NCBI GenBank assembly: GCA_017560145.1
Contig: JAFYON010000047.1
Location: forward strand, 2,906 to 66,905
Length of the DNA: 64,000 nt
Reading direction: 5' to 3'
Source: Clostridia bacterium
GTDB lineage: Bacteria; Bacillota; Clostridia; Oscillospirales; CAG-382
In this document: positions 1-64,000 of the stretch, piece by piece
Numbering within the stretch: position 1 is the first letter of the stretch
Layout: each line of letters opens with the position of its first letter
The notes under the pieces: generated by a model
The model's database searches: none
Told to the model about the DNA's origin: nothing
Seen by the model: the letters and a program-made list of their open reading frames with translations, nothing else
Made by a program: the position numbers and the translations under genes

Positions 1-154
1 TCCAATCGGGGGTTATTTGCGACAAAAGCATCGAGGTACCCGAAATGCCGCTGTCGTAAAGCTTTACCGGTGCAAGAAAGAAGGTAACGCCAAACGCGTT
101 TATCAAGCCCGCAACCGTAAGCAACAAAAAGTTTTTGGTTTCGAATTTTTTCAT
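1..154 (-). CDS. YitT-family membrane protein, N-terminal fragment (gene runs off left edge)
   Basis: Reverse-strand ATG at 154, 4 nt after the rnhA stop, gives MKKFETKNFLLLTVAGLINAFGVTFFLAPVKLYDSGISGTSMLL. This looks like a YitT/DUF2179-type N-terminus. It is absent from the ORF track because the ORF runs off the left edge, so its stop codon lies outside the window. Confidence 0.6.
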   Translation of the reverse strand, partial: MKKFETKNFLLLTVAGLINAFGVTFFLAPVKLYDSGISGTSMLLSQITPDW

Positions 155-158
155 TGGA

Positions 159-602
159 TCACTCTATCTTAAGTTTTTCTGCGTAGCCGCTCGCCAATTC
201 GTCGCAGCGTTCGTTATATTCGTGCCCGTCGTGTCCGCGCACCCAGATAAATTCAACCTCGTGCGTGCAAAGCAGATCGTCGAGCGTCTTCCAAAGGTCG
301 TCGTTCAAAACGGCGGATTTGTCCGCCTTGCGCCAACCCTTGCTCTTCCAGCTTTCGAGCCAGCCCTTGTTTATGGCGTTGACGAGATATTGCGAGTCGC
401 TGTAAAGATTCACTCTGCACGGCTCCTTAAGCGCCTTCAAGCCCTCGATCGCGGCGGTAAGCTCCATTCGGTTGTTGGTCGTAACCCGTTCGCCGCCGAA
501 AAGCTCCTTTTCCTTGCCGCCAAAGACCAATATTGCGCTCCAGCCGCCTGCACCGGGATTGCCCTTACAAGCGCCGTCTGTATAAATGTCTACCGTTTTC
601 AA
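159..602 (-). CDS. rnhA: Ribonuclease HI
   Basis: 147 aa. Aligns by eye along its length with classical RNase HI ([36 protein letters not shown]). Start overlaps the upstream gene stop. Confidence 0.9.
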
Positions 603-1528
603 TCTTTAACACCCTTTATCTTTTGCAATCTGATATCGGTTCCCACAAAGGAAAACAAACGGAATTCTCCAACCACGCGTGAGAAAAGTCGCTCGCCGTA
701 AGACTTTTTAAGTCCGTTGTGGTTCAGGTTCGAGGAGATCAGTGTCTTTTTGCCGTTGACGATACGCATATCGATAATGCTCGTTATTGCAGAAACACTG
801 TATTGCGACATACATTCCGCACCCAAATCGTCAATAATAAGCAACGCGCAATTTTCGTATTTCTTTCTTTCGGAAATGTCGGCACGGTTAAATCGCACCG
901 CCTCTACCGTGTCAAAAATCTGCTGTGCAGATTCGTAAATAACACTTAAGCCCTTTGCCGAAACGACGTTTGCGATTGCGGCTGTAAGGTGGGTCTTGCC
1001 CAAGCCCGTACCGCCGTAGAAATAAAGCCCTGCGGCGTTATCGTTGGGGAATTTATCGGCATAAAGCTTACAACCCTCAAGAACGGTCTCCATATGATCG
1101 CGCTCGGGTCCCTGTGCATAGTAAGATAGCGAAAAGCTTTCGAAGGTCTTATCCAAAAGGCCTCCCGCAAGACTGCTTGCGCGGTAGTTTTCGACCGACA
1201 TAAGCTCTCTTACACAATGGCAAAGCTTTATTCCGCAATATCCGCCGTCGTTGCAATCGGGGCAATCGAACTTGGGTGCATCGTAATCCTTGTCGTATCC
1301 GCAGGAAGCAAGTATCTGCTCGCGCTCGCTTGCAAGAGCATCGCTTTCGGCACGAAGCTCCTCAACGCTTTCGCCAACCAACGCGCGCATAGGTATTTCG
1401 CGAAGCAAATCGTCGATGGTCTTAACGCGCGGCAACCTCAAATGAAGCTCGGCGCGTCTTCTTTCCGCCTCGTCCATTGCCGCTATTCTGTTTTCGGTTT
1501 TTATGCTTAATGCTTCATTCAGTTTCAT
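599..1528 (-). CDS. DnaC/DnaI-type helicase-loader AAA+ ATPase
   Basis: 309 aa with Walker [11 protein letters not shown] and Walker [10 protein letters not shown]-terminal Cys cluster [21 protein letters not shown] overlap with the dnaD-like gene. Confidence 0.8.
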
Positions 1529-2439
1529 TTGTTATCACCAAACAGATCGTCAAATCCTCTTGAAAGCGCCGCTTCTATGAATTCGTCGCTTCCGTCAAGG
1601 CTCGAATCGGTTCCCGCTTTTCGGCTCGAATCGCCTGTATTTATATCCTCGACCGTTGCAAATCCGCTATCGTACCAACGGCGTAGTATTGTGTTCATAT
1701 AGCTGATGCTAACCTTTCCGGTCGCATCGACTGTCTTTTCATAAGCAAGCTCGACAACGTCAAATTTAAACGCCCATTCGCCGAACCACTGATCGAAGGT
1801 CTTCTTTTCCTTGCTTGTAAGCGCACGGGCACCCATGCCGAAAAGCTTGCGGAGCTTGCCGACGTTACTGTTTATCTCGGCTTTTCGGGTAAGATATGCT
1901 TCGAGCTTTTCATAAGTGTCGATTCCCTGCTCGTAAAGCGATATCGCCGTCTTGAATATGTACTGCATATTCGCTTTGCCGTTTGCACAGCAATCCTCTG
2001 CTATTCCGCAGATAACCGGTGCGGGGATGCGCGCGTAATCATAAAGATAGAAAAGAGAGCTCAGATCGTTTTTGGTAAGCACCGATTTCGCCAATCTTTC
2101 GCAAACGAATTCATTGAGCATCGCAAAATCGGCTTGATTTATAAGCGCGTCCGTAATAGTTTCCGAATCGTAATTGCGGTAAACGGCAGTATCGCTTGCA
2201 ATCTTTTTCTTTTTGCCCTCGCTTTCGGAAAAAACCGCCGCTCCGCGCCAAAATGCGATCGCGGCTTCTGCCTGCGAAACTGTCAAGCCAAGCTCACGCG
2301 CGGCATCGGCGACACTGCTTTCGGGCTCTGCAAAGAAATAAACAAGAGCTTTCAATTCCTCTGCGGACGCGTTTTTGATATGGGATAAAACGTCCCGAGG
2401 TAATATTATTAGGTTTTCTGCGGGAGTTTTAATAGCCAT
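1525..2439 (-). CDS. DnaD-domain replication initiation protein
   Basis: 304 aa. DnaD/DnaB(Bsu)-like C-terminal region (FDQWFGEWAFKFDVVELAYEKT, ISYMNTILRRWYDSG). Translationally coupled to the loader ATPase. Confidence 0.7.
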   Translation of the reverse strand: MAIKTPAENLIILPRDVLSHIKNASAEELKALVYFFAEPESSVADAARELGLTVSQAEAAIAFWRGAAVFSESEGKKKKIASDTAVYRNYDSETITDALINQADFAMLNEFVCERLAKSVLTKNDLSSLFYLYDYARIPAPVICGIAEDCCANGKANMQYIFKTAISLYEQGIDTYEKLEAYLTRKAEINSNVGKLRKLFGMGARALTSKEKKTFDQWFGEWAFKFDVVELAYEKTVDATGKVSISYMNTILRRWYDSGFATVEDINTGDSSRKAGTDSSLDGSDEFIEAALSRGFDDLFGDNK

Positions 2440-2449
2440 TTTACACCTT

Positions 2450-2899
2450 TTAAGATTTAATAATACTTACGTCGGGGCTTATCGCAAGAGTAAGCTTGTT
2501 CTTCTCTGCGAGCGAACCGACGATTTCGACGGAATAATCGACAAAAAGTCTGCCGCCGTCCATTGTAAGATTGTTTTCGAGATTTTTCGTGCGGACGCGA
2601 AGCTGAAATTGCCTGTCGCCTGCGCCGATAATGCAATCGTAAGCCTTGCCGTCGTTAAAGACAAGATGCGTTCTCATCGGGCCGATGCGGTTAAGCGAAA
2701 CGGTTTCGTCCTTAAAAACGTTTATTATTGTCGTTGTGGAATTTTCCTGCTCGGTATACTCGATGCAAAGCCCTCTTCTGGTATTTTTCATCGTTCCCGA
2801 AACGAAAAACTCCTCGGTCTCGCCGCGTTCTTCGCCGCGAAGGATAGATGCGGCGTTTATACGCTCGTTCGAAATACGTATATCTACGGGTATTTTCAT
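2450..2899 (-). CDS. DUF1934 (YwiB-like) beta-barrel protein
   Basis: 149 aa. The pattern GLCIEYTEQE...VSLNRIGPMRTHLVF resembles the DUF1934 family. Assignment is from memory of the family, not a search. Confidence 0.5.
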   Translation of the reverse strand: MKIPVDIRISNERINAASILRGEERGETEEFFVSGTMKNTRRGLCIEYTEQENSTTTIINVFKDETVSLNRIGPMRTHLVFNDGKAYDCIIGAGDRQFQLRVRTKNLENNLTMDGGRLFVDYSVEIVGSLAEKNKLTLAISPDVSIIKS

Positions 2900-2911
2900 G
2901 TTTTTTCCTTT

Positions 2912-3724
2912 TTAATAGTTTTCAATATCGATATGCATTGCGCTTACTGCGATATCCTCTCCGAGGAAGCGCGAAGCATTTTGCGAAAAGAGCTTTTCGC
3001 CGCCGCTTGTGTAAAATTCGGTCTTGCCGCCAAAACCGTTAAGCAGACCTTTTTCGGTCAACAGCTTCTTTATTCCAAGCGCCGCCGCCTCGCCCGAGCT
3101 TATAAGCCTTGTTTCGGGCAGATATTTTGCGATAACGTTTGCAAGAAGCGGATAATGGGTGCAGCCGAGAATCGCCGCATCGGGCAATTGCTTTGCGATC
3201 GGCGCGATATATTCCGAAACGATGGCGTTGGTCGCAGAGTCGTCTGCCGTGGGGTGCCAATTTTCAACCAACGGCACGAACATCGGGCACGCCTGATTGA
3301 TAATATCACCCACACCGTTCTTTCTCAATTCGGCTTCAAAGGCGCCGCTGTTTATCGTCGCGCTTGTACCGAGCACCGCAACGCGGTTATTGCCGCCTTT
3401 TGCAATTTCGGCCGCCTGTCTTGCCGTTTCTTCGATGACGCCGACTACCGGCACGCCTGCAACAGCCGAAACGTCGCTAAGACAGTTCGAGCTTACGGTA
3501 CCGCAGGCAATAAGGATCGCCTTGACGCCCAGGGACATAAGAAAACGGGTGTCCTGAAGTGCGAATTTTTTAATTACCGCAGGCGATTTTGTGCCGTACG
3601 GGATACGCGCACTGTCGCCGAAATATATAATATCCTCGTCGGGCATAAGACGTCTTAATGCGGAAAGCGCCGTTAATCCGCCCAGACCCGAATCGAAAAT
3701 GCCGATCGGCTTTCTGTTTTCCAT
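2912..3724 (-). CDS. murI: Glutamate racemase
   Basis: IGIFDSGLGGLT and GCTHYPLL motifs. Start moved to the ATG at 3724 (MENRKPIGIFDSG), 4 nt after the ddl stop. The track start at 3751 overlaps ddl. Confidence 0.9.
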   Translation of the reverse strand: MENRKPIGIFDSGLGGLTALSALRRLMPDEDIIYFGDSARIPYGTKSPAVIKKFALQDTRFLMSLGVKAILIACGTVSSNCLSDVSAVAGVPVVGVIEETARQAAEIAKGGNNRVAVLGTSATINSGAFEAELRKNGVGDIINQACPMFVPLVENWHPTADDSATNAIVSEYIAPIAKQLPDAAILGCTHYPLLANVIAKYLPETRLISSGEAAALGIKKLLTEKGLLNGFGGKTEFYTSGGEKLFSQNASRFLGEDIAVSAMHIDIENY

Positions 3725-3728
3725 TATA

Positions 3729-4790
3729 TCAGTCCTCGCATCCTTCGGCAAGTGAAAGAAGCTTGGTGATAAGTGCCTTGTATTCTATTCCTATGCAAGC
3801 CATCATTTTGGGATACATACTGATGGGAGTAAAGCCGGGAATAGTATTTATCTCGTTAAGGAACGCGCCGTTTTCGGTAAGGAAGAAGTCCACGCGTGAA
3901 AGTCCGCTGCAGCCGAGCGCCTTATAAACCTCAACCGCAAGAGCGCGAATGCTCTCTGCGGTCGCCTCGTCCATAGGTGCAGGTGCAAGACAAACCGATT
4001 TATCGTTAACGTATTTGGTTTCGTAATCATAAAAATCGCTGTTGGGGATAACCTCGCCGCAAACCGATGCAAAGGGCTTTTCGTTACCGCAAACCGCAAC
4101 CTCGATTTCACGTCCGACGGTGTTCGGCTCGATAAGTAATTTTTTATCGTGCTCAAATGCAAGCGCGATACCGCTTACAAGCTCGCTTCTGTCCTTTGCC
4201 TTGGTTATGCCGACAGAGCTGCCTGCGTTTGCGGGCTTAACGAAAACGGGATATGCATATTTCTCCTCGACCGAAGCAACAAGCGCGTCGATATCGCAGG
4301 GCTTGCTTGCCGAAACGAAGGGAACGACGGGAATGCCTGCGGCAGCGCAGATGGTCTTGGTCGCCGCCTTATCCATCGAAACCGCAGAGGAATAGGTGTC
4401 GCATCCGACGTAAGGAATGCCCGCAAGCTCCAAAAGTCCCTGCATCGTGCCGTCCTCACCGTTTTTACCGTGAAGCACGGGGAATGCGACGTCGATCCTT
4501 ACGATCTCAAAGCTTCCGTTTGCGCCGTCAAGCGCGATAAGGCCGTGATGCGCCTTGCAGGGCGAAATAACGGCAGGGATCAAAAGCGCACGCTTTTCCT
4601 GCCAGATATGGTTGCGGAGATCGTCGGTGCTTCCGCGATAGATCCACCATTTGCCGTCCTTGGTTATGCCTACCAAAACAACGTCGTAAATATCTTTATC
4701 AACGTTTTCGGCTACGTTTGCCGCAGAAACACAGCTTACCTCGTATTCCGAGCTTTCACCGCCGAAAATTATTGCAACTGTCTTTTTCAT
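3729..4790 (-). CDS. ddl: D-alanine--D-alanine ligase
   Basis: 353 aa. ATP-grasp Ddl signature (IIFGGESSEYEVS, FPVLHGKNGEDGTMQGLLE, EINTIPGFT). Confidence 0.9.
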   Translation of the reverse strand: MKKTVAIIFGGESSEYEVSCVSAANVAENVDKDIYDVVLVGITKDGKWWIYRGSTDDLRNHIWQEKRALLIPAVISPCKAHHGLIALDGANGSFEIVRIDVAFPVLHGKNGEDGTMQGLLELAGIPYVGCDTYSSAVSMDKAATKTICAAAGIPVVPFVSASKPCDIDALVASVEEKYAYPVFVKPANAGSSVGITKAKDRSELVSGIALAFEHDKKLLIEPNTVGREIEVAVCGNEKPFASVCGEVIPNSDFYDYETKYVNDKSVCLAPAPMDEATAESIRALAVEVYKALGCSGLSRVDFFLTENGAFLNEINTIPGFTPISMYPKMMACIGIEYKALITKLLSLAEGCED

Positions 4791-4803
4791 AATCGATTAC
4801 CTC

Positions 4804-5739
4804 CTAAAAAACGATGGCATTATATATTGTCCACATAAGGGGTATGGTCAGGATACATATAAGGCTTGTGGAAAGCACGATATCCGCCGCCGTGCGTGAA
4901 TCGCCGCCATAGGTTTCGGCAAGGCTTTGGATCATCGTAGCACCCGGACAGCAAGCCAGAACAAACGCCGCGGTTTTGACCTCGTTGCCGACCGGAAGAA
5001 CAGAAAACATAAGTCCGATGATTATCGGGCTGATTATTAATTTTATTGCCGCTGCTATGTATATGCGGTAATTTGTGAAGATCCTTATAAGGCTCTTTGT
5101 CGCAAGGCGCATTCCGAGCACAGTCATGCAAACGACCGTCGACATTCTTCCCAGCGTTTCGATAAAATCCGCGATCGTTTCGGGAAATTTTACTCCGCAG
5201 GCAAACAAGGTAAAGGAAACCGCAAAGGTTATTACCGACGGATTCAAAAATACCGCCTTGAGTTTGATATATTTTTTGTCACCCGTCATCATCAGAAGTC
5301 CGAGCGTCCAGCCGATAACGTTCATCGAGATCGAAAACGCGGCGGAATAAACGCGAACCTCGGGCATACCGGGAATAAGATACTCAAGCAAAGGCACACC
5401 GAAAAATCCGACGTTACCGCAAATACCCGCAACCGAGCAGACGCGGTGACCGAGGTCCTTGTGCATCTTTTTGCGGAAGAAGAGCGAATAAAGCCCGATG
5501 ACCGCTATCTGTGCCAAAAGAGTAACGAAAAAGAATATCCAAAGGTCTCGGATAAGTATCGGCGTACTGTCGACCGACGTGAGTGTATAAAGCGAAAGAG
5601 CGGGCTGGCAGACGTAAAGCAGAAATTTTGCAAACGCCTTTATCGAATCCTCGCCAAGCACCTTGAGTTTTACAAGCAGATACCCCGGAACGCCGTAAGC
5701 GATCATCATAAGTACCTTTAATGCGGTTATGGCAAACAT
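4804..5739 (-). CDS. AEC (auxin efflux carrier) family transporter
   Basis: 311 aa polytopic membrane protein with AEC-like organisation. Confidence 0.75.
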   Translation of the reverse strand: MFAITALKVLMMIAYGVPGYLLVKLKVLGEDSIKAFAKFLLYVCQPALSLYTLTSVDSTPILIRDLWIFFFVTLLAQIAVIGLYSLFFRKKMHKDLGHRVCSVAGICGNVGFFGVPLLEYLIPGMPEVRVYSAAFSISMNVIGWTLGLLMMTGDKKYIKLKAVFLNPSVITFAVSFTLFACGVKFPETIADFIETLGRMSTVVCMTVLGMRLATKSLIRIFTNYRIYIAAAIKLIISPIIIGLMFSVLPVGNEVKTAAFVLACCPGATMIQSLAETYGGDSRTAADIVLSTSLICILTIPLMWTIYNAIVF

Positions 5740-5766
5740 ATCAATAACCTATCACTGTGAAAAGTT

Positions 5767-6351
5767 TTATTTTTTCTTGACTATCTCGTCAATAACGCCG
5801 TATGCAAGCGCGTCCTCGGCGAACATCCAATTGTCGCGCTCGGTATCGCGCACGATCTCATCGTAAGGTCTGCCGATGTTTTCGGAAAGGATACGGTTGA
5901 TACGCTCCTTGGTGCGGTTTGCAAAGTTAGCGGCAATGATAACGTCGGACGCCTGACCGCCCGCAGAGCCGATAACCTGATGAATCATTATTTCGCTGTT
6001 TTCAAGAGCGTAACGCTTGCCCTTGGTGCCTGCCGCAAGAAGAAAAGCGCCCATACTGCAAGCCGAGCCGACGCAAACGGTCGAAACGTCGCACTTGATG
6101 CTTCTCATCGTATCGTAAATGGCAAAGCCCGCAGAAACGCTTCCGCCGGGAGAGTTGATATAAAGCGTGATATCCTTTTCGGGATCCTGCGCCTCGAGAA
6201 ATAGGAGCTGAGCAACGATGCTGCACGCGAGATCGTCGTTTACCTCGTTGAAAAGCAGAATTATTCTATCCTTTAAAAGGCGAGAAAAGAGGTCGTAACC
6301 GTTCTGTCTTCCGCCTTCGTTTTCAAAAAAAGTAGGGTTGGCTATCATCAT
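5767..6351 (-). CDS. clpP: ATP-dependent Clp protease proteolytic subunit
   Basis: ClpP motifs (INSPGGSVSAG, catalytic GSACSMGAF, MIHQ). Start set to the ATG at 6351, preceded by GGAGG. The track start at 6387 is a GTG extension. Confidence 0.9.
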   Translation of the reverse strand: MMIANPTFFENEGGRQNGYDLFSRLLKDRIILLFNEVNDDLACSIVAQLLFLEAQDPEKDITLYINSPGGSVSAGFAIYDTMRSIKCDVSTVCVGSACSMGAFLLAAGTKGKRYALENSEIMIHQVIGSAGGQASDVIIAANFANRTKERINRILSENIGRPYDEIVRDTERDNWMFAEDALAYGVIDEIVKKK

Positions 6352-6477
6352 TTTGCCTCCAAAGTTATAATCAATTGATTTTACCACAAACCGATCCGCT
6401 TTTCAATAGCAATTTATAGGACCCTTTGCGGAATAATACCGCAATATGTAGAAATTATATTAATTTATATTAATAGT

Positions 6478-6506
6478 TTGACATATTGACTCTTACGGGT
6501 TATAAT
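6478..6506 (+). promoter_or_regulatory. Consensus sigma-A-type promoter of the U32 peptidase gene
   Basis: TTGACA (6478-6483), 17-nt spacer, TATAAT (6501-6506). Confidence 0.7.
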
Positions 6507-6536
6507 ATACCGTAAAATGATTGAGAGGTGAAGGAT

Positions 6537-8300
6537 ATGTCTAAAAAGCCGTTGCTGTTGTCCCCTGCCGGCAGCTTTGCCGCGCTTAAGGCGGCGATCG
6601 ATGCAGGCGCCGACGAGGTATATTTGGGCGGCGAAATGTTCAACGCGCGCATAAACGCATCCAACTTCGACCGTCAGGCATTGATCCGCGCGGGCGAGCT
6701 TTGCCGCGATTCAAACGTGGCTCTGCATATCACCCTCAATACGTTAATATATGACAAGGAATTCAAGAGCGTTCTCGATTACGTTTCCTTTCTCGAAAGT
6801 AACGTCCGCCCCGACGGACTTATCGTTCAGGACCTTGGCGTTGCCCGTACGATCAGAAGAGAATTTCCCGCGCTTGCGCTCCACGCGAGCACGCAGATGA
6901 GAATACATTCGCATCTCGAGGCGGATTTCCTTAAAAGGCTTGGTTTCACACGCGCGGTGGTCGCGCGCGAGCTTCCCAAGGAGGATATAAAGCGCTTTGC
7001 CGAAACGGGGCTCGAAACCGAAATTTTCATTCACGGCGCGATCTGTGTAAGCGAAAGCGGCGGATGCTTGATGAGCTCGGTTATCGGCAACCGAAGCGGC
7101 AACCGCGGCGAATGTGCCCAGCCCTGCCGTCTTCCCTGCAAGGGTGAAAACAAATATCCTCTGTCGCTTAAGGATATGTGCCTCGCATCGCACGTTACCG
7201 AGCTTTGCGAGATCGGCGTTACGAGCCTTAAAATAGAGGGCAGAATGAAAAGCCCCGATTACGTCGGAGGCGTTACCTCGGTTTACCGCCGACTTCTTGA
7301 CGAAAACCGCAACGCGACCGCGGACGAGATAAAATATCTCACGTCTCTTTTCTCGCGCTCGGGCTTTACCGACGGTTATTTTACCTCGAAAATAAACAAA
7401 TCGATGTTCGGCATCCGCCGAGAGGAGGATAAACAAAGATCGCAAAGCCTTCCTCCCTTCAAAAAGGCGGTCAAGCGTCCGCCGCGTGAAAGGATAATTC
7501 CCCCTGCCGAATGCAACGTTCCAAAGCGTGATGAATCGAAAACCCTTCACCCAGGCAAGCAAAAGGGCTTTGTTCTGCGCTTTGAGGGCAGATTGCCTTC
7601 TGCCGAATTTTTGAAAAAGCACGCGCCGAACTCCGCAAGAATAGACGTTCCGCTTCGCAAATGCACCGATGCACGCCTTGCGCCCTACGTCGAAAAGCTT
7701 TCGGCAATTATGCCGCGAAGCATTTTCGTTGCCGAGCAGGAAACGGTCAAAAAGCAGCTTGCGGAGGCAAAAGCGTTCGGGATCGGTCGGGCGACGGTAT
7801 CCTCCATTGCTCACCTGGAGCTTTGCAAGGATATGATCCTGCACGGCGATTATGCGTTGAATATCGTCAACCGCGAATCGCTCGATCTGTTCGACGAACT
7901 TTCGCTCTCTTCGGTAATGCTTTCTCCCGAAACCGACGGAAAATTTGTGCGCTTCAGCCGTTGCGCGCTTGAATACATAGGCTACGGCAGAACTCCGCTT
8001 ATGTACACGCGCACCTGCATTATCCAAAACGTCGAGGGCTGTAAGAACAAAAGCGAATGCTTTTCGTTTCTTACCGACCGCACGGGTGCAAAATTTCCGA
8101 TACTCAGCGGGCCGAGCCACACTAACGTTATCTATAATTCGCTTCCGGGATACAGATTGGACCGCAGAAGCGAGCTGAAAAAATCGGGCGTGGGCTTGAT
8201 AACGCTTCTCTTCACCACCGAAAACGAAAAGCAAATGGACGAAGTGATCTCGCTTTATCAAAGCGGAGAAAAGCCGACCTTCCCCTATACGAGAAAATGA
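6537..8300 (+). CDS. Peptidase U32 family protein
   Basis: U32 N-terminus (LLSPAGSFAALKAAIDAGADEVYLGG) and the ECAQPCR Cys motif. ATG at 6537 is preferred over GTG at 6528 because the RBS GAGGTGAAGG sits at 6524-6533. Confidence 0.8.
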   Translation: MSKKPLLLSPAGSFAALKAAIDAGADEVYLGGEMFNARINASNFDRQALIRAGELCRDSNVALHITLNTLIYDKEFKSVLDYVSFLESNVRPDGLIVQDLGVARTIRREFPALALHASTQMRIHSHLEADFLKRLGFTRAVVARELPKEDIKRFAETGLETEIFIHGAICVSESGGCLMSSVIGNRSGNRGECAQPCRLPCKGENKYPLSLKDMCLASHVTELCEIGVTSLKIEGRMKSPDYVGGVTSVYRRLLDENRNATADEIKYLTSLFSRSGFTDGYFTSKINKSMFGIRREEDKQRSQSLPPFKKAVKRPPRERIIPPAECNVPKRDESKTLHPGKQKGFVLRFEGRLPSAEFLKKHAPNSARIDVPLRKCTDARLAPYVEKLSAIMPRSIFVAEQETVKKQLAEAKAFGIGRATVSSIAHLELCKDMILHGDYALNIVNRESLDLFDELSLSSVMLSPETDGKFVRFSRCALEYIGYGRTPLMYTRTCIIQNVEGCKNKSECFSFLTDRTGAKFPILSGPSHTNVIYNSLPGYRLDRRSELKKSGVGLITLLFTTENEKQMDEVISLYQSGEKPTFPYTRK

Positions 8301-8397
8301 AAACAGCCGATTGTCAGGCAAGAGCTACTTGACAATCGGTTTTTCTTATGATAAAATAAATCAGCTAAATTTGAATATTTTTAAGGAGAACAGTACC

Positions 8398-9921
8398 ATG
8401 AACGCAAAAAGACTTATTTCCGTTTTGCTTTGCATGCTTTTTGTTGCTACCTCCTTGCTTTTGGCTTCCTGCAGTGACGTAACCACTACCGAAAACAGCC
8501 AGGCAGACCAGAGCAACGCAGGTACCACCGACGAAAGCAAAGAAGCAAGCGACACCGCTGTCGACTTCGACGAGCTTATGCCTGAATTTTCTTGGTCCGG
8601 CTCGGAATACGAAGAATTCAACGTTCTCGTTGTTTCTCAGGAAGGCGACGCTACCTATTACTGCGAAGACGTTGTTCCCAACGCTTACTCCACCACCGAC
8701 GCTTCCTTGAGCGAAGCAGTTGCTAAGCGTAACGACGAAATCCTTTCCAAGTATGGCGTTACCATCAACGCTCACCCCGTTAAGGACGTTCGCGCAGACC
8801 TTAAAGAAGACATCACCTCCAACCTTATGCAGTATGATGCAGCTCTTATGTTTATGCCTGCTGCAGCTTCTCTCGCACAGGAAGGATATCTCTGGGATCT
8901 TAACGAATTCTCGGATTACCTCCACTTCGATCAGCCTTGGTGGGATCAGTCCGCTACCGAATCTCTTTCCATCGGCGGCAAGCTTTACTTCAACACCGGC
9001 GACATCTCCATCATGCCCAAGATCGTTTCCACCGCTATCACCTTCAACAAGGAAATCTTCAAGAAGAACTTCCCCGAACAGGACCTTTACCAGATGGTTA
9101 AGGACAAGGAATGGACCTTCGATAAGATGATCGAAATGAGCCGTACCGTTACCGCCGACACCGACGGTCAGTCCGGTATGACCTATCACGACACTTGGGG
9201 TCTCTCCGCTTCCTACGGCGACGTTGCAGGCTTCTTTATCGGTGCAGGCAAGAACTACATCACCAAGGACTCTGACGACCTTCCCATCATCTCGATGAAC
9301 AACACCTCTTCCGTTACTACTCTCCAGAAGATCCTCGAAGCTCTCCAGCTTAAGGACGAATGGTGCTTCCACTGTAACACCGTTACCGACGGCTCCAACA
9401 TCTGGGTTATCTCTCTTGACGTATTCGGTCAGAACCGCGCTCTCTTCAGAACCAGCGCATTCTCCGCAATCAAGAAGCTCCGTGCTTATGATGACGCTCA
9501 GGAATTCGGTATCGTTCCCAATCCTCTCGTAACCGAGGAACAGGAAGATTACTACACCTACTGCTCCGCAAGAATGGCATACGCCGCAGTTATCCCCAAC
9601 TCGCTTCAGGGCGACAAGGCTAACTTCGCTGCATTCATGCTCGAAGCAATGGCATACGGCGGAAGAAAGTACATCACTCCCGCTTACTACGAAACCACCC
9701 TTAAGTACCGCGACCTCCGCGATGATGAATCCGGCGAAATGCTCGACCTCATCTTCAGCAACGTTGTTTACGACCTTGGTATTATCTATGACTTCGGCGG
9801 CGTAAGCTCGATGATCACCGATATGATGAAGAACAACAGCACCGACGTTGCTTCTACCTTCGAAGCTAAGCAGGACGCTATCCTCGACGCTATCGACTCC
9901 TGCGTTGAAAGCTACTCGTAA
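8398..9921 (+). CDS. Extracellular solute-binding lipoprotein (ABC sugar-type, large LplA-like class)
   Basis: Lipoprotein signal MNAKRLISVLLCMLFVATSLLLASC after RBS AAGGAGA. The rest resembles family-1 sugar-binding proteins. The track start at 8311 is a spurious extension. Confidence 0.75.
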   Translation: MNAKRLISVLLCMLFVATSLLLASCSDVTTTENSQADQSNAGTTDESKEASDTAVDFDELMPEFSWSGSEYEEFNVLVVSQEGDATYYCEDVVPNAYSTTDASLSEAVAKRNDEILSKYGVTINAHPVKDVRADLKEDITSNLMQYDAALMFMPAAASLAQEGYLWDLNEFSDYLHFDQPWWDQSATESLSIGGKLYFNTGDISIMPKIVSTAITFNKEIFKKNFPEQDLYQMVKDKEWTFDKMIEMSRTVTADTDGQSGMTYHDTWGLSASYGDVAGFFIGAGKNYITKDSDDLPIISMNNTSSVTTLQKILEALQLKDEWCFHCNTVTDGSNIWVISLDVFGQNRALFRTSAFSAIKKLRAYDDAQEFGIVPNPLVTEEQEDYYTYCSARMAYAAVIPNSLQGDKANFAAFMLEAMAYGGRKYITPAYYETTLKYRDLRDDESGEMLDLIFSNVVYDLGIIYDFGGVSSMITDMMKNNSTDVASTFEAKQDAILDAIDSCVESYS

Positions 9922-9935
9922 TTAAATCGCAATAT

Positions 9936-9966
9936 AAAAGAAGTCCCGTTTGGGACTTCTTTTTTT
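9936..9966. terminator. Bidirectional intrinsic terminator (solute-binding protein gene / trkH)
   Basis: AAAAGAAGTCCC-GTTT-GGGACTTCTTTTTTT between convergent genes. Confidence 0.8.
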
Positions 9967-9974
9967 ATCCTTTG

Positions 9975-11423
9975 TTATCTGTTTTTTCTCCAGGTGGAGG
10001 GTGAAAGCGCGATTATAAGCGGGAATATTTCGAGTCTGCCCAAAAGCATCGCAAATGAGAAGATTATCTTTGAAAATCCGCTGTAATCGGCAAATCCGCC
10101 GCAGGGTCCGACCGCGCCGAATCCGGGACCGACGTTATTGAACGTCGTGATAGCGGCGGTGAGGTTCGTTTCAAAGCCGAACGGCTCGAAGCATATCACA
10201 AGGAACACCGCCATTATGCCGATCGCATAGAACGCGAAATAGATCGCCACGCTGCTTGCCGTTTGATCGTCAAGCGGCTTGCCCTCGAACTTAACCGAGC
10301 TTACCGAACGGGGATGAAGCATTCGCTTGAGCTCGCGCAGGATCTGCTTGAACAAAATTACCACGCGTGATATTTTCAAACCGCCTGCGGTCGAGCCTGC
10401 GCATCCGCCGAAGCACATAAGCAAAAGCAAAATGCTCTTTGAAAGCGAAGGCCACAAATTGAAATCTGCCGTGGAAAAGCCCGAGGTCGTTATGATCGAC
10501 GAGGCTTGGAAATATGCCAATCTGAGAGAATCGGCAAGGCTTTGCTGATCGGGATAGATGTTTGCGGTTATGATCGCAACCGAAGCCGCAACTATTCCAA
10601 GATAGACCCAAAGCTCGGTACTGCGGAAGACCGGCTTCGGTCTGCGGATGATCAAAAGGAAATAAAGGTTAAAATTGATTCCGAACAGAAGCATAAAGGT
10701 CGCGATAACGTTTTGCGAATAGGGACTGTAGCTTGCAACGCTGTCTGCCTTAATGCCGAATCCGCCCGTACCTGCCGAGCCGAAGGTGTGGATAACGCTT
10801 TCAAAAAGATTCATATCGCCGACCCAAAGCATCAAAATCTGCGCGAAGGTCATAACGATATAGATAAGATACAAAATTTTTGCCGTATCGCGTCCGCGCG
10901 GCACAAGCTTGCCGACTGTTGGGCCCGGCATTTCCGCGCGCATAAGGTGGATCGATCGGTCGGTCATATTCGAAACGATCGCCATAACGAACACAAGAAC
11001 ACCCATACCGCCGATCCAGTGAGTAAAGCTTCGCCAGAAGAGCATACTGTAGCTCATAGCCTCGACGTCGCGCAATATCGAAGCGCCCGTCGTGGTAAAG
11101 CCGCTTACCGTTTCAAAGATCGCATCGATATACGACGGTATTTCGCCGCTCAGCGTAAACGGCAGAGCGCCGACGACCGACATACAGATCCACGCAACGG
11201 TTACGATCGCAAAGCCCTCCTTGGCGTATATTACCTTGTTTTTCGTTCGGCATACAAGCGAGATAAGCGTGCCTGCGGCAACCGCAAGCGCGGCGGTTAT
11301 CAAAAACGCCCAAAGCTGCTTATATTCGCCATAGATGATTGCCACCACGGCGGGCAACAGCAGCAAAAGCGCCGCTATCTGCCCAATACGGCCGAACATA
11401 TAAAATACCATTTTACGGTTCAT
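9975..11423 (-). CDS. trkH: TrkH/KtrB-family potassium uptake membrane subunit
   Basis: 482 aa. Repeated pore-loop motifs (SGFTTTG, SAGTGGFG, TTSGFST, STAGGLK). Confidence 0.85.
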   Translation of the reverse strand: MNRKMVFYMFGRIGQIAALLLLLPAVVAIIYGEYKQLWAFLITAALAVAAGTLISLVCRTKNKVIYAKEGFAIVTVAWICMSVVGALPFTLSGEIPSYIDAIFETVSGFTTTGASILRDVEAMSYSMLFWRSFTHWIGGMGVLVFVMAIVSNMTDRSIHLMRAEMPGPTVGKLVPRGRDTAKILYLIYIVMTFAQILMLWVGDMNLFESVIHTFGSAGTGGFGIKADSVASYSPYSQNVIATFMLLFGINFNLYFLLIIRRPKPVFRSTELWVYLGIVAASVAIITANIYPDQQSLADSLRLAYFQASSIITTSGFSTADFNLWPSLSKSILLLLMCFGGCAGSTAGGLKISRVVILFKQILRELKRMLHPRSVSSVKFEGKPLDDQTASSVAIYFAFYAIGIMAVFLVICFEPFGFETNLTAAITTFNNVGPGFGAVGPCGGFADYSGFSKIIFSFAMLLGRLEIFPLIIALSPSTWRKNR

Positions 11424-11438
11424 AGCTGTTCCGCCCTT

Positions 11439-12800
11439 TTATTCAAGAATATCGTCGAGGTCGATCACCTGATTGCCCGAGGCGATAACGACGACTCTGT
11501 CGCCTGCTTGGATCTCGTCCATACCGCCGGGGATGATCGCCTTTCGTCCGCGAACGATACCCGCAATAATTATATTCGGCTTCAACCGCATATCCTTAAG
11601 CGGTGTTTTAAGTCCCTTAAAGTCCTTGCTTACGTTAAATTCAAGCGCCTCAACGCTTTCGTCCATAAGCTTGTAAAGAGTTTCAATGCTATTACTGCTC
11701 TGAGAGTTGTTAAGCGCTCTTGCATAACGCGCAAGCACGTAGGAAATGGTTCTCTTGGGAGAAACGATACAGTCAAGACCAAGCTTGTCCGCCATTATCG
11801 CAAGCTCGTTGCGGTTTACCTTTGAAATAACCTTGGGAACGTTTTGTGATACGGCGAAGATGGAAATAAGTATGTTAAGCTCGTCCATACCCGTAAGAGC
11901 AACGAATGCATCGACCGAGCCCAAGCCCTCCTCGAGCAAAAGCTCCTGCTGGGTACCGTCGCCGCAAATAACGACCGCATCGGGAAGCTCCTCGGCAAAG
12001 GAACGGCAAACGCGCTCGTCCTTGTCGATAACGATAACGCGGTTACCGCTGTTCAAAAGACGCTTTGCAAGATAATATGCGGTACGGCTCGCACCGAGGA
12101 TCATAACGCTTTTTGCCGATTTCTGATCCAATCCGAGCATTTTAAAAAGCTTTTGTATTTCCGAGCCGGAGGCGGTTATACCGATCTTGTCACCGCTCTT
12201 GAGCACGAAATTACCGTCGGGGATATAAACCTCATCGCCGCGTTGCACCGCGCAGATAAGGTATTGTGCCTTGTATTTACGGCGAAGCTCAATAAGCGAA
12301 AGGCCGTCGAGAAGCGATTGCTGCTTCAAGCGAAGCTCGACCATTTCCAAATTGCCGCCCGAAAAGCTTTCGATATTAACCGCGGCAGGCATTTTTAAAA
12401 TATTAAAAAGCTCCTTCGCAGACATCCATTCGGGGTTTAACGAAACGGTAAGCTTTAATTGCTTGCTGAGAAAATCAAGGCTTTTATCATTATATTCGGG
12501 ATTTCGGATACGTGCAATGGTGTGCTTTGCGCCCATACGCTCCGCAACGAAGCAGGCGAGCATATTCAGCTCGTCGGAGCTTGTAACGGCAACAAAAAGA
12601 TCCGCCTTGGAAACACCTGCTTCCTCAAGCGTTTCGGTGTCGGCACCGTTGCCGCAAACACACATAACGTCATAAACGTTGCCTATTTCTTCAATAACCG
12701 AGGGCGAGGAATCGACCGCAACAACGTCGTTACCCTCTCCGACAAGGCTTGAAATTATCGAGGCGCCTATCTTACCGCACCCGACGATGATCATCTTCAT
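11439..12800 (-). CDS. trkA: TrkA potassium uptake NAD-binding subunit (double RCK)
   Basis: Two Rossmann G-x-G-x-x-G repeats (IIVGCGKIG and MILGASRTA). Start set to the ATG at 12800 after RBS GGAGG. The track start at 12890 reads through the promoter. Confidence 0.85.
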   Translation of the reverse strand: MKMIIVGCGKIGASIISSLVGEGNDVVAVDSSPSVIEEIGNVYDVMCVCGNGADTETLEEAGVSKADLFVAVTSSDELNMLACFVAERMGAKHTIARIRNPEYNDKSLDFLSKQLKLTVSLNPEWMSAKELFNILKMPAAVNIESFSGGNLEMVELRLKQQSLLDGLSLIELRRKYKAQYLICAVQRGDEVYIPDGNFVLKSGDKIGITASGSEIQKLFKMLGLDQKSAKSVMILGASRTAYYLAKRLLNSGNRVIVIDKDERVCRSFAEELPDAVVICGDGTQQELLLEEGLGSVDAFVALTGMDELNILISIFAVSQNVPKVISKVNRNELAIMADKLGLDCIVSPKRTISYVLARYARALNNSQSSNSIETLYKLMDESVEALEFNVSKDFKGLKTPLKDMRLKPNIIIAGIVRGRKAIIPGGMDEIQAGDRVVVIASGNQVIDLDDILE

Positions 12801-12842
12801 ATAAAACCTCCGATAAAACGGAAACTTATGCAATTTTTCAGT

Positions 12843-12871
12843 ATTATAACACATTAAATCAATAAAATCAA
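12843..12871 (-). promoter_or_regulatory. Promoter of trkA-trkH
   Basis: Reverse strand: TTGATT, 17 nt, TGTTATAAT (extended -10), about 40 nt upstream of the trkA ATG. Confidence 0.6.
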
Positions 12872-12874
12872 CTC

Positions 12875-12902
12875 TTGACTTCTTGCGCATTTTGCATATA
12901 AT
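12875..12902 (+). promoter_or_regulatory. Promoter of the FMN riboswitch-ribU unit
   Basis: TTGACT (12875-12880), 16-nt spacer, TATAAT (12897-12902), just upstream of riboswitch P1. Confidence 0.65.
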
Positions 12903-12908
12903 ATATTA

Positions 12909-13090
12909 TGTCTTCGGGGCGGGGTGAAATTCCTCACCGGCGGTAAAGTCCGCGAGCGTAATGCACGATCCGGTGTGATTCCGGAACCGATCGTAAAGTC
13001 GAGATGAGAGAAGAACGTTAATATAACGGCTTTTTGCCGCTTTTTGACATGTTTTACCCCCGAAGGAATTTCCTTTTCGGGGGTTTTTGT
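12909..13090 (+). promoter_or_regulatory. FMN riboswitch (RFN element) with terminator expression platform
   Basis: The sequence TCTTCGGGGCGGGGTGAAATTCCTCACCGGCGGTAAAGTCCGCGAGC...GATCCGGTGTGATTCCGGAACCGATCGTAAAGTCGAGATGAGAGAAGA matches the conserved RFN core. P1 pairs TCTTC (12911-12915) with GAAGA (13010-13014). It is followed by the hairpin CCCCCGAAGG...CCTTTTCGGGGG plus a T-run at 13057-13088. Confidence 0.9.
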
Positions 13091-13091
13091 T

Positions 13092-13751
13092 ATGAAAAAA
13101 AGCATTGATATTAAAAAACTGACCGTCGGCGCAATGCTTTGTGCGCTTGCCTATATCGTTATGGCGATCGGCCGCGTTCCCGTGGTTTTGTTTTTGAGCT
13201 ACGATCCCAAGGACGTTATTATCGCCCTTGGCGGATTGATCTGGGGGCCGATGATGTCATTTGTCGTGTCGCTTGTCGTTTCCTTTATCGAAATGATAAC
13301 CGTAAGCGATACCTCGTGGATCGGATTTATAATGAACGTTATTTCGACCTGCTCGTTCGCCTGCACGGCAGCGTTTATTTACAAGAAAAAACGCACACTT
13401 TCGGGAGCGGTCATCGGTCTTGTCGCGGGTATGGTTTTTGCGGTTTCGATTATGATGCTTTGGAACTATCTTATCACTCCGCTTTATATGGGTTACCCTC
13501 GCGAAGCGGTGGTTGCGTTGCTCGTCCCCGCGTTTTTGCCCTTTAACCTTTTAAAAGTCGGCTTGAACGGAGCGCTCACCTTCCTGCTTTACCGTCCGAT
13601 CGTTTCTGCGCTTAAAAACACGGGATTTATCGATAAATCAAAAAGCAAGAACGCCGAAAATCGCAAAACCAACGTCGGGCTCATCCTTGTTGCTTTCGCG
13701 GTTTTGATCACCTGCATATTATTTATTCTTTCTTTGAACGATATCATATAA
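13092..13751 (+). CDS. ribU: Riboflavin transporter, ECF S-component RibU-like
   Basis: Roughly 219-aa membrane protein directly behind the FMN riboswitch. ATG at 13092. The track start at 13044 lies inside the terminator. Confidence 0.8.
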   Translation: MKKSIDIKKLTVGAMLCALAYIVMAIGRVPVVLFLSYDPKDVIIALGGLIWGPMMSFVVSLVVSFIEMITVSDTSWIGFIMNVISTCSFACTAAFIYKKKRTLSGAVIGLVAGMVFAVSIMMLWNYLITPLYMGYPREAVVALLVPAFLPFNLLKVGLNGALTFLLYRPIVSALKNTGFIDKSKSKNAENRKTNVGLILVAFAVLITCILFILSLNDII

Positions 13752-13754
13752 AAC

Positions 13755-13797
13755 AAAAAAGCGGAAAGGGAGAAAATCTCTTTCCGCTTGTTTTTTA
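13755..13797. terminator. Bidirectional intrinsic terminator (ribU / esterase gene)
   Basis: AAAAAAGCGGAAAG...CTTTCCGCTTGTTTTTT. Confidence 0.75.
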
Positions 13798-14640
13798 TAC
13801 GATATTATAGGTCTTCATACAATGGCGCTTGATAAGAATATAGTCATAGGTGTCGGTCTCGCCGTTTTGGTTCACGTCGGCGGAAAGCAATTGCGTTTTG
13901 CCCAAAATGACGGTCTTCATATAAATACGCTTTACGAGAATGTAATCGTATCGGTCGATTATGCCGTCGAAATTAACGTCGCCGCGCCAAAGGCTCTGGT
14001 AAGCCTTCATCACAACCTCGGCATACATCTTGTATCCCGTACCGTTGGGATGCACTCCGTCGGGGAAATATTTTTCATACCCGTCGATCGACTTGAAATA
14101 ACCGTTTAGGTCGGCGATCGCAACGCCCTTTTCGGTTGCTACCTCCAAGCAGGCTTCGGCATAAAGGGTCACGATCCCGTTCGGTCCGCCATAGGGCTCG
14201 AACGGCTCTGCTTCGTGCCTCGTCAGATATTGCTCGTCAACAACGGGCGTGGGAATATTAACGATAACCCTTGCGCCGATTTTTTTGCATTCGTCGATAA
14301 AATAAGCCATATTCGCCTTATATGTGTCGATATCGACGTAGCGCGCCATATCGATCGCGCAGTCGTTAACGCCCAAGCTTATAAAAACGATATCGGGGTT
14401 GCGGTCAAGAACGTCTTTTTTAAAGCGAGTCTTTGCGGTGTTCGTCGTATCACCGCCGACGCCCGCATTGATTATATAGATGCCGTAAAAGGGTTCGATG
14501 TATTTTTGCCATTCGCCGGCCGCTGTAATGCTGTCGCCGAACGCAATAACCGTAAACGTCTCGCCGCCTGCAAGACAGTAAAAAGGAAAGACCGATGCAA
14601 TTATCAGAAGCGAAACGAGAAAACACAAAAGCTTTTTCAT
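13795..14640 (-). CDS. SGNH/GDSL esterase with C-terminal type-I dockerin
   Basis: Signal peptide MKKLLCFLVSLLIIASVF. SGNH blocks FGDSIT, GVND and DGVHPN. Two Ca-binding dockerin segments, DVNFDGIIDRYDYILVKR and DVNQNGETDTYDYILIKR. Start at 14640 after GGAGGTG. Confidence 0.8.
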   Translation of the reverse strand: MKKLLCFLVSLLIIASVFPFYCLAGGETFTVIAFGDSITAAGEWQKYIEPFYGIYIINAGVGGDTTNTAKTRFKKDVLDRNPDIVFISLGVNDCAIDMARYVDIDTYKANMAYFIDECKKIGARVIVNIPTPVVDEQYLTRHEAEPFEPYGGPNGIVTLYAEACLEVATEKGVAIADLNGYFKSIDGYEKYFPDGVHPNGTGYKMYAEVVMKAYQSLWRGDVNFDGIIDRYDYILVKRIYMKTVILGKTQLLSADVNQNGETDTYDYILIKRHCMKTYNIV

Positions 14641-14783
14641 AAAAACACCTCCATGCATAAATATTATACCCGTTTTTAACATTATTCGCAACCGTTTTTT
14701 TGTAAAACTATTGAAAAAAAGAAATATAAATGTTATTCTAAAGGCAGAACCGAAAACATAACGATCGAAAGGAACTTTTTGAT

Positions 14784-15755
14784 ATGCTTAAGCCCATTGT
14801 CGGTACTTGGTTTGAATTCCAACACCACAACATCCCCGAAGGAAAATATTGGAACCCTATTTGCCGTTGGTTCTCCGACGAGCAATGGGAAGCAAAGGTT
14901 GACGAAATTGCAGAGCTCGGTATGAAATACATCGTCCTCCTTACCACCGCTCAGGTTTATGAGGATGGCAACAGATTTGCATACTTCAACACCGATATTT
15001 ATCCCTTCTTTGATATGGGTGCAAAGGATCCTATGGGTGCACTCCTCCGCGCCGCTGAAAGAAACGGTATTAAGGTTTTCGTTTCCTGCGGTTATTACGG
15101 CAGCTGGAACCAGACCCGCAACAATATGATCAGCCCCGAGGTTACCGCTCGCGCATTCAAGGCAATGGAACAGCTTTATGCACAGTACGGTCACTATAAG
15201 TCCTTCTATGGCTGGTATCTCCCCGATGAAACCGGTATTTACCCCTATTACGAAGAAGACTTCATCACCTACGTAAATAACTATTCCGCTTTCGCAAAGA
15301 CTATCGATCCCAAGCACAAGATCCTTATCGCTCCTTACGGCACAAACCACCTTATTGCAGACGATAAATATATCGCTCAGCTCGAAAGAATCGATTGCGA
15401 CATTATCGCATATCAGGATGAAATCGGCGTTCGCAAGTCGAAGCCCGAGGAAACCCCTGCATTCTACGAAGCACTCCGCAAGGCACACGACAAAGCGGGC
15501 AGATCTGCACTTTGGGCAGATATGGAGGTGTTCGAATTCGAGGGCGACGTTTACAGAAGCGCTCTTTATGCGGCTGATATGGAAAGAATCGACCGTCAGA
15601 TCAAGAGCATCTCTCCCTACGTTGACGAAATTCTTATTTATCAGTATCAGGGTATGTTCAACAAGCCCGGTACTACCGCTTATATGGGTCACCCCGATTC
15701 TGTCAAGCTCTATCAGGACTACGTTGCTTGGCTTAAAAAGAACGGCCTTAAATAA
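14784..15755 (+). CDS. DUF4434-like putative glycoside hydrolase
   Basis: 323 aa. The N-terminus IVGTWFEFQHHN and TIM-barrel-like alternation resemble DUF4434. Family call is from memory. Confidence 0.5.
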   Translation: MLKPIVGTWFEFQHHNIPEGKYWNPICRWFSDEQWEAKVDEIAELGMKYIVLLTTAQVYEDGNRFAYFNTDIYPFFDMGAKDPMGALLRAAERNGIKVFVSCGYYGSWNQTRNNMISPEVTARAFKAMEQLYAQYGHYKSFYGWYLPDETGIYPYYEEDFITYVNNYSAFAKTIDPKHKILIAPYGTNHLIADDKYIAQLERIDCDIIAYQDEIGVRKSKPEETPAFYEALRKAHDKAGRSALWADMEVFEFEGDVYRSALYAADMERIDRQIKSISPYVDEILIYQYQGMFNKPGTTAYMGHPDSVKLYQDYVAWLKKNGLK

Positions 15756-17320
15756 TGGTACGGCTTAATTTAGAGCGTTCTCCGCACGAGGACGCTCTTC
15801 CTCTTGAAAAATATATTTCACAAATCGTTTCCATGCCTATCGGCGGCTTTGATTTCGAGATCCGCAAAAAATCGGTCGACGCGCGCCGCAACCGCGTTAA
15901 GCTTGTTTATACGGTTGACGTTTTTCTTCATTCGGGCGACGAGGCAAAAATCGCATCGCAATGCGGCGGCACCGTTGTAGAATCGGAGGAGGAATATACC
16001 TTCCCCAAAGCAAGCGGCACCCCGAAAAAGCGCCCGATCATCGCAGGCTTCGGTCCTGCCGGTATTTTCGTCGCGCTTTGCCTTGCAAGATCGGGTATGC
16101 GCCCTATCGTGCTTGAGCGCGGCAAGGCGGTCGAGGAGCGAAAGATCGACGTCGACGAATTTTTCTCGGGCGGTAAATTGAACGAAAACTCCAACATTCA
16201 ATACGGCGAAGGCGGTGCAGGCGCATTTTCCGACGGCAAGCTCAACACGCTCGTCAAGGACAAAAGCTTCCGCGGACAGTACGTTTTAAACGAGCTCGTC
16301 AAGGCAGGCGCGCCGAAGGAAACGCTTTATATTGCAAAGCCGCATATCGGAACCGATCTTTTGCGCGGCGTTGTGAGCAACATCCGCAAGGAGATCATTT
16401 CGCTCGGGGGCGAGATACGCTTTGGCTCGTCGCTTGTCGATATCCGCACCGAGGGCGACAGACTCGCTTCTGTGATCACCTCGGACGGAGAGATAGAAGC
16501 CGACACGCTCTTTCTTGCAACGGGACAGTCGGCAAGAAATATTGCCGAGATGCTTTATTCCCACGGCGCCGAGCTTGAAAGAAAGCCCTTTTCGGTCGGA
16601 TTCCGCATTGAGCATCCGCAAAGATCCATTGATATTTCGCAATACGGCGATGGCGACCATCTTCGCTTTTTGCCTCCTGCCGAATACAAGCTATTCACGC
16701 ATTGCAAAAACGGCAGAACCGTTTACAGCTTTTGTATGTGCCCGGGCGGACACGTTGTTGCCGCGGCAAGCGAAAACGAGCGCCTTGTTACAAACGGTAT
16801 GAGCTACCACGCGCGCGACGGAAGAAACGCCAACAGCGCCATCCTATGCGAGATACTTCCCGAAGATCTCGGCGACGGCATTTTTGCAGGCTATGATTAC
16901 CGTGAACGCCTTGAAAGAGCCGCGTTTGAAATGGGCGGAGGCGATTTTACCGCACCTGCGATGACCGTAGGCGATTATCTTGGAAAAGGCAAGGGCAAGG
17001 CGGATATTATCCCGACATATCCGCGCGGAGTTAAATATTGCGATATTTCAAAGCTCTTTTCAAGTGAGATCAACGATTCCTTCCGCGAAGCCCTCGTTGC
17101 CTTCGGCAAAAAGATAAAGGGCTTTGATTCAAGCGGTGCGATAATGACCGCGGTCGAAAGCCGCACGAGCTCGCCGATCCGCATAAAGCGCTTTGACGAC
17201 AGACAAAGCAACGTAAAGGGTGTTTATCCCTTGGGCGAGGGCGCGGGATATGCAGGCGGTATCATCTCCGCCGCTATCGACGGCGTGCGCTCTGCCGAGG
17301 AATACGTTTTAAACGTGTAA
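15755..17320 (+). CDS. FAD-dependent dehydrogenase (COG2509-like)
   Basis: 521 aa with dinucleotide-binding motif IIAGFGPAGIFVAL. Its ATG shares a base with the upstream stop (TAATG). Confidence 0.75.
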   Translation: MVRLNLERSPHEDALPLEKYISQIVSMPIGGFDFEIRKKSVDARRNRVKLVYTVDVFLHSGDEAKIASQCGGTVVESEEEYTFPKASGTPKKRPIIAGFGPAGIFVALCLARSGMRPIVLERGKAVEERKIDVDEFFSGGKLNENSNIQYGEGGAGAFSDGKLNTLVKDKSFRGQYVLNELVKAGAPKETLYIAKPHIGTDLLRGVVSNIRKEIISLGGEIRFGSSLVDIRTEGDRLASVITSDGEIEADTLFLATGQSARNIAEMLYSHGAELERKPFSVGFRIEHPQRSIDISQYGDGDHLRFLPPAEYKLFTHCKNGRTVYSFCMCPGGHVVAAASENERLVTNGMSYHARDGRNANSAILCEILPEDLGDGIFAGYDYRERLERAAFEMGGGDFTAPAMTVGDYLGKGKGKADIIPTYPRGVKYCDISKLFSSEINDSFREALVAFGKKIKGFDSSGAIMTAVESRTSSPIRIKRFDDRQSNVKGVYPLGEGAGYAGGIISAAIDGVRSAEEYVLNV

Positions 17321-17326
17321 AACAAC

Positions 17327-17358
17327 AAAAGACTACTCCGAAAGGAGTAGTCTTTTTT
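17327..17358. terminator. Bidirectional intrinsic terminator (FAD enzyme gene / radC)
   Basis: AAAAGACTACTCC-GAAA-GGAGTAGTCTTTTTT. Confidence 0.8.
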
Positions 17359-17359
17359 A

Positions 17360-18043
17360 TTACTTTTCGGGGTTCATTATTCCCATAACTCCGTCCTTGC
17401 CGACGATATAATGCTCGAGCAATTCGATTTCGTTGGCGGCAAGATGCGCCGCAATGCGTTTTGTCGAAATAATATCGTCAAACGAGGGGATAATGCTACC
17501 GCTGGGGTGGTTGTGTGCAAGAACAACGGCCTTTCCGCCAATGCGTATGATGCCCTCGGTCACGGCGCGAAGCGAAAACTTTGCCGAGCTGATCCCACCG
17601 CGGAAAATAACCTGCTTGCCGATATATTCGCCTTCTGCGTCAAAATAAAGGGCGTAAACGGTTTCGTTGGTTCTTTCACGGTAAAGGTCGGTCAGATATT
17701 CCTTCAGCTTTTCACCCTCGAGCAGATCCCTGTCGCCGATGCAAACGCCGGTACGCGCAAATATCTCGCCGAGAAGCGAAAACAAAACTCTTGCGCCGTC
17801 CTTTAACATGGGGACCGACGTCAATTCATCAAGATCGGCACGGATAACTCCGTTAAGCGAACCGAATTTTTGAATAAGCGCTTTGGCGATCGGCCTTGTA
17901 TCGGCACGCGGAACCGCATAAAAAAGCAGCATTTCAAGCAATTCGACGTCGCTGAAAATTTTCGCACCTTCGGAAAGAAGCCGCTTTTTACAACGGCTTC
18001 TGTGTCCTAAGATATCGTTTGCTTTGTCTTTTTCGGCTTGCAT
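17360..18043 (-). CDS. radC: RadC-family JAB-domain protein
   Basis: 227 aa with the JAMM-like motif LAHNHPSG and RadC-like N-terminal HhH region. Confidence 0.85.
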   Translation of the reverse strand: MQAEKDKANDILGHRSRCKKRLLSEGAKIFSDVELLEMLLFYAVPRADTRPIAKALIQKFGSLNGVIRADLDELTSVPMLKDGARVLFSLLGEIFARTGVCIGDRDLLEGEKLKEYLTDLYRERTNETVYALYFDAEGEYIGKQVIFRGGISSAKFSLRAVTEGIIRIGGKAVVLAHNHPSGSIIPSFDDIISTKRIAAHLAANEIELLEHYIVGKDGVMGIMNPEK

Positions 18044-19233
18044 TATTTTGCTTCGGAAACGATCTGCATCGTATCGGATGCGATAACAAGCTCTTCGTTG
18101 GTGGGGATTACGAGCACCTTAACCTTGGAATCGTCAGCGGTGATATCCACACAACCGCGAGTGTTGTTCTTTTCGGGATCGATCTTAATTCCGTAGTAAT
18201 CCATATTTTCAAGTGCAAGAGCACGAAGACGTGCATCGTTTTCGCCAACGCCTGCGGTGAATACAACACAGTCAAGGCCGTTCATTGCAGCGGTGTAGGA
18301 GCCGATATATTTCTTGATTTGGTATGCAAGAATGTTGTATGCAAGCTCTGCGCGCTTGTTGCCCGAGTCGATAGCCGCGGTAATTTCGCGAAGGTCGCTC
18401 GAAACGCCGGATACGCCCAAGAAGCCGCAATTTTTGTTCATCCAGTTACCCATTTCGTTAACGGGAATATTTTCCTTTTCCATAACAAAGGGAACGACCG
18501 CAGGGTCGATAGCGCCGCAGCGCGAGCCCATAATAACGCCTTCAAGGGGGGTGAAGCCCATCGAGGTGTCGATACACTTGCCTGCGTCAACAGCGGTGAT
18601 CGAGGAACCATTGCCGAGGTGGCAGGTAACGATCTTCGCGTTGGGGTTTCCGAGATATTCGATAGCCTTGCCCGAAACGTAACGGTGCGAGGTGCCGTGG
18701 AAGCCGTAACGGCGGATGTTGTGCTTCTGAGCAACCTCGTAGTTAATGGGATAGGTATATGCTTCGGGGGGCATGGTTTGGTGAAATGCGGTGTCGATAA
18801 CCAAAACCTGAGGAGTTTCGGGCATTACCTCAAGACAGCCGCGGATACCCAAAAGGTGGGGCACGGTGTGAAGAGGAGCAAGGTCACGGCACTTTTCGAG
18901 GTCTGCGATAACCTCGTCGTTAACAAGCACGCTCTTGATAAGCCAAGGACCGCCGTGGACGATACGGTGACCTACCGCAGAGATAGCCGACATATCGGAA
19001 ATGCAGCCGTGTTCTTTATCTGTAAGAGATTCAACCAATGCCGCAACCGCTTGCGCGTGGGTGGGCATGGGGATATCCTTCTGGATTTTTTCCTTGCCGG
19101 TGGAGGTGTGGGTGAGCTTACCGTCGATACCGATACGCTCGCAAAGACCTTTTGCGGCAACCTCTTGCTTGTCCATATCGAAGAGCTGATACTTAAGCGA
19201 AGAGCTGCCTGCATTTACAACGAGAATATACAT
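18043..19233 (-). CDS. ackA: Acetate kinase
   Basis: 396 aa. ILVVNAGSSSLKYQLF N-terminus and conserved HRIVHGG and GFHGTSH motifs. Confidence 0.95.
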   Translation of the reverse strand: MYILVVNAGSSSLKYQLFDMDKQEVAAKGLCERIGIDGKLTHTSTGKEKIQKDIPMPTHAQAVAALVESLTDKEHGCISDMSAISAVGHRIVHGGPWLIKSVLVNDEVIADLEKCRDLAPLHTVPHLLGIRGCLEVMPETPQVLVIDTAFHQTMPPEAYTYPINYEVAQKHNIRRYGFHGTSHRYVSGKAIEYLGNPNAKIVTCHLGNGSSITAVDAGKCIDTSMGFTPLEGVIMGSRCGAIDPAVVPFVMEKENIPVNEMGNWMNKNCGFLGVSGVSSDLREITAAIDSGNKRAELAYNILAYQIKKYIGSYTAAMNGLDCVVFTAGVGENDARLRALALENMDYYGIKIDPEKNNTRGCVDITADDSKVKVLVIPTNEELVIASDTMQIVSEAK

Positions 19234-19247
19234 AATTACTCCTTAAC

Positions 19248-19276
19248 TTGACATTTTTTATTTTTTTCATTATACT
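19248..19276 (+). promoter_or_regulatory. Promoter of tmcAL
   Basis: TTGACA (19248-19253), 17-nt spacer, TATACT (19271-19276). Confidence 0.6.
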
Positions 19277-19315
19277 ACCTTTATAAATGAAATGCAAGGG
19301 GGTTTTGACGCGAAA

Positions 19316-20479
19316 ATGAAGCAAAACGGCACAGTTTCGGTAATATGCGAATACAATCCGTTCCACTTTGGACACGAATATCAGCTTCGGACGCTAAAAA
19401 CCCGCTTCGAGCGTATCGTTTGCATCCTAAGCGGCGATATCGTCCAGCGCGGAAGCGTTGCGATCGCCGATAAATATCTTCGTGCCGAGGCGGCGCTCAA
19501 CAACGGTGCGGACCTTGTGCTCGAGCTGCCCATTCCCTATTGCTGCTCGTCCGCGCGCGATTTTGCATCGGCGGGAGTTTTTATTGCTTCGGCGATAGGA
19601 AGCGACTTTCTTGCCTTTTCGGCAGAGGACGAAAGCGAATTGCTTTTTTGCATCTATGAGCTTTCGAAAAGCGAAGAATTCAACACCGAGGTGCAGGAAA
19701 CGGTAAAAAAGAACAAATCGCTCTCCTTCCCCCAAGCGGTAACCGCGGTTATCGAAAAGCGCCTTGGCACCCAAGCCGCCGAGGCGGTAAAAAAGCCCAA
19801 CAACATTCTCTCGCTTGAATATTTAAAGGCGCTTGAAGGAACGTCGGTTTCGCCCTTTACGGTAAAGCGCAGTCCGGATTTTGAATCGTCGTCGATGATC
19901 CGCGCAAGAAGAGATTGCGACACGATGCTTTCGCTCATTCCAAAAGCAAGCGCTTCGGTTTTCGGGCGTGAATCTGGCAAGCGCTTCCCAAGAGATGAAA
20001 AGAGACTCGACGCCTATTTCGTTGCAACGCTGAGAAGGATCGGCTCGCTTGGGATTTCGACCGACGAGCTCTATTCGGTTCCCCAAGACCTTGCACAGAA
20101 GATACTTCAAGCTGCGGTAAAGCATTCCGAAACCGAACGGATTGTTGCCTCGGTCGCCGATAAATGCTACACCCACGCGCGCGTGCGCCGTGCAATAAAC
20201 GCGCTCGTTTTCGGCATCACCGCCGAACGAGTTGCAAAAACGCCCCCGTATACGACAGTCCTTGCAGCCAATGAAAAGGGCCGCGAGGTTTTAAGAACGG
20301 CAAAGTCACTTAAAAAAATAGATATAGTCAACAAGCCCGTCCGTGCACTTGAGCTTGGCGAGGCAACAAGGGACGCATTCCTTTTTGCAAAGGGAATCGA
20401 GGACGTTGTTTCGCTTTCCGACCCTCTCCCCTCTCCTGCGGACGTGGGAAGAAATCCTTTTATAGGAGAAACGCTATGA
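19316..20479 (+). CDS. tmcAL: tRNA(Met) cytidine acetate ligase (UPF0348/YlbM family nucleotidyltransferase)
   Basis: EYNPFHFGHEYQL HIGH-like motif near the N-terminus. ATG at 19316 follows AAGGGGG. The alternative start at 19292 cannot be excluded. Confidence 0.7.
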   Translation: MKQNGTVSVICEYNPFHFGHEYQLRTLKTRFERIVCILSGDIVQRGSVAIADKYLRAEAALNNGADLVLELPIPYCCSSARDFASAGVFIASAIGSDFLAFSAEDESELLFCIYELSKSEEFNTEVQETVKKNKSLSFPQAVTAVIEKRLGTQAAEAVKKPNNILSLEYLKALEGTSVSPFTVKRSPDFESSSMIRARRDCDTMLSLIPKASASVFGRESGKRFPRDEKRLDAYFVATLRRIGSLGISTDELYSVPQDLAQKILQAAVKHSETERIVASVADKCYTHARVRRAINALVFGITAERVAKTPPYTTVLAANEKGREVLRTAKSLKKIDIVNKPVRALELGEATRDAFLFAKGIEDVVSLSDPLPSPADVGRNPFIGETL

Positions 20480-21408
20480 CAAAACATTTTTTTGTGCTTA
20501 ACCCTGCGGCAGGCACGAAGGACCGTACCGAAAAGCTTAAAGAGGCAATACAAAAGCTTAAGCTGAAGGATTCCTGTGATATTTTCGTAACCGACGGCGT
20601 CCGCGCCGCCGAAAACGAGGTTTTCCGTTATCTCGAGGAGCACAAGGGCGACTTTGTCCGCATTTACGCCTGCGGCGGTGACGGTACTCTTTCGGAGGTA
20701 GTAAACGGCGTTTACCGTTCAAAAAGCAGCGATTGTGCAGTTGCGGTAGTGCCGATCGGCTCGGGCAACGATTTTGTAAAAAGCCTCGATATCCCCGTTC
20801 AATGCTTTCTCGACCTTAAGGCGCTTGTCGAGGGCGATCTGCGCGAGATAGATCTGCTTGTTGCCAAGGACGCCGAAAACAACGAACGCGCAAGCCTTAA
20901 CATTATCTCGGCAGGCTTCGACGCGGCGGTATGCAAGGGACAGGAAAAGGTCAAAAAATGGCCGATGGTCAGCGGAAAAACGGCATATAACATTTCGCTT
21001 GTAAAAAGCGTTTTCTCGAAAACAAAGCATTATTTCGTGCTTAACGTCGACGGACAGCGGTTCGGCGACAGCGCAGGACCTTATCTTTTCGCCATTGCGG
21101 CAAACGGCAAATATTACGGCGGCGGCTACAAGGCATCGCCCTATTCGGACATTTCCGACGGATTTATGGAATTCATCCGTATCGACACGGTATCGCCCGT
21201 AAGGCTTTTGTCGCTGGTCGGCAAATTCCGCGAGGGCAGACATATCGATGAATTCAAAAGCATCTGCACCTCTAAGCAATGCAAAACAATGCAATTCGTG
21301 TCCGACAAGCCGATCGATATTAACCTCGACGGCGAGATCGTACCGATGAAAAACCCGACGATAAAGATCATCGACCGAGCAATAAAGATCATCCTTCCCA
21401 AGGTCTGA
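20476..21408 (+). CDS. Diacylglycerol-kinase-family lipid kinase (YegS/BmrU type)
   Basis: 310 aa with the GGDGTLSEVVNG catalytic-domain motif. ATGA overlap with tmcAL. Confidence 0.8.
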   Translation: MTKHFFVLNPAAGTKDRTEKLKEAIQKLKLKDSCDIFVTDGVRAAENEVFRYLEEHKGDFVRIYACGGDGTLSEVVNGVYRSKSSDCAVAVVPIGSGNDFVKSLDIPVQCFLDLKALVEGDLREIDLLVAKDAENNERASLNIISAGFDAAVCKGQEKVKKWPMVSGKTAYNISLVKSVFSKTKHYFVLNVDGQRFGDSAGPYLFAIAANGKYYGGGYKASPYSDISDGFMEFIRIDTVSPVRLLSLVGKFREGRHIDEFKSICTSKQCKTMQFVSDKPIDINLDGEIVPMKNPTIKIIDRAIKIILPKV

Positions 21409-21426
21409 AACCGAATTGTGAAATTT

Positions 21427-21462
21427 TTAACGCGGAATTTTGTCTTCCGCGTTAATTTTTTT
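21427..21462 (+). terminator. Intrinsic terminator after the lipid kinase gene
   Basis: TTAACGCGGAA-TTTTGTC-TTCCGCGTTAA followed by a T-run. Confidence 0.8.
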
Positions 21463-21535
21463 ATTTCTATATTGAATGTTGGTTTTGTATATGATAATAT
21501 TATAATAGCTCAGAACGAAAGGAGCGATAATATAA

Positions 21536-22270
21536 ATGCTTGAAATTAAAAATCTTTGCTTTTCCGCAACCGACGGCGCGGAAAAGATCGATATACTGAA
21601 AAACATTGACCTTACTGTAAAAGACGGCACCTTTTTGGTGCTTACAGGTCCCAACGGCGGCGGCAAGACCACGCTTGCAAAGGCAATCTCCGGTATCGTT
21701 CAGCCCACCGGCGGCAAAATTTTGTGGAACGGTACCGATATTACCGATATGTCTATAACCGACCGTGCACACACCGGAATAAGCTACGGCTTCCAACAGC
21801 CCCCTCGCTTTACAGGTATGACGGTAAAGGCGCTTTTGCAGATCGCGGCAGGCGGAAGAAAGCTTTCGCGTCTTGACTGCTGCAACTATCTTAACAAGGT
21901 CGGACTTTGCGCGGCAGACTACGTTGACCGCGAGGTAGACACGTCGCTTTCGGGCGGCGAGGTCAAAAGAATCGAGATCGCAACAATTCTCGCGCGCGGC
22001 AGTGGCTTGATGATATTCGACGAGCCCGAAGCAGGCATCGACCTTTGGTCGTTTGCAAAGCTTACCGAAACCTTCCGCGAGCTTCACAAGGAAAGCGACG
22101 CTACGATTATAATTATCTCCCACCAAGAGCGCATTATTTCTCTTGCAGATGAAATTTGCGTACTCTCGGGCGGCAAGATCGCACAGCACGGCAACCGTGA
22201 CGATATCTTCCCCAAGCTTATGGCAGGCGATATCAATTACGGCTGTGAATATATGAGAAAGGGCAACTGA
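21536..22270 (+). CDS. sufC: SufC-type Fe-S cluster assembly ABC ATPase
   Basis: 244 aa with Walker A GPNGGGKTT, signature LSGGE and Walker B LMIFDEPEAG. Confidence 0.85.
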   Translation: MLEIKNLCFSATDGAEKIDILKNIDLTVKDGTFLVLTGPNGGGKTTLAKAISGIVQPTGGKILWNGTDITDMSITDRAHTGISYGFQQPPRFTGMTVKALLQIAAGGRKLSRLDCCNYLNKVGLCAADYVDREVDTSLSGGEVKRIEIATILARGSGLMIFDEPEAGIDLWSFAKLTETFRELHKESDATIIIISHQERIISLADEICVLSGGKIAQHGNRDDIFPKLMAGDINYGCEYMRKGN

Positions 22271-22271
22271 T

Positions 22272-23192
22272 ATGGACAAGCTTGATTTCACTCTTCTTAA
22301 AGAAATTGCCCTTATGGATTCCATTCCCACGGGGGCGTACAATATCCGTAAAAACGGCGAATCGGCAGGAAGATTTTCCACCGAAAGCATCCGCATTGAA
22401 AACAAAACCGACAAGCCCGGTATAGATATAAACATCAAAAGCGGCACCAAGGGCGAAACCGTGCATATCCCTGTTATTATCACCGATACCGGATATTCCG
22501 AAACGGTTTATAACGATTTCTTTATCGGCGACGATTGCGACGTTACCATTATGGCAGGCTGCGGCATTCACAACTGCGGCGACGGTGAATCGCGTCACGA
22601 CGGTGTTCACACCTTCTATATCGGCAAAAATTCGGTAGTCCGTTATGCAGAACGCCATTACGGCGACGGCGATGGCAACGGCGAACGTGTTATGAACCCT
22701 GAAACCGTGGTTTACGCGGGCGAGGGCTCGACCATTCAAATGGATACGACGCAGATACGCGGAATCGATTCGACCTACCGCAAAACAACCGTCGTTCTTG
22801 CAAAGGATGCGAATGCGATAATCAACGAAAAATTGCTTACACACGGCAAGCAATATGCCGAATCGGATATGGAGCTTGTGCTTAACGGCGAAAACGCAAA
22901 CGGCAGAATCATCTCGCGCTCGGTCGGTCAGGACGAATCGAAGCAGGTATTCCGTCCCTGTGTTACCGGCAAAGCAAAGTGCTTCGGTCATATCCGTTGC
23001 GATTCGATCCTTATGGGCAAGGCAACGATAAGTTCGATCCCCGCCGTTGCGGCAGAGCACCCCGAAGCTAACCTTATCCACGAAGCCGCTATCGGCAGAA
23101 TCGCGGGCGACCAATTGATTAAGCTTATGACGCTCGGTCTTACCGAGGAAGAAGCCGAAGAAAAGATCCTCGAAGGCTTCCTTGGCGAATAA
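22272..23192 (+). CDS. Short SufB/SufD-family Fe-S scaffold protein
   Basis: 306 aa, begins 1 nt after the sufC stop. Beta-helix-type repeats and a C-terminal HEAAIGRI...QL.YLM.RGL-like motif (HEAAIGRIAGDQLIKLMTLGLTEEEA). Confidence 0.75.
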   Translation: MDKLDFTLLKEIALMDSIPTGAYNIRKNGESAGRFSTESIRIENKTDKPGIDINIKSGTKGETVHIPVIITDTGYSETVYNDFFIGDDCDVTIMAGCGIHNCGDGESRHDGVHTFYIGKNSVVRYAERHYGDGDGNGERVMNPETVVYAGEGSTIQMDTTQIRGIDSTYRKTTVVLAKDANAIINEKLLTHGKQYAESDMELVLNGENANGRIISRSVGQDESKQVFRPCVTGKAKCFGHIRCDSILMGKATISSIPAVAAEHPEANLIHEAAIGRIAGDQLIKLMTLGLTEEEAEEKILEGFLGE

Positions 23193-23204
23193 ATAAAAAA
23201 TGGG

Positions 23205-23241
23205 AACGCCGAGGACTCAACTATCCTCGGCGTTAAATTTT
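23205..23241 (+). terminator. Intrinsic terminator after sufCB
   Basis: AACGCCGAGGA...TCCTCGGCGTT followed by AAATTTT. Confidence 0.65.
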
Positions 23242-23289
23242 CTGCGGCTCAATCAACCACCATTTGATTAATAAACAACCGATTGATTA

Positions 23290-23318
23290 TTGATTCCGTC
23301 GTTTTCGTAAGCTATAAT
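23290..23318 (+). promoter_or_regulatory. Promoter of the XRE-family regulator gene
   Basis: TTGATT (23290-23295), 17-nt spacer, TATAAT (23313-23318). Embedded in a cluster of TTGATT repeats. Confidence 0.55.
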
Positions 23319-23356
23319 AAAAGCACACCGGTGAAATAAATATTTCGGAGGTTTTT

Positions 23357-24541
23357 ATGAAACTTACACTCGGACAAAAAATAAAAGAGCTTCGCAAGCG
23401 TGACGGCAGAAAGCAGGAAGACCTTGCCAACGCGCTCGGAGTTACAAATCAAGCAATTTCTCGTTGGGAGAAAGACGGAAGCTACCCCGATATGGAAACG
23501 ATCCCCGCGATCGCAAATTATTTCGGCATTACGATCGACGAACTTTTCGGTTATGAAAATGACCGTGAAAAGAAAATAGATTCTTTGGTATTGAAAATCA
23601 ATGAAATGAGTTTCAGAAACAACGGTGTTGATATTAACATCGACGAATGCATAGCGTTTGCTCGGGAATCGATGATAGAATTTCCCGGAAACGAAAAGAT
23701 AATGCTTTGTCTTGCAGACGTTCTTTACAACGCAGGATACGTCCGTTACGGAGAATATCACCTGATCGATGACGAAGGATATAACGTTTATGACGTAGAA
23801 AGGCACCGCGAATATGCAGAGTGGAAGGAAGCGATCATGATTTACGAAAAGCTTCTTAAAACTCTCGAGGTAGGAGACGCACGCCACAACGCGTTGAGAA
23901 ACCTTACTCAGCTGTATCTTAATGTGGGTGAGCACGAGCGAGCGCTTGCCGCGATCGAATCTGCACCGTCGATCTACGGCTCGTATGAATTTCTGCGTAT
24001 TAACGCTTTCGACGGAAAAAAGCACGCCGAAGCATATGGAGTAGCGTTGCTAAAAACCGTAAGAGCAAGCGCAGAGCTTATCATCGGAACGGTGATCGCA
24101 TACGAACAAAATATGCCTACTTCTGACAAAATCAAAAGCATAAAGTCTGCGATTGCATTGTTCGACCACGTATGCACCGACGGTAATTACGGTATTCACA
24201 GTGCATATATTGCCAGAATGTACACTTTGCTTTCTCTCTATTTATGGCTTGGCGGAGAACACGATGAAGCGTTTGATGCATTGGATAAATCATTGTTGCA
24301 TTTCAAAGCGTTTGAAAAATGCTGTGCAAAAGAAAGTGCAAGCTATACCGCGCCGCTCGTTAAACTGGTAGAAATCGAAAATCTTCAAGCAAAAGCCAAC
24401 GATGAAAATCATCCTCACACGAGCGCACTTAGCTTGGCAGAGGATTGGCCTTGGTGGTCTGTGCAGGAATACGCCCTCGTCGTTAACGAAATCAAATCCG
24501 ACCCTCGTTGGAACGAATGGGTTAAAAAGTTAAGCAAATAA
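23357..24541 (+). CDS. XRE-family HTH regulator with large helical-repeat (TPR-like) C-terminal domain
   Basis: N-terminus LGQKIKELRKRDGRKQEDLANALGVTNQAISRWE is a canonical XRE HTH. The remaining roughly 320 aa are helical and repeat-like. Confidence 0.75.
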   Translation: MKLTLGQKIKELRKRDGRKQEDLANALGVTNQAISRWEKDGSYPDMETIPAIANYFGITIDELFGYENDREKKIDSLVLKINEMSFRNNGVDINIDECIAFARESMIEFPGNEKIMLCLADVLYNAGYVRYGEYHLIDDEGYNVYDVERHREYAEWKEAIMIYEKLLKTLEVGDARHNALRNLTQLYLNVGEHERALAAIESAPSIYGSYEFLRINAFDGKKHAEAYGVALLKTVRASAELIIGTVIAYEQNMPTSDKIKSIKSAIALFDHVCTDGNYGIHSAYIARMYTLLSLYLWLGGEHDEAFDALDKSLLHFKAFEKCCAKESASYTAPLVKLVEIENLQAKANDENHPHTSALSLAEDWPWWSVQEYALVVNEIKSDPRWNEWVKKLSK

Positions 24542-24544
24542 AAC

Positions 24545-24585
24545 AAAAAAAGCTGTGCATTTAATATTGCACAGCTCTTTCTTTT
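24545..24585. terminator. Bidirectional terminator (XRE regulator gene / yhbY)
   Basis: AAAAAAAGCTGTGCA-TTTAATAT-TGCACAGCTCTTTCTTTT. Confidence 0.7.
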
Positions 24586-24886
24586 ATTTTCTCGGTAATA
24601 CAATCTTGCGGTTTTCGACCTTGCTCGATTGACGGTAGATAACGACCTTTCTGCCGATGACCTGAACCGCTTCGCAATTGAGCGCTTCGCAAAGCGAAAC
24701 CATTGCTTCCTTGGGCGATTCGGGGCAGGTTTCAAGGATTGTGAGCTTGATAAGCTCGTGCGCCTCGAGCGCCTTTTCAACGGTGTCGATAACCGTTTCA
24801 CCAATGCCGAACTTACCGATTTGAGTGGTCGGCTCTATTGTGTTTGCAAGCGAGCGAAGATATGCTCTTTGTTTTGTTGTAATCAT
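24584..24886 (-). CDS. yhbY: YhbY/CRM-domain ribosome-assembly RNA-binding protein
   Basis: 100 aa. TTKQRAYLRSLAN...IGK.G matches the YhbY family. RBS AAGGTG. Confidence 0.8.
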   Translation of the reverse strand: MITTKQRAYLRSLANTIEPTTQIGKFGIGETVIDTVEKALEAHELIKLTILETCPESPKEAMVSLCEALNCEAVQVIGRKVVIYRQSSKVENRKIVLPRK

Positions 24887-25098
24887 TTTTTCACCTTAAT
24901 ATATTTTTTCTGTTTATGCGAAAGTGTCTTTTAAAAAAGCCACTCTCGCGCTCTCTTCAAAACTTTTTAATATAAATTTTCAATATAAATACAATTAATT
25001 ATTCTATAAAAATCGGCGACATGTGCGTCGATTTTTATACCTTAGAGCATCGCGAATCCGGACATTTATGCACGGATTCGGTGCGAACGCACGATGCT

Positions 25099-25132
25099 CA
25101 CAAAACCCATTGAAATCCTTGGATTTCAATGG
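25099..25132 (-). terminator. Terminator-like hairpin after dut
   Basis: Reverse strand: CCATTGAAATCC-AA-GGATTTCAATGG (12-bp arms) followed by GTTTTGTG. Starts 7 nt after the dut stop. Confidence 0.6.
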
Positions 25133-25138
25133 AGAGCG

Positions 25139-25597
25139 TCAGCGACCTGTGCTCCCAAACCCGCCGTGGCGTTCCTCAATACATTCGTCGTCCTCGGTAA
25201 TTCCGTAAGGGAGGAAGATTCCCTGTGCGAAGGCTTCGCCCGCTTTTACGTTAAAGGGTTTTGTCGCACCGACAAGCTTGATTTTAATATGTCCCTCGTT
25301 ATCGGCGTTGAAATAATCCGAATCGATAACGCCTGCAGTATTCGCAAGGCGGACGCCGTATTTAAAGCCCGAGCCCGATCGCGGAAGTATTACCAAAACC
25401 CATCCGTCTGCAATTTTTGCGCGGATGCCCGTATCGATAATAATTTCCTCGCCCACGTCAAGCGAAAAATCATAAGGCGCGATAAAATCATAACCTGCCG
25501 AGCCCGCGGTCGCGCGGCGCGGAAGGGTTATATTTTCGTAGCCCTCGCGGTTAAATTGCGCTTCGGACACCTTATAAAACTTTGCAATACGGTTCAT
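25139..25597 (-). CDS. dut: dUTP diphosphatase
   Basis: 152 aa. Trimeric dUTPase motifs AGSAGYD, PRSG, GVIDSDY and GGFGSTG. Confidence 0.85.
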   Translation of the reverse strand: MNRIAKFYKVSEAQFNREGYENITLPRRATAGSAGYDFIAPYDFSLDVGEEIIIDTGIRAKIADGWVLVILPRSGSGFKYGVRLANTAGVIDSDYFNADNEGHIKIKLVGATKPFNVKAGEAFAQGIFLPYGITEDDECIEERHGGFGSTGR

Positions 25598-25654
25598 AAT
25601 TTCCTCCTTGTCGGAACAAGAAAATCCTTGGATTTTTGTGTCGAGAGCGTAGCG

Positions 25655-26374
25655 CTATCCCTGCCAACCGCCGTTTATATCAAAAACGCTTCCCGTAATG
25701 TATCTTGCCTTATCGGACACCAAGAACGCAACGCATTCTGCGACCTCGTCGGCTTCGCCCATTCTGCCAAGCGGAATTTCATCGCAAAGCGAATCGATAT
25801 CCTCAAATGTAAGGTCGCCGTTCATATCGGTATCTATAATGCCGGGGCAAACGCAGTTCACACGAATGCCTGCAGGTCCGACCTCCTTGGCAAGCGCCTT
25901 TGTAAATCCGATAATACCCGACTTTGCGGCGGAATAATCGACCTCGCAGCTTCCGCCGACCTCGCCGAATATCGACGAGACGTTAATTATAGCACCGTTT
26001 TTACGGCTGATCATATTCGGCAAAAGCCTTCTTGCAAGATTTATCGGGGCAAAAAGATTGATCTCGTACATTTTTCTTGCCGCTTCATCGCTGATCGCGT
26101 CAAACGGAAAAACAAGCGCAGTGCCTGCGTTGTTGACCAAAACGTCAACGTCGGCACATTTCTCGGCAAGCATTTTTACCGATTCGGGATCGGTCAAATC
26201 TGCAGAAATATATTCGGCGTTGCCAAGCTCCTCGCAAAGCGATTTCGCCGTATCAATACTTTGGTTGCAATGGATATAAAGATAAAATCCGTCGCGCGAG
26301 AGTGCTCGGCAGACAGCTTCGCCAATACCTCTTGCGCCGCCCGTAACAAGCGCGGTTTTTTTATTGTTCATCAT
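25655..26374 (-). CDS. Short-chain dehydrogenase/reductase (FabG-like)
   Basis: TGGARGIG cofactor motif and YSAAK catalytic motif. Start placed at the ATGATG at 26374. The track TTG start at 26389 is less likely. Overlaps the hslO end. Confidence 0.8.
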   Translation of the reverse strand: MMNNKKTALVTGGARGIGEAVCRALSRDGFYLYIHCNQSIDTAKSLCEELGNAEYISADLTDPESVKMLAEKCADVDVLVNNAGTALVFPFDAISDEAARKMYEINLFAPINLARRLLPNMISRKNGAIINVSSIFGEVGGSCEVDYSAAKSGIIGFTKALAKEVGPAGIRVNCVCPGIIDTDMNGDLTFEDIDSLCDEIPLGRMGEADEVAECVAFLVSDKARYITGSVFDINGGWQG

Positions 26375-27254
26375 TGTTTTTTTCAACAACCTTTAACAAG
26401 TGCTTTAAATCACTTTTCGAATATTTGTAAACCTCATCGCAGAAGCTGCAGGTCATTTCGGTAACCTCGTCACCGTTTTCGATCATATCGGTCAATTCTC
26501 TTGCACCGAGCGAGATAAGCGCGTTATCGGTCTTTTCTCGGCTGCAAGCACATTTATATTCACATTCGATCTCATCGAAAAGGTCATATTCAATGCCGTC
26601 GAGCACCTCGGCAAGCACGTCTTCAAGAGTGCCCTCCGAAAGGATCTTTGTAACAGGGCGCATCTTCGCCACGTTTTGCTCTAATTTTTCTGCAACCTCA
26701 TCGTCATAGAAAGGAAGAAGCTGAATAAGTGCACCGCCTGCGCGAAGAACGGTATAATCTCTGTCGACAAGCACGCCGAGAGCGCAAACCGTGGGGATCT
26801 GCTCGCTCGTTGCATAGTAATATGCAATATCGTCACCGACCTCGCCCGTTTGGATCTTGGAAATTCCAACGTAAGGCTCGTTACCGCCCGCATCGCGGAG
26901 AATATAAAGCTCGCCCTGACCGATACAGCCGCCAACGTCCAATTTTCCGTCGGCGCGAAGAGGCAGATCGGCAGAGGGGTTCTGGATAAATCCGCGTACG
27001 TTACCGCACCAGTCGCTTGTTGCAACAACACTTCCGCCAACGCCGTCACCCTTAAAACGGATGGTTATAACGTCTTCCTTTTCGCCGAGCATCGAGCCGG
27101 CAAGCGATGTCGCAAGCAGAGTTCTGCCCAACGCCGCGGTTGCAACGGGGGTGGTGTTGTGTATCTGACGTGCGCGCTCAACGATATCGCGGCCGTCCAA
27201 TATAATGGCTCTTGCCGAGCCGTCCTTTGTCATTGCTCTTAAAATTCTTCCCAT
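26361..27254 (-). CDS. hslO: Hsp33 redox-regulated chaperone
   Basis: 297 aa with C-terminal zinc-centre Cys motifs CACS and CSFC. Confidence 0.9.
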   Translation of the reverse strand: MGRILRAMTKDGSARAIILDGRDIVERARQIHNTTPVATAALGRTLLATSLAGSMLGEKEDVITIRFKGDGVGGSVVATSDWCGNVRGFIQNPSADLPLRADGKLDVGGCIGQGELYILRDAGGNEPYVGISKIQTGEVGDDIAYYYATSEQIPTVCALGVLVDRDYTVLRAGGALIQLLPFYDDEVAEKLEQNVAKMRPVTKILSEGTLEDVLAEVLDGIEYDLFDEIECEYKCACSREKTDNALISLGARELTDMIENGDEVTEMTCSFCDEVYKYSKSDLKHLLKVVEKNNDEQ

Positions 27255-27286
27255 AGCTCAAATCCTTAAGGGTTTGTTTTTATGAT

Positions 27287-28486
27287 CTATTTTGCTATTG
27301 CCTTCTTTTTACCGTCGGAAAGCATAAGCTCAAATTCCTTGCCCTCGGGCAATTCGTTTATACTTCTTATCGCCTTGCCGTCCTCGCCGAATGCGACCGA
27401 AAATCCGCGTCCGAGCACCGACAGGGGGTTAAGGCTGTTTAATTTTTCGTTCTGTGCAAAAAGCTTCATTCTTTCGCGCTCGATTCGGTTGCCGACAAGC
27501 TGATACAAACGCTCCTCGTCCCTTGCAACCGCCATTCTTCTGTCGTCAAAATAGCTTTGCGGACTTTGAAGAACGGGGCGCTGCGAAAGCGTAAGCAAGC
27601 GTTGACGGAAATAATCGGTCCTTGCCGAAAGAGTATTCGTAAGACGAGTCTGAACGTTTTCGAACTGCTTTTTCAGATCGCGCACGTCGGGTACGGCAAG
27701 CTCTGCCGCCGCGCTCGGGGTGGGAGCGCGAAGATCTGCCACAAAATCGCAGATCGTAAAATCGGTTTCGTGACCTACCGCCGAAATGATCGGAGTCTTG
27801 CATTCGTAAACCGCGTGTGCGAGATTTTCATCGTTAAAGCACCAAAGATCCTCGGTGCTGCCGCCGCCGCGACCGATGATAATAACGTCGCAAAGACCCG
27901 AAGCATCGAGATTCTTAAGCGCGTTTATAAGCTGAGCCGGCGCAGACGGGCCCTGCACGAGTGAGGGATAAAGATAAAGCTTAACGGCAGGAAAACGGCG
28001 GCGCGATACGTTTATCATATCCTGCACTGCCGCACCGCCCGGTGCGGTGATTATGCCGACCGAAAATGGTATCTTCGGGATCCTTTTCTTATGCTCGGGC
28101 GCAAAAAGGCCTTCCTTTTGCAGCTTTGCCTTTAATTGCTCGAAGGCGATATAAAGCGAGCCGATTCCGTCGGGCTCCATCTCCTCGGCGTAAAGGCGGT
28201 ATTGACCGTCACGCACGAAAACCGCAACTCTGCCGGTACAAACGACCTTCATGCCGTTTTCGGGCTTGAACTTCAGCTTCGAAGAGCCGCCGAACATCGT
28301 TGCGGGGATAGCGGAATTTTCATCCTTAAGGGTGAAATAGATATGACCGCTTCCGCCGTAAACGCGCACGTTTGAAAGCTCGCCCTTGACAACGACCTTG
28401 TTAAGCAAAGGCGAGGTGGAAAGATAGTCCCTTATATATGTGTTTAATTGCTCGACTGTAATTGTTTTTACGGTCTGACCGTTCAT
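27287..28486 (-). CDS. xseA: Exodeoxyribonuclease VII large subunit
   Basis: 399 aa. OB-fold N-terminus (VKGELSNV...GHIYFTLKD) and conserved IIIGRGGGS and HETD motifs. Confidence 0.9.
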   Translation of the reverse strand: MNGQTVKTITVEQLNTYIRDYLSTSPLLNKVVVKGELSNVRVYGGSGHIYFTLKDENSAIPATMFGGSSKLKFKPENGMKVVCTGRVAVFVRDGQYRLYAEEMEPDGIGSLYIAFEQLKAKLQKEGLFAPEHKKRIPKIPFSVGIITAPGGAAVQDMINVSRRRFPAVKLYLYPSLVQGPSAPAQLINALKNLDASGLCDVIIIGRGGGSTEDLWCFNDENLAHAVYECKTPIISAVGHETDFTICDFVADLRAPTPSAAAELAVPDVRDLKKQFENVQTRLTNTLSARTDYFRQRLLTLSQRPVLQSPQSYFDDRRMAVARDEERLYQLVGNRIERERMKLFAQNEKLNSLNPLSVLGRGFSVAFGEDGKAIRSINELPEGKEFELMLSDGKKKAIAK

Positions 28487-28971
28487 TCGGCATCTTCTCC
28501 CGAAGCGGACATAATAACCTCTTCGCTGTCTTCCTCGGATTCAGACTCGAGCGGCTTTTTCTTTGCAAGAGGCTTTTCGACGCCCTTTGCATATTTTCCA
28601 AGCACGCCGTGAATAAAGCCGACAGATTCCTCCTCGCCGAAATGACGCGCCAATTCAAGCGCCTCGTTGACGGTGATCTCAACAGGAATTTCGGGGAAAT
28701 AATCTATTTCGCACGCCGCAATGCGAAGAACGGTAAGCGAAACGCGATCGATTCTGTCAAGGCGCCAATTATCTGTGCAGCGCTCGATCTTTTCGTTGAT
28801 GTCGCCAAGGTTTTCATCCGCACGGATAAAAAGCTGACGGGCAAATTCGCTTATCTTGATATCGCGTTCGACAACTGCCGATTCCATAATTTCTTCTGCG
28901 GTGCGATCGTAATCAAAGCTGCGTTCAAAAAGCAGAGTTATTGCGACCTCGCGCGATTCACGTCTTGTCAT
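28483..28971 (-). CDS. nusB: Transcription antitermination factor NusB
   Basis: MTRRESREVAITLLFE start at 28971 after GAGG. NusB core followed by an acidic C-terminal tail. Confidence 0.85.
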   Translation of the reverse strand: MTRRESREVAITLLFERSFDYDRTAEEIMESAVVERDIKISEFARQLFIRADENLGDINEKIERCTDNWRLDRIDRVSLTVLRIAACEIDYFPEIPVEITVNEALELARHFGEEESVGFIHGVLGKYAKGVEKPLAKKKPLESESEEDSEEVIMSASGEDAE

Positions 28972-29071
28972 ATTCATTACCTCGTATATGTGTACATAGT
29001 AAATCACGTTATTATATCATCTTTTACCGCTGTTGTCAAATATATAGTTGCAAAATAATTGCAAAAAACAC

Positions 29072-29100
29072 TTGAAAAATCAACATTTTTTCGCTATAAT
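29072..29100 (+). promoter_or_regulatory. Promoter of gpmI
   Basis: TTGAAA (29072-29077), 17-nt spacer, TATAAT (29095-29100). Confidence 0.6.
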
Positions 29101-29143
29101 TAATCTGTTAAAATATATTTTTGAAACCGAGAGGTAATTTTTT

Positions 29144-30748
29144 ATGTCTAACGGAATTTTCGGCGCAGAAAAGCGCCCTGTTATCACTATTGTAATGGAC
29201 GGCATCGGCATTTGCGCACGTGAGGAGGGCAACGCCATCAAAGCGGCCGACACTCCCACGCTCGATATGCTTGCCGCAAAATATCCCTGCTTCAGCCTTA
29301 AGGCACACGGCACCGCAGTAGGCCTTCCCTCCGACGACGATATGGGCAACTCCGAGGTTGGCCACAACGCGCTCGGCGCAGGTCAGGTTTTCGCTCAGGG
29401 CGCGAAGCTCGTTTCCGAGGCTATCGAAACCGGCAGAATGTTTAATAGCGATTCCTGGAAGCAGATCGTTAACAACGCAAAGAACGGCACTCTCCACTTC
29501 CTTGGCCTTTTCTCGGACGGTAACGTTCACTCGCACATCGACCACTTAAAGGCAATGGTAGTCCGTGCAAAGGAAGAAGGACTCAGCAAGGTTCGTATCC
29601 ACATCCTTCTTGACGGCCGTGACGTTGGCGAAACCAGCGCGCTCGATTACGTTTGTCCCTTCGAGGAATTCTTGAGCGACCTCCGCGATGACAGCTTTGA
29701 CGTTTGCATCGCATCGGGCGGCGGCAGAATGGTTATCACCATGGACAGATACGAGGCTAACTGGGCAATGGTTGAAAAGGGCTGGGCTACCCACGTGCTC
29801 GGCGAAGGCAGACTTTTTGCTTCCGCAGAAGAGGCTATCACCACTCTCAGAAACGAAACCGGCGCTATCGACCAGGATCTTGCACCCTTCGTTATCGCAC
29901 GTGACGGCAAGCCCGTCGGCACCATCGAAAACGGCGACAGCGTTGTATTCTTTAACTTCCGCGGCGACCGCGCTATTGAAATCAGCAAGACCTTTGAAGC
30001 AGGCGCAGATTTCGACAAGTTCGACCGCAAGCGTGTTCCCGGCGTAGTTTACGCAGGTATGCTTGAATATGACGGAGATGCTCACATCCCCTCCAGATAT
30101 CTCGTTTCTCCTCCCGAAATCAGCAACACCATGGGCGAATTCCTTGTAAACAAGGGCATTCGTCAGCTCGCAGTTTCCGAAACTCAGAAATACGGTCACG
30201 TTACCTATTTCTGGAACGGCAACAGAAGCGGCAAGTTCAGCGAGGAATTGGAAGAATATATCGAGGTTCCCTCCGACGTAGTTCCCTTCGAGCAGCGTCC
30301 CTGGATGAAGTGTGCCGAGATCACCGATATTCTTATCGAAAAGATCAAGAGCGGCAATTACGATGCGCTCCGCGTTAACTTCCCCAACGGCGATATGGTC
30401 GGCCACACCGGCTCGTTCATCGCGGCTAAGATCTCGGTTGAAGCACTTGACATCTGCCTTGCAAGAATTCTTAAGGCAGTCGACGAGGTAAAGGGTATTG
30501 CGATCATCACCGCAGACCACGGCAACGCCGACGAAATGTACGAGATCGACAAGAAGTCGGGTCTTGCAAAGACAAACAAGGACGGCAGCAAGAAGGCAAA
30601 GACCAGCCACACCCTAAACCCCGTTCCCTGCTATATTTACGATAACTTCTACAGCGATAAATACGAATGCATCGACGGCGATTACGGTCTTGCAAACGTT
30701 GCGGCTACGGTAGTTACCATGATGGGCTACGATGCTCCCGATATGTAG
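29144..30748 (+). CDS. gpmI: 2,3-bisphosphoglycerate-independent phosphoglycerate mutase
   Basis: 534 aa. iPGM motifs MGNSEVGHNALGAG and ITADHGN. Confidence 0.9.
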   Translation: MSNGIFGAEKRPVITIVMDGIGICAREEGNAIKAADTPTLDMLAAKYPCFSLKAHGTAVGLPSDDDMGNSEVGHNALGAGQVFAQGAKLVSEAIETGRMFNSDSWKQIVNNAKNGTLHFLGLFSDGNVHSHIDHLKAMVVRAKEEGLSKVRIHILLDGRDVGETSALDYVCPFEEFLSDLRDDSFDVCIASGGGRMVITMDRYEANWAMVEKGWATHVLGEGRLFASAEEAITTLRNETGAIDQDLAPFVIARDGKPVGTIENGDSVVFFNFRGDRAIEISKTFEAGADFDKFDRKRVPGVVYAGMLEYDGDAHIPSRYLVSPPEISNTMGEFLVNKGIRQLAVSETQKYGHVTYFWNGNRSGKFSEELEEYIEVPSDVVPFEQRPWMKCAEITDILIEKIKSGNYDALRVNFPNGDMVGHTGSFIAAKISVEALDICLARILKAVDEVKGIAIITADHGNADEMYEIDKKSGLAKTNKDGSKKAKTSHTLNPVPCYIYDNFYSDKYECIDGDYGLANVAATVVTMMGYDAPDM

Positions 30749-30809
30749 GAAAAATCGATGATCACCCTTAAATAAACCCCTATTGCATTTTTCAAAGGAC
30801 TGATTTTTA

Positions 30810-31529
30810 ATGTTACTTGACATTATATACGGCGGCGGCTCGTTTGGCGAAATACTGCTTGAGCTGCTTATAATGATAGTCGCGCTTTTGCCCGCGCTCA
30901 CCTTTCACGAGTGGGCGCACGGCTTTGCCGCGTATAAGCTCGGAGATCATACAGCGAAAGCCGACGGACGGCTTTCGCTTAACCCTCTCGATCACCTTGA
31001 CCCTCTCGGCACGATAATGATGCTTTTGGTTGGCTTCGGTTGGGCAAAGCCGGTTCCGGTTATGACGCGCAACTTCAAAAAACCGCGCCGCGATTTTGCC
31101 ATCACCTCGTTGGCAGGCCCGTTCACGAACTTTATCGTCGGATTTTTTGCGACGGTGCTTTTCGTTTTGGCGATATGCATCTGTGTGTCGAACGAATGGT
31201 TAGGCAACATCACCGCCGAGGCGATACTGTCGGTATTTTATTACTCGGCATTATTCAACTTCGGCTTGGGACTTTTCAATCTCATTCCCCTTCCTCCACT
31301 TGACGGCTCGAACGTGGTTATGTGCTTGCTTCCCAACCGCTTGGCGGCAAAGTATTCAAAGGTGAGATATTATTCGCGTTATATCTTTTTGGGACTTATT
31401 ATTTTGCAAAATATACCGAAATTGGAAATCATTCCCCAAATCATCTTCTGGCCGCTTTCGGTAGGCAGAGATTTTCTCTTCGGCATTTCGTCTAGTTTCG
31501 CAAATTGGATATTCAGCTTTGTATTTTAA
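30810..31529 (+). CDS. Site-2 protease (M50) family membrane metalloprotease
   Basis: 239 aa membrane protein with HEWAHG zinc motif and downstream NLIPLPPLDG. Confidence 0.75.
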   Translation: MLLDIIYGGGSFGEILLELLIMIVALLPALTFHEWAHGFAAYKLGDHTAKADGRLSLNPLDHLDPLGTIMMLLVGFGWAKPVPVMTRNFKKPRRDFAITSLAGPFTNFIVGFFATVLFVLAICICVSNEWLGNITAEAILSVFYYSALFNFGLGLFNLIPLPPLDGSNVVMCLLPNRLAAKYSKVRYYSRYIFLGLIILQNIPKLEIIPQIIFWPLSVGRDFLFGISSSFANWIFSFVF

Positions 31530-31549
31530 TTGGATAATTACGGTGATTT

Positions 31550-32287
31550 ATGGAAATCCTTAATTTAAAGGTTGAGCAATACGAAGGCCCTCTTGACCTT
31601 CTGCTCGCGCTAATTTCCAAACACAAAATAGACATTTTCGACATTCCCATTGCCGAAATATGCGATCAGTATATCGCCTATCTCGATGCAATGCGCAAGC
31701 TCGATATGGAGGTCACAAGCGAATTCGTCGTTATGGCGGCGGAATTGATGCTTATCAAGAGCAAAATGCTGCTTCCCCGTACCGAGGAAAGCGAAGACCC
31801 CCGTGCACAGCTTGTCGATGCATTGCTTGAGCATCAGCGTGCAAAGGCGGCGGCGGAATTTTTGCGTTTGCAAAGCGCAGGTCACTTCGATACCTTTACA
31901 AAGCCCGCAAGCGAGCTTGAAAAGAGCGATTACACGCGTGACCACGCGGTTGAATTGCTTACCGAGGCGTTTGCCCGCATTGCCGACCGTGTTGCCGCGC
32001 GCAAGACAGACGGCGAGCCCGAGCTTTTCAAGCGTATTGAAGAAAGATATTATTCGGTCGAGGAAAAATCTCAGGATATTATGAAATATCTCGAGCGCAA
32101 AAGAAATTGCACCTTTATCGACCTTTTCACCGGTGTTCACAGCAGGAGCGAGGCTGTTGCCGTATTTATGGCATTACTCGAGCTTGTGCGCGACGGTTTG
32201 ATAGACGTCGAGGGCAACGGCGAGGATATCGAACTATCCATTGCCGAGCACGATGAGGAACCGATTTTCGACGGCACCCCCTTATAA
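31550..32287 (+). CDS. scpA: Segregation and condensation protein A
   Basis: 245 aa. YEGPLDLLLALISKHKIDIFDIPIAEI is the ScpA N-terminal signature. Confidence 0.85.
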   Translation: MEILNLKVEQYEGPLDLLLALISKHKIDIFDIPIAEICDQYIAYLDAMRKLDMEVTSEFVVMAAELMLIKSKMLLPRTEESEDPRAQLVDALLEHQRAKAAAEFLRLQSAGHFDTFTKPASELEKSDYTRDHAVELLTEAFARIADRVAARKTDGEPELFKRIEERYYSVEEKSQDIMKYLERKRNCTFIDLFTGVHSRSEAVAVFMALLELVRDGLIDVEGNGEDIELSIAEHDEEPIFDGTPL

Positions 32288-32299
32288 TCGGAGGTAACT

Positions 32300-32881
32300 A
32301 TGAATATTAACAACGAAACCCCCGCGGCGCTCGAGGCAATACTTTTTGCCTGCGGCGGACCGGTCGCGTTTGACCGTCTTTGCGATATACTCGGTGTTAA
32401 CGCCGAAGGTCTTCGCGAGGCGGCGGCGATACTTAAAAACAAATATGCGGACGACCGCGAAAGCGGAATTCAGCTTATTACGGTCGAAAGCGCATATCAG
32501 CTCTGCACGAAGGCATACGTTGCAGAATACGTAAAAAAGGCGCTTGAGCTTCGCAAGGCACCGCCGCTTTCAAAGGCATCCTTGGAGGTTCTTGCCATTA
32601 TCGCCTACAACCAGCCCGTAACAAGATCGTTTGTCGAAATGGTGCGCGGTGTCGACAGCTCGGCAATCGTCGCTTCGCTTGTCGACAAAGGGCTTGTTGC
32701 AGAGCGCGGCACGCTTGACGCACCCGGCAGACCGATCCTTTTCGGCACGACCGATGCATTTTTGCGTTGCTTCGGATTGGAAAGCATCGACGATCTTCCC
32801 AAGACCGAGCTTCAAATGGCGGGCGAGCAGGTAGTGCTTGATTTTACGTCGGAGGAAGCAACCGAACCGACTGCTGAATAA
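32300..32881 (+). CDS. scpB: Segregation and condensation protein B
   Basis: 193 aa. ALEAILFA...LEVLAIIAYNQPVTR winged-helix ScpB pattern, directly after scpA. Confidence 0.85.
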   Translation: MNINNETPAALEAILFACGGPVAFDRLCDILGVNAEGLREAAAILKNKYADDRESGIQLITVESAYQLCTKAYVAEYVKKALELRKAPPLSKASLEVLAIIAYNQPVTRSFVEMVRGVDSSAIVASLVDKGLVAERGTLDAPGRPILFGTTDAFLRCFGLESIDDLPKTELQMAGEQVVLDFTSEEATEPTAE

Positions 32882-32899
32882 TTATTGAGAGGGAACATT

Positions 32900-33382
32900 A
32901 TGAACAACACAAACGAAATTCCGCTTAAACAGATAATCGACACCGCAATTTCCAAAATCGGCGAGGTCGTTGACGTTAACACCGTTATCGGCGACCCCAT
33001 TACCATTCAGGGCGACGTGACCATTATACCCTTTTCCAAGGTAGCGGTCGGATTCGCCTCGGGCGGTACCGAATTTGGCGGCAAGCATCCTTCCCCCAAC
33101 GGAAAAGCATATTTCGCAGGCGGCAACGGTGCAGGCGTAACAATGTCTCCTCTTGGCTTTATCGTCGTTGAGCAGGGCAAGGCGCGTGTTGTTGAGCTTG
33201 GCAATACGGCAACCTACAACGCTCCGACTGACCCCGTCAACCGCGTGCTTGACGGCATCAACGGCGTGGTTGACAAGGCGCCCGATATTCTTGCGAAGAT
33301 TATGGCGCTCTTTAACGGCAACGCCGAAAATACCGAAGAAGAGCTTGTTGCCGTCGAGGTTGAGGAAACAACCGCAGAATAA
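32900..33382 (+). CDS. ytfJ: Sporulation protein YtfJ (GerW family)
   Basis: The motif IIPFSKVAVGFASGG.EFG is typical of YtfJ/GerW. ATG at 32900 follows GAGAGGGA. Confidence 0.7.
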   Translation: MNNTNEIPLKQIIDTAISKIGEVVDVNTVIGDPITIQGDVTIIPFSKVAVGFASGGTEFGGKHPSPNGKAYFAGGNGAGVTMSPLGFIVVEQGKARVVELGNTATYNAPTDPVNRVLDGINGVVDKAPDILAKIMALFNGNAENTEEELVAVEVEETTAE

Positions 33383-33395
33383 TCAAAACACGTTT

Positions 33396-33421
33396 AAAAG
33401 CCCGTTGTTCGGGCTTTTTTC
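33396..33421 (+). terminator. Intrinsic terminator after ytfJ
   Basis: AAAAGCCCG-TTGTT-CGGGCTTTTTT. Confidence 0.8.
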
Positions 33422-33423
33422 TA

Positions 33424-33452
33424 TTGACATTCGGGGTATCGAGTGCTATAAT
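33424..33452 (+). promoter_or_regulatory. Consensus promoter of nagB
   Basis: TTGACA (33424-33429), 17-nt spacer, TATAAT (33447-33452). Confidence 0.7.
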
Positions 33453-33488
33453 CCAAGTTAGAAAAATATTTTCGGAGGAAGATAAATT

Positions 33489-34211
33489 ATGAGAATTATC
33501 ATTTGCGAAAACGCAGAAGCAGTTGCAAAAGAAGCTGCTAAAATTTTTGCTGCACAGGTTTATATGAAGCCCAATTCGGTTCTCGGTCTTGCTACCGGCT
33601 CTACCCCCGTTGGCATGTACAAGATCCTTGCTGATATGAATCAGAAGGGCGAAATTTCGTTCAAGGATTGCAAATCCTTCAACCTTGACGAATATTATCC
33701 TCTCGCTCCCACCCACGATCAGAGCTACCGTTACTTTATGAACGTTAACTTCTTCGATCACATCGATATCGACAAGGCAAACACCCGCGTTCCCGACGGT
33801 CTTGCTGAAGATCCTGCAGCTATGGGCGCAGAATACGATGCAGCTATCGACGCAGCAGGCGGTGTTGATATTCAGGTTCTCGGTATCGGTCAGAACGGCC
33901 ACATCGCGTTCAACGAACCCGATGAAAAGCTCGTTGCAGGTACCCACCTCACCTCTCTTACCGAAAGCACCATCAACGCAAACGCTCGTTTCTTCGAAAA
34001 GAAGGAAGACGTTCCTACTCAGGCAGTTACCATGGGTATGGCTTCCATCATGAAGGCAAAGACCATCATCCTTCTCGCTACCGGCAAGGCTAAGCATCAG
34101 GCAGTTTCGGAGCTTCTTGATGACAAGATCACCACACAAAACCCCGCAACCCTTCTTAAGCTTCACCCCAACACCATTATTCTTGTTGACAAAGACGCAT
34201 ACGAAGGTTGA
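33489..34211 (+). CDS. nagB: Glucosamine-6-phosphate deaminase
   Basis: 240 aa. LGLATGSTP and GIGQNGHIAFNEP motifs. Confidence 0.9.
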   Translation: MRIIICENAEAVAKEAAKIFAAQVYMKPNSVLGLATGSTPVGMYKILADMNQKGEISFKDCKSFNLDEYYPLAPTHDQSYRYFMNVNFFDHIDIDKANTRVPDGLAEDPAAMGAEYDAAIDAAGGVDIQVLGIGQNGHIAFNEPDEKLVAGTHLTSLTESTINANARFFEKKEDVPTQAVTMGMASIMKAKTIILLATGKAKHQAVSELLDDKITTQNPATLLKLHPNTIILVDKDAYEG

Positions 34212-34270
34212 TCGAAGCGCATTATCGGCGCAGAGCGAACAAAAAAGATTTTTTAATCAGTCTTTATAAG

Positions 34271-34300
34271 GAAGAAACCGCTTTTTGCGGTTTCTTTTTT
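34271..34300 (+). terminator. Intrinsic terminator after nagB
   Basis: GAAGAAACCGC-TTTTT-GCGGTTTCTTTTTT. Confidence 0.8.
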
Positions 34301-34357
34301 ATTTAAATTGTATTTTTTTGTTCTTTGCACAAAAAACACTCTCGCAGTAGGTTTCTA

Positions 34358-34496
34358 CAGCTTCGGTGTTTTTTGTCCAATCTGCATCCAATCTTGCGCT
34401 CCTCCGGTTCGACTTAACCGTACGCTCTCGACACAAAATGCAGCTTCGGATTATGATTGTTCAATCTGCACTCGCCTGAACGCCCCTCCGCTTCGA
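34358..34496. repeat. Degenerate direct repeat, two units of about 55 nt spaced 83-84 nt apart
   Basis: Unit 1 (34358-34412) is CAGCTTCGGTGTTTTTTGTCCAATCTGCATCC...CCTCCGGTTCGA. Unit 2 (34441-34496) is CAGCTTCGGATTATGATTGTTCAATCTGCACTC...CCTCCGCTTCGA. They are about two-thirds identical by eye. Confidence 0.6.
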
Positions 34497-34563
34497 TTTT
34501 TTTTGCGTCAACTCTCTTCTGTTTCGCGGGGCGCATATCCTCGAAAAATATAGAATCCAACAG

Positions 34564-34597
34564 AAAAAGCCGCGTAATACACGCGGCTTTGTTTTTT
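34564..34597. terminator. Terminator after the discoidin/SGNH lipoprotein gene
   Basis: AAAAAGCCGCG-TAATACA-CGCGGCTTTGTTTTTT. T-runs on both strands. Confidence 0.75.
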
Positions 34598-34607
34598 GCT
34601 TTTTTAT

Positions 34608-36011
34608 TTATTTGTTGTAATCGTAGCCTTGTTCGCAGGCGATTTTTGCGCATTCCTTTAATGCATTGGCGGTTTCTTCGTCGAGGCCTGCGGTATAGGT
34701 GATATCTTCAACGTCGATATCCAAATAGGTCATTGCAAGGACGCAGGCGGAAAGATATCCGCCGATATCGGAATGGTGGGAATCGTCGGTGTGATAAAGG
34801 TTTATCTTGGGATATTTTTCGGTACAGATAAGGAATGCATCTGCAACGGGAGCAACCTTTTCGATGCTATAGGTTTCGGCAAGCTTGGTGTAATTGACCT
34901 CGTGTCTATATGCGCTTGCAGGACGCTGTGCGGGGTCGTCATTGGAGGAGTAACGCTTATAGAGAACGACCTCGGCGTCGGTTGCTCTTATCATCGGGAC
35001 GAGCTTTTCCAACGCGGGCTGAGATTCTGCGTAATCGGCGTTTCCGTTATCCTGAAGCACAACGTAATCGTATTTGGTGGCGTTAAGCTTGCTCTTGAAC
35101 AACGCGCCAAGCTGATTGCTTGGGTCGGCATACTGCGAAAGATAAGCACCGCCGCCGCAGCAATATTCAACCTCGATATTGATTCCTGCCGATTGAGCGA
35201 TAAAGAATACCTTGTAGGGGATATTGAAGAAGAAGGTGGTGCTGTTGCCGACGAAAAGGATCTTCTTGTCGACGTTCTGAACGGGATAAGCAAGCTGTCT
35301 TTCGGTCGCGATGCCGTATGCCTCGACCTCGCTTATAAACATCCAACCGCCTGCATTTGCGCAAAAGCGATACTGAACGTAGCGTGCGGTGACCGCCTCT
35401 TCAATAACGAGAGTGCATTCAACGTTCGCCTTCTTTGCATCGTCGATCTGTGTTGTCGCGCCAACGCGATGCCATTCCTCGCCGTCGTTCGAAACAAATA
35501 TCCAAACGATCGAGGGTGCATCGATACCAACGCGAAGGAACTGGCAGGACGCAGTATGCGCAACGAATTTGTCAAGCGCATAATTGCCGCCAAGGTCAAC
35601 TGTTATTGCGGAATAACCGTTTGCGCAGTAATCGGCGCTCGAACGGCTAAAGCCCATAAAAGCTTTATCGGAATAATTCGCTCTTTCTGCGGGAAGTATT
35701 CCGTCGGTCATGCTTATATTGCCCTCGTCGGGATAAGAGGGGTTATCGGCAGGATGAAGATTTGATTTTTTATAGGTCTTGTTCAGTGCTACGTTTGTAT
35801 AAGAGGGGTCTTGCGAAATGTTAACCATAGGGGTCGTGTCCTCCTCGGGCTCTGATGATTCCTCGCTTACGTCGGCAAGCGATTCCTCTTCGCTGATTAC
35901 GGGATTGCTTTGATCGGGTTCGGCTTGATCGTCCTCACAACCGAGAAGTACCAAGGGAAAAAGCGAAAGTACCAACAGCAGTGCAAGTGCGCGCGATAAT
36001 GTTTTTTTCAT
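34608..36011 (-). CDS. Lipoprotein with discoidin (F5/8 type C)-like domain and SGNH-like (DUF4886-type) domain
   Basis: Lipobox LVLLGC. The middle region (LTDG-like MTDGILP, ITVDLGGNYALDKF, FVSNDGEEW, ARYVQYRF, ISEVEAYG) resembles discoidin domains. The C-terminal ILFVGNSTTFF...VVLQDNG resembles an SGNH-like fold. Confidence 0.55.
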   Translation of the reverse strand: MKKTLSRALALLLVLSLFPLVLLGCEDDQAEPDQSNPVISEEESLADVSEESSEPEEDTTPMVNISQDPSYTNVALNKTYKKSNLHPADNPSYPDEGNISMTDGILPAERANYSDKAFMGFSRSSADYCANGYSAITVDLGGNYALDKFVAHTASCQFLRVGIDAPSIVWIFVSNDGEEWHRVGATTQIDDAKKANVECTLVIEEAVTARYVQYRFCANAGGWMFISEVEAYGIATERQLAYPVQNVDKKILFVGNSTTFFFNIPYKVFFIAQSAGINIEVEYCCGGGAYLSQYADPSNQLGALFKSKLNATKYDYVVLQDNGNADYAESQPALEKLVPMIRATDAEVVLYKRYSSNDDPAQRPASAYRHEVNYTKLAETYSIEKVAPVADAFLICTEKYPKINLYHTDDSHHSDIGGYLSACVLAMTYLDIDVEDITYTAGLDEETANALKECAKIACEQGYDYNK

Positions 36012-36185
36012 TTTCTCCTCCGTAATTTTATTACTTATACTATACCATTTCCCCGTGTTTCCGTCAACAAAAAATTTTTCACGCGATCAAACAAGCCGCG
36101 CTCACCGTTTTTTGTTGCACAAGCAACGCGAAACAGATGAATTTAAGGGTATAATATAGTAAAGAAAGCAAGGAGGCAGAAAAAT

Positions 36186-37214
36186 ATGAAATATGCATTT
36201 TTTGACACGAAACCCTATGATAAGCCGTCGTTTGAAAAATACGGAGCCGAGCACGGCATCGAATTTAAGTTTTTCGAAACGAAGCTTAACCGCGACACCG
36301 CCTCTTTGGCAAAGGGATGCGACGGCGTTTGCATTTTCGTCAACGACGTTATAGATAGCGAAACCATCGACAGACTTTATGATATCGGGGTGCGCGCGGT
36401 CGCTTTGCGCTGTGCAGGATACAACAACGTCGACGTCAAGCACGCCTTCGGCAAGCTTCATATTTTCCACGTACCCGCATATTCGCCCTATGCGGTTGCC
36501 GAGCACGCGATAGCAATGCTTTTGACCTCGGTACGCCGTATCCACAAGGCTTATATCCGCACGAAGGATTTCAATTTCTCGCTTAACGGGCTTACCGGCT
36601 TTGATATGCACGGCAAGACGGTTGGCGTGATCGGCACGGGAAGGATTGGCCGCGTTTTTGCCGACATCTGCAAGGGCTTTGGAATGAAGGTGCTTGCTTA
36701 CGATAAATTCCCGTCCGAGGATGAAAATATAAATTACGTTTCGCTTGACGAGCTTTTCGAAAAAAGCGATATTATCTCGCTCCACTGCCCGTTGACCGAC
36801 GAAACCAAGCATCTTATAAACGGCGCCGCTATCGACAGAATGAAAAAGGGCGTTATCGTTATCAACACCTCACGCGGGGCGCTTATCGATACCGAAGCAC
36901 TGCTTGCAGGGATAAAATCGCGCAAGGTCGGCGCGGCTTGTCTTGACGTTTACGAAGAGGAATCGGACATATTCTTTAACGATTTTTCGGGTCATATTAT
37001 GGACGATGACACGCTTGCGCGGCTTATTTCGATGCCGAACGTGCTCGTTACCTCGCACCAAGCCTTTCTGACCGAGGAGGCGCTTAACAACATTGCCGAA
37101 ACGACGGTGAGCAATATTGTTGAATTCGCGGAAAAGGGCTTTTGCGAAAACGAGCTTTGCTACCGTTGCGGAAAAACCGAAAGCTGCAAAAATTCAAGGC
37201 GCAAATGCTTTTAA
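36186..37214 (+). CDS. ldhA: D-isomer-specific 2-hydroxyacid (D-lactate) dehydrogenase
   Basis: 342 aa. NAD motif GVIGTGRIG and the catalytic R/E/H pattern of the LdhA family. Carries an extra Cys-rich C-terminal tail. Confidence 0.85.
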   Translation: MKYAFFDTKPYDKPSFEKYGAEHGIEFKFFETKLNRDTASLAKGCDGVCIFVNDVIDSETIDRLYDIGVRAVALRCAGYNNVDVKHAFGKLHIFHVPAYSPYAVAEHAIAMLLTSVRRIHKAYIRTKDFNFSLNGLTGFDMHGKTVGVIGTGRIGRVFADICKGFGMKVLAYDKFPSEDENINYVSLDELFEKSDIISLHCPLTDETKHLINGAAIDRMKKGVIVINTSRGALIDTEALLAGIKSRKVGAACLDVYEEESDIFFNDFSGHIMDDDTLARLISMPNVLVTSHQAFLTEEALNNIAETTVSNIVEFAEKGFCENELCYRCGKTESCKNSRRKCF

Positions 37215-37276
37215 CTATTGCGTTTGGCTAAACGGTATGTATAATTGTATATAAGATCATCCGAAAGAGGCTTTTT

Positions 37277-37960
37277 ATGTACAAATATTTACTGTGGGAT
37301 ATCGACGGCACCGTTTTGAACTTTCTTGCATCGGAAGCATATGCAATACGCGCGCTGTTTAAAAAATACAACCTCGGCGTTTGCGACGACGAAATGCTTG
37401 CGACCTATTCAAGCATAAACACGAAATATTGGAAAATGCTCGAAAGAAACGAGCTTACGAAGCCCGAAATTTTAATAGGCAGATTCCGTGAATTTTTTGA
37501 GCTTATAGGTGTCGATGTCTCGATTGCGGAAAGCTTTAATCACGATTACCAGCTTGCGCACGGCGACCATATCGAATTTGTTGACAACGCAAAGGAAATG
37601 CTTCTTTCCCAAAAGGGCAAATTCCTTCTTGCCGCGGTGACGAACGGCACAAAGCTCGCGCAAGAAAAAAAGCTTCGCCTTTCGGGGCTGGATAAGATTT
37701 TCGATCATATCTTTATTTCGGAAGACATCGGGTACGAAAAGCCGAATACGGAATTTTTCGACCACGTTTTTGCCTCTCTCGGCATAACCGATAAAAGCGA
37801 AGCTCTTATTATCGGGGATTCGCTCACGGGCGATATTAAGGGTGGCTTTAATTCGGGCATCGACACCTGTTGGTTCAACCCGTCGCATAAACCGAATAAT
37901 CTAGATCTCCCCATCACTTATGATATTTCGGACCTAACCGAACTTGAAAATATTGTATAA
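37277..37960 (+). CDS. HAD-superfamily hydrolase (YjjG-like nucleotidase subfamily)
   Basis: 227 aa. DIDGT motif I, TNG motif II and GDS..DI motif IV. Confidence 0.75.
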   Translation: MYKYLLWDIDGTVLNFLASEAYAIRALFKKYNLGVCDDEMLATYSSINTKYWKMLERNELTKPEILIGRFREFFELIGVDVSIAESFNHDYQLAHGDHIEFVDNAKEMLLSQKGKFLLAAVTNGTKLAQEKKLRLSGLDKIFDHIFISEDIGYEKPNTEFFDHVFASLGITDKSEALIIGDSLTGDIKGGFNSGIDTCWFNPSHKPNNLDLPITYDISDLTELENIV

Positions 37961-37961
37961 C

Positions 37962-38003
37962 AAAAAGAGCACTTTCGAAACAAACGAAAGCGCTCTTTTG
38001 TTT
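37962..38003. terminator. Bidirectional terminator (HAD hydrolase gene / mnmA)
   Basis: AAAAAGAGCACTTTCG-AAACAAA-CGAAAGCGCTCTTTTGTTT. Confidence 0.75.
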
Positions 38004-39048
38004 ATTCTATTATGCCGCCGCCGAGAAGCGTTTCGCCGTCATAAAAGACTGCCGACTGACCGGGTGTTGCCGCACGGACGGGCTCCTTTGTTTCCACAAG
38101 CAATCTGCCCTCTCCGACAGGAACGAGCCTTGCCGAAACAAAGGGCGCGCGGTAGCGTATGCGCACCTGACATTCAAAATCGCCGCTTGGGAAGTCGAGC
38201 GCCGAGAAGGATGCGTTCCTTACCGTAAAGCTTGTTGTAAAAAGATCATCGTTTCTGCCAAGGATAACGGTGTTTTTCTTCATATCCCTGCCGATAACGT
38301 AAAGCGGCTCCTTATAGGCAATACCCAAGCCCTTTCTTTGACCGACGGTATAATGGCTTTGACCCGAATGTCTGCCAAGCACCGTTCCGTCGGCAAGCAC
38401 GAAATCGCCCAAGACGTCCTTGAAATCGGCAACGCGGTTAAGAAATTCGCGGTAATCGCCGTTGGGAATAAAGCAAATGTCCTGACTGTCGCTTTTGTGC
38501 GCAACGGGGATACCGTATTGCTCGGCAAGCTCGCGCACCTCTTTTTTCGAAAATTCGCCGAGCGGAGCGATAAAATTCTTTATTTGATCTTGCGTAAGGC
38601 TCCAAAGCACGTAGCTTTGATCCTTTTCCTCGTCGGCGGCGCGGGTAATAACACGGCGATCGCCGCACTGCTTAACGCGAACGTAATGCCCCGTTGCATA
38701 TTCCTCGGCGCCGTGATCTATTGCATAATCGTAAAGCGCGCCGAATTTTAAATAACGGTTACAAACAACGCAAGGGTTTGGTGTTTCGCCGTTTGCATAA
38801 GCCGAAATGAAATCGCCGACAACGGTTTTTCGGAATTCGTCCTTTAAATCAACGGTATGATGGGGTACGGATAACGAATCGCAAAGCTTTTTCGCATCGT
38901 TCGCCTCGGAGGGCGAGCAATTCGGCACAAGCTCTTCGCCGAAATTGATCATTGTAACGCCTTCGACGTCAAAGCCCTTTTCACGCAGAAGCAAAAGCGC
39001 GGTCGCACTGTCGACACCGCCGCTTACCGCGACAAAGCATTTTTTCAT
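38002..39048 (-). CDS. mnmA: tRNA 2-thiouridine(34) synthase
   Basis: PP-loop AVSGGVDS. Start at 39048 (MKKCFVAVSGG) after GGAGGTG. The track start at 39093 is an extension. Confidence 0.9.
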   Translation of the reverse strand: MKKCFVAVSGGVDSATALLLLREKGFDVEGVTMINFGEELVPNCSPSEANDAKKLCDSLSVPHHTVDLKDEFRKTVVGDFISAYANGETPNPCVVCNRYLKFGALYDYAIDHGAEEYATGHYVRVKQCGDRRVITRAADEEKDQSYVLWSLTQDQIKNFIAPLGEFSKKEVRELAEQYGIPVAHKSDSQDICFIPNGDYREFLNRVADFKDVLGDFVLADGTVLGRHSGQSHYTVGQRKGLGIAYKEPLYVIGRDMKKNTVILGRNDDLFTTSFTVRNASFSALDFPSGDFECQVRIRYRAPFVSARLVPVGEGRLLVETKEPVRAATPGQSAVFYDGETLLGGGIIE

Positions 39049-39177
39049 TCCGACACCTCCAAAAAAATCTTTTTTATATTCTACCACAAGCAAATAAATG
39101 TTGCAACCGATTTTGTCATAATATTCGCCTCTTTCGTGTATTAATTATATAGACACGAATCAAAGGAAGGCTTGATT

Positions 39178-40446
39178 ATGAAAAAAACGATAGCTGTGAT
39201 TTTATCTATTCTAATGACGTTTTTTCTTGTTTCCTGCTCAAGCGGAAACGAAAGCGTTACCGACAACACGCTTAACCGACCGCCCGCTTTTTCGATATTG
39301 GAAAAGCAATTAACGCTTAAAAAGCATAGCGAAAAGGGTGTGACGGCAACCTTTGACAAGGAGGAGTTCAAGGCGCTTATCGGCGAGGATCTTACCTACG
39401 TAAAGGTCGCAACCCTTCCCGAGCATAATCTCGGCACGCTTATTTACAAGGGCGCCGCGGTAATTTTGGGTCAGACCATCCCCGCAGCCTCGCTTGAATA
39501 TCTTAAATTCGTCCCCAACGGCGAAACCGAGCTTGCGGCGTTCGGCTTTTCCTGCGATGCAAAAAGCTTCAACGGAAAAGAGATCAAATGCGAGATATCC
39601 TTTACCGACGGCAAAAATCTTGCACCCGTGGTTTTTGACAGCGATATGAAAACCGTTTCGGGGATCGGATGCGAATCGAAGCTTGAAATCAACGAGCCGA
39701 ACGGCGACAAGTTTAAGGTGAACGTTATCACCTATCCTCGCGACGGTAGGATCGAGATCACAGAGGACGGAAGGATAACCTACGTCCCCAACCCCGACTT
39801 TTCGGGCAAGGATACGCTCGTTTACACGGTCACCGATTGTTTCGGCGCGACCTCCGAGCGCGCAACGCTTTTGATAAACGTCGAGGAAAACGAAAGCAAG
39901 CTGGTGTTTGCAGATATGCAGGACAGTACAGACCATTTGTATGCATATCGCGTTTGCTCTGCCGACGTGATGGTTTACCGCATCACCGACGGAAAATATT
40001 ATTTCGATCCCGAAGCCGCCGTTTCGAAAATTGAATTTTTGGTTATGATGATGAACGCCGCAGGACTCGATGCCGAAATCGCCGCAGTTGCCGACAGTGC
40101 GGTAAGCGACGACACCGCGTTGTCATCGGGACTAAAGGGCTATCTTTCTGCCGCAAACGAGCAAAATCTTATCAAGCTTGACAACGGCGCCTTTTCCCCG
40201 TTTGAAAAGATCACGGTTGCGGATGCCGCTTATATGATAAGCGCGGCGCTTAAGCTGCCCGAGGGCAATTCCGAAAGCGTTAGCACCGGCACGCAGGACC
40301 GCACTCTTTCCGCGATACTTGCGGCAAGCAAGGCAGGCTTTTTTGAATCGCTTTCGCCATCGCACACGCTTACAAAACAGGAAACCGCAAACGCGCTTTG
40401 CAGGATGATAGATTATATAAACGAGAACAATATACCTCTGTCGTAA
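39178..40446 (+). CDS. Surface lipoprotein with Ig/cadherin-like domain and SLH-like C-terminal repeats
   Basis: Lipobox FLVSCSSG after RBS AAGGAAGG. Cadherin-like segment YVPNPDFSGKDTLVYTVTD. C-terminal FADM...YFDPEAAVSKIEFLVMMMNAAGL resembles SLH modules. Confidence 0.55.
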   Translation: MKKTIAVILSILMTFFLVSCSSGNESVTDNTLNRPPAFSILEKQLTLKKHSEKGVTATFDKEEFKALIGEDLTYVKVATLPEHNLGTLIYKGAAVILGQTIPAASLEYLKFVPNGETELAAFGFSCDAKSFNGKEIKCEISFTDGKNLAPVVFDSDMKTVSGIGCESKLEINEPNGDKFKVNVITYPRDGRIEITEDGRITYVPNPDFSGKDTLVYTVTDCFGATSERATLLINVEENESKLVFADMQDSTDHLYAYRVCSADVMVYRITDGKYYFDPEAAVSKIEFLVMMMNAAGLDAEIAAVADSAVSDDTALSSGLKGYLSAANEQNLIKLDNGAFSPFEKITVADAAYMISAALKLPEGNSESVSTGTQDRTLSAILAASKAGFFESLSPSHTLTKQETANALCRMIDYINENNIPLS

Positions 40447-40458
40447 CGGCAGAGGTAT
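40432..40458 (+). repeat. 27-nt hairpin repeat, copy 1 (overlaps last 5 codons and stop of CDS 39178..40446)
   Basis: ATACCTCTGTCGTAACGGCAGAGGTAT. 12-bp stem (one G-U), TAA loop. Identical to 40706-40732. Confidence 0.9.
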
Positions 40459-40515
40459 CAGATCGAAGACAAATGGGACATTTACACCCTTGAAAAAAAA
40501 GAAAACAGCAATACG

Positions 40516-40557
40516 AAAAGATCACTTTCAAAACAAACGGAAGTGATCTTTGATTTT
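40516..40557 (+). terminator. Canonical intrinsic terminator 70 nt downstream of the SLH lipoprotein gene
   Basis: AAAAGATCACTT...AAGTGATCTTTGATTTT. Lies between the two copies of the 27-nt hairpin. Confidence 0.65.
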
Positions 40558-40705
40558 ATTTAAGGAATTAAAAATTCATTGTATTTTCAAGGGTTTTGAA
40601 GAAAAACTCGACTGTCGTAGATTTCTACGCCGACGCTCGCTTTTCTTCAAAACTGCCCTCATTTCTCTTGGTCTGTATCAGTTTGCAGACTTTATCTGCA
40701 AACTG

Positions 40706-40732
40706 ATACCTCTGTCGTAACGGCAGAGGTAT
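40706..40732 (+). repeat. 27-nt hairpin repeat, copy 2 (intergenic)
   Basis: Identical 27-mer in the same orientation. Preceded by a second hairpin TATCAGTTTGCAG...CTGCAAACTGATA (40676-40708). Confidence 0.9.
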
Positions 40733-40771
40733 TAATTTTATGCTCTTCTGCAACAAAAATCGACAAAACGA

Positions 40772-40800
40772 TTGATTTATCCGCAAACCTATGATAAACT
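40772..40800 (+). promoter_or_regulatory. Promoter of zinc-ribbon paralog 1
   Basis: AAAACGATTGATT -35 region, 17-nt spacer, TGATAAACT extended -10. The same architecture occurs at 41302-41330. Confidence 0.55.
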
Positions 40801-40832
40801 GTTAACAGAATATATTTCGGAGGTTTTATAAA

Positions 40833-41276
40833 ATGTTTTGCGAAAAATGCGGCTTTAACAATAACGACGGCGCTTCCTTTTGCCAGAATTGCGGCGCGCC
40901 TATAAACAATGCGCCCAACCAAATTTATCCGCCCTATCAGCCCCCCGTTCAAACCATCAAGCCCAAAATTCCTTCGTTGGGTATGGGCATCACCTCGATG
41001 GTGCTCGGTGCAACCACCTGTGCGTTCCTCTGCTATGCGGTTATCATCTTCCCCTGCGCTATAATCGGTCTTATTCTCGGTTGCATGGCAAATTCCCGTG
41101 CGAAGGCAGTCGGACTTAAAAACGGCTTTGCGACCGCCGGCATCATCACCTCTGTGATTGGTCTTGTAATGGTCGTTTTGTCGTTGATATTCTTTATCTG
41201 GATTTTTGACAGCGTAGATTCGGGCTATTATTACGACTATTATTACTATTATTTTATCAACAGCTTGCCGTTATAA
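40833..41276 (+). CDS. Zinc-ribbon plus DUF4190-type membrane protein (paralog 1)
   Basis: N-terminal CEKCG...CQNCG zinc ribbon, Pro/Gln linker and two TM helices around the conserved GLILGCMANSRAKAVGLKNGFATAGIITS. Poly-Tyr C-terminus. Confidence 0.65.
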   Translation: MFCEKCGFNNNDGASFCQNCGAPINNAPNQIYPPYQPPVQTIKPKIPSLGMGITSMVLGATTCAFLCYAVIIFPCAIIGLILGCMANSRAKAVGLKNGFATAGIITSVIGLVMVVLSLIFFIWIFDSVDSGYYYDYYYYYFINSLPL

Positions 41277-41301
41277 AAGATATTGTTTTTGTAAAAAACG
41301 A

Positions 41302-41330
41302 TTGATTTTAGAAAAAACATGTGATAAACT
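41302..41330 (+). promoter_or_regulatory. Promoter of zinc-ribbon paralog 2
   Basis: AAAACGATTGATT -35 region, 17-nt spacer, TGATAAACT extended -10. Confidence 0.55.
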
Positions 41331-41362
41331 AGTACAAACAAATTTTTAAGGAGATATTCAAT

Positions 41363-41842
41363 ATGTTCTGTCCAAACTGTGGCTCGAATAACGCCGACGG
41401 TGCAGCTTTCTGCGCTAATTGTGGCACCAAGCTCGATAATCAACAACCTCAGCAGGAGGCTCAGCCTCAATATCAGCAACCCCAGTATCAACAACCCCAG
41501 TATCAACAACCCCAGTATCAGCAACCCCAACAGCAGTATCAGGCTCCCTATCAGCCTCCTTACGTTCCCACTGCTCCCGTTGCAGTTCCCGGCAAGGCAC
41601 TTGGCATCGTTGGTATGATCCTCGGTATCATTTCCGTTTCTTTCTTCTGCCTTCTCTACTACTTCACCTTTATTTTCAGCATCCCCGGTCTTATCCTCGG
41701 TTGCATCGGTAACAGCAAGGCAAAGAGCGTTGGCGCAAAGAACGGCATGGCAGTTGCAGGTATCATTACCTCGGCTATCAGCATAGGCTTAAGCGTTATC
41801 TTCATCTTCTTGGTAGTTTTGGGCGTATACGCTGCATATTAA
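41363..41842 (+). CDS. Zinc-ribbon plus DUF4190-type membrane protein (paralog 2)
   Basis: CPNCG...CANCG zinc ribbon, (PQYQQ)x4 linker, then GLILGCIGNSKAKSVGAKNGMAVAGIITS. RBS AAGGAGA. Confidence 0.65.
   Translation: MFCPNCGSNNADGAAFCANCGTKLDNQQPQQEAQPQYQQPQYQQPQYQQPQYQQPQQQYQAPYQPPYVPTAPVAVPGKALGIVGMILGIISVSFFCLLYYFTFIFSIPGLILGCIGNSKAKSVGAKNGMAVAGIITSAISIGLSVIFIFLVVLGVYAAY
41465..41524 (+). repeat. In-frame 15-bp tandem repeat x4 encoding (PQYQQ)4
   Basis: CCTCAATATCAGCAA / CCCCAGTATCAACAA / CCCCAGTATCAACAA / CCCCAGTATCAGCAA. Confidence 0.9.
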
Positions 41843-41851
41843 TTGCAAAAT

Positions 41852-41886
41852 AAAACCTGCGATTCATTCGCAGGTTTTTCTTTTTA
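41852..41886. terminator. Bidirectional terminator (zinc-ribbon paralog 2 / rlmH)
   Basis: AAAACCTGCG-ATTCATT-CGCAGGTTTTTCTTTTT. Confidence 0.8.
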
Positions 41887-42354
41887 TTTATGGTATTTCT
41901 TTCCGCCGTTTATTGAAAACGCGCGATAAACCTGTTCGGCGAGCATAACCCGTGCAAGCATGTGAGGAAAGGTCATTTTCGACATCGACAAGCGAAGATC
42001 GCATTCGCGCTTTAACGCTTCGTCAAGCCCAAAGGACGAGCCGATTATAAAGCATATCGGGCGCGTTTCGTTTGAAAAGACGTATGCCAGCTCGACGCTC
42101 GAAAGCTGCTTACCCTCGATACACATTGCGATTTTCAGCGCGTTTTTCGGTATTGCCGATCGGATCCCGTTCGCTTCCTTTTCGAGCGCGCGCAGAATAA
42201 GCTTTTCGGAATCCTCGCCAAAGCAGGATTCCTCTTTTATGCAAACCGTCTTGTAATCGCAAAACGCCTTCAATCGCTTGATATATTCATTTTCGGCATC
42301 CTTGAAATATTTTTCTTTAAAATCACCAACGTGAATTATTGTTACAGAGTTCAT
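41884..42354 (-). CDS. rlmH: 23S rRNA (pseudouridine1915-N3)-methyltransferase
   Basis: 156 aa SPOUT protein of RlmH length and pattern (GK..K..Y......EY.KRL, C-terminal HxLxRxxLxEQxYRA). Confidence 0.9.
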   Translation of the reverse strand: MNSVTIIHVGDFKEKYFKDAENEYIKRLKAFCDYKTVCIKEESCFGEDSEKLILRALEKEANGIRSAIPKNALKIAMCIEGKQLSSVELAYVFSNETRPICFIIGSSFGLDEALKRECDLRLSMSKMTFPHMLARVMLAEQVYRAFSINGGKKYHK

Positions 42355-42359
42355 AATTG

Positions 42360-42950
42360 TTATTTCTTTCTTTTTCTTGCGTTAACGGTTTTCTTTTTTC
42401 TTACCGAAAATCCGAAATCTCCGATCTTTTTGCCGAGGGTAAAATAATCGCCGTGCGAATAAGCAAGAAGGTCTGCACGCTCGAGCATCAGTTTTCCCTT
42501 TTCGTCGATTATCGATTCATCGACCGAAACGGCAACGATATCGGCAATAAACATATCGTGCGAGCCGAGCGGAACAATTCTGTCGACCTTGCATTCAAGC
42601 GTAAGCGGACATTCGGCAACGCTTTTGCAGGAAACCGCAAAGGAGTCTGATTTGGTAAGCTTGGTTTCCTTGAATTTGTCGATATCCTTGCCCGATCTTA
42701 CTCCGCAGAAATCCACCGCGCGCACCATTTGGGCGGTGGGAAGATTAACGCAAAATTCGCCGCTTTCCTTAATCAGATTATATGAAAAGCGCTCGGGTCT
42801 GACGGAAATATAAAGCTTTGGCGGTTGGGTGCAAACAATACCCGTCCAACCGATAGTTATTAAATTGTCCTTTTCGCCGTTCGAGCTTGAAACAAGCACC
42901 GACGGCACGGGCGCCAAAAGCGCGCCGCCCTTCCATTGCTGTTTAGACAT
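42360..42950 (-). CDS. Flavin reductase-like FMN-binding protein
   Basis: 196 aa. Split-barrel flavin reductase pattern (NLITIGWTG, ISVRP.R.SY.LI...GEF.VNL). Confidence 0.8.
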   Translation of the reverse strand: MSKQQWKGGALLAPVPSVLVSSSNGEKDNLITIGWTGIVCTQPPKLYISVRPERFSYNLIKESGEFCVNLPTAQMVRAVDFCGVRSGKDIDKFKETKLTKSDSFAVSCKSVAECPLTLECKVDRIVPLGSHDMFIADIVAVSVDESIIDEKGKLMLERADLLAYSHGDYFTLGKKIGDFGFSVRKKKTVNARKRKK

Positions 42951-42955
42951 AAGTT

Positions 42956-43660
42956 TTACCTATACAATAAAGAATAACATATCTCGTAAGCCATACGCAA
43001 GCCTGCCGTTGCGGGCACGAAAACGGCGCTTGAGGGGGTAGCCCTGCCGGTAATTTCGTTTCTGCCCTCGCAGCACTTACCCGGCTCTTCAAGTGAGCAA
43101 ACTACCTTTAAAGCTTCAACGCCCCTTGCTCTAAGCTCCTTGCGCATAATACGCGCCAAAGGATCGCCCGAGGTTTTGAAGATATCGGTTACAGTTATTT
43201 GCGACGGGTCAAGACGGTTTCCCGTGCCCATCGAGGAAATTATCGGAACCTTTAATTCATTCGCCGATGTAATAAGCAAAAGCTTGCTCGTTACGGTATC
43301 GATACAATCTGCGATATAATCGTATTGCAAAAGATCTATCTCGCCCTTCGTTTCGGCGGAATAAAACAAATTCACGCTTGTCACTTCGCAATCGGGGTTG
43401 ATATCCTTAAGCCTTTCGGCGCACACCCTTGCCTTTTCCATTCCCTCGGTAGAGGTAAGTGCGATTATTTGGCGGTTTTTGTTGGTTTCGGAAACAACGT
43501 CGCCGTCAACCACGGTAATTCTTCCGATACCGCATCTTACCAATGCCTCGGCACACCAAGAGCCGACACCGCCAACACCGAAAACGATAATGCTTGAATT
43601 ATTCAGTTTTTTAACGCCGTCCTCGCCAATAAGCGGAAGCGACCTTTCAAGCAAGCTCAT
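42956..43660 (-). CDS. tcdA: tRNA threonylcarbamoyladenosine dehydratase (ThiF/E1-like)
   Basis: 234 aa. Rossmann motif VFGVGGVGSW and TcdA-like length. Confidence 0.8.
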   Translation of the reverse strand: MSLLERSLPLIGEDGVKKLNNSSIIVFGVGGVGSWCAEALVRCGIGRITVVDGDVVSETNKNRQIIALTSTEGMEKARVCAERLKDINPDCEVTSVNLFYSAETKGEIDLLQYDYIADCIDTVTSKLLLITSANELKVPIISSMGTGNRLDPSQITVTDIFKTSGDPLARIMRKELRARGVEALKVVCSLEEPGKCCEGRNEITGRATPSSAVFVPATAGLRMAYEICYSLLYR

Positions 43661-43678
43661 AATAACACCTTTTAAATT

Positions 43679-45409
43679 TTACTGCTTTTCAAACGGGTTT
43701 ATTGCATCGACCACAGCCGACCAATATTTTTCATAGGTTACAAAGCCGGGGGCACTGCCCGAGGGCTTTTTAAGCGAGCGAACACGGGTATAATCGACCT
43801 CTACGTTGCGGCTTCCGCGCTTTTCGCTGAAATACGCCGCTATCATCGCCGCCTCGGTATAATCGCGGTCGGTAGGCTCCTCGCTTCCGTTGGGGGTCAA
43901 AATAACGTGCGACCCGTGGAAGCCCTTTATATGGAACCAAAGCTCGTTTCTGTCCGCGCCGCCGGTGAGTGCATCGTTCTGGCGGTTGTTACGTCCCACG
44001 CGAAGAAGCAATCCATCGGTTGTGGTGAAGGAAAGCGGCTTGGACGGAGGCGTTTTTTTCTTTTTGTCGCCAACCGATTTATCCGAAACAAATCCGCCCT
44101 CTGCAAGCTCAAGCTTGATTTCCGCAAGCTCCTTTGGACTTGCCGCACGGTCGATAAAGCCGATAACGCCAACCAAGTAATCGCAAACCGATTCGGTCTT
44201 TTGAATCTGCTCGGCAAGCATTACCGAAGCGCGCTTCATTTTTGAGTATTTTTTGTAATAACGCTGTGCATTTTTCGCAGGGGCAAGCGAAACGTCGAGC
44301 GAAACGGTGATTTCGTTGCCCGATTCGTAATCCATACCCGTAACCTCGCTGTCGCCCTGACGGATACGGTAAATGTTTGCGGTCACCACGTCGCCGCGGA
44401 TGCGCATATCCTCCATCGCATCGCAATCCTTAAGCTCGGACTTTAAAAGCGCAAGCTTCTTTTGCGAGCGCGAAAGATGGGAATTTACGGTTTTTAATAT
44501 CTCGCGCGAATATCTGCCGATGTTTACCGATTCCTCTTTACGACCGAAATAATCGGTAAGAAGCGCCGAAAAGCTTTCGTATTCGCGTATCACTGCGGCT
44601 TCGCCGTATTGAGAAAGGCGGATAAAGGAATATTCAACGCCGTTGTTTTCGCTATCGTATACCGCGTTCGGCACAAAATCGCAACCGTTAAGCACGGCAA
44701 CAAGCTTTTTGAATTCATCAAGCAGCTTCGGCGCATTTTCGGCACAAAGCTCGGTTTCGGGATCACCAAACGCGCGGCAGGCAACCTCCCGTGCCACAAC
44801 GGGCGAAAAGCCTAAAAAGCTTTTAAGCAAAAAGTCGCAGGCACGTGCTCCGCTCTTTTCCTCGCAAAGCGAAAGAAAGGATGCATCGTCGACCGCAAAA
44901 ACAGAAATTTTATCCTGCTTTGGCGGTTGCTCGTAAGTAAGCCCTGCCATAATACTGCGCACGCCCGAGGTAATATCCGACGTCGAGCTTGCCGCAAGTA
45001 TTCTGTCCTTATCGTCGGTAAGGATAATATTTGAATATTTGCCCATCATCTCGGCATAAATGAATTTACGCTTTATATATCCCATTTCGTCGGCAGAATC
45101 GAAAACGAAGCGGATAATACGCTCGTTTTCAACCCATTCGGCGGCTATAAAGCGGCCGTTTTGCAGATGCTTTCTGTAAAGCATACATATCGGCGTAGGC
45201 GTATCGGGACGGGCAACCGATTCCTCGGTTATGGCAAGTATCGGACGCGCGGCTGACGCGGATATGACGAAATTACCGCGCTTTCCGTCGCGGTATATTT
45301 GGAAGTAGAAGCAGGTTTGCGAGCTTTGGTGAATTTTTTCAACCCTCGCGCCTGCCCATTTATTCAATTCCTGCGCTACTGCGGCGCAAAAAAGTCCGTC
45401 AAATGCCAT
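43679..45409 (-). CDS. rqcH: Ribosome quality control factor RqcH (NFACT/FbpA family)
   Basis: MAFDGLF N-terminus at 45409 and C-terminal NFACT-R region (WFHIKGFHGSHVIL). Confidence 0.85.
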   Translation of the reverse strand: MAFDGLFCAAVAQELNKWAGARVEKIHQSSQTCFYFQIYRDGKRGNFVISASAARPILAITEESVARPDTPTPICMLYRKHLQNGRFIAAEWVENERIIRFVFDSADEMGYIKRKFIYAEMMGKYSNIILTDDKDRILAASSTSDITSGVRSIMAGLTYEQPPKQDKISVFAVDDASFLSLCEEKSGARACDFLLKSFLGFSPVVAREVACRAFGDPETELCAENAPKLLDEFKKLVAVLNGCDFVPNAVYDSENNGVEYSFIRLSQYGEAAVIREYESFSALLTDYFGRKEESVNIGRYSREILKTVNSHLSRSQKKLALLKSELKDCDAMEDMRIRGDVVTANIYRIRQGDSEVTGMDYESGNEITVSLDVSLAPAKNAQRYYKKYSKMKRASVMLAEQIQKTESVCDYLVGVIGFIDRAASPKELAEIKLELAEGGFVSDKSVGDKKKKTPPSKPLSFTTTDGLLLRVGRNNRQNDALTGGADRNELWFHIKGFHGSHVILTPNGSEEPTDRDYTEAAMIAAYFSEKRGSRNVEVDYTRVRSLKKPSGSAPGFVTYEKYWSAVVDAINPFEKQ

Positions 45410-46157
45410 ATTCTTCTTCTCTTGTAAACTGATAAATGTCGCAAGGCACAAATTTGCTTACCGTTTCGGCAAGTGCGGGGACAATAATCCTCTCTGTCGC
45501 ATAGTGAGTGCCGCAGATAAGATTCAATCCCAATTCCTTGCAGTCAATCATGTGGTTATGCATAACCTCGCCCGTGACAAAAGTATCCGCACCTGCTTTG
45601 AGTGCTTCGCCGATTTCGTCCTTGCCGCTTCCCGAAACCACCGCAACACGAGAAACTGTGTCGCTCGCCTTGACCATAGGCATAGAATTGATATCGAGCT
45701 TCAAAAGCTTTGCAACCTTTTCGGCAAATTCAGAAAAGCTTTGCTTATCGACGTCACCGATTCTACCATAGGGGATAAAGCTTTCGACGTTTTTAAGCCC
45801 CAGCACAACAGATGCCAAGAAATCGTTGACGCCGCCTTCGATTATATCAAGACGGGTATGGAACGACACCACCGCGATACCGCTTTTGATACATTCGATA
45901 ACGCGTTTTCCCACGCTGTCGGTATAAGAAACCTCGCCCATCGGCTTGAAAACGAGTGGGTGGTGGGTGACGATGACGTTGCAACCGTTCTTTTTGGCGA
46001 TATCAATAGCGACACTCGTGCAATCGAGTGCACAAAGAACGCGAGCGACCTCCATATCCTTTTGAGGAAGCACGTCGATGCCATCGTTATCCCACGGCTC
46101 CGAAAGGGTTTTGGGGATCATTCCGTCAAGCGCATTTATTAACTGCTCTACTGTCAT
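45399..46157 (-). CDS. Nif3-family dinuclear metal centre protein
   Basis: 252 aa. WDNDG, ITHHP and GTHYATE motifs. Confidence 0.85.
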   Translation of the reverse strand: MTVEQLINALDGMIPKTLSEPWDNDGIDVLPQKDMEVARVLCALDCTSVAIDIAKKNGCNVIVTHHPLVFKPMGEVSYTDSVGKRVIECIKSGIAVVSFHTRLDIIEGGVNDFLASVVLGLKNVESFIPYGRIGDVDKQSFSEFAEKVAKLLKLDINSMPMVKASDTVSRVAVVSGSGKDEIGEALKAGADTFVTGEVMHNHMIDCKELGLNLICGTHYATERIIVPALAETVSKFVPCDIYQFTREEEYGI

Positions 46158-46209
46158 TTTCTTTCTCCGAATTTCAAATTAAGGGGTATCGTTCGATACC
46201 CCTTAAATC

Positions 46210-47145
46210 TTATTTTTTAAGCAATTTTTTTACCTTTTCGACAATGCCGTTTGCATTAAGACCGTAGTGCTCCAAAAGAACGCCTGCGGGTGCGCTCGTG
46301 CCGAAAACGTCTTCGATACCGTGTTTAACGACCTTTGCGCAAGCACTTTCGGAAAGTGCGGAAATAACCGCATCGCCAAGACCGCCGATTACAGAATGCT
46401 CTTCGCTGGTAACCACGTTGCCGGTCTTTTCTGCGTATTCCTTGATAAGATCAACGTCAAGAGGCTTAACGGTGTGGATATCGATAACAGCCGCGTCGAT
46501 GCCATCTTCTGCAAGGATAGCACGAGCTTCCATAGCAGCGGCAACCATAATACCGGTTGCAACGATGGTTACGTCCTTACCGTCGGCAAGAACGATACCC
46601 TTACCAAGCTTGAATTCCTGCTCGCCCTTGGTGTAAAACTGAGGAACCGCATATCTGCCCAGACGCATATAAACGGGGCCGTCGAACTTAACGATCTCTT
46701 CAAGAAGCGCTTCGGTAGAAGCCGAGTCTGCAGGGCAAACAACGGTCATATTGGGAAGCGCACGCATAATTGCCATATCCTCGCAGAACTGGTGGGTAGC
46801 ACCGTCTTCGCCAACGGTAACACCTGCGTGAGATGCGCAGATCTTAACAGGGAGCTGAGGATATGCAACCGAGTTGCGGATCTGTTCAAACGCTCTGCCG
46901 CATGCAAACATTGCAAAAGAGGATGCAAATGCGGGAACACCGGTAGCAGCAATACCTGCCGCAACCGAGATCATATTGCCTTCTGCGATACCGCAGTTGA
47001 AAAAGCGTTCGGGATATTTTTTTGCAAATACTGCAGTTTGTGTCGAGCCAGAAAGGTCGGCGTCGAGCACGTAAAAATCATATTTTTCGCCGAGCTCGGT
47101 AAGCTTTCTACCGTACGCGACTCTGGTTGCTTCTTTTTCAGCCAT
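46210..47145 (-). CDS. Transketolase, C-terminal (pyrimidine-binding) subunit
   Basis: 311 aa. GIAEGNMISVAAG and EDGATHQ motifs. Overlaps the N-terminal subunit gene by 8 nt. Confidence 0.9.
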   Translation of the reverse strand: MAEKEATRVAYGRKLTELGEKYDFYVLDADLSGSTQTAVFAKKYPERFFNCGIAEGNMISVAAGIAATGVPAFASSFAMFACGRAFEQIRNSVAYPQLPVKICASHAGVTVGEDGATHQFCEDMAIMRALPNMTVVCPADSASTEALLEEIVKFDGPVYMRLGRYAVPQFYTKGEQEFKLGKGIVLADGKDVTIVATGIMVAAAMEARAILAEDGIDAAVIDIHTVKPLDVDLIKEYAEKTGNVVTSEEHSVIGGLGDAVISALSESACAKVVKHGIEDVFGTSAPAGVLLEHYGLNANGIVEKVKKLLKK

Positions 47146-47992
47146 TTTTAACGTCCTCCTCTGCCTTTACCCAAGCATCGTAAAGCTCTTTTCTTGCAAT
47201 TTCATATTCATCATCCTTGGGAGCCTTGCCGTGCCAAGTATAATTGTTTTCCATAAAGGAAACGCCCTTGCCCTTAACGGTGTTGCAAATGATTGCCGCA
47301 GGCTTGCCGCAAGCAAGTGCCGCGTTAACGGCGTTGTCGATAGCTTCAAAATCGTGGCCGTCGATCACCTGAACGAACCAGCCGAATGCCTTGAACTTTT
47401 CGTCAACGGGGTGGGGGTTCATAACGTCGCTTACCGCACCGTCGATCTGATAACCGTTGCAGTCGATAAACGCGATAATATTATCAAGTCCGTACATGTT
47501 TGCGAACATTGCCGCTTCCCAAACCTGACCTTCTTCGATCTCACCGTCGCCGAGCGCGGTGTAAACCTTCCAGTCATAGCCCTTGCGCTTTGCAACGGCA
47601 GCCATACCGCAAGCGGTGGAGAAGCCCTGTCCGAGGGAGCCGGTGGACATATCGATACCGGGGATGCCCTTCATATCGGGGTGGCCCTGAAGCATTGCGC
47701 CCAATTTGCGAAGCTTCTTAAGCTCTTCAACATCGAAATAGCCCTTTTCTGCCAATGCAGCATAAAGTGCAGGACAGCAGTGACCCTTGGAAAGAACGAA
47801 TCTGTCGCGGTCTTCCTTTTGGGGATCCTTGGGGTCGATGTTCATCTTGTGGAAATAGAGATAGGCAACTACGTCTGCAATAGACAGAGATCCGCCCGGA
47901 TGGCCGCTTTTTGCACCGTATACCGCGTCGACAGAATGAATTCTGATCTTAGCGGCTCTTTCTTTCAGCGTGAGGAGAGTTCTTTTTTCCAT
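47138..47992 (-). CDS. Transketolase, N-terminal (TPP-binding) subunit
   Basis: GHPGGSLS and GDGEIEEGQVWEA motifs. ATG at 47992 has better RBS spacing (AAAGGA) than the one at 47998. Confidence 0.9.
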   Translation of the reverse strand: MEKRTLLTLKERAAKIRIHSVDAVYGAKSGHPGGSLSIADVVAYLYFHKMNIDPKDPQKEDRDRFVLSKGHCCPALYAALAEKGYFDVEELKKLRKLGAMLQGHPDMKGIPGIDMSTGSLGQGFSTACGMAAVAKRKGYDWKVYTALGDGEIEEGQVWEAAMFANMYGLDNIIAFIDCNGYQIDGAVSDVMNPHPVDEKFKAFGWFVQVIDGHDFEAIDNAVNAALACGKPAAIICNTVKGKGVSFMENNYTWHGKAPKDDEYEIARKELYDAWVKAEEDVKNG

Positions 47993-48009
47993 AATCATTT
48001 CCTTTCTGA

Positions 48010-48927
48010 CTAAAGCCCGGCGCGGCGTAGCGCATCGCTGAAATACGCAGGCCTTGCCGCTTCAAACGTCATGGTCTCACCCGTTATCGGATGGACAAAA
48101 GATATGTATTTCGCGAACAGACATTGACCTTCCATGCCAAGCCTGTAACGTGCGTTTCCATATACCGTATCTCCTGCGACGGGATGTCCGATATATGCCA
48201 TATGCACCCTGATCTGATGGGTGCGGCCCGTTTCGAGCGTGAGCTCTAAATGGGTGTATTCCCTGCTTTCGGCAATCACGCGGTAATGCGTTATCGCCTC
48301 CTTGGAATTCTGTGCGGTGACCGCCATTTTCTTGCGATCGGTCTTGTGACGTCCTATCGGCGCGTTCACGGTTCCGCTTTCTTCCTTCAAATGACCGCCG
48401 ATTATCGCTTCATACTTTCGCGTAAAGGAATGAACGGCGATCTGCTCGGCAAGGCCTTGATGCGCTTCATCGGTCTTTGCGACTATAAGCAAGCCCGAGG
48501 TATCCTTGTCGATACGGTGTACGATCCCGGGGCGTATAACTCCGTTTATCGACGAAAGTCTGCCCTTACAATGGTAAAGCAGGGCGTTTACCAAGGTATT
48601 GTCGGGGTTGCCTGCGGCAGGGTGCACCACCATACCGCGCGGCTTATCCACCACGAGGAGATATTCATCCTCGTAGATTATATCGATTGGAATGTTTTGA
48701 GGGACCGCCTCAAGCTCGCGCTCGGGCGGAAGCTCGATCTCCAAAGAATCGCCGACAGAAAGCAAAAGCTTTTTTTCGCACCTTTTGCCGTTCACGGTGA
48801 TCTTTCCTTCGGAAATAAGCTCCTGCGCTCTTGCGCGGCTTATTTCGAAAACACGTGACGCCAAAACGTCCAATCGGCATTTTTCTTCGGTATCCTGCAA
48901 AGTAACGGTGTAATTATCCATTTTCAC
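48010..48927 (-). CDS. rluD: 23S rRNA pseudouridine synthase RluD family
   Basis: 305 aa. S4 domain plus HRIDKDTSGLL catalytic motif. Confidence 0.9.
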   Translation of the reverse strand: MKMDNYTVTLQDTEEKCRLDVLASRVFEISRARAQELISEGKITVNGKRCEKKLLLSVGDSLEIELPPERELEAVPQNIPIDIIYEDEYLLVVDKPRGMVVHPAAGNPDNTLVNALLYHCKGRLSSINGVIRPGIVHRIDKDTSGLLIVAKTDEAHQGLAEQIAVHSFTRKYEAIIGGHLKEESGTVNAPIGRHKTDRKKMAVTAQNSKEAITHYRVIAESREYTHLELTLETGRTHQIRVHMAYIGHPVAGDTVYGNARYRLGMEGQCLFAKYISFVHPITGETMTFEAARPAYFSDALRRAGL

Positions 48928-49531
48928 TGTTTTCCTCGGAGGACGTTATTTCTGCTTTTACGGCTTCTTCGGTCTTTTCCTCGGTTATAGGCTCTGCCTT
49001 TTCATCGGTTACGGGAGCAACCGTTTCTGCCGTTGCACATTCGGTTGCGGCTGCAAGAGCGGCCTTTTCTGCCTTAAGACGTTTTTCGACTCTCGGCTCG
49101 AAAAAGATAACGTATACGCCAAGCAACACCGCACCGACCGTAATAAAGCAATCGGCAACGTTAAACACGGCAAAATCCATAAACTCGGTTTTAAAGAAGT
49201 CCACAACGTAGCCAAGACGGATGCGGTCGATCATATTGCCGATACCGCCGCCAAGCACCATTGCAAGCGCTATATTGAGAAGCCTATGGCGTTTATATTC
49301 CTTAACGAGCATAAAGATGATCAAGCCCATCGAAATGAAGGAAAACACCATATATACCCAACGCTGGTCCGAAAACATCGAAAAGGCGGCACCCGTATTT
49401 CTGGTATGGAAAAAGCTCATAAATCCGGGAATAAAGGGCACCGAGCCCTTATATTCGATATTTGCAACAACGATATATTTCGTTACCTGATCGGCGATTA
49501 TCGCTAAGACCGCGATAACAGCTGCTAACAT
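48914..49531 (-). CDS. lspA: Lipoprotein signal peptidase II
   Basis: LspA core (NTGAAFS, GGGIGNMIDR, FNVAD) with an extended acidic C-terminus. Confidence 0.85.
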   Translation of the reverse strand: MLAAVIAVLAIIADQVTKYIVVANIEYKGSVPFIPGFMSFFHTRNTGAAFSMFSDQRWVYMVFSFISMGLIIFMLVKEYKRHRLLNIALAMVLGGGIGNMIDRIRLGYVVDFFKTEFMDFAVFNVADCFITVGAVLLGVYVIFFEPRVEKRLKAEKAALAAATECATAETVAPVTDEKAEPITEEKTEEAVKAEITSSEENSENG

Positions 49532-52329
49532 ATTGCTTTACGGCAGCGTGCGCAAAGGTGCTGACCGTCCTCATCGACAGTGCAATCGTCCTTGTGCATC
49601 CAGCAACGAACGCACTTTTCACCCTCTGCAACGGCAACAACGACGGAAATGCCGGTTTCTTCGTCGTAATACGCACCCTCGGGAGCGTTTTCATCCGAAA
49701 GCTCAACCTTGCTTACGATGAAAATGTCGGGAAGGATCGATTCGAATTCACGGAAGAGGTTCATCGCTTCGCTGCCTGCCTTTGCATAGATAGCAACGCT
49801 CGCCTCGAGCGATTTACCGATCGCCTTGTCTGCTCTTGCAAGCTCAAGCGCCTTCATAACGCCATCGCGCAAGGTAAAGAGCGATTCGTATTTTGCTTCG
49901 ATTTCCGCAAAATCGTATTTTGCTTCAAAGGAAGGCATATCGTTGCAGAATACGCTTTCAACGTCGTCTGTAGCTGTATGGCTGATGAAGCTCCAGGTTT
50001 CTTCTGCGGTGAAGGAGAGGATAGGCGCGAGCAATCTTGTAAGAGCGCTTGCGATTACGTACATAGCGGTCTGAGTGCTGCGGCGTGCAGGATCGTTCTT
50101 CGCTTCACAGTAGAGTCTGTCCTTGGTGATGTCGATATAAAGCTTCGACATATCGATAGAGCAGAAATTATGAATTTCGTGATATACGATATGGAACTGA
50201 TAATTATCGTAAGCCTCGCGAACGCGCTTAACGAGCTTGTTAAGTCGCGAAAGTGCCCACTTATCGATATCGGTAAGATTTTCGGGCGCTACCATATCCT
50301 TGTTGGGATCGAAATCGTTTTCGGCAGAGCCGAGGTTTGCCAAAAGGATACGGAGAGTGTTTCTGAGCTTACGGTAGGATTCGGAAAGCTGTTTGAAGAT
50401 TTCCTTCGAGCAACGAACGTCCGCGTGATAGTCGGAGGATGCCGCCCAAAGACGAACGATATCGGCACCGAAATCCTTGATAAGGTCTGCAGGGTCAACA
50501 CCGTTGCCAAGGCTCTTGTGCATTGCACGGCCCTGACCGTCAACTACCCAACCGTGAGTCAATACCTGCTTGAAGGGAGCGCCCTTGTCAAGCGCGCCGA
50601 CAGAGGTAAGAAGACTCGACTGGAACCAGCCGCGGTATTGGTCTGCACCTTCAAGATATACGTCTGCGGGCCAGAGATCGGGGGTGTCCTTCATAAGAGA
50701 AGCGAAGTGAGTCGAGCCCGAGTCGAACCAGCAGTCGAGAGTATCGGTTTCCTTTTCGAAGGTCTTGCCGCCGCAATGAGGACAGGTAAAGCCTTCGGGG
50801 ATAAGCTCTGTAACGTCGCGTTCGAACCAAGCGTTCGAGCCGAATTCGTCGAAGAGAGCCGAAATTTTATCGATAGATTCGGGAGTGGAAACAGGCTTGC
50901 CGCACTCCTGACAGTAGAACACGGGAATGGGAAGACCCCAACGGCGCTGACGCGAAATACACCAGTCGGCTCTTTCACGGATCATGCTGACCATTCTGTC
51001 CTCGCCCCATGCAGGGAACCACTGAACGTTTTCGATCGCCTTGATAGCCTGATCCTTGAAGGATTCAACCGAGCAGAACCACTGAGGAGTTGCACGGAAG
51101 ATGACCGGCTTTTTGCAGCGGTCGTGGTGAGGATAGGAGTGCATAATGCTTTCGGATGCGAACAATGCGCCCGATTCTCTCATATCCTCAAGGATTATGG
51201 GATTGGATTCCTCGGTCTTGAGGCCTGCATATTTACCTGCATAATCGGTGTGCTTGCCGTAATCGTCAACGGGAACGACAAGATCCATACCGTATCTCAT
51301 ACAGGTCTGATAGTCGTCTGCACCGAAGCCGGGAGCGGTATGAACGCAGCCGGTACCGCTGTCCATAGTAACGTATTCGGCATAAACAAGGCGCGAGGTC
51401 TTGTCGAGGAAGGGGTGCGAGGCGAGCATATTTTCAAAGAATTCGCCGGGGAAGGTTGCAAGAATCTCGTAATTTTCAAATCCGCCTACCTTCATGGTCT
51501 TTTCGGCGAGCGCCTCCGCCATAATATAGGTTTCTCCGTTTTCTGCCTTTACGAGCACGTAGCTTTCACGCGGGTGCAAGCAGATCGCCATATTACCGGG
51601 GAGGGTCCAAATGGTGGTGGTCCAGATAACGAAATATGTGTTTTCAAGGTCAAATCCTGCAAGCTTGCCGTTATCGTCCTTGATCTTGAATTTAACGTAC
51701 ACAGAGGTACAGGGATCGTCGTGATATTCGATATCCGCCTCGGCAACCGCGGTTGCACAGAAGGGACACCAGGTTACGGGCTTCAAGCCCTTGTAGATAT
51801 AGCCCTTGTCGAACATTGCGCCGAAGATCTTAACCTCTTGCGCTTCGAAGTGCTTATCCATCGTGCGATAGGGAGCATCCCAATCGCCGACAACACCCAA
51901 ACGTCTAAAGCCTGCCATTTGCTTTTGGATAAAGTCCTCTGCAAAATCCTCGCAAGCCTTTCTGAATTCGGGAACGGTCATATCCTTGTTAAGGTCTTTT
52001 TTGGTCTTTTCGATAGCTCTTTCGATAGGAAGACCGTGGTTGTCCCAACCGGGAACGTAGGGGGTGTAATGTCCGCTCATCGCCTTGGACTTGACGATAA
52101 AGTCCTTGAGCACCTTGTTAAGAGCGTGTCCCATATGGATAAAGCCGTTGGAGAAGGGAGGGCCGTCGTGAAGAACGAAGGGAGTTTTGCCCTCGTTCTT
52201 TTTGAGAAGCTTTTTATAAAGCTCCTCCTCGTTCCAGCGGTTAAGTGTTTCGGGCTCCTTTGTGGGGAGGTTGCCTCTCATCGGGAAATCGGTGACAGGC
52301 AAATTAAGTGTATCCTTGTAGTCCTTCAT
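49525..52329 (-). CDS. ileS: Isoleucine--tRNA ligase
   Basis: 934 aa. MKDYKDTLNLPVTDFPMRGNL N-terminus, HMGH (HIGH) and KMHKSLGN (KMSKS) motifs, C-terminal Zn-finger cysteines. Confidence 0.95.
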   Translation of the reverse strand: MKDYKDTLNLPVTDFPMRGNLPTKEPETLNRWNEEELYKKLLKKNEGKTPFVLHDGPPFSNGFIHMGHALNKVLKDFIVKSKAMSGHYTPYVPGWDNHGLPIERAIEKTKKDLNKDMTVPEFRKACEDFAEDFIQKQMAGFRRLGVVGDWDAPYRTMDKHFEAQEVKIFGAMFDKGYIYKGLKPVTWCPFCATAVAEADIEYHDDPCTSVYVKFKIKDDNGKLAGFDLENTYFVIWTTTIWTLPGNMAICLHPRESYVLVKAENGETYIMAEALAEKTMKVGGFENYEILATFPGEFFENMLASHPFLDKTSRLVYAEYVTMDSGTGCVHTAPGFGADDYQTCMRYGMDLVVPVDDYGKHTDYAGKYAGLKTEESNPIILEDMRESGALFASESIMHSYPHHDRCKKPVIFRATPQWFCSVESFKDQAIKAIENVQWFPAWGEDRMVSMIRERADWCISRQRRWGLPIPVFYCQECGKPVSTPESIDKISALFDEFGSNAWFERDVTELIPEGFTCPHCGGKTFEKETDTLDCWFDSGSTHFASLMKDTPDLWPADVYLEGADQYRGWFQSSLLTSVGALDKGAPFKQVLTHGWVVDGQGRAMHKSLGNGVDPADLIKDFGADIVRLWAASSDYHADVRCSKEIFKQLSESYRKLRNTLRILLANLGSAENDFDPNKDMVAPENLTDIDKWALSRLNKLVKRVREAYDNYQFHIVYHEIHNFCSIDMSKLYIDITKDRLYCEAKNDPARRSTQTAMYVIASALTRLLAPILSFTAEETWSFISHTATDDVESVFCNDMPSFEAKYDFAEIEAKYESLFTLRDGVMKALELARADKAIGKSLEASVAIYAKAGSEAMNLFREFESILPDIFIVSKVELSDENAPEGAYYDEETGISVVVAVAEGEKCVRCWMHKDDCTVDEDGQHLCARCRKAIC

Positions 52330-52358
52330 TGTCGTATTAAAAAAGCGTTTTGCCGATA

Positions 52359-53087
52359 TTATTCGGGTTTGCTTTCTCCCATCATGTATTTAAGATATTC
52401 ATCCTCTGCGTTTTTTGCTTCGGCAGAGAGCACGGGTTGATCTTCAAGTTTAACCTCGGCAATTTCCTCTTTTGCTTCGGGGGCTTCGGTCTCTTCGATC
52501 ACATCGGCAAAATGCGGTTCCTCGTTCTTCAATTCGCGAACGTTCTTTCTGCGTTCGGTCTCCTCTTCGATTCTTGTTTTTACGTCGTTGAAGATGCCTG
52601 CAACCAAAACGTCGTCGTTGGGAAGAACGATATCCTCGATTTCGTTAACCGAAAGATCCTTAAGCTCGGCAATGTGCGTGCCGTAAAGCTCGTAAAGCTG
52701 CTTTTTGAAGTCGATTATGCGGGTACGCATAACCCAAGCCTTTTCCTTTTCGGCTTGGAGCTGTTGGCGGAATTCCGCAATAACGCCGTCGCAACGGTCC
52801 TTGATGGCGCCGGTGATTATATCGGCGCGGTCGTTTGCGTCGGCAATGATCTTTTCCGCCATCTTCTGAGCGGAAATAAGCGTACTGCGGATCGATTCCT
52901 CCTCGTCCTTGATTTCGTCGAGGTTGGTAACAACGATGCGAAGCTTACGCTCGAGCTCGTTGTTTTCACGGTATGCTTCGGTGTATTTTTCGAGAACGAA
53001 TTCAAGATATTCGTCTACTTCCTGAGGATTGTAGCCCTTGAAGCTTTTTTGAAACTGTTTATTTTTCAATTCGTGCGGTGCTAACAT
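52359..53087 (-). CDS. divIVA: DivIVA-domain cell division protein
   Basis: LAPHELKNKQFQKSFKGYNPQEVDEYL is the DivIVA N-terminal lipid-binding domain. The remainder is coiled coil. Confidence 0.85.
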   Translation of the reverse strand: MLAPHELKNKQFQKSFKGYNPQEVDEYLEFVLEKYTEAYRENNELERKLRIVVTNLDEIKDEEESIRSTLISAQKMAEKIIADANDRADIITGAIKDRCDGVIAEFRQQLQAEKEKAWVMRTRIIDFKKQLYELYGTHIAELKDLSVNEIEDIVLPNDDVLVAGIFNDVKTRIEEETERRKNVRELKNEEPHFADVIEETEAPEAKEEIAEVKLEDQPVLSAEAKNAEDEYLKYMMGESKPE

Positions 53088-53149
53088 TGCAGAGCACTCC
53101 TTTCGGTTATATATAGCGTTTTACGCTGAAAAGATCATTGCAGACAAAC

Positions 53150-53186
53150 CTGCATAATAAAGCCCAAAAGCACTACGCTTTTTGGC
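53150..53186 (-). terminator. Probable terminator after yggT
   Basis: Reverse strand: GCCAAAAAGC-GTAGT-GCTTTTGGGC followed by TTTATTA. Confidence 0.5.
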
Positions 53187-53197
53187 ATTAAAAACCG

Positions 53198-53467
53198 TTA
53201 AAGCGGTAGTGCGTCTTGAACTAATATAATTATAAGACAGGTCGCCATAAACGAAAAGTCGATAGGCGAATCCGCCAACACGGGGATATGCGAAAGCAAT
53301 CCGCGCACGGGCGAAACAATAGGCTCGGTAATAGCATAACAAAAGTTGAACGCTTTTGATTCCTCATCCGCAAAAAAGCCCAAAATGACTCTTGCAAGAA
53401 GAAGGAACATCAATATGCTGAAGAAAAGATATACCGACCGTGATACGATATAAAAAAGTGTTTCCAA
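53198..53467 (-). CDS. YggT-family membrane protein
   Basis: 89 aa with two TM helices and a YggT-like pattern (LLLARVILGF...PIVSPVR). Confidence 0.8.
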   Translation of the reverse strand: METLFYIVSRSVYLFFSILMFLLLARVILGFFADEESKAFNFCYAITEPIVSPVRGLLSHIPVLADSPIDFSFMATCLIIILVQDALPL

Positions 53468-53479
53468 ATATTATCTACC

Positions 53480-53941
53480 TTAGCGGAAAAGTTCTCTGGG
53501 CTGCTTTGCTTCCTCGGGAGCTGCGGTGTTTTCTGCCTGCTCGCCGGAAACGTCAACGTTCTTGGGAGTAACAACGTAAGTAGCGTTTGCAACCTTCTTT
53601 ACCTGACCGTCGATAGCAAAAACAACGCCGCAAAGGAAGTCGATAATTCTCTTGGTAGTTTCCTTGTTGGTTTCTTCAAGGTTGAGAACAACGGTACGTC
53701 TTGCAAGAAGATGCTCGCCGATAGCTTTAACCTCGTCGAATCTTTCGGGCTTAACGACCTTCATTTCCAACGCCGCGCCGGAAGAGATGCCGCCGGTGGG
53801 TCTGGATGCGGGAGCTGCCTTGGGTGCCTGTGCGGGAGCCGCTGCAACTACCTGTTCTTCCTCTTCATATTCTTCAAATTCTTCGTTTTCGTATTCCTCT
53901 TCGCTCTTGAAGAGATCGCCCAAGCGATTCATAAGTCCCAT
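53480..53941 (-). CDS. sepF: Cell division protein SepF
   Basis: 153 aa. Acidic N-terminal half. C-terminal SepF domain (VVKPERFDEVKAIGEHLLARRTVVLNLE). Confidence 0.85.
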   Translation of the reverse strand: MGLMNRLGDLFKSEEEYENEEFEEYEEEEQVVAAAPAQAPKAAPASRPTGGISSGAALEMKVVKPERFDEVKAIGEHLLARRTVVLNLEETNKETTKRIIDFLCGVVFAIDGQVKKVANATYVVTPKNVDVSGEQAENTAAPEEAKQPRELFR

Positions 53942-53970
53942 AGTGTGCCTCCTGAAAATATGTTTATTTT

Positions 53971-54654
53971 TTAATTATTATTATAGATTCTTTTGCCGAA
54001 AATACTGCTTCCGACACGTACCATCGTCGAGCCGCATTCCACGGCGTCGAGATAATCATCGCTCATACCAAGCGACAGTACATCCATATTACTATTATCT
54101 ACATTTTGATACGATATGTCAACAAATATTTTCCTCATTTTGCAAAAATATTCGTTATTTCCGCCCTTTTCTTCACATTTCGGCGGAATCGCCATCAAAC
54201 CCCGAAGCTTTAAGTGCGGAAGGCTGTTTAAATACCTGCAAAATTCATAAATTTCGGCAGGTGAAACGCCGGATTTCGTGATCTCATTTCCGATGTTGAC
54301 CTCGGCAAGCACCGGCATAATTATTCCGTGCTTTGCGGCTTGGCGCTCGATCTCGTCGGCTAACGAGACACGGTCCACCGAATGGATCATATCCACCTTG
54401 TCGATGATATACTTCACCTTGTTTGTCTGCAAGGCGCCGATAAAGTGGATCTCGGCCTTGTCGCGGTTTATCGAATCGTATTTTTTCAAAAGCTCGTTAA
54501 CCCGATTCTCGCCGATAAGGTCGATTCCCTGCTCCAGCGCGAAATTTATCATTTCGGGCGGAACCGTTTTCGTCGCGGCAAGAAGGCGCGCTCTGCCGTC
54601 AAGCTCGGCCTTTATCCGCGCAATGCTTTCTGCAACCTGAATTTTATCGTTCAT
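53971..54654 (-). CDS. YggS-family pyridoxal-phosphate homeostasis protein
   Basis: 227 aa. LLAATKTV (PLP lysine), HFIGALQTNK and LSLGMSDD motifs. Confidence 0.9.
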   Translation of the reverse strand: MNDKIQVAESIARIKAELDGRARLLAATKTVPPEMINFALEQGIDLIGENRVNELLKKYDSINRDKAEIHFIGALQTNKVKYIIDKVDMIHSVDRVSLADEIERQAAKHGIIMPVLAEVNIGNEITKSGVSPAEIYEFCRYLNSLPHLKLRGLMAIPPKCEEKGGNNEYFCKMRKIFVDISYQNVDNSNMDVLSLGMSDDYLDAVECGSTMVRVGSSIFGKRIYNNN

Positions 54655-54669
54655 TTTCTTTTTTCCAAA

Positions 54670-56031
54670 TTATTTCAATCGTTTTCCGTCGAACAGATCG
54701 TCACCGCTGATTATTACCGAATCGTGCAGCGACAGCTCGGTCTGCGATGAATATGCGATATCGCGACGGTTGGGATACGCGGGGTTTTTGGGGATCGCGC
54801 AGACGGCATAGCTGCCGTAATTGTAAATGACCGTGGTCTTTTTGAAAACCACCTTCGAGCCGACTACAACGTAAACGCCGATCTCGCCGTCTTGCATACG
54901 GATCGCGTTGTTGTTAACGCGAATGCCCTCGTGCACGGTCGTGGGAAGCTCAACCGTTTGGCAACGGGAATAATCAAAGCCCTCGGGCATTATCTTGGTG
55001 CTGAGCACGAGCACGGTGCTGTTCTTATCGGTACGGTTTATTTTGCGCTCGAGAGTCATATTCAAAACGGTATTGTTCGAATATTGGAAGGTTATCGCGT
55101 AATCTCTTCCTTCCTTGAAGCTTTCTGCGGTGCGCTTGTTTACCGCAACGGCGATATACCAGGTCGAAGACATTACTATCTTACCCGATGATTGCGAAAT
55201 AAGGCTTTTATCGGGTGTGGATTCCGAAAGCTTTTCAAATTCCTCACCGGTAAGATTTTCGAGCACGTCCAAGGTAAAAGAGCTTTCATAGCCGTCGACG
55301 GTCGAATAAAAATATCCGCTCTTGGGCGACTGCAACGTATAGTTTGCCCCGCTCAACTGATTGTTAAGCGATTCTCTTTCCGCCTTAAGCTCCTGCAGCT
55401 CTTTTTTATAGTCGTCGGAATGGGTCAACGCCTGACGGCGGTTCATTAAAATAAGCAGCTCTTCCTTTTCACGCAGGACCTTGTCCAAATCGTTTTCATC
55501 GACCTGCCTTGCGATAGAAAGAATAAGCTCGTTTATCTTGCCGTCGATAAGGGTTATATCTGTCGTCGATGCGCCGGTTGTAAGGCTTGACCTTTCGAGA
55601 ATGTCAATTCTGTTGTCGATCTCGCTTATGCGCTTTTGAATCTTAACATCGTTTTCGTCGGAATAGGTCACAACGATATTCTGACCCAATCTGACCTTTT
55701 CGCCGTCCTCCGCAAGGAAGCAATCGGTGCCCTCTGCGCCCTGAGGGATAAGATATTCATCGCGGAACAAAAAGGCGGAAAGCTCTTCGCGGTCGGTAAT
55801 GTTAACGTAGGTTGCCGTTTCTCGGTCGAGATTTACGCTTACGTTAAGCATAAGCTGAAGAAAAACGTAAGCGACGACCGAAACCGCCATTATTGCGGTG
55901 CCGAACTGTGCAAAGAAGCGCTTTGCAAATTTAATAAATTTGTCGCTTTTGGTTTCCTGCGGCTTTATGCGGCGCGTGGTGACGGCCGTTTCTTTTCGGT
56001 TTTCCGGCAGGCTTTTGTTTTGCTCGCTCAT
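54670..56031 (-). CDS. Membrane-anchored coiled-coil protein, HlyD/membrane-fusion-like
   Basis: 453 aa with one N-terminal TM, a central coiled coil (KKELQELKAERESLNNQL) and beta-rich flanks. The family call is tentative and by architecture only. Confidence 0.4.
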   Translation of the reverse strand: MSEQNKSLPENRKETAVTTRRIKPQETKSDKFIKFAKRFFAQFGTAIMAVSVVAYVFLQLMLNVSVNLDRETATYVNITDREELSAFLFRDEYLIPQGAEGTDCFLAEDGEKVRLGQNIVVTYSDENDVKIQKRISEIDNRIDILERSSLTTGASTTDITLIDGKINELILSIARQVDENDLDKVLREKEELLILMNRRQALTHSDDYKKELQELKAERESLNNQLSGANYTLQSPKSGYFYSTVDGYESSFTLDVLENLTGEEFEKLSESTPDKSLISQSSGKIVMSSTWYIAVAVNKRTAESFKEGRDYAITFQYSNNTVLNMTLERKINRTDKNSTVLVLSTKIMPEGFDYSRCQTVELPTTVHEGIRVNNNAIRMQDGEIGVYVVVGSKVVFKKTTVIYNYGSYAVCAIPKNPAYPNRRDIAYSSQTELSLHDSVIISGDDLFDGKRLK

Positions 56032-56068
56032 CGTTTTCCCTCCTTTGCTTTATTTTACGGAAAATATT

Positions 56069-56947
56069 TTAAATATAAATTATTTCGTCGGCAGGCTTGC
56101 GGTTGAACCAGGTCAGCTGACGCTTTGCATAATGTCTTGTGTTAAGGCAGATCGCCTCTTTGACCGAATCGATACCGTACAAGCCGTCGAAATAGGGATA
56201 AAATTCCTTGTATCCTATCGCTTGCGAGGCGGTCGGCGTTTTGCGCAGGCCCTTTGCAACAAGCGCTTCGACCTCTTTTTCCAAGCCCATTTCAAACATA
56301 ACGTCAACGCGCGCATCGATGCGGTTATATATCGTTTCGCGCTCACGCGGGATGATATAAACCGTATGCGCATCGTATTCGCTTTCGCGCAGCTTGCTTC
56401 TGCGGTCGAGCTCGCTTTTTGTAACACCCGTGTTGTAATACATTTCAAGCGCGCGTACAACACGCTTTACGTTGTTCGGGTGGATGGCACTTGCCGATTC
56501 GGGGTCGATCTCTGCAAGCTTTGCGTGCAAAGCATCGGCGCCGAATTCGTTTGCTTCGGCAAAAAGCCTTTCGCGCAATACAGGGTCATCCTCCGTCGCC
56601 GAAAGCTCGGTGCCCGAAACGAGCGTGTCGATATAAAGCCCCGTGCCTCCTGCGATTATCGGAACCTTCCCGCGGGAAACTACGTCCTTTATCGCCTCTT
56701 TTGCAAGGGTAACGAACCTTGCCGCAGAAAAGGGCTCGGTTATATCGCAGATATCGATAAGATGGTGAGGAATACCCTCCATCTCCTCTTTCGAGGGCTT
56801 TGCGGTGCCGATATCCATTTCGCGGTAGATCTGCATGGAGTCGCCGCTTATTATTTCGCCGCCGAGCTCGGTGGCTTTTTGTATCGCGTATGCACTTTTT
56901 CCGCCGGCTGTTGGGCCGACAACAACGAAAAGTGGGATTTTTTCCAT
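56069..56947 (-). CDS. miaA: tRNA dimethylallyltransferase
   Basis: 292 aa. P-loop GPTAGGKS, SGDSMQIY and GGTGLY motifs. Confidence 0.9.
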   Translation of the reverse strand: MEKIPLFVVVGPTAGGKSAYAIQKATELGGEIISGDSMQIYREMDIGTAKPSKEEMEGIPHHLIDICDITEPFSAARFVTLAKEAIKDVVSRGKVPIIAGGTGLYIDTLVSGTELSATEDDPVLRERLFAEANEFGADALHAKLAEIDPESASAIHPNNVKRVVRALEMYYNTGVTKSELDRRSKLRESEYDAHTVYIIPRERETIYNRIDARVDVMFEMGLEKEVEALVAKGLRKTPTASQAIGYKEFYPYFDGLYGIDSVKEAICLNTRHYAKRQLTWFNRKPADEIIYI

Positions 56948-57212
56948 AATACCGCCCCAACAAAATACGTGCGCTAAGGCGTAGGGATTCCTACGCCTTG
57001 CAGCCTATAATTATCTTAACATAATATGCCGTAAAGTCAATGCATTTTTTATGAATTATTTATTTTCTTTCGGTCGATTCGGCGATATAACGATATCGCG
57101 TTGCTTCTGCCGTGAATAAAAATGTTTTGGTATGTTAATTTGCTATTTACTTTTTATAAAAAAGCGTGTATAATTTAATTTGTATATAATTATTTGTAAG
57201 GGGTGCTTTCAA

Positions 57213-57839
57213 ATGAAGGAAATGACAGTAAAAAGGATTGAAGTCGGTATGCTTCATACGAATTGCTATATTCTTAAAAACTCCGACACGCGCGACGCAA
57301 TAGTTATCGATCCGGGCGATGATCTGACCGTTATTCAGGACGCGCTTCACCGCGCCGATGCGGTTTGCCGTCTTATACTTCTTACGCACGGACATTTCGA
57401 CCACATCCTTGCCGTCGGCGACCTCCGCGGAATAAACATTCCCGTTGCCATTCACGAGGCGGATGCACATATGCTTACCGAGCGAGATATGTTCTCGGCA
57501 ATAATCCCTTACGATCCGCGTCCCTTTGAGCCTGCCGAATTCACCTTCTCGAAGGAGGGCGAATATTCGGTTGCCGGCTTTGATTTTTACGTTATCCCCA
57601 CTCCCGGACATACCCCCGGCAGCGTTTGCTACGTTTTCGACGGTATGATGTTCACGGGGGACACGCTTTTCAAGCAGAGCATCGGCAGAACCGATCTCGG
57701 CGGCGACGAAAAGCTTATGATGCGCTCGCTTCGTGCACTGCGCGATCTCCCCGGTGATTACGATATCTATCCCGGTCACGATATGCCCACAACGCTCGAT
57801 AACGAGCGCAGATATAACCCCTATCTAAAAAACGCATAA
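57213..57839 (+). CDS. MBL-fold metallo-hydrolase (glyoxalase II-like)
   Basis: THGHFDH metal motif. ATG at 57213 after AAGGGG. The track start at 57180 is an extension. Confidence 0.85.
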   Translation: MKEMTVKRIEVGMLHTNCYILKNSDTRDAIVIDPGDDLTVIQDALHRADAVCRLILLTHGHFDHILAVGDLRGINIPVAIHEADAHMLTERDMFSAIIPYDPRPFEPAEFTFSKEGEYSVAGFDFYVIPTPGHTPGSVCYVFDGMMFTGDTLFKQSIGRTDLGGDEKLMMRSLRALRDLPGDYDIYPGHDMPTTLDNERRYNPYLKNA

Positions 57840-57857
57840 AGAAACAAGGAGAGAATT

Positions 57858-59588
57858 ATGAACATTAACTATGGCGTTGCACCGGAAAGCTTTAAGCTTA
57901 TTTGGGGCGACAGAGCAAAAATGAACTTTGCAATGGTTGGCGATTATCCCAAGGAGATCAAGCTTGTTTCCGGTAAAAACGATACCGCCGCCTTTCAGAT
58001 ATTGATCAGCGCTGACGAACTCTTTGCGCTTAACATTTCGAACCAGCCTTGGTTTTCTCAGCAGGTAAGACGTAAAAACATTCGTTTGTCTGCAAAAATG
58101 CCGTTCGAGGCAAAGCTTTCTCACGTTGGAATGCACCTTTGTGACGATGCTTTCTATCGCGGAGACTCCTTGCTTGATAAAAGCGTTGTCGAAACCGATG
58201 CAGAAAACGTTCTTTCGGTTTATTGCGAAATGAAGATCCCCAAGGATGCCGAAAAGGGCAGCTACAACGGTAAAATACTTATTTACGAAAATTACGGCTT
58301 CTCCCGCGAGGAGCTTGTTGGCGAGCTCAACGTAACGCTTGACGTCTTCGGCTTTGTTTTCCCCGAAAATGCCGATAACGGCTTCCATTTGGATCTTTGG
58401 CAGCACCCGTCGAACATCGCACGTCAATACGGTGTCGAGCTTTGGAGCGACGATCACTTTGAGCTTCTTGACAGCTATTGCGCATCGCTTGGCGAGCTTG
58501 GTGTAAAATCGGTTTCGGTAATTGCGTCCGAAATTCCTTGGAACGGACAGGCTTGCCAGAACGAATTAAGATATAAGGCAAACCTTTTCGAATATTCGAT
58601 GATCCCCATAACCCGCCGTGCAGACGGAAGCATGGATTATGATTTTTCGATAATGCAAAGATATATCGACCTCTGCGCAAAATACGGTGTTGAAGAATGT
58701 ATTTCGGTTTTCGGACTTGTAAACGTTTGGGATACCAAGGAATACGGAGGACAGAGAACCGCACCGGATTATCCCGACGGAATCCACGTGCGCTATTTTG
58801 ACGAAGCCACAGGCTCTTACGATTATATTCGCACCGCAAATGAGCTCGATGCATATATAAAGGCGCTCGAATGCTATTTTAACGAAACCAATCAGAACGA
58901 ACGCGTGCGCATTGCGGCAGACGAGCCCGCAGACGTTGTTGCATACAGAGCAAGTCTCGAGCACATCAAATCGGTCGCTCCCTCCTTTAAATACAAGACC
59001 GCTATCAATCACGCAGAATTCGTCAGCGAGTTCGGCAACGACATTTATGACTTCGCTCCCTATATTTCGGCTATGTTCAGCGAATATGACGCGCTTATGA
59101 AATTCAAATCCGAAATGCCCGGCAAGCGCTTCCTTTATTACGTTTGCTGTGCTCCCGAAATTCCCAACAGTTTTATCAGAAGCGAGCTTACCGACGGATA
59201 TTACACCGGCATTCTCGCGGCTTACGCTAAAATGGACGGCTTCTTGCGTTGGAACTACACGGTTTGGACCGATTATCCCAACCTTGATATCCGTTACGGT
59301 CCTTTCCCTGTCGGCGACCTTAACTTTGTATATCCCGGCGCAAACGGAAAGCCTCTTCTCACGTTAAGATGGAAAACGCTCTTCCGCGGCATCAAATACT
59401 TCGCGCTTATCAAGGCAGCTGAAAAACGCGGTCTTACCGAAGCGCTTGACAAGGCATACGATCTTGTTCTCCGCGAAAAGGACGTTAAGAGCCTTTACTG
59501 CAAGTGGGATCGCACAACCGTTATGAGCACCTCCGCAGACGATTACCGCGATTTTGCTACAACACTTATGGAAGCGTTGGAGGCATAG
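57858..59588 (+). CDS. Putative glycoside-hydrolase-like protein (DUF4091-like)
   Basis: 576 aa, cytoplasmic (no signal peptide). The C-terminal W/Y-rich segment (FLRWNYTVWTDYPNLD...GDLNFVYPG) recalls DUF4091/GH123-type proteins. Weak call from memory only. Confidence 0.4.
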   Translation: MNINYGVAPESFKLIWGDRAKMNFAMVGDYPKEIKLVSGKNDTAAFQILISADELFALNISNQPWFSQQVRRKNIRLSAKMPFEAKLSHVGMHLCDDAFYRGDSLLDKSVVETDAENVLSVYCEMKIPKDAEKGSYNGKILIYENYGFSREELVGELNVTLDVFGFVFPENADNGFHLDLWQHPSNIARQYGVELWSDDHFELLDSYCASLGELGVKSVSVIASEIPWNGQACQNELRYKANLFEYSMIPITRRADGSMDYDFSIMQRYIDLCAKYGVEECISVFGLVNVWDTKEYGGQRTAPDYPDGIHVRYFDEATGSYDYIRTANELDAYIKALECYFNETNQNERVRIAADEPADVVAYRASLEHIKSVAPSFKYKTAINHAEFVSEFGNDIYDFAPYISAMFSEYDALMKFKSEMPGKRFLYYVCCAPEIPNSFIRSELTDGYYTGILAAYAKMDGFLRWNYTVWTDYPNLDIRYGPFPVGDLNFVYPGANGKPLLTLRWKTLFRGIKYFALIKAAEKRGLTEALDKAYDLVLREKDVKSLYCKWDRTTVMSTSADDYRDFATTLMEALEA

Positions 59589-59592
59589 ATCG

Positions 59593-60111
59593 ATGAACGA
59601 AACGATCAAAACCCTTACCGAGCGCAGAAGCATTCGCAAATACAGCGACAGACCTGTAAGCAGGGAGGATCTGGATATTATTCTTAAGGCGGGCGTTTAT
59701 GCGCCCACCGGCAGAAACACGCGTGACACGCTCTTTCTCGTCGTTACCCAAAAGGAGCTTTTGTCCCGTTTGTCGAAAATGAACGCGGCTGTCATGGGCA
59801 GCGAAAACGATCCCTTTTACGGCGCGCCCGCGGTTATAGTTGTGTTTGCCGACAGAACGCGCACGACCACGGTCGAGGACGGTGCTTGCGCGATGGCGAA
59901 CCTTATGAACGCCGCATTTTCGTTGGGCATCGACTCCTGCTGGATACACCGCGCAAGAGAAGTTTTTGAATCGGACGAGGGCCGAGAGATCGCAAGATCC
60001 TTCGGCATTCCCGATGAATATATCGGCATCGGCAACTGTATTCTCGGTTACCGCGATTGCGAGCTTCCGACGCCCGTTGAAAGAACACAACCCATAATTT
60101 TTGCAGACTAA
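59593..60111 (+). CDS. Nitroreductase-family protein
   Basis: MNETIKTLTERRSIRKY start at 59593 after GGAGG. Roughly 172 aa, small nitroreductase fold. Confidence 0.85.
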   Translation: MNETIKTLTERRSIRKYSDRPVSREDLDIILKAGVYAPTGRNTRDTLFLVVTQKELLSRLSKMNAAVMGSENDPFYGAPAVIVVFADRTRTTTVEDGACAMANLMNAAFSLGIDSCWIHRAREVFESDEGREIARSFGIPDEYIGIGNCILGYRDCELPTPVERTQPIIFAD

Positions 60112-60127
60112 GTGAGGTTATAAGGAA

Positions 60128-62794
60128 ATGAAGGCTTTTCGTTTTCTTCGCGCGGTTGCGTTTATCTGCTCGCTGTCGCTTTTGCTTCCCTTTGCGGCAG
60201 CTTGCTCGGACGGCACGACCGAAGAATCGGTAGAATCGAACGACTCGCTCCCCGAAGCCGACGCTTCAACCGAAGAAGTGGAAAAGGAAACCGTTACCGT
60301 TGTGGAATCGGAATTCTCGCTTGACGGCATAAACGTTACACCCGAAGGCAAGGGAGTTTATATCTTCACGCCCGATTACGGAAGCGTTGCCACACCCAAG
60401 AGCGAAAGCGAATTTTTCGACGTTGCGGTTATCGACGGATCGGCGGTTTGCGTCTATCCCGACGGTGCAACCGCAATAATCCCGAGCGACGGATTCATCC
60501 TTCGCTTTTGCGAGACCGATCAAGCGGTTTCGGTTGGCGATGCGATAAAATCCAACGCCGTAAGTGTTTCCGCAACCCCCTCGAAATACGTGCGTTTTGG
60601 CGACAAGGTTATTGAGATAGGCCACGAAAACGAGATTCGCACCGACGAGGACACGGGCTGGCTTTATGATTCGCGCTGGTATTCGGCAACTACGACAAGC
60701 AACGTCTGGTGCACCGAAATTGCGGTCAAGGACGGAAGGATCGTTGAAATAAACCGTTCCGGCGATAATATCGGCGACACAAGGATCCCCGAGGGCGGTT
60801 ACGTTCTTGCGGTCGGTCAGGGCTCCTCCTCCGAGCGCAAAACCAATTCGCTTAAGGTCGGCGACGAAGCCGAGATCTTTTTGGGCGACAAGCTTTACAA
60901 TTCAAAAAGCTTTAGTTACGCAGGCAAGGATTGCACCCGTCCAGATAACGGAATTGTAATTTACACGCTCGAAAAATACAAAACGACTCCTATCGGCACG
61001 AACGTTGCCGAGATCGTCGTTAGCAAAAACAACAAAATAATCGGCATATATCCCGATTGCTCGGGTATGAAAAAGATTCCCGACGGAGGTTATATCATCT
61101 CCGCGACCGGAAGCAGCATTTCGGGACTTATCAAGCACGCGCGCATCGGTGCATTCGTTTTTGAAAAAAGGGCAAGAGCATTTTGCATTGCAGTCACACC
61201 CAACGACGTTTTCTACGAGCTGAAGACCACAACCGAAGCTCTTAGAACGCGATACAATAAGTGTCGCGCCGAGGTCGCTTATATCGATTTCATAACGGCG
61301 GCAAATAAGCTTTCGGAGGCAGAAGCGCTCGTTAAATCCGTTGAGGATATCAAGAACGACGGCGAAGCCTTTGCGGTCGCAATAGAAGATCTGAGATCGC
61401 TTACTCGGGAAATCGAGCTTCTGCTTATTCCCCAAATCGAAATTCAGGACAGAACGGCTTGGGTAACCTTAGGCGAATACGATTACAACAAGAGCATAAT
61501 TCTGCACTATAAAACCCAAGAGGACGTAGACCACACGGTAGCTTATGCAAAATCGGTCGGTCTTAACACTCTTATTATCGATAACCTCGCGGCGAACTTT
61601 GCGGTTTACGACAGCGAGATCGAAGGAATAGTCAAGCTTCCTCAGCTTGGAGACGTTGACCTTCTTAAGGCGTTCGAGATCGCTTGCAAGGAGCAAGGCA
61701 TCCGATTGATAATAATGGTCAACGCCTTCTCGAGCGGCGTCGACGGAGTCGTTTATCCCAAAAATCACTATATGTCGATATACAAGGATAAATATCTTAT
61801 CACCAACAAGGGCAGACACGTAGGCCCCGACGGAGTGATAACTCTTGATCCTGCAGACGAGGACGTGCAGGCGTTTAACCTTGCCGTACTGACCGAAATT
61901 TGCGAAAAGTACGACGTTTACGGCGTGCAGGCAGACTATATGCGCTATCCGCTTCCCTGGTATTACCAAGCGCACAATTACGAGGATTTCGGATTTAATG
62001 AAACCTCGAAGTCCGGATTTATCAAGAAATACGGAAAGGATCCCGCGACACTAAGCATTAACGATCCCCTTTGGGAAAAATGGTGCGCGTGGAAGCGCGA
62101 CATCATTTCGGAATATCAAAAGCGCTTTTATCAGACCGCAAAATCCGTTAACCCCGATCTTAACGTAAGCTTTACCTGCTTTGCGGATTACCGCGACAGA
62201 CAGATATATACCTGTCAGGACGTTGAAAAATGGGCTGAAAACGGATATGCCGATGCCATCTATCCTATGATATACGGCGACACCACCGAATATCAGCTCG
62301 GCTACGTGGAAAAGAATCTTCCGATTTCCGAGCACACCGATATGATCATCGGTGTCGGTGCATACGTAAAGGCATCCCACGAATCGATGGAAGAGCAGTT
62401 GATTATGAATTACGGCGTTGCCGTTGAGGGCGTTTCGGTATTCACACTGCGCTATATTTCGATTTGCGGCTACGATTCGCTTTATCGCAAGGTGTTTTCA
62501 AAGGAAGCTATCCCGACCGACACGCGCAACGAGGACTTCTCAACCGCTTGCCGGATAATGATAAGAGACCGCTTGAAAAACATTATTTACGTTACCGAGG
62601 ACAGCGCTGTCAAAGACCGCCTCGAGCGCCTTATTTACTACGTCGTTGGCATTAGATCTCATAACGTTCCATTTGAGGAATACAAGAAATCCATAGAAAA
62701 ATATCTCGAAGACTCCAACTTTGCAGACAACTTTGGTGAAACGGCAAGCGAAAAAGCGGCAGTCGAATTGTTCGACTACGTACTTGGTCTTTAA
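60128..62794 (+). CDS. Large lipoprotein with GHL10 (YngK/COG1649-type glycosyl-hydrolase-like) domain
   Basis: Lipobox LPFAAACSDG. The C-terminal half (RTAWVTLGEY, GLNTLIID, GIRLIIMVNAF, GVQADYMRYP) resembles the family-10-like glycosyl hydrolase fold. Confidence 0.6.
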   Translation: MKAFRFLRAVAFICSLSLLLPFAAACSDGTTEESVESNDSLPEADASTEEVEKETVTVVESEFSLDGINVTPEGKGVYIFTPDYGSVATPKSESEFFDVAVIDGSAVCVYPDGATAIIPSDGFILRFCETDQAVSVGDAIKSNAVSVSATPSKYVRFGDKVIEIGHENEIRTDEDTGWLYDSRWYSATTTSNVWCTEIAVKDGRIVEINRSGDNIGDTRIPEGGYVLAVGQGSSSERKTNSLKVGDEAEIFLGDKLYNSKSFSYAGKDCTRPDNGIVIYTLEKYKTTPIGTNVAEIVVSKNNKIIGIYPDCSGMKKIPDGGYIISATGSSISGLIKHARIGAFVFEKRARAFCIAVTPNDVFYELKTTTEALRTRYNKCRAEVAYIDFITAANKLSEAEALVKSVEDIKNDGEAFAVAIEDLRSLTREIELLLIPQIEIQDRTAWVTLGEYDYNKSIILHYKTQEDVDHTVAYAKSVGLNTLIIDNLAANFAVYDSEIEGIVKLPQLGDVDLLKAFEIACKEQGIRLIIMVNAFSSGVDGVVYPKNHYMSIYKDKYLITNKGRHVGPDGVITLDPADEDVQAFNLAVLTEICEKYDVYGVQADYMRYPLPWYYQAHNYEDFGFNETSKSGFIKKYGKDPATLSINDPLWEKWCAWKRDIISEYQKRFYQTAKSVNPDLNVSFTCFADYRDRQIYTCQDVEKWAENGYADAIYPMIYGDTTEYQLGYVEKNLPISEHTDMIIGVGAYVKASHESMEEQLIMNYGVAVEGVSVFTLRYISICGYDSLYRKVFSKEAIPTDTRNEDFSTACRIMIRDRLKNIIYVTEDSAVKDRLERLIYYVVGIRSHNVPFEEYKKSIEKYLEDSNFADNFGETASEKAAVELFDYVLGL

Positions 62795-62797
62795 GAC

Positions 62798-62840
62798 AAA
62801 AAAATACTCGCCACCTCGAATGAGGTGGCGAGTTTTTTAT
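62798..62840. terminator. Bidirectional terminator (GHL10 lipoprotein gene / ABC permease)
   Basis: AAAAAAATACTCGCCACCTC-GAAT-GAGGTGGCGAGTTTTTT. Confidence 0.85.
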
Positions 62841-62845
62841 TTGCT

Positions 62846-63838
62846 TTAACGCTCCTCACGGAAATAGTTAAGACCCAAGGCAGCGGGAAGACCGCTTCTT
62901 CCGCGCTTGTTCTTGATCGACGTAACGACAAGAACGATTGCGGTAATAATAAAGGGAAGCGCCTGATAAAGCTGGGTGGGAACGTCTGCAAGCCAACCGA
63001 GAAAATCGGGGAATGCCAACGCAAGACTGCTTCCCGAAACACGAAGCGTGTTGAAGAAGCCGAACACGAAGGTACCGATAATTGCAATCGAAGGATTCCA
63101 GTTTGCAAAGATAACCAACGCAACCGCGATCCAACCGTAGCCGTTTATCCAGCAGCTCGAGTTGAACGAGCCGGACATATTAAGTCCCATATAATATCCG
63201 CCGATGCCCATAATGCCACAGCCGAGGCAGATATGGAAATATTTGCTTCTCTTTACGTTTATGCCGACAGAGTCTGCCGCCGCAGGATTTTCGCCGATAG
63301 CGCGAAGGCGAAGACCGAATTTGGTGTGCTTTAAATACCACCACATAAATATCGCGATCGCAATACCGAGATATACCAAAACGTTGTGGCTGAAAAAGCC
63401 GCTACCGATTATCGGAATATCCGAAAGCAGAGGAATGCTGATATCCGAAAAGCCTTCCTTGAGGCTTTCGGTAATAGTGGGCCAGTTGCCGCTTGCTCTT
63501 AAGCCGTTACCTACGAAGAAGTAAATGCCCAAGCCGAAGGTCGTGAGCGTAAGACCGGTGATGTTCTGGTTTGCCTGAAGCGAAACGGTAAGCGCAGCAA
63601 AAAGCAATCCGAACAATGCGCCTGCAATAAACGCGGTGAGGATGCCGACTATCATACTGTTTGCATAACAACCGCAGATATAACCGAAAATCGCGCCGAC
63701 CGCCATCGTGCCCTCGACACCGAGGTTAAGGCTGCCCGACTTTTCAACGACGATCTCGCCGACAGTGCCGTAAAGCAAGGGGATGTTCAAAAGAACGATG
63801 TTGTGGATAAACGATGTGATAACGCCGACCTTATCCAT
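62846..63838 (-). CDS. ABC transporter permease (BMP/nucleoside-simple sugar type)
   Basis: 330 aa polytopic protein. LLYGTVGEIVVEKSGSLNLGVEGTMAVGA is typical of this permease family. Confidence 0.8.
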   Translation of the reverse strand: MDKVGVITSFIHNIVLLNIPLLYGTVGEIVVEKSGSLNLGVEGTMAVGAIFGYICGCYANSMIVGILTAFIAGALFGLLFAALTVSLQANQNITGLTLTTFGLGIYFFVGNGLRASGNWPTITESLKEGFSDISIPLLSDIPIIGSGFFSHNVLVYLGIAIAIFMWWYLKHTKFGLRLRAIGENPAAADSVGINVKRSKYFHICLGCGIMGIGGYYMGLNMSGSFNSSCWINGYGWIAVALVIFANWNPSIAIIGTFVFGFFNTLRVSGSSLALAFPDFLGWLADVPTQLYQALPFIITAIVLVVTSIKNKRGRSGLPAALGLNYFREER

Positions 63839-64000
63839 TAATCATTGCCCCCTTTCTTTACACGTACGATGCGGAAACGAACGAAGAAGTCCGCAACGAG
63901 AACCAAAAACAGAATTACGCCCTGAAGCATATTCGCAAAGCTCGAATCGACCTGCGAGAAGGAAACCGCCGCAACGGTCGAGCCGTGCTGGAGGACGCAA
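63838..64000 (-). CDS. ABC transporter permease, C-terminal fragment (gene starts beyond right edge)
   Basis: The reverse-strand frame reads ...CVLQHGSTVAAVSFSQVDSSFANMLQGVILFLVLVADFFVRFRIVRVKKGGND and stops at TAA (63840-63838), sharing one base with the downstream ATG (TAATG). Confidence 0.6.
   Translation of the reverse strand, partial: CVLQHGSTVAAVSFSQVDSSFANMLQGVILFLVLVADFFVRFRIVRVKKGGND

Follow-up and report, generated by a model that had tools for sequence, protein, structure and literature searches.

The lipoprotein gene and its terminator hairpin

The window analyzed here, a 64-kb stretch of a Clostridia bacterium MAG, carries on its plus strand a lipoprotein gene (39178-40446 in the ORF list) whose product, NCBI MBR5285771.1, has Big_9/cadherin-like domains (Pfam Big_9/Cadherin_5). 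An exact-match search of the window showed that the sequence ATACCTCTGTCGTAACGGCAGAGGTAT occurs in exactly two copies, both on the plus strand, at 40432-40458 and 40706-40732; no copy was expected by chance (100 shuffles). Because the neighboring bases differ, copy 1 standing between AAT and CAG and copy 2 between CTG and TAA, the repeat is exactly 27 nt long, as an earlier note on this DNA had reported. The same note correctly placed the end of the gene in copy 1, which contains its last four codons and the stop (I-P-L-S-stop, IPLS*; the ORF ends at 40446), and copy 2 at 100 nt upstream of the next ATG, at 40833.

Both copies form a 12-bp stem closed by a TAA loop (computed energy -17.1 kcal/mol for each), and in copy 1 the stop codon lies in this loop. 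The stem includes one T-G wobble, and the 27-mer differs from its reverse complement at three positions. Thus, the duplication is perfect, but the stem falls short of a perfect Watson-Crick palindrome. The statement of the earlier note that copy 2 lacks a U-tract did not hold: the T-rich tract TAATTTTAT (40733-40741) is found directly 3' of copy 2, and the segment 40704-40734 scored as terminator-like in a terminator scan.

Orthologous sites with a single hairpin were present in relatives (L001/L012, L013, L014, and L015). All of them have one identical 27-mer with the T-tract immediately after it, and read TAAATTTTTAC. L001/L012 and L013 belong to the RGIG7669 lineage, and L014 to the lineage of the window, with 96% identity. 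At L007/L008, a variant hairpin with a TGA loop follows the gene, and at L009 the gene ends in ATG TAA and is followed by a homologous hairpin and a T-tract. Given these variant and homologous hairpins, the hairpin is, as judged from the sequence comparison, vertically inherited host DNA and the native intrinsic terminator of the lipoprotein gene, contrary to the earlier view that the two hairpins are not simply the terminators of the gene. In the window, the left copy is the complete native terminator hairpin parted from its T-tract, and the right copy has kept the T-tract. Among 96 lipoprotein homologs, the closest clade has a C-terminus of the type ..NNIPLS, and the more distant ones end in ..NNM. 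The 27-mer was found at this orthologous site only among the representative genomes of 185,579 species.

The 247-bp insert and its family

Alignments of the window to the empty site L001 break off at 40458 and restart at 40706. The DNA between these borders (40459-40705, plus strand) is 247 bp long and is missing from the empty alleles; we read it as a non-coding, non-autonomous transposable element (MITE), with family copies at L011 and L016-L020. The earlier note had rightly described the interval as a structured non-coding cassette and suspected that something mobile was involved. The presence of the insert is polymorphic within two lineages: the window, L002, L003, and L006 are occupied, and L014, L001, and L013 are empty. 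The element copies of the window and L006 share 98.0% identity, and their flanks 86-89%. To the right of the insertion, L006 is of its own lineage type at every informative site, starting at +1; to the left it is mostly of its own type, but three of the last four informative sites are of the window type. Transfer of the element into L006 on a recombination tract from the window lineage was rejected because of the right-flank sites, the left end being ambiguous. Mosaic alleles show homologous recombination between the two lineages, so the insertions in the window and L006 could be a single event that spread rather than independent hits.

The family consists of non-coding elements of about 240 bp with imperfect 15-nt terminal inverted repeats (TIRs), 5'-CAGNNNGNAGACAAA. 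The homology of all members begins exactly at CAG with the left TIR (40459-40473, plus strand), which reads CAGATCGAAGACAAA in the window and 5'-CAGACCGAAGACAAA in the family consensus. It matches the right end read inwards, CAGTTTGCAGA(T/C)AAA, at 11 of 15 positions, and the two consensus ends also agree at 11 of 15 (the right one being CAGTTTGCAGACAAA). These repeats are the most conserved segments of the element. The right TIR (40691-40705) is the outer arm of a 27-nt terminal hairpin, H2 (40679-40705, plus strand; helix 9), which has a 12-bp stem, a 3-nt loop, and two inverted TIR-like 12-mers, and whose geometry equals that of the target hairpins in a fold comparison. H2 is nearly invariant in the family, and 10 of the 12 pairs of helix 9 never vary. 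It is the conserved core of the inverted repeat that abuts copy 2, which the earlier note had seen; the arms of that inverted repeat are 15 nt (40675-40709), not 13 bp. A further inverted TIR-like copy lies inside the element on the minus strand (40661-40675) and pairs with the left end as helix 1 (14 pairs, 96.4% paired). No second copy of the element ends was found in the 64-kb window.

The insert is strongly folded (z-score -16), and the family alignment showed that the fold is conserved, with nine helices and 23 pairs with compensatory changes; shuffled alignments gave 13.2 +/- 1.9 such pairs, none of 500 reaching 23, and slid controls gave 1-4. Helix 3 (ACCCTTGAAAA at 40486-40496 with TTTTCAAGGGT at 40584-40594; 98.9% of cells paired in eight copies) encloses a Rho-independent terminator (40517-40560, plus strand), which was recovered by inverted-repeat search and fold. 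In this terminator, helix 4 (40517-40529 with 40539-40551) is followed by TTTGATTTTATTT. Across the family it has three unrelated stem sequences, always with a hairpin and T-tract, and compensatory changes affect 7 of the 13 pairs of helix 4. An A/T-armed hairpin (40595-40651, plus strand; helix 6) with the nested helix 8 (40616-40629) was likewise found by inverted-repeat search and covariation, with compensatory changes in 6 of 12 and 3 of 5 pairs, respectively. The earlier note had described a terminator here and an A/T-armed hairpin at 40593-40653, and both are present, the terminator at 40517-40551 plus T-tract. The counts of G-U and A-C cells in the pair table favor neither strand, as expected for DNA palindromes. 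No Rfam covariance model matched within 40432-40732 at E <= 1. The reading frames of the element are not conserved: indels shift them between copies, which are 238-247 bp long.

The HAD hydrolase and mnmA genes are separated by a native bidirectional terminator (37959-38006, no strand assigned) that is about 80% identical to the internal terminator of the element (39 of 49 positions; nhmmer E = 2.7e-5; also matched by blastn), with a local score of 50 against 31 for the next-best match anywhere in the window. Its relation to the element is uncertain, and it may be unconnected with it.

Six further loci with the element were recovered in other genomes (L011, L016-L020), and the neighboring genes differ at each of them. 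In addition, an exhaustive HMMER search with a single-frame ORF query of a library of 1.84 billion proteins revealed 17 spurious short ORFs, all cluster representatives with unrelated flanks, that translate other copies of the element. At L011, the homology starts exactly at CAG and ends exactly at CTG. At four loci the element lies between direct copies of a hairpin: AGAGCTATTGATGAAAAGTCAATAGCTCT at L016 (29 nt), AAAAGAGTTGCGTGGGCAACTCTTTT at L017 (26 nt), AGACTGCCCGAGTGTATTTCGGGCAGTCT at L018 (29 nt, one mismatch), and AAAGGTGCTTCGATCACGAAGCACCTTT at L019 (28 nt). The duplicated hairpins of the window and L016-L019 are five unrelated sequences, each a complete dyad-centered hairpin paired end to end, with stems of 11-12 bp and energies of -14 to -21 kcal/mol. 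Matched empty sites come only from the window locus; at L016-L019 the duplication is deduced from the direct repeat alone. An A-tract remains on the left at L016-L019. A T-rich tract follows the right-hand copy in the window, L016, and L018; at L017 and L019 most of the T-run is inside the duplicated unit, and the sequence after it is weak.

The whole stem-loop is therefore duplicated at five of the seven loci. The other two, L011 and L020, have a different hairpin at each end and no duplication, a pattern consistent with recombination between element copies; this gives four more hairpins abutting element ends, and those of L020 measure no more than 22 nt, the junction lying precisely at the foot. 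The target context common to the copies is limited to T/CAG...CTG/A, with no conserved tetra- or pentanucleotide. GTAT/CAG was rejected as an end motif, as the three bases before CAG vary with the target (TAT, TCT, TTT).

Several searches were done for a transposase partner and for further copies. No partner of the element was found in the 64-kb window or in plasmid, phage, and viral collections. Exact patterns (the 27-mer, both ends, two conserved core blocks, and degenerate H2 and left-end patterns) had no match in viral contigs, and blastn of plasmids and phages with the whole region and the consensus ends gave nothing meaningful. A metagenome scan with the left 21-mer of the window, which has two lineage-specific bases, gave no match. 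A second scan, using the H2 arms, retrieved L011 as a true copy and L010 as a chance match. The JGI contig L017 was absent from its results, which shows that this collection under-reports the family. A protein search with the gene adjoining the L011 copy, made for an empty site, had no matches, and neither did the concatenated six-frame "protein" of the element core.

Explanations for the duplicated hairpin

The insert has the features of a MITE: it is small and non-coding, it has TIRs, its flanking target-site duplication is single in the empty site, and it shows dispersed copies and insertion polymorphism. The duplication itself is atypical for a MITE, being a hairpin of 26-29 nt. We consider it likely that the twin 27-mer is a target-site duplication produced when a MITE inserted into the terminator hairpin and the entire stem-loop was copied; this is the best explanation of the data as a whole. 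The earlier note had proposed that a 27-mer unique to the locus and carried by no IS ends would speak against a mobile element. Both are the case here, and the locus nevertheless reads as a transposon insertion; the proposed reasoning breaks down once the 27-mer is taken as a target-site duplication.

The rival that comes nearest accepts the same MITE insertion and attributes the length of the duplication to a fixed stagger of about 27 bp, as in the IS1202 subgroup; a preference for terminators would then be secondary, reflecting dyad-symmetric or A/T-flanked DNA, and the hairpin would not set the cuts. This subgroup occurs in Firmicutes including Clostridia, and its target duplications are 27-28 bp, with 26 and 29 also listed; no target is reported for it, and terminators and MITEs are not mentioned (bioRxiv 10.1101/2022.12.17.520857; PMC10132070). 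Our verified duplications (26, 27, 28, 29, and 29 nt) have the range of the 26-29 bp direct repeats in its Supplementary Table 1, and would fit a fixed spacing centered on the dyad. Moreover, at L016 and L017 the cut does not coincide with the end of the longest A:T-extended stem that could form: L017 takes in four A:T pairs to reach 26 nt, and L016 includes only one of about five and stops at 29 nt. However, all five duplications are exactly dyad-centered complete hairpins, and the L020 hairpins, at just 22 nt, still have the junction at the foot. The idea that the long duplications of the subgroup are also hairpins was discarded, since its published direct repeats are non-palindromic (for example, TCACTTTTGAGATTTTTTCTCTAAAATA). 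Its inverted repeats start with TGT or TAT (T-a/g-T) and have an internal AATGTCC motif, whereas the element starts with 5'-CAG, at most TCAG, and lacks AATGTCC. We regard this explanation as unlikely.

The remaining alternatives are weaker. A conserved structured RNA or regulatory cassette, such as a 3'-UTR or terminator module spread by homologous recombination, with the repeat arising from slippage or template switching, would agree with the strong covariation-supported fold, the internal terminator, and the mosaic alleles at the locus. It is very improbable given the element at six other unrelated loci with different neighbor genes, the sharp homology borders with inverted-repeat ends, the locus-specific duplication each time, and the G-U and A-C counts that favor no strand. 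The local duplication of the gene 3' end considered in the earlier note is literally true of the 27-mer; its cause is 247 bp of foreign DNA absent in relatives, not slippage. The same note had suggested leftover attachment sites. These would be attL and attR of a Campbell-type integrase event that brought in a small circle or a larger island since degraded, and the 27-mer would be their common core. The single copy in the empty site and the inclusion of a gene 3' end, as with many integrases, would suit this reading; against it, a shared core would be constant, and the duplicated sequences that flank other copies are unrelated. The element proper contains no 27-mer-like sequence, the 27-mer has no other occurrence in the representative genomes, and the ten ORFs scanned on both sides (34608-43660) are housekeeping or ordinary genes with no integrase, which makes attachment sites hardly tenable. 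Just as implausible is the other architecture suggested there, a non-autonomous IS200/IS605-type element transposing by a hairpin-guided, single-strand route, with the 27-mers as its own subterminal hairpins. Hairpins in the same orientation at both ends, and H2 as a terminal hairpin, recall such elements. Yet the flanking hairpins derive from the target, as orthologous empty sites keep one, and differ at each locus; no fixed target word of 4-5 nt exists beyond the context given above; and IS200/IS605 elements have neither duplications nor terminal inverted repeats, both of which are present here. Xer/dif sites were rejected on sequence and position, and integron attC sites and a CRISPR-like array because their supporting features are absent.

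Since no transposase partner was found, we infer the chemistry of the MITE insertion into the hairpin. A transposase acting in trans would bind the left TIR and, within H2, the right TIR. The target would be chosen by the shape of the stem-loop and not by its sequence, probably as an extruded cruciform or an otherwise dyad-symmetric terminator. Each of the two 3' ends of the element would be joined to one strand at the 5' foot of the hairpin; the two joining positions are 26-29 nt apart in linear DNA and adjacent at the base of a cruciform. Repair of the two single-stranded gaps would then copy the whole hairpin. We propose, tentatively and with considerable doubt, that this is an undescribed mode of DNA transposition, in which an integrase reads the extruded terminator cruciform and joins the ends at both feet, so that a whole hairpin of any sequence is duplicated. 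H2 would mimic the target, and the internal terminator would be a replaceable module that may have been picked up from host terminators, 37959-38006 being an example. The enzyme would represent a new branch within the IS1182 group, its outcome opposite to that of IS1272, or belong to an uncatalogued family.

The duplication in the window would be one defined by structure: what is copied is a complete functional terminator, not a few arbitrary bases. The insertion strips one hairpin of its T-tract, adds a second terminator inside the element, and restores the original one downstream. The internal terminator would stop the transcripts of the upstream gene; as the left hairpin loses its T-tract and the element has its own terminator, the insertion may be tolerated. 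Gene 3' ends would thus be rewired with termination intact, which may explain the tolerance next to housekeeping genes. There is also a pitfall for annotation: because the duplication is palindromic, repeat finders take it for a long terminal inverted repeat and set wrong element boundaries. "Duplicated terminators" elsewhere may be unrecognized insertions. A transposase that recognizes hairpins independently of their sequence could be a useful tool and a probe for cruciform extrusion in vivo.

Comparison with known systems

The element shares single features with several known systems. Known MITEs, to our knowledge, duplicate 2-10 bp of their targets, and these bases are unstructured. In other respects, the element resembles bacterial MITEs such as Correia/NEMIS, RUP, ERIC, Chunjie, and bcr1, which are non-coding, of about 100-400 bp, strongly folded, intergenic, and strain-variable, with TIRs and flanking target-site duplications; the sections of the MITE review drawn on here describe no hairpin-sized target duplication (PMC10969869).

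Other mobile elements home to palindromes. These IS and introns integrate either within the loop or on the 3' side of the hairpin and duplicate 0-4 bp, and none in this group is known to us to copy the hairpin itself. Group II introns, ribozymes of at least 0.6 kb, lack inverted-repeat ends; a group IIC intron was rejected here because the element is too small and has such ends. An extragenic palindrome or terminator as target is what the element has in common with IS1397/ISKpn1 (REP loops), IS110/IS1111 (REP or attC), and group IIC introns (after terminators) (PMC1525189, in part).

A looser likeness concerns integration by Cas1. The units that Cas1 duplicates are the CRISPR repeat, of roughly 28-37 bp and often partly palindromic, and about 14-15 bp in casposons. 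By analogy, two attacks on opposite strands at the borders of a unit, as in CRISPR spacer and casposon integration, would duplicate it around the insert (PMC5137440, in part); unlike those systems, the element has no cas1, array, or leader, and the insert is a defined element with inverted-repeat ends.

The nearest known behavior is that of IS1272 (IS1182 family), which inserts at terminator hairpins of 21-85 bp whatever their sequence. The same hairpin may be hit repeatedly, and IS1272L has extra tandem inverted-repeat copies at one end (PMC5678879; PMC4923244). IS1272 and TnSha1 of staphylococci are, like the element, found in Firmicutes, have inverted repeats of about 16 bp, and insert at terminator or inverted-repeat stem-loops selected by structure, usually just downstream of genes. 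Targeting by structure and not by sequence is likewise seen here in the five duplicated hairpins and the four abutting ones of L011 and L020. The element differs in being 240 bp, non-coding, and devoid of a transposase, and the likeness described here is one of targeting behavior. The outcome also differs: on insertion of IS1272 the stem-loop is lost, either entirely ("stem-loop replacing", PMC5678879) or partly (PMC4923244), with no duplication, whereas the element duplicates the whole stem-loop. This duplication corresponds to "pathway b" of the model of Wan et al. for IS1272, and would be natural evidence for an outcome which that model predicted and which had not been observed.

The duplicated hairpin and its empty sites

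Two exact copies of the 27-mer ATACCTCTGTCGTAACGGCAGAGGTAT, and no more, lie in the 64-kb window, one at 40432-40458 and the other at 40706-40732. Each is on the + strand, and chance would be expected to give none. The bases beside the two copies differ on both sides, so the direct repeat is exactly 27 nt, as the earlier note had stated. Its description of the copies also held: in both, a TAA loop caps a stem of 12 bp (which includes one T-G wobble), copy 1 encodes the IPLS-stop of an ORF ending at 40446, and copy 2 lies 100 nt upstream of the first zinc-ribbon gene. The product of the ORF is lipoprotein-like, with Big_9/cadherin-like domains. The claim that neither copy has a U-tract was wrong for copy 2, which is followed by a T-rich tract and was terminator-like in a terminator scan. 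The hairpin-to-hairpin interval folds well beyond shuffled sequence (z-score -16 as RNA, -11.7 as DNA), and Rfam returned nothing within it.

In a scan of one representative per species (185,579 species), the only match to the 27-mer was in a Clostridia MAG (RGIG7669) from water-buffalo rectum. This orthologous locus (L001), 86-88% identical to the window, has one hairpin copy, with TAAATTTTTAC and the zinc-ribbon gene immediately after it. Its two alignments with the window stop at 40458 and resume at 40706, with the hairpin common to both. Further orthologous loci, retrieved through the protein, formed a graded series. L007 and L008 (lipoprotein 82% identical) lack the insert and have a variant of the hairpin, with TGA as its loop; in L009 (78% identical) the gene ends in ATG TAA, followed by a homologous hairpin and a T-tract. 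The single hairpin in L001 and the homologous ones in L007, L008 and L009 show that the stem-loop is the lipoprotein gene's own intrinsic terminator, that is, host DNA. On the same sequence comparison, the 247 bp between the copies (40459-40705) are an insertion; matched empty sites were compared at the window locus only.

The lipoprotein of the closest clade (window 40432-40446) terminates in ..NNIPLS, with the stop in its own terminator loop, and more distant orthologs terminate in ..NNM (ATG TAA), with a homologous hairpin just after (L009 3590-3640). These two ends indicate that the reading frame was extended into the terminator stem, the stop codon having shifted into the loop.

Misled by the palindromic target duplication, repeat finders called a 42-nt "terminal inverted repeat" (40432-40473 versus 40691-40732), most of which is target DNA. 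For such elements, boundaries would come out wrong in automated MITE tools.

Several other features were noted around the locus. The second zinc-ribbon/DUF4190 gene contains 15-nt tandem repeats (41462-41536), and its product has 154, 159 or 160 aa among strains. Sub-threshold Rfam hits at 41811-41898, to the Leu and Thr leaders and to ohsC, coincide with a strong bidirectional terminator at 41852-41878 that separates convergent genes, and look like terminator look-alikes rather than leaders. Two short metagenome contigs from related strains, L004 (from window 40750) and L005 (from 40803), start 18 and 71 nt to the right of copy 2, and a 2.9-kb contig has a chimeric 464-aa lipoprotein version (P0011) with an unrelated N-terminus; these contig starts and the chimera are probably assembly artefacts.

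A dispersed family with a common fold

A degenerate scan of metagenome DNA for H2, the terminal hairpin of the element (40679-40705), found a copy (L011) in a context unrelated to that of the window; the homology between the two runs exactly from CAG to CTG. The longest ORF crossing the element (40547-40705) was translated and compared with 1.84 billion protein representatives. The 17 short "proteins" that matched have ..IFKGFHEKLDYLTIVSLRSFFVKNNFVSLSLFQFADFVCKL in common and unrelated tails, and therefore appear to be spurious ORFs called across other element copies. Five were traced to DNA (L016-L020). Since the metagenome DNA scan had missed L017, a JGI contig in which H2 is exact, it clearly under-samples the family.

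In L016-L019 the element is flanked on both sides by a directly duplicated sequence, which differs from locus to locus and is each time a complete stem-loop. The duplicated unit is ATACCTCTGTCGTAACGGCAGAGGTAT (27 nt) in the window and in L006, an occupied orthologous locus, AGAGCTATTGATGAAAAGTCAATAGCTCT (29 nt) in L016, AAAAGAGTTGCGTGGGCAACTCTTTT (26 nt) in L017, AGACTGCCCGAGTGTATTTCGGGCAGTCT (29 nt, one mismatch) in L018 and AAAGGTGCTTCGATCACGAAGCACCTTT (28 nt) in L019. All units are paired from first base to last, with stems of 11-12 bp. An upstream A-run remains left of the element in L016-L019. The right-hand hairpin copy is followed by a T-rich tract in the window, L016 and L018; in L017 and L019 the T-run is mostly inside the duplicated unit, with a weak T-tract beyond. 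The empty sites and these locus-specific repeats contradict the three origins proposed in the earlier note, namely an IS200/IS605-type element, att sites and a plain local duplication.

In L011 (hairpins 43-72 and 311-336) and L020 (538-559 and 800-821), the element ends abut the feet of two different hairpins and no flanking duplication was found. Recombination between copies, described as the origin of insertion sequences without flanking repeats (Siguier et al.), would fit these mismatched hairpins. The L011 element lies between the terminators of convergent genes.

The anatomy of the element was taken from alignment A2, with pairing counted on eight copies. The left inverted repeat, CAGACCGAAGACAAA, pairs with an internal inverted copy to form helix 1. 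Enclosed by helix 3 is an internal Rho-independent terminator (helix 4), whose stem is wholly different in sequence in three subfamilies, with the hairpin and T-tract always kept. Next come an A/T-armed hairpin and, nested in it, a further hairpin (helices 6 and 8). The right end is H2, CAGTTTGCAGAC-TTT-GTCTGCAAACTG, a hairpin of 27 nt with almost no variation; its outer arm forms the right inverted repeat. Among the eight copies, 96.3% of cells were paired, and 23 pairs had compensatory changes, compared with 13.2 +/- 1.9 in shuffles (0/500 reached 23) and 1-4 with slid partners. G-U and A-C cells were about equally frequent in a tally from the pair table, so the fold fits DNA palindromes as well as it fits RNA. 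Reading-frame conservation was not seen among element copies.

In all family copies H2 has a 12-bp stem and 27 nt, the geometry of the targeted hairpins; it is built from a TIR-like 12-mer present in two inverted copies and resembles an abutted IR-IR junction. The internal terminator (40512-40560) is identical at 39/49 positions (about 80%), loop included, to the native bidirectional terminator between the HAD hydrolase gene and mnmA (37959-38006), by far its best match in the window (score 50 versus 31; nhmmer E = 2.7e-5). In the L006 locus as retrieved, no such match was found, and an extra gene lies between those two genes. The likeness could be due to capture of a host terminator, to an old copy that left a remnant, or to chance.

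Occupancy and recombination between lineages

Occupancy varied within both lineages. In that of the window, the element is present in the window, L002 and L003, whose mutual identity is 99.6-99.8%, and L014, with a left flank 96% identical to the window, is empty. In the sister lineage L006 is occupied, and L001/L012 and L013, 97-98% identical to it, are empty. The elements of the window and L006 differ at 5/247 positions and their flanks by 11-14%. To the right of the insertion, L006 matches its own lineage at all informative sites, from +1; to the left it mostly does, but three of the four informative sites nearest the junction are of window type. Some alleles of the lipoprotein gene (39178-40446 in window coordinates; P0102, P0108, P0110; L015) are mosaics of window-type and RGIG7669-type segments, which shows that homologous recombination takes place between lineages about 12% divergent at the locus. 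Because the lineages recombine, the window and L006 may reflect either two independent insertions or one common event. Whichever the history, the element is gained or lost precisely at the hairpin.

Target choice and related systems

The element inserts with duplication of the whole hairpin, at targets without sequence similarity, and has inverted-repeat ends. A transposase acting in trans would join the element, through its two 3' ends, to the 5' feet of the stem-loop, one per strand. In a cruciform these sites would lie side by side at the base, and repair of the gaps would then copy the hairpin. This joining and gap-repair route is "pathway b" of the IS1272 model (Wan et al., PMC5678879). 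The internal terminator plausibly compensates for the T-tract lost by the left hairpin copy. In 6/7 loci a gene on the same strand as the element ends just upstream of the left hairpin, a pattern that is suggestive only.

A stagger fixed at about 27 bp, such as that of the IS1202 subgroup, would explain the narrow duplication range of 26-29 nt. However, the duplications of that subgroup are non-palindromic in the published table, and its ends start with TGT or TAT and carry an AATGTCC block. For these reasons we prefer a structure-guided choice of target, with a dyad-centred ruler as its rival.

MITEs, hairpin-seeking insertion sequences and very long target duplications are each already known. 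In the literature searched, we found no description of a MITE with a complete terminator hairpin as its target duplication: full-text searches on the hairpin-duplication theme gave nothing pertinent, the passages of a 2024 MITE review on terminators, palindromes and target duplications held nothing of that kind, and neither of two IS1202 papers reported the target of the long-duplication group. According to Siguier et al., as cited by Furi et al. and Wan et al. (PMC5678879) with no detail, some IS1182 members target palindromes, so related cases may be known to specialists. With a structure-guided target, the element resembles IS1272 and TnSha1 (IS1182 family), which also choose terminator hairpins by structure; in contrast, these delete the stem-loop and make no duplication, whereas the element duplicates the whole hairpin.
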